A stretch of 63,637 nucleotides of DNA, counting the filler, from Octopus bimaculoides (taxonomy: Eukaryota), in the NCBI RefSeq assembly GCF_001194135.2. It is 7 parts of 6 records of this genome, joined end to end, with 100 filler letters (N's around TTAATTAATTAA, not from the genome) between each part and the next. Parts side by side here need not be neighbours in the genome. Positions count along the whole stretch, not along the records: positions 1 to 22,228 come from NC_069001.1; 6 more parts are not named here. The stretch is one strand, 5' to 3'. The translations under genes were made by a program, and so were the position numbers. The notes under the pieces are model-generated. The model saw only the letters and a list, made by a program, of their open reading frames with translations. It had not been told where the DNA came from and did not search any database. This document shows, one piece after another, positions 1 through 63,637 of the stretch (within the stretch, counting starts at the first letter, position 1; each line of letters opens with the position of its first letter).

Positions 1-13339: not shown

Positions 13340-13690
13340 CTCCACCAACTTTGTTTCCTCATAACTTTCAGAAAATTGGATATTTTGTAACAAAGTTTTC
13401 TACAAATAAGTGATTAAGGAGAGGAGCTTCAATTAATTTACACGAATCGAATTTGTTTTCTCGTAATTTTCAGGAAAATGGATACTTTTGATAAAATATT
13501 CTACAAATTAGTTATAGATGCTGTAAATAACGACTATATCGGAATGTGTTGTGAAAAAAGTTTCCGAGATGGGGGAGAAGATCGCCGAGTTTGGGAAAAT
13601 TCACACGGATCTGCTTTCTTTCCTCATAACTTAAAGAAAATTGGGTATTTTTTAAATTTTTTTTTAAGAAATATTTTTCGGATAGTGTAG
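13340..13690. mobile_element. Non-autonomous DNA-transposon-like segment with three direct subrepeats
   Basis: tt(c)ctc(a/g)taa..tt.ag(g)aaaa(t)tgg.ta occurs near 13350, 13455 and 13615; an inverted fragment of it lies at 15105-15170. Confidence 0.5.
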
Positions 13691-14147
13691 ATTTTTATGA
13701 TTATAGGAATTTAATGTTGAAAGAAAAAAAAATGTTGACGGGCTCGTGCACATACAGACTGACTCGCAAATATAGGCGCAGGTTTAACTGTGTGTTAAGG
13801 AGACTGAACCCAGGACCAGCCACATGGTTCCTGGTTCGGTTCCACTGCCTTGTCGTCTGCTATAGCCTCAGACTGACCACAGCCTTGCTTGTTCCCCCAC
13901 TGCCGCTTAACAATCGCGTTGGTGTATTTACGCCCCCATAACTTAGCTGTTTGGCAAGAGACCGATAGAACAAGCACCAAGTTTTAAAATATGAACACTG
14001 ACGTCGATTCCATTGAATAAAAATGTTCAAGCTGTTGTCCCAGCACAGCTGTGGTCCTACGTCTGAAATGCGTAAAGAGTAGAAAACATAATTTTAAATT
14101 ATGAAATAACTGTGTCAGAATATTTGTGAGCCTGTCCACCATTTTTG

Positions 14148-14259
14148 GGCGAAGGTAAAGAATACGCACACCCAGTGTTTAGGGTTTAGAGTTAGGGGTT
14201 AAGGTTTAGGGTTAGAGTTACGTCGAAAACGGGTGGTGGGCGTATTCTTTACCTCTGCC
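14148..14259. mobile_element. 112-bp MITE with 25-bp TIRs, perfect 8-bp TSD and TTAGGG-like core (Merlin-like)
   Basis: TIRs ggcgaaggtaaagaatacgcacacc and (reverse complement) ggcagaggtaaagaatacgcccacc match 22/25; CATTTTTG at 14140-14147 and 14260-14267. Confidence 0.85.
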
Positions 14260-14663
14260 CATTTTTGTGTGCCTTCCCTCATTAACGCAAAGCGCGGCGG
14301 GCCACGCTCGTGGCCGTCAGGCACAGGTCGACAAGCCATGATCGTGGCCCAGATAGATGCAATTAATTTATGGGTGTTTGTTGGGGGTCTGGTGTCACTC
14401 AAACGCTCCGATACACCCCATAATGCAAGAGGACTAATAGTTCAACTAATGACTTTTCAGATGATGTAAAACTTGCCACCATTGTATACTAAGAAGATAT
14501 TTTAACCATTTTTCGTTTTTTATGTGTGCATGGTTGTCTCATTTTCATAAAATGTCCTCGGCAGTCCATGCTATGTAAGTGCAAATCCCAGCGCTTTATG
14601 GGTTAAATTCCAATATAAACGTGATCTACCTAAATTGAAAGCTTCATTAAAATAAGTACCCGT

Positions 14664-15100
14664 GCAGGCGTGGCTGTGTGGTAAGAAGTTTGCTTCCCAA
14701 CCACATGGTACTGGGTTCAGTCCCACTGCGTAGCACATTGATCGAGTGTCTTCAACTATAGCCTCGGGACGACCAAAGCCTCCTGAGTAGATTTAATAGA
14801 CGAAAACCGAAAGAAACCTGTCGTGTACATATATATATATATATATATACGACAGGTTTCTTTCGGTTTATATATATATATATATATATACGTGTGTGTT
14901 TGTGTTTGTTCACCACTACCTCTTAAGAACCGGTGTTAGTCTGTTTACATCCATATAACTTATCAGTTCAGCGAAAATGACCGATAGAATAAGTACCTGA
15001 TTTAAAAATAAAGGACTAGAATCGATTCATTTGACTAAAGATCCTTCGAACCAGTGCCCCAGCATGGCCACAGTCTAATGACTGAAACAAGTAAAAACAT
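14664..15100 (+). mobile_element. CORE-like tRNA SINE, full length
   Basis: Same head, core and tail as 22405-22790. Other copies or halves: ~6480-6690, 13775-14075, 16855-16990(-), 18276-18437, 20540-20822(-), 21860-21985, 24950-25160, 31255-31455(-), 37775-37970, 45135-45235, 46188-46500, 61527-61642(-), 62490-62645, 63120-63244(-), 63360-63520(-), 63540-63637. Confidence 0.85.
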
Positions 15101-15954
15101 AAGAGATTGTATTCCGATATAATCGTGATGTACCCAGTTTTCTGGAAGTTATGAGGAAACAAAGTCAGTGGAGGCACACTTGTGTAGGTATGCCAGATAA
15201 TGTATCCCTATTCTTATAAAAAGACGTGATGGTCTTGATGCGATTGTCTTCGATCATATGTTTGTTGTGTGCTGGCAGTCCTTGGGTTAAACAGCTTTTG
15301 TGGATTTCACGCTTAAGAACAAACAAGATGCTCCACATTTGTTTGGCCTTGGTCAACCCTTCACCAGGACACCTAATGATCAGAGACGCTCCAGTCGTGA
15401 CCTCCCACGTAGATTCTGATTAATATCCAAAGTATTTCTTTCTTCTTTTATTTTTAAAGACAAAAAAAATGTCAAGTACAGAAGCGTGATAAAATTAATT
15501 CTTAAGATTAATTACTCCGGACGAATCTCAGGTTGCTCTTTACAAAACTTACCTTTTCTTTCATCAACTTCACACCTTAAACATGTTTATAAATCATTTA
15601 TTGATATTTCAGCATTGAATATTGAATACCTTCCCGTTTTAGATCATATGATCTACTTACAGTGGTTCAGTTATAAGACAATGTTGGCGATGACGATATA
15701 TTAATCCGGCTTTATCCCTTCTATTAATACTACTTACGAGAATTCTATTGTTTAATTAATGGCATTCATTAAGGATTAGTAAAAACTGTGTTATCCAATC
15801 ATATCACACTCTCTTAATTCTGTTATATTTTATTCTCTGTCATGCTCTGTTAATCTATTATATTATAACATATTATATTATATTATATCATATTAAGGTA
15901 TATTATGTGTCGTATCGCCCATACTGTGATCCTGTTATAATTCTATACTCTGTC

Positions 15955-16575
15955 ATGTTATATCAGTGTCATCATTAACATCGTCACCATCTTCATCACC
16001 AGCATCATTATTAACATCATCAATAGCGTTGTCATCGTCATAGTCGTTGTTGTCGTCATCATTTGCGTCATCATTGTCGCCATCGTCATTGCCGTTGTCA
16101 TCATCATCATCATCATCATCGCTGTTGTCATTGTTACCATCGTCGTCGTCGTCGTCGCCGTCGTCACCATCCTCATTGTCGTCGTCGTTGTCATCGTTAT
16201 CGTCATCATCGTCGTCACCATCATCATCGTTGTCATCATTATCATCATCGTCGTCGTCATCATCGTTGTCATCATCATCATCATCGTCGTCGTCGTTGTC
16301 ACCATTGTCGTCATCGTCGTCGTCGTTGTCATCGTCGTCGTCGTTGTCATCGTCGTCATCATTGTTGTCGTCGTCATCATCATCATTATCATCGCCGTCG
16401 TCACCATCATCATCGTTGTCATCATCATCGTCGTCATCGTTGTCATGATCATTGTCATCATCATCATCATCATCATCGTTGTCATCATCATCATCATCGT
16501 CGTCATCATCATCATCGTTGTCATCATCATCATCGTCGTCATCATTGTCATCATCATCATCATCATTATTGCTAT
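15955..16575. repeat. 620-bp cryptic (ATC/GTC/TTG)n trinucleotide repeat
   Basis: Direct reading; gives poly-D, poly-S, poly-M/T and poly-H/R frames. Similar tracts at ~18530-19005 and ~42510-42740. Confidence 0.95.
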
Positions 16576-17597
16576 GTAATGCCCACTTTATCATGCTTGC
16601 ATAGATGTGTCAGACGGAATTTGTTGAGGCAAATTTTCTTCTATGTCCGGATGTTCCTCCTGTCACCAACCCTCACCTGTTTCCAAGCCAGCTAATATTT
16701 CCCCCATGACCAGACAGGATTTTCTATGAAAAACTGGAAATGAACAGCATCACTTGTATGATGATGATGATGATGATGATGCTGTGATGTCACAACAAGA
16801 GTATACACAAACACACACACAAACACACACACACAAACACACACACACACACACACACACATATACGATGGGCTTCTTTTAGTTTCCATCTGCCAATTCC
16901 ACTCACATGGGTTTGGTCGGCCTGAGGCTATAGTAGTAGAAGACACTTGCCCAAGGTGCCATGCAGTGGGACTGAAATGGGAACTCTGGACCCTGAACAT
17001 GCAGCAAGTTGTATGGGGTTACGTGTTACCAGTAGTGCAAGGGAGAGCGTGTGCACACACACACACACATAACATCCGCTACCAGGTCCAGACCTGGTCA
17101 CAATATGTGGAATTTTGTGCCTCAGTGACCTCGAGAACCGTGCCAATAGAGCACAAGCACTTGGTAGAGCCTTCCACGCAGGTCAAGTCAAAGGACAGGG
17201 GTCAGACTAATATGGACCACCTAATGCCAGAAGTACAGAAAGATTTGTGTGAAGCCAAACAATGCTAACCAGTAAAATACTTATGCATTGCTTTAACCCT
17301 GACATTTAACTTTATTCCTTTCTGTTTCATCTCTTAACAATGACAGGAATGGAAAAACAAAAACAAAAAAAAAATACAGAAAAAAACAAAAACGAAAAAA
17401 AAAAAATTAAGTAGTCGCAGTGAAAATCCAAACCAATGGAACCAGGATGAGACATCGGTGAGGGACTCGGCTGTTACTAAGTATTAACTTCTTACTATAT
17501 AAGAGGGGGGAAAATTAGTTTTAGGTCAGTTTTCATAGAGACAGACTCACACACACAATTTTATATATATGCATATATATATACATACATATATATA

Positions 17598-17629
<32 letters not shown>

Positions 17630-18452
17630 CACACACACACATATATATATATATATTATATATATACATGCATCCACACACACAATTTCATATATATATA
17701 TATATATATATATACACTCACAGACATATCTAATTATGGCACACTCAATGGTTTTCAATGCTTTCTCTCTCTCACTTTCTTCTCTCTCTCCCCTTATATA
17801 TCTATATCTATATATATATCTATATATCTATATATGATGATGATGATACATGCATACACACACACACACACACGCATACATACATATATACCCACATATG
17901 CAATATAGCATAGATGAATGCTGACAGAATCACAGACCTCGACCCGTTCGGTGGCCAAATTACATCTCAGTGTCTGCCCTGAACACTGCTGCCAGTTGAT
18001 TCATTTAAAAGCTATACAACAACATCAACAACAACAACAGCCACAACAAACAATAACAGCAACATCTTTGGAAGAGAAACAGGAAAATCTTTGGTTTGTG
18101 TTGTTTATTTGTTGCTTTATATTTTTGGTATAAAATGCTTCATTTTTTTGTTTATTTTCTTCATTATTTTAGATTTGGTTAAAGTGTTTTTTTTTTTTCT
18201 TTAGTAGCTTCTGTGGAATTTATTTATATAGATTTAGTATAATTGCCTTCATAAATTTTCAGGTGTGTATATAGGTGCAGGAGTGGCTGTGTGGTAAGTA
18301 GCTTGCTTACCAACCACATGGTTCTGGGTTCAGTCCCACTGCGTGGCACCTTGGGCAAGTGTCTTCTACTATAGCCTCGGGCCAACCAAAACCTTGTGAG
18401 TGGATTTGGTAGATGGAAACTGATAGAAACCTGCCATCTATCTATCTATCAA

Positions 18453-18513
<61 letters not shown>

Positions 18514-18835
18514 AGATTATGATGGTAGTAGAAATGGTGATTAAAAAAAGACAATGTTGACATAATGATGATGATGGTGGCAAGGACTTTATAGTAACAG
18601 CAATATTGGTGGTGATGACATGATGGTGTTGAAGTGACAACATCATTGCTGATGATGGCGGCGATAATGGCGACAAAGACGACCATGATGAGAACAACAA
18701 CTACGATGATGATGGTGATGATTATGATAAGGATGGTGACAATGACGTCAGTGACAACGACTGATGTTGCTCCTGGTGATGGTGACGACGACGACGACGA
18801 CGATGATGAGGATGATGATGATGATGATGATGAGG

Positions 18836-18868
<33 letters not shown>

Positions 18869-19188
18869 CTAACGACCACAGAACTGATGAAAGTACTGCT
18901 GATACCTAGAACTCTACCGACAACAACAACAATAACAAAAAGTGATGATGACGATGATGATGATGATGACGATGATGATGACGATGATGATGACGATGAT
19001 GATAGCATGGTGTTGAGTGTCAAAGCTAGTGTAAACAATGTCGATAGGAGATTTGTAGTTGTTATGGTCACTTGGCTATTAATTCTTTTCAATCAAGTGG
19101 ACAATAGTTAATCTATTTGCTGACATGTTGGGTGTATATAATAATAAAATTGACTGCTCTGTCACCTAGCTATTAACACAAATACACA

Positions 19189-19219
<31 letters not shown>

Positions 19220-19263
19220 TGTGCATGTTCGCATAGATACATTCATACAAACACACACATATA

Positions 19264-19300
<37 letters not shown>

Positions 19301-19687
19301 GTACATAAATACACATACATCTATACATGCATATACATATATACATACATGCATAAATGCGTACATATACATAGATGTATAGAAATATAGATACATATAA
19401 AACACACATACATGCTTACTCACAAACATGCATACATGTACATAGATACATTCACGCATACATATATGTACATAAACATACATATACATACAGAAACATG
19501 CATTCTTACACATACATATATACACGCATACTTCATCTCACACTCATACATATATATACTTGCACTCACATCAACACACGTATCTGTGTACATATATACA
19601 TACATACATATATGATGATGACTGTCCACTTGTGACTGAAGAAGACCGTTACTGACCTTCAGGAATACTGTGCACTCTCGGACTAAC

Positions 19688-19930
19688 TTATATTTTGCAT
19701 TTGTGGCTCCGTAATCTATATTGGTACCTAATGAGCCCTGCTCTTGACAAGCATACATGGCTGCAAACATTGCAGACCAAGCTTTCCCCATTTATTACGC
19801 TAGCAGCATGCTTAATTTCTTCACGAAGAATGTGTTCTTTCAAAGGTGCCAACCCTATCTTTAACTTACTTCCTCCATTTGTGGTGATGACAGATATTAC
19901 TCTTCCAGTTGGGCTCCTGTATATCACAGG
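19688..19930 (-). pseudogene. Decayed C-terminus of an RTE (BovB-like) ORF with a degenerate C2H2 finger
   Basis: ...GESLVCNVCSHVCLSRAGLIRYQYRLRSH resembles the CxxCxxxCxSxxGLxSHxRxH tail of RTE ORFs. Confidence 0.6.
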
Positions 19931-19971
19931 CCTTAAATGAGGACTTGACGCAGTCCTTAAACATATATATC

Positions 19972-20175
19972 ATCATCATCATTGTTTAACGTCCGCTTTC
20001 CATGCTAGCATGGGTTGGACGATTTGACTGAGGACTGGTGAAACCAGATGGCTACACCAGGCTCCAATCTGATTTGGCAGAGTTTCTACAGCTGGATGCC
20101 CTTCCTAACGCCAACCACTCCGAGAGTGTAGTGGGTGCTTTTACGTGCCACTGGCACGAAGGCCAGTCAGGCGGT
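19972..20175 (-). mobile_element. Young RTE-tail element
   Basis: Near-identical reverse complement of ~150-348. Confidence 0.85.
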
Positions 20176-20219
20176 ATATATAGATACATATATATATACA
20201 TACAGACAGGTTATACTTC

Positions 20220-20500
20220 CCCGGCAAGGATGGTGACTGGTGTCTCAAATCTGTATTGGTGGTCATATGAGGCATGGATTGTGACACTGAAACATCTGAA
20301 GCAGAAGCAAGAGACCAGTAAGTATTTTGCACAAGTCTGTGACCTTGAAATCAGCAACATAATTAAGATAGCTAATGAACTTGAGGAGAGGCATGTAATA
20401 AAAACTGATACAATTCTCTTCTCAAGGAGCAGTGGTAAAAATCTATTAATCAGAAGAAACAAGAAAATTGCAGCAAAACCGCATGGTAGTAATATCAGAG
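20220..20500 (+). pseudogene. Possible decayed RTE RT thumb region
   Basis: YEAWIVTLKHLKQ...NELEER...NLLIRR loosely resembles the RTE pattern YGxExWxLxxxHxxxL...NxEVLER...LLIRR. Confidence 0.3.
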
Positions 20501-20986
20501 GTAGCTTATTCTGTCACCATTTTCTTTTTTTTTTGCCAAACTGCCAAATTATGAGGATGTAAACAAACCAACAGCAGTTGTCAAGTAGTGGTAGAGAACA
20601 AACACAAAGACACACACACACACACACATCTATCCATCCATACACACATATGTGTACATGACAGGCTTCCTCACAGTTTCCAGCTACTAAGTTCATTCAC
20701 AAGGCATCAGTTGACCTGGGACTGTTGTGAAAGGCACTTCCCCAGGGTGCCGCACAGTGGAATTGAAACCAAGACCACATGGACTCAGTGGCAGAACAAG
20801 CTTTTTAACCACACAGCCATATTTGCATCTATATCCATATATGGAAGTTCTTTTACTATTACCTGCCTAAAATTAGTTTACATAACCACTTAATATTATT
20901 TTTTGGCGTTGTTCTATCTTTTCAGCTAATACCAGAATTTCATTCTTCAAAAGGAACAAAAACCAGGATTTCAAGACTTTATAACA

Positions 20987-21052
20987 ATGGCTAGAAGAGA
21001 TTTTGGTTCTTTCCATGCTTCAAACGTACAAGAACTCTTGGAATTACCAGAT
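20987..21052 (+). CDS. First coding exon (MARRDFGSFHASNVQELLELPD) of a putative Egt2/LCD-like class-V PLP C-S lyase
   Basis: Acceptor ttctatcttttcAG ends at 20925 (alternative AG ends at 20935); ATG in acaATGg context at 20987; 22 codons; donor AT|GTGAAT at 21053; joins the next exon in phase 0. Confidence 0.75.
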
Positions 21053-21190
21053 GTGAATATTTTATTTATTTACTTATTTTTATTCTTTTAATTCAATTTT
21101 TTTTTTCATCGTGTGTGCTTCTTTCAAATCATTTACTCTGTGTCCTTATCTTTTATGCTGGTCTCTCCTCTCATAGTCAATAGGAGAAAG

Positions 21191-21436
21191 TGCAGTTCTA
21201 TATTTAAGAGATGAGGAATTATGTACATTATTTACATTTGACGGATATTTGTCCTCATCTTGTTTGTTGTTAACACAACATTTCGGCTGATATACCCTCC
21301 AGCCTTCATCAGGTGTCTTTGGGAAATTTCGAACCAGGGTTCTCATTCCTAAGGTATTTTTTGATGTTATTATTATTATTATTATTATTCAGGTCATCGC
21401 CTGGAATCGAACTCAGAATCTTGGGGTTAGTAGCCC
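21191..21436 (-). mobile_element. tRNA-headed SINE-like element (A-box lost) carrying a hammerhead motif and (ATGTAAATA) tail
   Basis: Reverse complement reads gggctactaaccccaagattctgagttcgattccagg, (AAT)n, cctgatgaaggctggagggtatatcagccgaaatgttgtgtt, atgtaaataatgtacat. Confidence 0.8.
21272..21317 (-). ncRNA. Minimal type-I hammerhead ribozyme motif
   Basis: GACAC-CUGAUGA-A-GGCUG(GAGGGUAUAU)CAGCC-GAAA-U-GUU^GUGUU: 5-bp stem I, 5-bp stem II, near-palindromic loopless stem III. Confidence 0.7.
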
Positions 21437-21439
21437 ACA

Positions 21440-21509
21440 GGCACATGGTGTAACAGTTAAGAGCACAGGCTACTAACCCCAAGATTCCGAGTTCGATTCC
21501 AGGCAGTGA

Positions 21510-21549
<40 letters not shown>

Positions 21550-21610
21550 CATAATAATAATAATAATGATAATAATATAACATCGAAAAATACCTTAGAA
21601 ATGAGAACCA
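21440..21610 (+). mobile_element. Inverted 5' copy of the same element (tRNA-like head, 3'-truncated before the hammerhead)
   Basis: ggcacatggtgtaacagttaagagcacaggctactaaccccaagattccgagttcgattccagg (A-box-like, B-box GAGTTCGATTCC), (AAT)n, ends atgagaacca. Confidence 0.8.
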
Positions 21611-21691
21611 CTCTGACCACCGCTACCACTGCCACCACCACCACCACCACCACTACAGCAACTACTTTCCTTCTTTTCTGTATTCAACCAG

Positions 21692-21802
21692 GAGAAGTAT
21701 GAAGCACCCCACTTCCCAGTAGACCAGCCTTCATTCGAAGAATATAAGAACAACCCACCAGAGTTTGGCAAAGAGATGAGAAAGAAGCATTTTCTCCTGG
21801 AG
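21692..21802 (+). CDS. Second coding exon (EKYEAPHFPVDQPSFEEYKNNPPEFGKEMRKKHFLLE) of the same putative lyase
   Basis: Polypyrimidine acceptor ctttccttcttttctgtattcaacCAG; 111 nt open in phase 0; consensus donor GAG|GTAAGT. FGxEMRxxHFLL resembles the motif just before the xNHG(A/S)FG signature of Egt2/LCD-like enzymes (family recalled from memory). Confidence 0.85.
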
Positions 21803-21986
21803 GTAAGTCTGGAGATATTTCAGTCTGAAACTCAAACCACCCTGGCCTCTAGACAGTAACAGAAGGGACCGATTGGATAAGTACTAGGCTTACAAAGAAT
21901 AAGTCCTGGGGTTGATTTGCTCAATTAAAGGCGGTGTTCCAGCATGGCCACAGTCAAATGACTGAAACAAGTAAAAGAGTAAAAGA

Positions 21987-22228
21987 ATGATCCCCCGATC
22001 CCTTATCTGGTGGTCAATGAGGAAACTTGGGATAGAAGAATGGTTAGTGAGAGCTGTGCGAGCCATGTACAGAGATGCTGCCAGTAAGGTGAGGGTTGGA
22101 AATGAGTACAGCAATGAATTCCGGGTAGAGGTAGGGGTCCACCAAGGTTCCGTCCTCAGCCCCCTATTATTTACCATAGTCCTCCAGGCAATCACAGAGG
22201 AGTTCAAGACAGGTTGCCCCTGGGAGCT
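21987..22228 (+). pseudogene. RTE-clade reverse transcriptase fragment (runs into a gap)
   Basis: IPRSLIWWSMRKLGIEEWLVRAVRAMYRDAASKVRVGNEYSNEFRVEVGVHQGSVLSPLLFTIVLQAITEEFKTGCPWE contains the RT GVxQGSVLSPLLF motif. Confidence 0.9.
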
Positions 22229-22328
22229 NNNNNNNNNNNNNNNNNNNNNNNNNNNNNNNNNNNNNNNNNNNNTTAATTAATTAANNNNNNNNNNNNNNNN
22301 NNNNNNNNNNNNNNNNNNNNNNNNNNNN
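22229..22328. other. Assembly gap padding (N44-TTAATTAATTAA-N44)
   Basis: The same 12-mer sits inside N-runs at 22273, 30725, 37364, 40568, 52374 and 61471. Confidence 0.95.
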
Positions 22329-22404
22329 GATTTTTTCATGATTTCATAAGTTTTAATTATAAAATGTAATTTAATGAAATTAAACTGAAACATGTCAACC
22401 AGGA

Positions 22405-22790
22405 GCAGGAGTGGCTGTGTGGTAAGTAGCTTACTTACCAACCACATGGTTCCGGGTTCAGTCCCACTGCGTGGCAACTTGGGCAAGTGTCTTCTACTAT
22501 AGCCTCGGGCCGACCAAAGCCTTGCGAGTGGATTTGGTAGACGGAAACTGAAAGAAGCCCGTCATATGTATGTGTGTGTATATGTTTGTGTGTCTGTGTT
22601 TGTCCCCCCCGCCGTTGCTTGACAACCGATGCTGCTGTGTTTACGTCCCTGTAACTTAGCAGTTCGGCAAAAGAGACCGATAGAATAAGTACTAGGCTTA
22701 CAAAGAATAAGTCCTGGGGTCGATTTGTTCGACTAAAAGGCGGTGCTCCAGCATGGCCGCAGTCAAATGACTGAAACAAGTAAAAGAGTA
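22405..22790 (+). mobile_element. CORE-like tRNA SINE (OR2-like), young full-length copy
   Basis: gcaggagtggctgtgtggtaag A-box, ggttcagtccc B-box, CORE-like ttgggcaagtgtc, taaaagag tail. Confidence 0.9.
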
Positions 22791-23118
22791 TAATAAAAAT
22801 TTTAGAAAATCATTCGTAAAATCTAAACCAACAAACTATGCAATGAAGAGAAGGCTAAAACGAGTAAGACGAAACTCTCAAAGACAGCTAAATGCCAAAC
22901 TATTGCTCATTGGTTGATGGTTATTGAAAATTAACCAATAAAATGCGACCACCATGCAAATGGCCATGACCCCCTTACACTTTCATTTGCAACCTAGACA
23001 TATATTGTCAGATACACAGTAGACTCAACCGTGACATTCTGTTGTCGGTCACTGTGTGCCTGACAGGATATCTTTGCTACTAAAGATACAATTTTGTAAT
23101 TTCTCTTGTTGTAGGGAA

Positions 23119-23240
23119 TTAGTAAGGCCAGTTGACATTGCCATAGTGGGAGATTATTCTTTCTCCAAAGCGCTGCCGTAGCAACTGCAATCTTTCTCTT
23201 GCAGTATGAGCAGTTGCCCCCATCTTGCTGGAACCATGTG
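23119..23240 (-). pseudogene. Tc1/mariner transposase catalytic fragment
   Basis: TWFQQDG(frameshift)ATAHTARERLQLLRQRFGERIISHYGNVNWPY*. Confidence 0.85.
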
Positions 23241-23250
23241 TGAGGTCTAC

Positions 23251-23440
23251 TTTGAATGGCCCCTCACGTTCCCCAGACTTGACTAACCCTGATTTTTTTC
23301 TTGTAGGAATATCTGAAAGAGTGCTTATGTGCAACTGAAGGAGATCATCAAATGAGAAATCGGAAGTGGAGTATGAAACTCTTGAGAGTGTTATGGTGCA
23401 ATTTTTGGGAAGAACACAAGCGTGTGAAGCCAAAAATGGC
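23251..23440 (+). pseudogene. Tc1/mariner transposase C-terminal fragment
   Basis: With two homopolymer +1 slips reads FEWPSRSPDLTNPDFFL*EYLKE...ETLESVMVQFLGRTQACEAKNGH. Confidence 0.8.
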
Positions 23441-23451
23441 CATAGAAACCC

Positions 23452-23894
23452 TTGCATCAGATCAAGTTGGATGTAGATAGTAGAGAGAAAGCTTTTGAAG
23501 AAACCAGGATGACCCATTCAAAACTGGAAAGAAATTTAAAGAAGAATTCTATGATCAATGAGAAAATGAGTCCTGACCATCTTTTGGGGTCCACAATTTG
23601 TGATAGACCATGCTTTCTTTTGCTGGGTTCAAATCTCATTTGCAGACCCATGAAAAACGAACTCCCGCCAGCTATTCTGCTGATATGTCTGTGCACACTT
23701 TTGAATGCAATGTATGCCAGAAGGTCTGCAAATCTAATGGAGGCCTCAAAAGACATTTTAAGATCCACAAAGATCAAAACTTAACTGCAGCACTTGGTGG
23801 TCCAAATCAGATATGCAATCTATGTGGGTGCCTTTTTAATACAATGCCTGGTTTAAAAAGCCACATCAGACGCCATGATGGACCTAAGGAGTAG
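23452..23894 (+). pseudogene. RTE (BovB-like) ORF C-terminus with three C2H2 zinc fingers (first broken)
   Basis: KAFEETR...; STICDRPC(frameshift)LSFAGFKSHLQTH; CNVCQKVCKSNGGLKRHFKIH; CNLCGCLFNTMPGLKSHIRRH. Confidence 0.75.
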
Positions 23895-24000
23895 GTACAA
23901 GAGGTGGTTAGACTCTGCATAAGGAGTAGACAACACCCATATATGTGTGTGTGGGTGTGAATATATATATATAAGCGCACACACATACACACACACACAC

Positions 24001-24740
24001 CGGGTGTGCCAAAAAGTTTGACATCATTTCATAACCTAATAGTGTGAACAAGTTTCATCCAAATTGTCTCAAATTTTAGCAGCATGTCTAGAATTCAATA
24101 AATTTTAAAAATATGATCTTCGCATGGTTTTCTTTTCAGGATTAGACATGCCATTTACTACATCAGAAAAGGCATTTTGTGTATTGAAATACTCCCAAAC
24201 TCAGTCAAATGTGAACGTGCATTTGTTAGAAGATTTCTTAAACAAGTACCAACATGGAGACAGATTTGGTTGTGTCATGAGAAGTTTCAAAAGGAAAGCT
24301 GTTTGCACTGGAAAAAAAGGATCTGGATGGCCGGCAGTTTTAGGAGAGACGGTGAACCAACTTTGGGAAATGCTTAGCCAAAGTCCAAAGAAATCTGTGC
24401 GAAGAGGAAGACTGGAAACCTGGGTCCCCAACTGCTTGGCATGTCATAAGAAAATGCTTGTGGCTGACCCCTACAAACTTCAGCTTGAGCAGAATTGAAA
24501 GCTTGTTGAGAAGCAAAAGCGTAAAATGTACTGCGAAGAAATGCCAGAGAAACTTGAAGACAACAACTTTGGAAATTGTCTTGTTTTCAGCAATGAGGCC
24601 ACATTCCATATGAATAGCAAAGTGAACAAGCAAAATGTTTGCCTTTAGGGCAAAGAAAATCCAAATCACAGAATTGAACACGAAAGGGACTCACCAAAAG
24701 TGAATGTGTTCTGCATCATCTCAAAGAACTGTGATAACTT
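24001..24740 (+). mobile_element. Decayed Tc1/mariner element: TIR-like start and N-terminal half of the transposase
   Basis: Begins cgggtgtgccaaaaag. Frameshifted MPFTTSEKAFCVLKYSQTQS...SQSPKKSVRR...PYKLQL...LVFSNEATFHMNSKVNKQN...HERDSPKVNVFC. Confidence 0.85.
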
Positions 24741-25547
24741 TATAACATTATAAAATTGTCATCTCACAGAATTTAGTTCATTGGAAATCTGCAGAATAAA
24801 ACTTGTTATGTTGAAAATTCAGCCTATTAAGTTTCATTTCTCTTGACCATAGAGTCACTCCGAAATGGACATCTCAAACGAGGTCAATGTTTGGGGGGGA
24901 CACCCTACATATATGTATGTGTGCGTATGTGTATATATGCGTGCACACGTGGATGTATGTGTGTCTGTGTTTGTCCCTCACCACAGCTTGTCAACAGGTG
25001 TTGGAGTTTTACATTTGTGTAACTTAGCAGTTTAGCAAAAGTGACTGATACTAGAAGTACTAGATCTCACAAAGTTCCAAGAGTTAATTTCTTTGACTAA
25101 AAACCACTCAAGGTGGTGCCCCAGTATGGCCACAATCAAATGACTGAAACAAAGGATAAGAGATAGAATATATATATATATATATCATATACATTTCCTA
25201 TGATTGTATAACTTTTACATATATACATTTCTAATATGTATATATATTTCATATGCATCATGTATGTTTTTATATATCTGTATTGCATCTATATATTGCA
25301 ACCAAATATGTGTATATGAGTATGCATGTATGTGTGCAAGTATATACACAGAAGCAGAGTGATATCCGCCATCTTGTTGATAGCTTCCTCAACTGCTGTG
25401 GAATATTGCTTAAAATTGTGTTAATATATCAGAATGGTGGCATGTAGAGGTAGGTAGTATGTTGTAACAGTTAACGAATACAAACAGATACAGGCATATG
25501 GAATATATATATATATATATATAGATAGATATAGATATAGATATATA

Positions 25548-25600
<53 letters not shown>

Positions 25601-25609
25601 GTAGATAGA

Positions 25610-25980
<371 letters not shown>

Positions 25981-26766
25981 ATAGAGAGGAAGATAGGGCA
26001 GGTATTAATAAACATATATACATGTCGTTAGATAAGTACATAGATACAGTTATACATACACGTGTGTGTGTGCATGTAGATATGCAAATGTGAATACATA
26101 TATATATGCTATACATATTTTTACATATAGATACATATACACACATTCACAGGGCAAATTGAAAATTAAGAATAACTGAAAGTGAAAAAGACATACACAT
26201 GGGATGTATAAGCTTGATGCTCAGTGTAAGCTGACAGAAGAGAGTGTGTGTGTGTGTGTGTGTGTTTAAGCATACCAAATTGTTAGAGGTTCTAACGAGC
26301 TGTGATTTTCTTCCCATTCAGGGCTGTCTGTATTCAAGTACAAACCCTATCAAGATCAGTTTTATTTTGTGGGTTGATCAGTATAGTACCAGTCATATAC
26401 TGGGTCTGATACTTCTCTTATTTTCGTTCATTTTTGGCTGAAAGAAATCAACTATATAGCCAGGCAGACCTGCAAACAGACAGAACCGGCTCCAGTAAGT
26501 CTTAAAATGACCAAGACCATGCCATAAGTGACGCTGGTGTGCCAAATATTTTGTCATGAACTGAAGGGTCATGGCAAGCAATATATCTTGCACTGGTTTC
26601 AGCAAAATGGCAGTGCCATGCTGGAGCACTCCTTTCAGCATGTTTGTGTCTCCTTTCCGTACTGTTTTTGGCGAAGAAGTGAGTTGGACAGAGCTGGGTA
26701 TAAAAATGAAAATGCATATTTTTACATTCATATATATGTGTGAATATATATATATGTATATATGTA

Positions 26767-26858
<92 letters not shown>

Positions 26859-27607
26859 TATGTATGTATGTATTTGTGAATGTATATCATATATATGTGT
26901 GAATATGTGTGTGTGTGATATGTATAGATTTATGTGTGTGTATGTATGTATATATATATATATATTTACATATATGCATAACTATGTATGTGTGTGTGTG
27001 TGTGTTTATAAGAGAGTGAGAGGAACAGACATTTATCCTGATAGAATATAAACACACAATAAAGCAAAGACAAACACATTAACTTTATATACATCATAAG
27101 TGTGTACGGGTGTGCTATACAAACGTACACAGATTCATACATACATACATACATATATATATGTGTATATATAGAAAGCCAAGCTGGAGCACACAAAGGC
27201 TGTGGATATGTGTACAGCTATGTTTGTACACATGTATGTGTGTACATAAATGTGTGCATGTATGTATCCGCATGCATGCATGTGTGTGTGTGTGTGCGTG
27301 TGTGTGTGTATATACATACCAATATAGCTGTTCGCGGATGCATGTCGCTGCACATGTTATATGCATACTGTGGAGGTCTGCAGCAAAGAGAACTCCTGCT
27401 GGTTAGCGGTTGTTAACACTCACCCAGAGAGACGAACAGACAGACACATAGGCGCACACACACACACACACTCTCTCTCTCTCTCTCTCTTTGTTCCCCT
27501 CCTCTCTCTCTCTGCATATATATATACACACACACACACAGATATATATGTATACACATAAAAATATATATACATACCACGTGTATATACACTTGCTCAC
27601 CTATATG

Positions 27608-27650
<43 letters not shown>

Positions 27651-28324
27651 GAATATATANNNNNNNNNNNNNNNNNNNNNNNNNNNNNNNNNNNNNNNNN
27701 NNNNNNNNNNNNNNNNNNNNNNNNNNNNNNNNNNNNNNNNNNNNNNNNNNNNNNNNNNNNNNNNNNNNNNNNNNNNNNNNNNNNNNNNNNNNNNNNNNNN
27801 NNNNNNNNNNNNNNNNNNNNNNNNNNNNNNNNNNNNNNNNNNNNNNNNNNNNNNNNNNNNNNNNNNNNNNNNNNNNNNNNNNNNNNNNNNNNNNNNNNNN
27901 NNNNNNNNNNNNNNNNNNNNNNNNNNNNNNNNNNNNNNNNNNNNNNNNNNNNNNNNNNNNNNNNNNNNNNNNNNNNNNNNNNNNNNNNNNNNNNNNNNNN
28001 NNNNNNNNNNNNNNNNNNNNNNNNNNNNNNNNNNNNNNNNNNNNNNNNNNNNNNNNNNNNNNATGGGGTCTTTTTTACCCAGGGTTTCTCATCCATAAAG
28101 GGTCTAGCTTTAGAACATATCTTCAAATCCCAAAACCTGTTGACCTATGACCTCTTTAAAGTATGGAAGGGAATATATATATATATATATATATATATTT
28201 GCATCTAAATACACATACACACACATGTATACAGATACAGAGAGAGGGAGAGAGAGAGAGAAAGAAAGATAGACAGATAGATAAAGAGACAGAGTGACAC
28301 ACAGACAGACAGATAGATAGATAA

Positions 28325-28389
<65 letters not shown>

Positions 28390-29203
28390 CAGATAGATAG
28401 ATAGACAGATAGATAGATAGATAGATAAAGTGATATAGACAGGCAGTTATATAAATAGAAAGATTTGAAGATAGTCGTATAGGTAGATAAGTAAGTAAGA
28501 TATAGAAATAGAGAAACTGACTGACTGACAGCCAGACAGACAAATATGCATGAACAGATTGACACCATACAGGTCAGTGCTACAATCTCCAGTGAAACAG
28601 AAGTTACTGCTATCCTCTGCGTATTGAGCAATTTCTAAAGCACAAACAGATGGAAGAGTCATGGGTGAAATGTCTTTGATCCATTTTCCCACTGGATCGA
28701 GCTTGACCAAGGGCGAAACAGCAACACCACCACAAAACACTCCTCAGCACCACCACCGCCAGTGGTGGTCGCGTTTTCTGTTGATTGATAGTTTAATCAA
28801 TCAACACACACACACAACCTCTTTCTCTCACTTCGTTCTCTCTCTCTGTCATATGCTCCCATACACACACATTTACAGACTTCCTTCCCCCCCTCTCTCT
28901 CACATGCACTCATATACAAACGCACACACACATACACATGCAGGTGCATGGGAATTGTACACATGGAAGCATACATGCACTTTACATCACATTGCATTCA
29001 TGAATGCACTAATATTATGTATATGTGGAAATGTGTGCGTGTGTCTATCTACCTTGATACCTTAACATCTACCTTTCTCTTTTTTATAGCTATCTCTCTC
29101 TCTCATCTGCCTCTCTATCTATCTATCTGTCTGTCTGTCACATTATCTATCTGTCTATCTATTTATCTATCTGTCTATTTCTATCTTTCTATCAATCTAT
29201 CTA

Positions 29204-29234
<31 letters not shown>

Positions 29235-29480
29235 TTATCTTAATACCGATCTAACTATCCATCCGTTTGTCTGTCCGTCCGTCCATCTGTTAATCTATCA
29301 TCTAGGCAAAAGCACTACTGATGCTCACTTCCTAGTAAAGTAACTTTAGAAGAGGTTGTTAGTCGAAACTAGAGCACTGAACTTTGAATTTATTGACATG
29401 GAGGAAACCTAGCCCCCCCCACTCCCTCATTTGAAGGATGCTGCAGAAGTTAGGGGGTTGAGAAATGGCTGGGGGGAGCC

Positions 29481-29875
29481 CCCAAAGCCATGTACAGGGG
29501 GTGCTGTCAGTGAGGTGAAAGTTAGCAATGAGCATCACAGTGAATGTAGTGTGTAGGCAAGAGTTCATCAGGGCTCTGTTCTTAGTCCCCTCTTATTTAT
29601 TGTACTCCCCCAGATGATAACAGAGGAGTTTAAGACTGGTTACCAATAGGAGCAGTTCCAATGCTGATGCCTCTATTGTTACTGGTGAATCTGTGGCAGA
29701 ATTAGAAAAGAAAACCTAGGACTTTGAATTTAAACTAAACCAGACCAAAGTTCTAGTAAGCAAGAAAAGGGACAAACCACTAATTCCTTCAAGAAAATGG
29801 TTCAAAATGTAGAAAAGGTGTTGATAGAAATAATATATGGTGTACCAGATGTAAAGTATGGATGCTTAACACCCC
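29481..29875 (+). pseudogene. Older decayed RTE RT fragment
   Basis: AMYR...VHQGSVLSPLLFIVLPQMITEEFKTG...KGVDRNNIWCTRCKVWM, collinear with 21987-22228. Confidence 0.8.
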
Positions 29876-30134
29876 TTCCAAACGTACCTGTTGCCTAAGC
29901 TACTTTTCTAACCATTTTCTAATGCTCCCTGTTACTGCCCCCTTCTCATGTTTTCTAAGCTGGTCTCTGTCTATTTCTCAACTCACAGTTAACTTAAAAC
30001 GGCAGACACGATCACCGTCTTGAATAAATTTATGTCCAAAGGTAATCCTATGCAACAGAGTCGTAAACTAACAAAGACTTTCTTCGGATTTGTATCAGTG
30101 ATACGATCTTAGAGGAAATAGAAAAAATTGATAC

Positions 30135-30236
30135 GGCGCTTCTTCAGAAACACACCTCTCCAATTAATTCAAAGTGTTGGGGGTTAGGATTAAGATTAGG
30201 GTTAGTGTCGGAGAAATGCGTTTCTGAAGAAGCGCC
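30135..30236. mobile_element. 102-bp MITE with 27-bp TIRs, 8-bp TSD (7/8) and TTAGGG-like core
   Basis: ggcgcttcttcagaaacacacctctcc versus reverse complement ggcgcttcttcagaaacgcatttctcc; flanks ATTGATAC and TTTGATAC. Confidence 0.8.
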
Positions 30237-30855
30237 TTTGATACAAACATAAAAAAAACTCAGTAATTTCAAAAGTTTTCCACTTTTACTGTTTACGAAT
30301 TTTTTTTTAAAGTCTACCCTTTAAGAAAAAAAAAAAAAGACATAGGAGATTACGATTGTGCAAGGGTAAAGTTTTCAGAAATTCAATATTTTAAAGGAGT
30401 TTCGTTTCGATCCTTTTAACCTTTAGGGTTTGGGATGAATGCTTGAAGAGTTTGGATTTGTCCAAGACTGTCAGGTTGACTGAAGATGCAGACCTGAGAC
30501 TGGATTCGGATGATTAAGCCCAGTGAGGTGTGAAATTGTTTAGGATATTTCTGTACACACACGCCATCACCTATTTTTATAATCTGATTTAAGCAGAGCT
30601 AAACAAGGATTTCGAAAAAGAAGACCTAGTAAACAAAAAAGGGGAGATGTAAAGAGAGAGGGAAAGAAAAGAGAGAGAGANNNNNNNNNNNNNNNNNNNN
30701 NNNNNNNNNNNNNNNNNNNNNNNNTTAATTAATTAANNNNNNNNNNNNNNNNNNNNNNNNNNNNNNNNNNNNNNNNNNNNAATGAATTACGTTATATCCT
30801 TATCCAACTATAGTTCTCATACTCGGTTATAATGTCTTACATTTAAGCTGGTTCT

Positions 30856-30956
30856 CATACATTTCCCTGAGGAGAAGTCTACATTTTTAACATCGCCGAT
30901 TCCTATGGATCGCATAAATTGTAATTCTTCGAAACATATATCGGAATAAAAGTATG
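30856..30956 (+). ncRNA. Hammerhead-like motif with long stem II (one stem III mismatch)
   Basis: UUCC-CUGAGGA-GAAG...CUUC-GAAA-C-AUAU-AUC^GGAA; distal CAUAC/GUAUG extension of stem I. Confidence 0.55.
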
Positions 30957-32024
30957 CAGTTATAACATGCGTTTACTCCATTCTTTAAATTTATATATAT
31001 TCAAATACCCAAAATATCAAGGAGTTTCTGCCTCACAAACAGGAGTTACACCACAGTTATTTTGTGATCTTTGCTACCCTGGTATCTATTAACCCATTTA
31101 TTTTATCCGAATTATTCTTAATTAGGAGAAAATAAATACATATAATTATATATATATATGTATATATATATAAGATTTTTCAACCTGTTTACATATTACT
31201 GTCTATAGTATTGTGCTTCGAGATCCACTGCTTCACAAAAGATATATACATATATAGACACGTGGGGCTTCCGCACCCTTTCTGTCTACCAAATTCACTC
31301 TCAAGACACTAGTCTGGTCTGGTCTGATCTAGTCTGGTCTGATCTGGTCTGGTCTGGTTTATAGTAGAAGACACTGGCCCAAGTTGCTGCTCTCTGGAAC
31401 TGAACTCAGACGCATGTGATTGCATACTGAGCTTCTTAACCACATAGCTATGACTGCGTCTCTGATATACAAATCATTTCAAATCCATTTATTTCAATAG
31501 CGATTTTATCCGTAGACAAAAATGTCATTTATTTATTTATTTATTTATTTTTGTAAGGAATAGTTATAGAGGATAGGACCAATTTCTATATAACTGGCAC
31601 TTACAGATTCTGTAAATCTTCATGGTATTTGAACTCAGATCTAAGAAGAATGAACTTAAAATGTTTAACCTACTGTCTTACTGTTTATTTTTATATTTTA
31701 ATTTGAATCCTGGTGGGATTCGAACTCAGAACCAAGAAGAATTAGCATAAATGCCCCAGAGTTCTTGAACCGACAACCTACCATTTTGGTCAGCAAGAAG
31801 CCCTATTTATATTTTTATAATGAAGGAGAATGAAACAGTTTGATACCAATGAAATATAACTAAACGTGAGACTTTTCATACACCGTCCATAAAATCATAA
31901 CAGTGCAAAAGTAGACAATTCACAGAAAAACGTAAATATTTTATAGTCAGTTACACGAAGGCGAGTGTTTACCAAGGAACGCTATAAACTCTTCTTTATT
32001 ACGACAGACGATGAAAAATCGACG

Positions 32025-32120
32025 ATGAAATACTACAGAAGTTCACTGAGATTTCACATAATCGACTGAATGAACAACTGCAACATTCTAACGGCGATTA
32101 TCTAGACAACGTTGCTCTTT
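32025..32120 (+). pseudogene. Possible Tc1/mariner C-terminal remnant
   Basis: DEILQKFTEISHNRLNEQLQHSNGDYLDNV loosely resembles transposase tails. Confidence 0.3.
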
Positions 32121-32276
32121 TCTTCTTTCTTCAAATTTTCTTCCATTTCTCGCCGAGTGTTTTCCGTACACCTAGGGCAGAGAAGCTCATTGTATGCATT
32201 CCCAGTTTACACACGCAAATTCACGGGCAAAATACGTATTAAAACAAAATTAATTAAAAAAATATTATTATCATCA

Positions 32277-32317
<41 letters not shown>

Positions 32318-33637
32318 GCGGCGAGCTGGCGTTAGCACGCCGGACAAAATGCTTACCAGCATTTCTTCCGGTTTTAGGTTCTGATATCGACTTGGCCTTT
32401 CAGTGTTGATAGAATTAGTACGAGTTGAACACTGGGGGTCGATGTAATGGACTTGTCCCACCCTTAATACAAATTCCAATCTTAGCGCCTATAGCAGAAA
32501 AAATAACTGAAGTTGGTATTATGACTAATTAAATGATTACTTAGATGATTGATTATGCCACGTATCTTCGAATTCTTATGGCTATCGATATCCCTTTCTC
32601 TGATTTAATTTTCTGGAGATTATTGTTTACTTTTTTTTTATTCTTCTAAAAGATATTATCTGATCACCAATTAATACAGAAACGCCATCAGAGAGAGAGG
32701 AGAAAGAACAATAACAAGATTAAACAGATTTAACAATTCTATCCACTGCTATCGATCATTTACGCGTTGGAACCAACTGATTGAGAAAACAACAAACTAC
32801 AATAGTTATCTTTGCTTCGTATTGATTGATTATCAGAAAGGTTTTCTTTCTAAACAGCTCAGAACAGGCTTAGATATATTAAAGGAACGACGCTGTGAAT
32901 CAGTTTAAATCGACAACTTTAGCTAATGTAGACCTCGCAAACAATCGCAAATATTGCGCTTCTTTGTGTAGATTCTTCATTGCATGTATAAAAGAATTAA
33001 CCAATATTCTGTATCAGAAAGATTGGAAGTAGGAGGATAATAGATGCGACCAACCCAATTTCATATTACATGTGATATTCTCTGAATAGGGAACACGGAA
33101 AAAAAAATAACAAAAGAAAAAAAAGAAGGAAAATGGTGTCGAGGTTAATAGCACAAGTAATTTATATGAAAGGCATTAGAGATTTAGGGAAAGATATAAG
33201 TAAATAGAAATGGCGCAGAAAATACGGTTATATTTATAACTAAGTGTAATGTCAATCTTGGTTAAAGAAAACAACCATCCAGCTATAAGATCATCAGATG
33301 AGAAGTATTGACATTACATGTGGAAATTCTATATTTCGTTGCTGAAGGCTCAGCCATCGTTTGAACCTGAAATCAACAATCAGCTGATTATCTATAAGAT
33401 GACGGTATGTAGAGTAGAAGAAGGCCTACAGACAGCAACCATATGACAAAGAAACCATGGACTGCTGGAAGGATAAGTGTCATTATGTATCTCGTTGATT
33501 GGACATGATCAGGAAGAGAACAACCGGGAAAATGAATCCGATGCTAACGAGACAAAAGAAAAGAACTTGGCAGAGATAAGATAAAGAGGGAGAAAACGGG
33601 AGATTCGCGACATCGCAGTCATTAAATACATAGTTAA

Positions 33638-33850
33638 GGCAGAGAACTGGCAGAATGGTTAGCACGCCGGACAAAATGCTTAGCAGCATTTCGTCCGTCC
33701 TTACTTTCTGAGTTCAAGTTCCGCCGAGGTCGACTTTGCCTTTCATCCTTTTGGGAACGATAAAATAAGTACCAGTTGAATACTGGGGTCGATTTAATCG
33801 AATTACCCCTACCCCGAACTTGTACCGAAATTTGAAACCATTTTTAAACT
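33638..33850 (+). mobile_element. tRNA-derived SINE with a widely shared central domain (OK/Meta-like)
   Basis: ggcagagaactggcagaatggttagcacgccggacaaaatgcttagc...gagttcaagttcc gccgaggtcgactttgcctttcatcc. Other copies: 4606-4650, 32317-32500, 31700-31790(-), 41510-41700(-), 42040-42150(-), 49270-49470(-), 49555-49740(-), 57830-58010(-). Confidence 0.8.
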
Positions 33851-34540
33851 CGTAGGTTACTGGTCCATGGAAATTATATTGAAACCTAAACACGCCCACA
33901 TGCGGGTAAGTGCATATATTCCTACGCACAGTGATAACCACACAAATATGCACATTCAGTAAACTCACACACACACACACACATACATATATACATACAT
34001 GCATACATACACACACACATATATATGTATGTATGTATGTATGTATAACCCATTACATCTACACATTTAAAGCAGTTTGCCAACGGCCCTTCAGCAGCAA
34101 CACACCCTGATAAACTCAGTGACTACTACTAAATTCAGGCCACGACAGACAGAGAGGATGTTCTTGAAGCCGAGGATTTTAAACTCACGGAGACAATATT
34201 TACATATCGCCTGAGGAAACACAACTAGATCTCATAATGCAGGGAAACAGTTGCGCAATCTAGTACCTGCACATCTGGAGAACTATGTTGCGTGGAAACA
34301 ATTGTAGCGATTAAAAAATAAATATCCAACGGTACTCCTTCTTGTTGACTCCAAGTTTTTAAATTATCTATTCACACACAACAGATGCCCAAACGCAAGC
34401 CTGGAAATACGTATAATACTACAACTGGATAGCCCAAGGTGAACTCTGAAGGTGAATTAGCTCTATACTGTACTCTACTACGTTCTTAAAAGAAAATATC
34501 ATAACTCTTATATATATACACATGACAGGTTTATGTATAA

Positions 34541-34698
34541 AATTAGTCGAAGGACTTACTAAGTATCTCTAACTGCTGGAGATAACAGTCAAAACTATTT
34601 AAATCGCCAAGATACATTGTGCATTTTAGCGATTTAGATAGGAGTTTTGACTGTAATTTCCAGCAGGTAAACATACTTAGTATGTCCTTTGATTAATT
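34541..34698. repeat. ~158-bp imperfect fold-back hairpin
   Basis: Left arm aattagtcgaaggacttactaagtat...ctgctggagataacagtcaaaact pairs with right arm agttttgactgtaatttccagcagg...atacttagtatgtcctttgattaatt. Confidence 0.85.
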
Positions 34699-35092
34699 TT
34701 AATCCTTCTGCTATTTAATGATTTTTGGGAGGCCTGCAATCGCCTATGTTATTGATTCTGTTATTATCATTTTTAAATTGTGATACTAGATAATAATAGT
34801 CAACGATATCTTCGTAAATTATTTTTTCGTGACTTATTTGCTCCGTATTAATATATATTTAATTCTCTATATTGAATACTCAATATTTCATATATTCAAC
34901 AAGACATTCAATACTTCATTTATTTTTATATTATATAGTATATATTCCATATTCTATATCCCACATTAATTTTACAAGAATATAAATAAAACATAAAAAA
35001 ACAGACTCTTTTATTTAAAACTCTTTTAAATAAAATAATATATTCCTCTATACACGATCATACAAAACCCCTTTTTTGTATTTATTTTTATT

Positions 35093-35126
<34 letters not shown>

Positions 35127-35981
35127 NNNNNNNNNNNNNNNNNNNNNNNNNNNNNNNNNNNNNNNNNNNNNNNNNNNNNNNNNNNNNNNNNNNNNNNNNN
35201 NNNNNNNNNNNNNNNNNNNNNNNNNNNNNNNNNNNNNNNNNNNNNNNNNNNNNNNNNNNNNNNNNNNNNNNNNNNNNNNNNNNNNNNNNNNNNNNNNNNN
35301 NNNNNNNNNNNNNNNNNNNNNNNNNNNNNNNNNNNNNNNNNNNNNNNNNNNNNNNNNNNNNNNNNNNNNNNNNNNNNNNNNNNNNNNNNNNNNNNNNNNN
35401 NNNNNNNNNNNNNNNNNNNNNNNNNNNNNNNNNNNNNNNNNNNNNNNNNNNNNNNNNNNNNNNNNNNNNNNNNNNNNNNNNNNNNNNNNNNNNNNNNNNN
35501 NNNNNNNNNNNNNNNNNNNNNNNNNNNNNNNNNNNNNNNNNNNNNNNNNNNNNNNNNNNNNNNNNNNNNNNNNNNNNNNNNNNNNNNNNNNNNNNNNNNN
35601 NNNNNNNNNNNNNNNNNNNNNNNNNNNNNNNNNNNNNNNNNNNNNNNNNNNNNNNNNNNNNNNNNNNNNNNNNNNNNNNNNNNNNNNNNNNNNNNNNNNN
35701 NNNNNNNNNNNNNNNNNNNNNNNNNNNNNNNNNNNNNNNNNNNNNNNNNNNNNNNNNNNNNNNNNNNNNNNNNNNNNNNNNNNNNNNNNNNNNNNNNNNN
35801 NNNNNNNNNNNNNNNNNNNNNNNNNNNNNNNNNNNNNNNNNNNNNNNNNNNNNNNNNNNNNNNNNNNNNNNNNNNNNNNNNNNNNNNNNNNNNNNNNNNN
35901 NNNNNNNNNNNNNNNNNNNNNNNNNNNNNNNNNNNNNNNNNNNNNNNNNNNNNNNNNNNNNNNNNNNNNNNNNNNNNNNNN

Positions 35982-36023
<42 letters not shown>

Positions 36024-37429
36024 CACATACTGGTGGCACACGCATATGCACACATTGGTAAATACCCATGTGCATCCACATAACATTTCTTGGCATTTTA
36101 GTGATTTTTCTGCAATGAAATATCAACTAAACCCTAACCCTTTCCATGTGTGTGCGTGTCTGTATGGTAAGTGTGTGCCTGTGTCCCTTTGTGAGTATGT
36201 GTACTTTCGTTTATGTGTGTCTTTCTTTTCGCTATCTCTCCAGTCATATCTCTTTCATCCCTCCTCACTTTCTCTCCCTCTCTCTCTCTCTCTCTCTCTT
36301 TCTCCATCTATCTATTCATCTATCTGTCTCCCTTCATCTTTCTCTGTACACGTGTGATTTATCGAAAGAGGCTGCGGTCTCTTCAAATGCGTGTTGAATC
36401 AACCATGGTGGTGTGTGTTACATATCTCTCTTTTTCTCTCTCTCTCTCCCTCTCTCTCTCTCTCCCTCTCTTCTCTCTCTCTCTCTCTCTGTATTCTCAC
36501 TCTGTCCCTCTTTCTCTTTCCCTTGCTCCCTCTTTCTCTCCCTCACTATTCCACAGTTACCGGACATTCATCCATGATCAACAGACATTCTACAATGGAA
36601 CATCTGAATCTAATTACCTTCATTTTTGCTTACGACTTTTAAAATATGTTCGGTCTTCCTTCTACACCCCACACCCATTTACACCTATAAACATTCCACT
36701 GTTCACAACCGTTTTCCAACTTACAATTCTTCAATTACTTTCAAGACTTCCCTGTTTGTTATTGTATGAATCCTGAGATTGAAATATTCAATGATTTTTC
36801 TTTATTTTGTTGTTTTTGCTTTGTCTTTTTTGCATGTTTTTATTTTTGTATTTGTTTACCAAGAATTCCTGATGTTTGTCCACTAGATGTCAGGAAGAGA
36901 CAAACAAAATGACTTCACAAATTTACTTGTTACTAAAGATGTTATTTAAATGAAGAATTTTCTGACAATGGTAATGGTAGAAAAGTCACAAGAATCTAAT
37001 TCTGGAGTGAAACAGCTACGATTGAGAACCATCACTAACCACTAGTGCTACCGTCTCATCCATTAACACGTGTTGGACATGGGTTGTCGCAGATAACTTT
37101 TACTCTGTCTGCGGAAAAGATTCTGTGATCCTGTATATTAGTTTCTCATTATGGATGTACATAAGTATGTATGAAGAAACTGTATACTCACATAGATACA
37201 CACACACACACACACATGCACCGGTAATACAGTAGGGTTGCAACTGCAACGGTTACAAATCGATGCAGTAGAAACATGTGTAGCTTTGTTTGAAGCTATA
37301 TATATATATATATATATATNNNNNNNNNNNNNNNNNNNNNNNNNNNNNNNNNNNNNNNNNNNNTTAATTAATTAANNNNNNNNNNNNNNNNNNNNNNNNN
37401 NNNNNNNNNNNNNNNNNNNACGGCCAGAC

Positions 37430-37760
37430 GAGAAAAATTATGTGTCTATGAACGCGATGAGGCACGAACTTGAGAGGGACAAAGTGGTGCGTGCGTTGCA
37501 TGGCGAAAGCCAAGGAAGGAAAGGATTATTGACCGGAAGCATGTGACCATGCCGGTAGCGGGAGAAACAAAGGGAGGAAGTAGAAGAATAGGTGAGCAAC
37601 AGGGGAAAAGAGAAAGAGAGGAAATACGAGGGGGAAAAAGAGATACGTAGTAGTAACAGAGGAAGAACGAGAGGGGTAAAGCGAGATACGTAGTAGTAAA
37701 GAGGAAGAACGAGAGGGGGAAAAAAGAAAGAGAAAGAGATAGAGTAGCGTAGAGGGAGAA
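37430..37760. repeat. GC-richer interspersed repeat fragment followed by a ~46-nt tandem duplication
   Basis: gagatacgtagtagtaa(c)agaggaagaacgagagggg occurs twice at ~37640-37720. Confidence 0.5.
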
Positions 37761-51803: not shown

Positions 51804-52854
51804 AGAAGTGGATTGTACCTGCTCCATTCCATTAATTTGGATATATATATTTATGTGTAAGTATGTTTATGTATATATGCATATATACACCTACAGGGGT
51901 AGGGACACATTATATCATACAATAGAAATTTATACAGGCTGATGCCATGTATAAAGCATCCATGCTGGTGCCACTTAAAAAGCACCCAGTACACTCTGTG
52001 TTGTGGATGATGCTAGGAAGAGCATATAACAGTATAAACCATGCTAAAAGAGACAATTGGAGCCTGGTGCAGCTCTCCAGCCTTGCCAGCTCCTCTCAAA
52101 CCTTCTGACCCATGCCAGCATGGAAAACGAACATTAATTGATGATGAATGATGATGATGATGATGAAGGGCTACCAACTAACTGGGGCACATCAAAACCT
52201 AAAATATCATTGTGGGCAGAAATGACAACAGCAACAACAACAGAACGTTTTGCTTAGTATATATCAGGTGTTGTTTTTTTTTTGTGTTGGTGTTTATAGT
52301 TGTCTGTTTTTTATTTTCTTTGTTATCGCNNNNNNNNNNNNNNNNNNNNNNNNNNNNNNNNNNNNNNNNNNNNTTAATTAATTAANNNNNNNNNNNNNNN
52401 NNNNNNNNNNNNNNNNNNNNNNNNNNNNNCATATATATATATATGTGTGTGTGTGTGTGTATATGTATATATATATATGAGAGAAGGAAACTCCACTGTT
52501 TATACAATTTTAATATATTTTAAAATATATACTATATATTTGTTATATATTTTCTTAAAGAATATATTAAAACTATGCAAACCATGCGCAGTTTCCTCCT
52601 TTTATATCAAATATATATTGTTTGCATTGCTACTTATCAAGGAGGGGGATAATCGACATCCTTCCCCACCGTTTTCTGTCTATATATGTAGCCTTTAAAT
52701 CATCGATTTGTGAGATCGATTCAGCCTGAGGTTAGCTCATCATTTTTCGGTCATTTGTTTATATTTAATAACTGCCACTTTAAAATCAATGAATAAATAT
52801 CATCGTCATATATATTATATACAGTTATTATATACATACATACATACATACATA

Positions 52855-52943
<89 letters not shown>

Positions 52944-53024
52944 ATGTGTGTGTGTGTGTGTATGTGTGTGTGTTTGTGTGTGCGCGTGTATGTGTGCGTG
53001 CGAGTGTGTGTGTGTATGTATACC

Positions 53025-53650
53025 GTACCTCCAAGCCCTGACGCATCATTCTCCGAGCCTTCCGCTGATTTCAGTCCGACCTGTGCACCTCGCACAGCCT
53101 CCCCAAGCCACCCTTTCCCTCCTTCAAATGTGGCCATAACCTGCGTAACCTCCTTGTCCAAAGTTTATTTCCTAACCCCTCCTTCCAGCCTGACTCGTTC
53201 CCCTGCTCTCGTCCACGCAATCGCACCTGCTTCTACCTCTCCAACAGCAGTAACCTCACAGACATCCGCCAGAGTCACTCGCCCCTAGTCACACATACAC
53301 TTTCTCGCACACCATTCACACATACACATAAATGCACGCTCGCCTTCTCTTGGGATCACAAGTATTTTATTATTTCCATTTCGTTCAATATCGTTTTTTA
53401 AAATTATTATCTCCTTTTCTTTCAACCTCATTTTGTTTCGAATCACTTGCTATGCTGTACCGCTGAAATGTACTAGACCTTTCCATTCTCATTCATTCTG
53501 TTTATTTTCAATTATTTCTTAATGTTGAGGAGCGTAGGCTCGAAACATAAAAGTGTTTTTTTCATTTTCCCGATCGTCAGATTATTACACTTGTTTGTTG
53601 TTCATACACCTGTCTGAATCTTTTATTTTTCTATAAATTTCAACTATATA
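53025..53650 (+). mobile_element. Penelope-like element remnant (RT-EN linker plus 3' region)
   Basis: RIILRAFR*FQSDLCTSHSLPKPPFPSFKCGHNLRNLLVQSLFPNPSFQPDSFPCSRPRNRTCFYLSN resembles the PLE linker (PxxAFRRxxNLRDxLVxS...FPCxRxRCxTC); degenerate hammerhead-like motif at 53522-53548. Confidence 0.75.
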
Positions 53651-54211
53651 TATATGCTGATTAAATGCAGTTTTTTATGGGTGGATTTGTATATATAAAG
53701 CTGCATTATCCTGTGTATATCTTATGTCTCTTCACTAAACAATATGGAGTATATAACAAAAAAATATATTTTCAACGACCTCCCATATTAGGTAGAAGAC
53801 CAGAATTTTCCTGCAAATCTCAAACCCGCCATTTAAAATTTAAGGATAATGCAAATACACATGCACTCACAAACACCCCCTCCACACACACACACATAAA
53901 CATCCCCACACATACATATATACACATATACATACACACATACATATCTATGTATGTATGTTTGTCTGTGTGTCTGCCTGTATGTATGTATGTATGTATA
54001 TATGTATATCAATCAGTTTCATTTCTGCATTTCTTGTCCATAGAGAAAGAGCCGGACTCTAACATAGATTCAAGTTTCCTTCATTGGAACTTTTATCAAC
54101 ATCATCTAGGTATTTGTGCATATGTGTGTGTGTGTGTGTGCAGTATTTGGTGTTATGTATGTATGTATGTATGTATGTATGTATGTATCTATCTGTCTAT
54201 CTATCTATTTA

Positions 54212-54246
<35 letters not shown>

Positions 54247-57200
54247 GGTTTGCAAAACTCTTTATGTGAATTCGTGTGTTGAAGCTTATTTTGTTGTGTC
54301 TGGGAAGAGCCATTATGTTTTAATGCTTTTTTAATTAACACTTTCATTTTCCACTCATTTACTATTTTTCTTCTGAAATGTTCGTAATTTATTGCAACCT
54401 CATTAATGGTTATTGATTGTGTCTGTTATCGGAGCAGCATTTTTGGTTTGTTTGTTTGTTTGTTTGCTTGTTTGTTTGTTTGTTTGCATGTTCGTGCGTC
54501 AGTGTGTATATGCATACGTATGCATATATATGTGTATTCGTGTGTGTACCTTTGTATCTATTTTGCAAATTCAGGTATTTGTGCGTGCATGTTTGTGCGT
54601 GCATGTTTGCGTGTGTGTATTTGTGTGTGTAGTTCTGTTTCCTTACGTCTGCTTGTCTATGTGAATGGGTTTGTATGACAATGTAGGTGCATCTGCTATG
54701 TATGGATGTATCTCCGTATGCGTCCTTGTGTGTGTGTGGAACGTGCGTGAGTGTATATGGCCATGTGTTAGTGCCGCCGTTTGTGTATATATTTGCGTGT
54801 ATGTGTGCTTGTATTTTCATATCACCAATGTAACTATCTATCTATGTATCTGTCTCTTTATCTACATATCCATTTACCTACCTACCTATATACATATATA
54901 TATATATTCATCTATATATTTATACCTATATCTATGTATGTATCTATCTATCTAACTTTCTCTATATATACATACATATATATATATATTCATCTATATA
55001 TTTATACCTATATCTATGTATGTATCTATCTANNNNNNNNNNNNNNNNNNNNNNNNNNNNNNNNNNNNNNNNNNNNNNNNNNNNNNNNNNNNNNNNNNNN
55101 NNNNNNNNNNNNNNNNNNNNNNNNNNNNNNNNNNNNNNNNNNNNNNNNNNNNNNNNNNNNNNNNNNNNNNNNNNNNNNNNNNNNNNNNNNNNNNNNNNNN
55201 NNNNNNNNNNNNNNNNNNNNNNNNNNNNNNNNNNNNNNNNNNNNNNNNNNNNNNNNNNNNNNNNNNNNNNNNNNNNNNNNNNNNNNNNNNNNNNNNNNNN
55301 NNNNNNNNNNNNNNNNNNNNNNNNNNNNNNNNNNNNNNTATATATATATACATATATGCATAGATAAATAGTTATATGTGTGTTTGATGTATGTGTTTAT
55401 GCATGTATGTATACTACTATATAACAGACTTAGCTTGGTCAATTCTTAGCATAAGTGCTGCTACATAATAAAGGTATATTCTTGATCGTAACCATTTAAA
55501 AATCCCAATAGACAGTTTGACATAAAATCCCACCACACGTTCTACTTTCTACCCTAAGGATCTTCTGTTTGCTCTCTCTGTCATTACTACAATAACTACA
55601 ACTGCATCTGTTCCCGCAGCACCTCCATTTATATAGTTTTGCATCGCTTAGCATCCTCATCCCACGCTTTATGTGGTGACAACTTTCCAGACGTTGTACT
55701 AAGCAATAGAAATGGTCCTTCTTACTTGCTCAGATCTTCCCAATATTGTATTATTTTGTGCATCTTACAACAGTAAGAGCACAACACTCATTGCAATAAT
55801 TTCACCAATCGATCATGGAATCTAGAAACATCTAAAAGAACAAGGAAATGAAACAATAATGTCCCTGACCGGAGCTGATGAGTCGTATACTTTCTCTATG
55901 TCACGTGTGCAATCAGTAGGTAGGACGCCATGTTGTCTAAAGGACTTAATCGACATATTGGATGTCTGTGTATTATCTATGACATGAAGGAATTGTGAAA
56001 CTCCACCGGAAGCGAATTCTATAATAAAATATTGACGTCAGGGGGTTTATTCTTAGCATAGCTATCTCTAACAATTCAGCTGCACTTACGTTCTGCTTTC
56101 TCCGTCCAATTTAGCCATTTATCAATGTATTTAACTGCGTCAAACTCTCCATCTATTTCTCAGTCTCCGTCTATCGAAAGTGTATGTGAATGTGAATATG
56201 TATCCATAAATTTATCAGCTAGGTCATCTGTCGATATCAGATATATTTTCTCTTCTTGACAAATTAGCATACTTCAATGTATTTGTTTCACTTAATCGCA
56301 GCATCATAGAATCTGTCCACCACTAATCAAATGTAATTCTTGAATTTATTGTTTACAGTCTTTGTGCTTATGTTTCTATGCGTTTATTCTGTATGTCTGT
56401 ATCTATTTAGATAACTTTGTGCGATGTACAACCCATATATAGCTGTATGTGTGTGCCTGTGAGCCTTTGTGTGTATGTGTGAGTGAGTGTGTGGTAAGAT
56501 AGAGAGGAAAATAGAAATGGAGACCACGTGTACATTTTCGCATGTATAAGCATTCAGTTTTGTACCGAGCAATCTCAATATGAATAAATTTTTATCTTTC
56601 TGGGTAAATTTATAGGCTACTTATAACTACCGAAATAGCTAGCCACTTGAAGTAAATTTAACCTAACACATCTTCATTTAAGATCTACTGTCTACTATGT
56701 CTAAAGTCGGCTTTTAATTACAATAGGCTTGCTCACGTCTATGTTCATCAACCTTTCTCCTAATTTAAAATTGGTCTTTCAACCGAATACGTTATCCAAT
56801 ACAATTCAACGCATTTTGTAAATAAAAGTAACTATAGATGGTTCATTATATATTGACGTACAAGCTGTTTAAGACTTAACTAACAATGGAACCACCATTT
56901 TTCTTCTATTTTTTTCAACAGTCAAGTAGGCTGTTAGTTCGACAATAATCATCAACCAAAAGAAGTCTAACATATATCGTTGCATTGCATTGTTTAGTTT
57001 TGTTTGAGATCTGAAATACAGCTGCTTTAAATTGAACGATTCATGGATTCAAGTAGTTTTTCGTCTGTGATTTATTTCGACAGTTGCAATTTCGAGAAGT
57101 GTGTGAATAGAACAAAACATCGTGTTCAGAAGCTGTTCAAATTCAGTGTGAAATTTAGATTACTATTCGATAAACAATCTTCACCTCTAGACATCTTTCT

Positions 57201-57627
57201 ACTCAAGAACAAAGTTTGCAACGAATAACACAGTGAACTTATTTCGATTTTATAAATGAATATATAATTTAATACTTTTGAAATGTGCAAGTACTATGCT
57301 AATATTCTTTGCTGTATTCATATCACTTGTTCAAGTATCACCATTTATTCCCGTAGCAAAATTTTAAAAGCAGAGCATTGTGCACAACCAAACATGTTTG
57401 AAAAGATGTTTCTGAGTACTGATATTTGTTGTTTCATTCAGTAGTTCTCATTGTAGGCAAGTGGTCGTGTGTTCGATTCCAGTGCGCTGGTTGTTAGGGT
57501 AGCATTTGCCATTAGGGAATCAAAAATGTTTCCCTAGAAAAGGAAGTTGGTAGAGAAAGCTATAAACAGCATGCGATTTATGTTTAAATACAAACGTACC
57601 CACACATATATATATATATTTATATAT

Positions 57628-57662
<35 letters not shown>

Positions 57663-59024
57663 GAGTGAGAGAGAAAGAGGGGGATAAAAATTTAATGAGA
57701 AAAAGACAGAGAGTGAAAACAGTATTGGGTTAAAGGTGTACTAGTTTGAAGTTACCTAAGAGAATTCACGTAAGTTAAACACCTGCATAACCACGTGTCT
57801 GTGTTTAGGGGCAAAAATATAACAGGAAATAATGCTTTCTAATTACGATACACGGCTAGAAATGTTATGTGTAGAATTATCCGTTAATGCCGACTCCAGT
57901 CCATGACTGGTGCTTTGCTTCGTCGCACCTGGAAATTTGAGAAGCTAATTTGACCAAGACAGGAACTGAACTGATTACATCGGAAAATTAACGCACATCA
58001 GTTTACCCACAATGTAACGTGTCCACTATCCCAGCGACCAAAAATAACAAAATATTGAAAAATCAGTATTCAAGGAGGTCTTACAATATTTTGACTGAAA
58101 GCGTGCTGACTGGGTATATTTTGACAGTCGTTCAGTGTTTCCGTGGTCGATAAAATAAATCACATCATGTATTGAGATTGATTCCTCCAAACATTCCACT
58201 CCAATACTGACGTTTGAACTTATGCCAATATAAGAATTCTTTGGAGATCGAATATTGATATAGCGTCGAACGAACAAGTTTCTTGTGTTGTTTTGTTACG
58301 CGAATTTATTTCAGAGAGTTTAAATGTTGTTGATATATGTTGAAACATATTGAACGAACTAAAAATATTACCGCAGCAAGTAATATGTTTTTGCCAATGT
58401 GATAAATCATAAATTTCTTTGATGACTGTATCAATCTCCTTCAACTGTTTAATGATAAAAATTCTGAATTAAAATGAACAACTCTGATGCCATTATTTGA
58501 ATGAGAATAAAAATGGCATAACTGTATTTAAGGTGTTTAAAAATTGATCGTGTCGTGTTGGAACTAGAATCGAAATAGTCACGTATTTCAAAGTGTTGGT
58601 TAGGGAGGAGTTAGAAGCAATGATGTAAAGTTTAACGGAAACTCCCCAATCATAATTTTAGCATCCATTAGTTGATCTCCGAAAGTTATTTTCTGCGTAA
58701 TATTCGTGTATTTTACACGGAATATATAACTTAATATATTTTCTAGCGAAACACTCGAACAGGATGCAATGCAAGCAGCAAGAGATATTTGGAAGTTATA
58801 TTGTAACAGAACGGAATGTAATAAAGTATGGCCAGATGAAATTAGTACAAGTTTTGAGAGGAACATGTCGTGTATCACGAGTAGATTTAAACATGTCGAC
58901 ATATTAGAGGACATTTATAAAAAAAAATCAACAACATAAAAATGAAGAAACAGCTAACGTTATTATTTACATTATTTACATTATTTACATTCTACGGATA
59001 TTTGTCCTCATCGTATTTGTTGTT

Positions 59025-59070
59025 AACCCAACGTTTCGGCTGATATAACCTCCAGCCTTCTTCAGGTGTT
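59025..59070 (-). ncRNA. Minimal hammerhead motif (stem I mismatch)
   Basis: AACAC-CUGAAGA-A-GGCUG..CAGCC-GAAAC-GUU^GGGUU. Confidence 0.6.
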
Positions 59071-59077
59071 TCCCCAA

Positions 59078-59123
59078 GACACCTGAAGAAGGCTGGAGGG
59101 TATATCAGCAGAAACGTTGTGTT
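59078..59123 (+). ncRNA. Minimal hammerhead motif (G10.1-A11.1 mismatch)
   Basis: GACAC-CUGAAGA-A-GGCUG..CAGCA-GAAAC-GUU^GUGUU. Confidence 0.55.
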
Positions 59124-59569
59124 AACAACAAACAAGAGGAGGACACATATCCGTCGAATGTAAATAACGTAAATAATGTACAAAATTCCTCTTCTCTTAA
59201 ATATAGAACTGCAGTTAACGTTATATATTGATGGAAATCGACGCAAAAAAATTCCGGAAAACAACACAGTACCTATGATCAGATGTGCATGTGAATTGCC
59301 CCACATAAAGAACTATTCCTAGGCTTCAGCCGCCAATATAAAATATTTGTTCTCTCTGAATCAGAGCCGTGATGTCACTATTTGATAAATACCCAGATAA
59401 TTTCAATTGACTGCCCAATTGTATGTAACATGAATAAGTTATATGTGATATTAAAAAGTTGAGGAATAAAAAGAAAATGAATTTAAATATGCCAGTTTTC
59501 ATTCCGTTAATCATATTTCCTTCACTATATTTCTAGTTGTATGTACATCTATATGCATATATCTATGCA

Positions 59570-59679
<110 letters not shown>

Positions 59680-60105
59680 GACGCACACACACACACACAC
59701 ACACACACGTATATGTTGAAGCAGAAACATATAATGAACAAGCAAACTGTTATAAATTCTAGAACGTTTAATGTATTATATAAGCACTAGTACAAAATAG
59801 TTAAAGTTGGTACGCTATCTTCCAGCTGCTCGAACAGATAAGCATTTGAATCATAAGTTATTGAATAAAGAATTCCCTGTAACGTATGTATACTCTCATC
59901 GGGGAGAGAGGAATAAGAATATATATTGATATATAGAATATCCTTAATGGCGGATATTAGTAATTACCAATTCTTTGCTTATACACATATATGGATGTAT
60001 CTACACTCTTACATTCACATACATGCATACCTACATACATAAATGCATACATATGTACGTATGTACGTATATGGATACATACATTCAGGCATGCTTGCAT
60101 ACATA

Positions 60106-60250
60106 CATGATAATGCAGCTAAGATACTGTATGATAAAATCCGTCGGAAGGATAGACCCGAGAGGAAAGAGATAAGAACCTACAGTATGCTAGAATCCAT
60201 AGCGACACATAATAAAAAAAGAGTGCTGGTGGAATGTAGAAATCTGATTC
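60106..60250 (+). pseudogene. R4/Dong-like RLE retrotransposon fragment
   Basis: HDNAAKILYDKIRRKDRPERKEIRTYSMLESIATHNKK(frameshift)ECWWNV resembles the RHDxVAKxxxxE...WWN segment upstream of the RLE PD motif. Confidence 0.55.
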
Positions 60251-61370
60251 GAAGACTACAGTTCCAAGTCAAAACTGGAAATACAAATATCTATAAAATG
60301 TCTGGCAGTTTATCATTTAAGCATATATGACCTTGTCTAGACGTGCAACTATATGCGTGAGAATTCATACAAAACATGAAAAATAGTACATATACATGTA
60401 TGCAAATATACCATGTTGGTGTTGTTGGAATTTCAATGAAGGAGACTTGGATCTAGGTTACATTTTTAAACCTTTGTAACTTTTCCCTCCAATTCTTTTT
60501 CTCCACAGCATCATACCTTCGTAGCATCTAGGCTGGAAAACTTTATTATTATGGTCGATTTTCAGATTCTTTACTGTCTTTTAAAAACTGCATATTTTTC
60601 AAATGTAAAAAATAATAGATCCATTTCTTCCTTTCCCTATCTCCACAGGCTACCCCATTTCTCCTTCTCTCTCTTCAATAGCCTCTCTTTCCCTTTTTTT
60701 CTCTTATGTTTTCACGTTATGCTTCTCCTTCCACTTTGTTACGGTCATTTTCTCACAAACCAACCCTCTGACTATGAAAACCTCATTACCCTTCTCCCAA
60801 AATATTGCCTGCATATTTATGCTCACACTTCGCCATAATACTGCCTGGATTTACGTTGGAGTTAACCCTTAGGACATTCTGACTAACATCTATACCCTCT
60901 GAAAAGTGAACTGTGAACATTATTTCCTTATTTCCTTATGCACTACTCTTCGATTTCACTGTTTATTATCTGCGAATTTTCCATGTCTAGATAATTTATC
61001 TGACAATTTCCATGACTGAATGGTTCATATGTTATCTACTTGTCTCCCATGAATGAATACCACATATTCAGGCAGACTTCGGATATCCCAGGAACAGCTG
61101 TAAGACCTCAGCTAATTTAGGAATAAAATAAAATAAGGTGCATGACTTTGTGGTTGTCCTCCATCACACTTTGTCAACATCTGGGTTCGGTGCGGGTATA
61201 TCTCCATAGTTAAGTGGTTCGGCTAAACTGACTACCACTCTGAGTAGTGGCTTAGAAAATATTAAGGCCGATTTTTCGACTTCAATTTTTCAAAGCATGG
61301 CACGGGCCTGATTACAGTCTAATGATTGAAAAAAGTAAAAGTTAAACGAAATTAAAGTTTATTAATCTAT

Positions 61371-61426
<56 letters not shown>

Positions 61427-63637
61427 NNNNNNNNNNNNNNNNNNNNNNNNNNNNNNNNNNNNNNNNNNNNTTAATTAATTAANNNNNNNNNNNNNNNNNN
61501 NNNNNNNNNNNNNNNNNNNNNNNNNNGCAAATCAATCCCAGGACTTATTCTTTGTAAGCCTAGTACTTATTCTGTCGGTTTCTTTTACTGAACCACTAAG
61601 TTACAGGGACTCAAATACACCAGCATCGGTTGTCAAGTGATGNNNNNNNNNNNNNNNNNNNNNNNNNNNNNNNNNNNNNNNNNNNNNNNNNNNNNNNNNN
61701 NNNNNNNNNNNNNNNNNNNNNNNNNNNNNNNNNNNNNNNNNNNNNNNNNNNNNNNNNNNNNNNNNNNNNNNNNNNNNNNNNNNNNNNNNNNNNNNNNNNN
61801 NNNNNNNNNNNNNNNNNNNNNNNNNNNNNNNNNNNNNNNNNNNNNNNNNNNNNNNNNNNNNNNNNNNNNNNNNNNNNNNNNNNNNNNNNNNNNNNNNNNN
61901 NNNNNNNNNNNNNNNNNNNNNNNNNNNNNNNNNNNNNNNNNNNNNNNNNNNNNNNNNNNNNNNNNNNNNNNNNNNNNNNNNNNNNNNNNNNNNNNNNNNN
62001 NNNNNNNNNNNNNNNNNNNNNNNNNNNNNNNNNNNNNNNNNNNNNNNNNNNNNNNNNNNNNNNNNNNNNNNNNNNNNNNNNNNNNNNNNNNNNNNNNNNN
62101 NNNNNNNNNNNNNNNNNNNNNNNNNNNNNNNNNNNNNNNNNNNNNNNNNNNNNNNNNNNNNNNNNNNNNNNNNNNNNNNNNNNNNNNNNNNNNNNNNNNN
62201 NNNNNNNNNNNNNNNNNNNNNNNNNNNNNNNNNNNNNNNNNNNNNNNNNNNNNNNNNNNNNNNNNNNNNNNNNNNNNNNNNNNNNNNNNNNNNNNNNNNN
62301 NNNNNNNNNNNNNNNNNNNNNNNNNNNNNNNNNNNNNNNNNNNNNNNNNNNNNNNNNNNNNNNNNNNNNNNNNNNNNNNNNNNNNNNNNNNNNNNNNNNN
62401 NNNNNNNNNNNNNNNNNNNNNNNNNNNNNNNNNNNNNNNNNNNNNNNNNNNNNNNNNNNNNNNNNNNNNNNCACACACACACACACACACATGCCTGTGT
62501 GTCTGTATCTGTGTTTTATCATATACAGACACCACTACTTGACAACAGGTGTTGTTTTGTTTACATCCCCGTAAAAGAGACTTGCATAATAAGAACCAAA
62601 CTTAAAAAGAAAACACAAGTACTGGGGGTCAATCTGTTCGACTAAATCCCTTCAAGGGATTTAAAGAAAATAGACATCAACTTACTGTACACACGTTAAA
62701 ACAACCCCCCCCCNNNNNNNNNNNNNNNNNNNNNNAAAAAAAACCCTGCAAATATAATGAAACAAAGTGGAACGAGACGTATTTAAAGCTGAGTATGAAT
62801 GAGTCAGTACTCAGGTTTTACAACTCCACCCTATCAGGTGACTTGCGAAGTCCTCAGTTTGGATTCTATTTTAGAACCAGTGGATTTCAACCAAGTGGCT
62901 ACTTAACAACAGAGGCACACCCATCTGCATGAAAGCACAGTTGATTTCCAAGAAGGGCATGTTATTACATTTTTACCATAAGCATAAATGAAGGTTGGGA
63001 GTGGTTGGGAGTGGCGAGTTCAATAGAGAAAAGGCAAATATGTATTATTAAAATTATGTGCATTATATATAAAATTATATACTGGCATAGTGACCATCCC
63101 AAGGTTAAACTACATTTTTTTTCCTTTCATTCTTTTACTTGTTTCATTCATTTGACTGCGGCCATGCTGGGACACCGCCTTAAAAGGTTTTAATAAAAGA
63201 AATCGGCCATATTCTTTGTAAGCCTAGTACTTATTCTATCAGTCNNNNNNNNNNNNNNNNNNNNNNNNNNNNNNNNNNNNNNNNNNNNNNNNNNNNNNNN
63301 NNNNNNNNNNNNNNNNNNNNNNNNNNNNNNNNNNNNNNNNNNNNNNNTATATATATATAATCTGATAGGATTCTTTCAGTTTCAGTTTGTCAAATCCATT
63401 CACAAGGCTTTGGTTGATCTGAGACAATAGTATAGTAGAATACACTTGCCCAAGGTTACCTGCAGTTGGACTAAAGATAAAATCATGTAGTTGAGAAGTA
63501 GACTACTTAAACCACACATCCATACCCAAGTTCTCTTGTATGGTGCCTGGGACAAGGGTCTTTTACTATAGCCTTGGGCTGACCAAAACCGTGTGAGTGG
63601 GTTTGGTGGACAGAACTGAAAGATGCCAGTCGTATAT

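What the first reader, a model, noticed from the sequence alone, without database searches (positions are those of the whole stretch)
20987..21802. Egt2-like PLP C-S lyase: candidate for the missing lyase in animal ovothiol/5-thiohistidine synthesis
Seen: two clean exons, absent from the ORF track, splice to a 59-aa N-terminus ending FGKEMRKKHFLLE. Established: that motif precedes xNHG(A/S)FG in fungal Egt2 (hercynylcysteine sulfoxide lyase) and plant LCD-like class-V enzymes. Animals are not known to make ergothioneine. Many marine invertebrates have the sulfoxide synthase OvoA but most lack a recognisable OvoB lyase, and octopus makes 5-thiohistidine compounds (ovothiol-type thiols, adenochromines). 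Inference: this gene could cleave 5-histidylcysteine sulfoxide. The family call rests on a short N-terminal segment only.
Basis: partly seen in the sequence, partly recalled or inferred. Interest (0 to 1): 0.8.

Follow-up and report, generated by a model that had tools for sequence, protein, structure and literature searches.

The report
Octopus candidate ovothiol-pathway sulfoxide lyase
The two short exons are the real start of an annotated but uncharacterised octopus gene for an Egt2-like vitamin-B6 enzyme, and this family shares OvoA's animal distribution and sits beside the OvoA gene in two distant lineages, so it is a strong, testable candidate for the ovothiol-pathway lyase not yet found in most animals.

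Summary
Observation confirmed. Exon 1 (20987-21052) and exon 2 (21692-21802) splice to 59 aa identical to the start of NCBI "uncharacterized protein LOC106884095 [Octopus bimaculoides]". Homologues from other phyla align across the junction and share both intron positions.

Full-length relatives are class-V PLP enzymes. Their closest solved relative, by sequence and by fold, is fungal Egt2, the hercynylcysteine sulfoxide lyase. NHGAFG, the PLP lysine and Egt2 Tyr134 are conserved.

Evidence for the ovothiol link:
- The family occurs in the animal groups reported to keep OvoA, including cartilaginous fishes and bdelloid rotifers. No bony vertebrate, insect or nematode appeared in the two best-120 hit lists.
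- A family member lies next to OvoA in bdelloid rotifers (two species).
- Independently, another lies head-to-head with OvoA in an unidentified GC-rich protist.

No paper in the searchable library proposes this link; several state that OvoB has been found in no animals except hydrozoans.

Caveats:
- No enzymology exists.
- 80 bacterial homologues show no OvoA neighbour.
- LolT, an equally close structural relative, catalyses a different reaction.
- The O. bimaculoides gene model skips the NHGAFG exon, which lies outside the window.

I put about 0.6 on the function.

The parts
20927..20929 (+). In-frame TAA stop 60 nt upstream of the start codon, with no ATG between; supports 20987 as the translation start
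   Evidence: Read directly. Orthologues start M-x-x-(K/R)-R-D-F-G-S-F at the same place.
20987..21052 (+). Coding exon 1, 22 codons (MARRDFGSFHASNVQELLELPD). It encodes the eukaryote-specific, highly conserved N-terminal motif RDFGSFH(S/A)SNVQEL. Donor GAT|gtgaat.
   Evidence: 100% tblastn match to P0152 and P0134 residues 1-22. R4, F6, G7, S8, F9, N13 are invariant or nearly invariant across 19 taxa.
21053..21691 (+). Intron 1 (639 nt, phase 0), containing a long hairpin-forming repeat element at 21338-21609
   Evidence: GT...AG boundaries with a pyrimidine tract. Inverted repeat with 96-nt arms, 84% complementary. Intron position shared with homologues from other organisms.
21692..21802 (+). 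Coding exon 2, 37 codons (EKYEAPHFPVDQPSFEEYKNNPPEFGKEMRKKHFLLE). Its last 13 residues are the FGxxxRxKHFLLE helix that precedes NHGAFG. Donor GAG|gtaagt.
   Evidence: 100% match to P0152 residues 23-59 (E=1.5e-19). This segment aligns to Egt2 [12 protein letters not shown]. It is a helix at residues 53-59 of the Argonauta model, in blocks of pLDDT 91-97.
21803..22228 (+). 5' part of intron 2, cut off by the end of the piece. It carries a reverse-transcriptase (LINE-like) fragment at 21987-22228. The next exon (expected ...P-E-V-T-F-I-N-H-G-A-F-G...) is not in the window.
   Evidence: Perfect gtaagt donor. RVT_1 match E=1.3e-5, 25.5 bits, below the Pfam cut-off of 29.6. tblastn with the cephalopod proteins finds no further exon in 1-22228.

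Best explanation
Positions 20987-21802 hold the first two coding exons of Octopus bimaculoides LOC106884095. The gene is the cephalopod member of a eukaryote-wide family of class-V, fold-type-I PLP enzymes whose closest characterised relative is fungal Egt2. Shown: the exons, the splice, the family, and conservation of the PLP lysine (SNAHKW), the DGAH aspartate, NHGAFG and the Egt2 Tyr134 equivalent. Inferred: the enzyme is the C-S lyase of the animal ovothiol/5-thiohistidine pathway. OvoA would make 5-histidylcysteine sulfoxide. The cysteinyl amino group of that intermediate would displace the lysine on PLP. C-alpha deprotonation and beta-elimination would then release 5-thiohistidine (as a sulfenic acid that is reduced) plus aminoacrylate, which decays to pyruvate and ammonia. 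OvoA's methyltransferase domain would then give ovothiol A; unmethylated 5-thiohistidine would feed the octopus egg thiol and adenochrome. This would be a functional analogue of bacterial OvoB built on a different scaffold (class V, not class I/II). The window itself encodes only a eukaryote-specific N-terminal extension (RDFGSFHSSNVQEL...Y.PP..P) and the helix leading into the active-site NHGAFG loop. The role of that extension is unknown.
For: Gene and splice. Family: PF00266 in full-length members (E 1e-18 to 1e-30). Top PDB sequence hit is Egt2 5uts, E=1.6e-33. The AF2 model of the Argonauta orthologue (pLDDT 92.6, pTM 0.93) has Egt2 as best fold match (E 1e-28, TM 0.78-0.80), ahead of C-DES (TM about 0.66) and SufS. 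Residues: Egt2 K247, H246, N244, D221 conserved in 52/52 eukaryotic members aligned and Y134 in 51/52. Pepper LCD, a cysteine desulfhydrase, has Phe at the Y134 position (PMC10585658). Distribution: best-120 hit lists contain molluscs incl. three cephalopods, brachiopod, annelids, nemertean, echinoderms, hemichordates, amphioxus, tunicates, anthozoans, Trichoplax, sponges, bdelloid rotifers and about 15 cartilaginous fishes. They contain no bony vertebrate, lamprey, insect or nematode, even with a shark query. That matches what PMC4768315, PMC8433421 and PMC8623360 report for OvoA, including O. bimaculoides OvoA KOF75235. Gene neighbourhood: in Adineta steineri two tandem copies lie beside a divergently oriented 747-aa protein that is OvoA (PDB 8khq E=4e-132). 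A second bdelloid contig keeps the linkage in a different gene order (OvoA 76% identical). An unrelated 60%-GC protist-like contig, seen in two samples, has OvoA (E=1e-146 to 8khq; only 41% identical to the rotifer OvoA) head-to-head with a family member carrying the N-terminal motif. Literature consistency: Chlamydomonas makes ovothiol A through OVOA1 (bioRxiv 10.64898/2026.02.12.702910); it has an EGT2 homologue but no EGT1 (PMC13358676).
Against: No biochemical or genetic data exist for any member. Four other bdelloid contexts (A. vaga, A. ricciae and two metagenome contigs), one further unidentified metagenome contig (L006), Trichoplax, and two further eukaryote-type metagenome contigs with long flanks show no OvoA within 10 kb. 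None of 80 bacterial homologues (35-40% identical, mostly cyanobacteria) has an OvoA/EgtB-like gene within 10 kb. The same superfamily exists in angiosperms, which are not ovothiol producers, so family membership alone does not fix the substrate (PMC13358676). LolT, a Mannich cyclase, is as close structurally as Egt2. The Egt2 Arg75 equivalent is ambiguous: HMMER pairs it with the invariant Arg of 'DR', MAFFT with the Asp. Taxon absences rest on truncated best-120 lists, so divergent orthologues cannot be excluded. The annotated O. bimaculoides protein lacks the NHGAFG exon.
Confidence: 0.6

Rival explanations
1. It is what NCBI's automatic names say: an L-cysteine (or cystine) desulfhydrase like plant LCD or cyanobacterial C-DES, making H2S or persulfide plus pyruvate and ammonia, unrelated to thiohistidines.
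For: Sources name members 'probable L-cysteine desulfhydrase, chloroplastic' or 'L-cysteine desulfhydrase-like'. C-DES is the next distinct PDB relative (E=2.4e-20; TM about 0.66). Plant homologues fall in PANTHER PTHR43092 'L-cysteine desulfhydrase' (PMC13358676).
Against: The names are similarity transfers, not tests. Egt2 is clearly closer than C-DES in sequence and fold. The family keeps Tyr at the Egt2 Tyr134 position, where pepper LCD has Phe (PMC10585658). A general desulfhydrase role does not explain loss in the same animal lineages as OvoA or the adjacency to OvoA in two lineages.
Confidence: 0.15
2. It is an Egt2/LolT-clade PLP enzyme with another chemistry or substrate, for example a broad cysteine-S-conjugate beta-lyase, a selenium-compound lyase or an epimerase. 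The link to OvoA would then be indirect.
For: The nearest structural neighbours already include a non-lyase, LolT Mannich cyclase 8dl5/9aza. Some sources call members 'isopenicillin N epimerase' or 'selenocysteine lyase/cysteine desulfurase'. A Capitella single-cell study lists the annelid homologue as a protonephridia marker (bioRxiv 10.1101/2020.10.16.342709), compatible with a detoxification role. Bacterial homologues are not next to OvoA.
Against: LolT has lost the NHG motif (it reads NAPSCG) whereas the animal family keeps NHGAFG and Tyr134 as Egt2 does. The co-distribution and adjacency with OvoA would be coincidence.
Confidence: 0.15
3. It is a true Egt2 orthologue working in an unrecognised animal ergothioneine pathway.
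For: The best characterised relative is Egt2. One source names the Phallusia protein 'Hercynylcysteine sulfoxide lyase-like'. Plants were recently found to make ergothioneine where EGT1 is present (PMC13358676).
Against: Animals are generally described as unable to make ergothioneine (PMC7653990 abstract). The sulfoxide synthase found next to the family in rotifers and the protist has the OvoA architecture (sulfoxide synthase followed by a C-terminal methyltransferase) and matches OvoA 8khq over its length, not EGT1 with its N-terminal methyltransferase. In the NJ tree the animal clade sits apart from fungal Egt2.
Confidence: 0.04
4. In O. bimaculoides itself the gene is damaged or decaying, because the annotated product lacks the exon that carries NHGAFG.
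For: P0152 goes from ...HFLLE directly to KYQRYVERQPL, skipping about 24 residues that are present in O. vulgaris and Argonauta.
Against: The rest of P0152 is intact and conserved, including the PLP lysine. The O. vulgaris model skips a different exon, which points to annotation or assembly defects. The window itself has three runs of N, i.e. a draft assembly.
Confidence: 0.06

Closest known systems
Egt2, hercynylcysteine sulfoxide lyase (Neurospora crassa, PDB 5uts/5v12/5v1x; S. pombe SPBC660.12c)
   Same: Class-V PLP fold. Best sequence hit (E=1.6e-33) and best fold hit (TM 0.78-0.80). Shared FG......F.L(D/E).....NHG(S/A)FG lead-in, PLP lysine in SN(A/C)HKW, the DGA(H/Q) aspartate and Tyr134. 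The proposed reaction is the same chemistry on the regio-isomeric sulfoxide.
   Different: Only about 25% identity. The animal/protist family has an extra conserved N-terminal extension (RDFGSFHSSNVQEL...) that gives no match to Egt2. The partner synthase is OvoA (C5 of histidine), not Egt1 (C2 of hercynine). The Arg75 equivalence is ambiguous. Activity is untested.
OvoB (Erwinia tasmaniensis ovothiol beta-lyase)
   Same: Proposed to do the same pathway step, cleaving the OvoA product to 5-thiohistidine, pyruvate and ammonia (PMC9103826).
   Different: Not homologous at family level. PMC8433421 models OvoB-like proteins on C-S lyase or class I/II aminotransferase templates, superimposed on the EtOvoB structure. 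This family's top Pfam match is class V, PF00266. No OvoB-like sequence has been reported in animals other than Hydrozoa (PMC8433421, PMC8623360).
Plant LCD and EGT2 homologues (PANTHER PTHR43092 'L-cysteine desulfhydrase')
   Same: Same superfamily. It is the source of NCBI's automatic names for the animal proteins. Plants that have EGT1 appear to use their homologue as Egt2 (PMC13358676).
   Different: Pepper LCD has Phe at the Tyr134 position and lacks Arg75 (PMC10585658); the animal family keeps Tyr. No plant sequence was aligned here.
LolT (PLP-dependent Mannich cyclase of loline biosynthesis, PDB 8dl5/9aza/9azb)
   Same: As close as Egt2 in fold (TM 0.76-0.77 on the query, E about 5e-28) and second in sequence (E=1.2e-28).
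   Different: Different reaction. LolT reads NAPSCG where the octopus family and Egt2 read NHG(A/S)FG. It is a fungal secondary-metabolism enzyme.
C-DES (Synechocystis cystine C-S lyase, 1elq) and SufS/NifS cysteine desulfurases
   Same: Class-V PLP fold; C-S bond chemistry on cysteine-derived substrates.
   Different: Clearly more distant: E 1e-20 and 1e-18 in sequence; TM about 0.64-0.69.

Membership tests
Aminotransferase class V (Pfam PF00266), fold-type I PLP enzymes | Significant match to PF00266 above the gathering score | tested here: met
   The 59 aa alone give no match because they lie N-terminal to the model. Full-length members score 65-105 bits against a 21.5-bit cut-off. The annotated O. 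bimaculoides protein P0152, which starts with these 59 aa, carries precomputed PF00266.
Aminotransferase class V (Pfam PF00266), fold-type I PLP enzymes | Schiff-base lysine and the aspartate that binds the PLP pyridine nitrogen | tested here: met
   K in (S/A)NAHKW and D in DGAH are present in P0152, P0134 and P0116. Both are invariant in 52/52 eukaryotic members at the Egt2 K247 and D221 columns. These residues are encoded outside the window.
Egt2-type sulfoxide C-S lyase | Egt2 is the nearest characterised relative by sequence and by structure | tested here: met
   5uts E=1.6e-33 is the top of 82 PDB hits. Foldseek top hits are 5v12/5uts/5v1x, TM 0.78-0.80. LolT is equally close.
Egt2-type sulfoxide C-S lyase | N-terminal FG......F.L(D/E) helix followed by NHG(S/A)FG | tested here: met
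   The window encodes FGKEMRKKHFLLE. O. vulgaris continues PEVTFINHGAFG. This aligns to Egt2 [24 protein letters not shown]. The O. bimaculoides model itself omits the NHGAFG exon.
Egt2-type sulfoxide C-S lyase | Catalytic / substrate-binding Tyr134 | tested here: met
   Tyr in 51 of 52 eukaryotic members at that column, e.g. O. vulgaris ...FFLNTTYGAV. Its role is taken from PMC10585658 citing Irani et al. 2018.
Egt2-type sulfoxide C-S lyase | Arg75 and Phe343, which sandwich the sulfenic acid intermediate | tested here: inconclusive
   Arg75 aligns with the invariant Arg of 'DR' in the HMMER alignment but with the neighbouring Asp in MAFFT. With the +7 offset between chain index and published numbering, set by Y134 and K247, the chain position for Phe343 is a Glu, so that residue could not be located.
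Egt2-type sulfoxide C-S lyase | Beta-lyase activity on a histidyl-cysteine sulfoxide | not testable with these tools
   Needs enzyme assays. No paper in the library reports one for any animal member.
Ovothiol pathway component (functional, not homology-based) | Co-occurrence with OvoA across taxa | tested here: met
   Taxa match the OvoA distribution in PMC4768315, PMC8433421 and PMC8623360, including Chondrichthyes present and bony vertebrates absent, and bdelloid rotifers present. This is qualitative only: the lists are cut at 120 hits, and copepods and Hydrozoa were not resolved.
Ovothiol pathway component (functional, not homology-based) | Gene clustering with OvoA | tested here: met
   Adjacent to OvoA in two bdelloid contigs and in an unrelated protist-like contig seen in two samples. 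Not adjacent in four other bdelloid contexts, one further unidentified metagenome contig (L006), Trichoplax, or 80 bacterial loci.
OvoB (bacterial ovothiol lyase) | Homology to the class I/II aminotransferase-like C-S lyase family | tested here: not met
   Aminotran_1_2 is only a weak secondary Pfam match (E 2e-7 to 1e-2) beside Aminotran_5 (E 1e-18 to 1e-30). It would be an analogue of OvoB, not a member.
Plant-type L-cysteine desulfhydrase (LCD) | Phe at the Egt2 Tyr134 position and no Arg75 equivalent, as described for pepper LCD | tested here: not met
   The animal family has Tyr there. The LCD features come from PMC10585658; no plant sequence was aligned here.

The most novel reading that the evidence does not exclude
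The Egt2-like family with the RDFGSFHSSNVQEL N-terminal extension is the general eukaryotic ovothiol/5-thiohistidine sulfoxide lyase, used by animals, green algae and other protists in place of bacterial OvoB. It would have been lost together with OvoA in ecdysozoans and bony vertebrates. Its conserved N-terminal extension, which this window encodes, could be an adaptation to the OvoA product or to working with OvoA.
Probability: 0.5. Interest if true: 0.8.

Novelty: new variant of a known kind. Interest (0 to 1): 0.72.

Why it matters
Ovothiols are among the strongest natural thiol antioxidants and are studied for fertilisation biology, stress responses and drug leads. Yet the pathway is incomplete in most animals. 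Papers from 2021 state that no OvoB has been found in metazoans apart from a horizontally acquired fusion in hydrozoans. Reviews and preprints up to 2026 still describe the step only through the bacterial enzyme.

A named, cloneable candidate turns that gap into a one-enzyme assay and a knock-down experiment. The candidate has orthologues in sea urchin, mussel, Ciona, amphioxus, sharks and octopus. If it holds, the whole pathway could be reconstituted heterologously from animal genes. It would be a clear case of non-orthologous gene displacement (class-V Egt2-type versus class-I/II OvoB-type). It would also correct the automatic label 'L-cysteine desulfhydrase, chloroplastic' now attached to many of these animal proteins.

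Tried and rejected
1. Searching with the 59 aa alone against Pfam, NCBIfam and PDB found nothing relevant. The only PDB hit was a chance match to a plastid protein, E=0.36.
2. The word-index protein search with the 59 aa returned 'no homologue'. This was a false negative: P0152 in the same database starts with the identical 59 aa. The exhaustive HMMER search was what opened the case.
3. Bacterial gene neighbourhoods: 80 genome loci with homologues at 35-40% identity, screened by tblastn with rotifer OvoA, gave no OvoA/EgtB neighbour. Bacteria therefore give no support.
4. Other contexts showed no OvoA within 10 kb: A. vaga, A. ricciae, two metagenome bdelloid contigs, one other unidentified contig (L006) and Trichoplax. 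A 708-aa ORF at the end of L005 that might have been OvoA is unrelated.
5. No OvoA and no further exons of the gene are in the window.
6. The Egt2 structure paper (PMC5959753) and the Gerdol 2019 OvoA evolution paper (PMC6939259) are not held. Egt2 residue roles and the OvoA horizontal-transfer events are therefore cited second-hand.
7. Phe343 of Egt2 could not be placed on the chain sequence.
8. The sigma-70 promoter/terminator scan is irrelevant for a eukaryote.
9. Rfam hits on the intron hairpin are all far below gathering scores.
10. The NJ tree is a single distance tree without bootstrap and was rooted by my choice on Egt2. I use it only to say that bdelloid sequences sit inside the eukaryotic clade on a long branch.
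Full report
**What is in the window**

The sequence is repeat-rich, AT-rich animal DNA with three assembly gaps. At 20987 an ATG in good context (aacaATGg) opens 22 codons that end GAT|gtgaat at 21052. An in-frame TAA lies 60 nt upstream. After a 639-nt intron, a pyrimidine tract and cag| lead into 37 codons (21692-21802) that end at a perfect GAG|gtaagt donor.

**Is it real?**

Short open frames with splice-like ends are common, so the test is homology.

- The 59 aa alone match nothing in Pfam, NCBIfam or the PDB.
- The word-index protein search wrongly reported no homologue.
- An exhaustive HMMER scan of 1.84 billion representative proteins found 20 hits at E<=1e-3, best 2.8e-10. Most align to query residues 2/3-58/59 as one stretch at their own N-termini. 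That can only happen if the two exons are joined as proposed.
- The NCBI protein 'uncharacterized protein LOC106884095 [Octopus bimaculoides]' (P0152) begins with the identical 59 residues.
- O. vulgaris 'probable L-cysteine desulfhydrase, chloroplastic' (P0134) matches 58/59, and Argonauta hians (P0116) is clearly orthologous.
- Several short hits are read-through translations of genomic DNA from other organisms. They break at the same two positions, after ...LP[E/R] and after ...HF.[LI][E/D/K], each followed by a Val from the GT donor. Both phase-0 intron positions therefore look old.

**What family**

Full-length members are about 430-460 aa and carry PF00266, aminotransferase class V. After ...HFLLE they continue (D/E)xxTFLNHGAFG.

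- The best solved relative of member P0002 is N. crassa Egt2 (5uts, E=1.6e-33).
- An AlphaFold model of the Argonauta orthologue is confident (pLDDT 92.6, pTM 0.93). The part equivalent to the window's peptide scores pLDDT 81-97.
- Foldseek puts Egt2 first (TM 0.78-0.80). The Mannich cyclase LolT is equal second. C-DES and SufS are well behind.
- Egt2 Lys247, His246, Asn244 and Asp221 are invariant in the 52 eukaryotic members I aligned, and Tyr134 is present in 51.
- PMC10585658, citing the Egt2 structure paper, says Tyr134 acts in substrate binding and catalysis, and that pepper LCD has Phe there. On that residue the animal family looks like the sulfoxide lyase, not the plant desulfhydrase.
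- The Arg75 equivalent is ambiguous by one residue.
- Exon 1 and the first half of exon 2 encode an N-terminal extension (RDFGSFHSSNVQEL...Y.PP..P). It is conserved from Balamuthia and a picozoan to sharks. It is missing from the bacterial homologues and is not detectable in Egt2. I have no explanation for it.

**Link to ovothiol: the premise**

[quoted passage not shown]' [quoted passage not shown]' PMC4768315 lists OvoA in O. bimaculoides (KOF75235). It also cites 5-thiolhistidine from O. vulgaris eggs and ovothiol as a component of adenochrome.

**Link to ovothiol: distribution**

With a limpet query, and again with an elephant-shark query, the best 120 hits comprise:
- molluscs, a brachiopod, annelids and a nemertean;
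- echinoderms, hemichordates, amphioxus and tunicates;
- about 15 cartilaginous fishes;
- anthozoans, Trichoplax, sponges, bdelloid rotifers and some protists.

After the chondrichthyans (73-84% identity) the shark query drops straight to hemichordates and echinoderms at 61%. No bony vertebrate, lamprey, insect or nematode appears, although protists at 43-46% identity are listed. This is the pattern reported for OvoA: kept in Porifera, Placozoa, Anthozoa, Annelida, Mollusca, Lingula, echinoderms, Saccoglossus, Branchiostoma, Ciona and Callorhinchus; lost in nematodes, most arthropods and bony vertebrates; present in bdelloids (PMC4768315, PMC8433421, PMC8623360). The comparison is qualitative and the lists are truncated.

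**Link to ovothiol: gene neighbourhood**

- In Adineta steineri, two tandem copies of the family lie next to a divergently transcribed 747-aa protein. That protein has FGE-sulfatase and methyltransferase domains and matches the OvoA structure 8khq over its full length (E=4e-132).
- A metagenome contig from another bdelloid (OvoA 76% identical) keeps the two genes within 2 kb, in a different order, with an ATP-grasp gene between them.
- A JGI metagenome scan, screened by tblastn with the rotifer OvoA, then found contig L092. It is 60% GC and eukaryote-like. Its 902-aa OvoA (E=1e-146 to 8khq, only 41% identical to the rotifer protein) lies head-to-head, about 250 bp between the start codons of the listed ORFs, with a 491-aa family member.
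- That member carries the N-terminal motif, and its nearest relative in my set is Balamuthia at 42%. The same pair recurs in a second sample.
- That makes two independent lineages with adjacency.

Against this:
- four other bdelloid contexts, one further unidentified metagenome contig (L006) and Trichoplax show no OvoA within 10 kb;
- two further eukaryote-type metagenome contigs with long flanks (L091, L136) also show none;
- none of 80 bacterial homologues has an OvoA/EgtB neighbour.

**Link to ovothiol: outside consistency**

Chlamydomonas makes millimolar ovothiol A through OVOA1 (bioRxiv 10.64898/2026.02.12.702910). According to PMC13358676 it has an EGT2 homologue but no EGT1.

**Mechanism I commit to**

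This is a PLP-dependent beta-elimination, as in Egt2.
1. The cysteinyl amine of 5-histidylcysteine sulfoxide forms the external aldimine.
2. C-alpha is deprotonated.
3. The C-S bond breaks, releasing the 5-thiohistidine sulfenic acid (then reduced) and aminoacrylate, which decays to pyruvate and ammonia.
4. OvoA methylates the ring to give ovothiol A.

The gene, the family and the catalytic residues are shown. The substrate is inferred. I put about 0.6 on it. The rivals are a plain cysteine/cystine desulfhydrase, another chemistry within the Egt2/LolT clade, a hidden ergothioneine pathway, or a damaged gene in this species.

**Caveat specific to this locus**

The O. bimaculoides RefSeq protein jumps from ...HFLLE to KYQRY... 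and so lacks the NHGAFG exon. The O. vulgaris model lacks a different exon. This looks like annotation or assembly error in draft genomes. The relevant DNA lies beyond 22228 and could not be checked.

**Novelty**

The gene and the fold are known kinds. The proposed role is not in any paper I could search. However, subscription-only literature, including the Gerdol 2019 paper and the Egt2 structure paper, was not available. I rate it a new variant of a known kind: an Egt2-type lyase with a distinctive N-terminal extension, apparently recruited to, or ancestrally serving, the ovothiol pathway. It makes an acknowledged gap directly testable.

Noticed in passing
window 21338-21609 (intron 1): A roughly 270-nt near-perfect foldback. 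The 96-nt arms are 84% complementary, flanked by (ATT)n/(AAT)n, and the core GGTCA.CGCCTGGAATCGAACTC.GAATCTTGGGGTTAGTAGCC is present once on each strand. It looks like a head-to-head repeat pair or MITE. Rfam gives only sub-threshold hairpin hits and ARAGORN finds no tRNA.
   Followed up: partly
window 21987-22228 (+), intron 2: Reverse-transcriptase fragment (…GVHQGSVLSPLLFTIVLQ…), RVT_1 E=1.3e-5, below the Pfam cut-off. It is on the same strand as the gene and is cut off by the end of the piece. Probably a LINE remnant.
   Followed up: partly
P0152 (O. bimaculoides) and P0134/P0165 (O. vulgaris), outside the window: Both public gene models seem to miss an exon. P0152 lacks about 24 aa including NHGAFG. 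P0134 lacks the GLRDYS...IKRA segment that P0152 and Argonauta have. P0165 is a truncated isoform of P0134.
   Followed up: partly
tool behaviour: The word-index homologue search reported that no candidate shares three 5-residue words with the 59-aa query. Yet P0152 in the same collection starts with the identical 59 residues. Short queries can give false negatives there.
   Followed up: no
L001 8871-9191 (-), Adineta steineri: A 95%-identical copy of the first 107 codons of OvoA lies between the two tandem lyase genes. The lyase appears to have been duplicated together with the shared divergent promoter and the OvoA 5' end.
   Followed up: no
L092 2917-5625 (-) and 5879-7354 (+); same pair in L170: Both OvoA and the adjacent lyase of the unidentified GC-rich protist start with Arg-rich extensions that look like organelle-targeting presequences. 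This fits the mitochondrial OvoA reported in diatoms (PMC9890322). The organism was not identified.
   Followed up: partly
L002 1898-3121 (-): An ATP-grasp enzyme gene sits between the lyase and OvoA in the second bdelloid contig, with an ABC transporter downstream. This could be a small thiohistidine-related cluster.
   Followed up: no
L016 (OY843689.1, filed as 'Alphaproteobacteria bacterium CMAR1, chromosome 11'): This record encodes a eukaryote-type family member with the N-terminal motif YRGFGSFHSDNVEELIALP. It groups at the base of the eukaryotic clade, not with the bacterial homologues. It is either a mis-binned eukaryotic contig or a transfer.
   Followed up: no
window 16067-16566 and 18777-19003: Long imperfect (TCA)n/(TGA)n arrays produce 200-aa poly-Asp, poly-Ser or poly-His 'ORFs' on both strands. 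These are low-complexity repeats, not genes. Runs of N at 704-723, 5755-5826 and 6711-7278 mark assembly gaps.
   Followed up: no
bioRxiv 10.1101/2020.10.16.342709: A Capitella teleta single-cell atlas lists 'hercynylcysteine sulfoxide lyase', presumably the annelid member of this family, as a marker of the protonephridia cluster. This is a possible expression lead.
   Followed up: no
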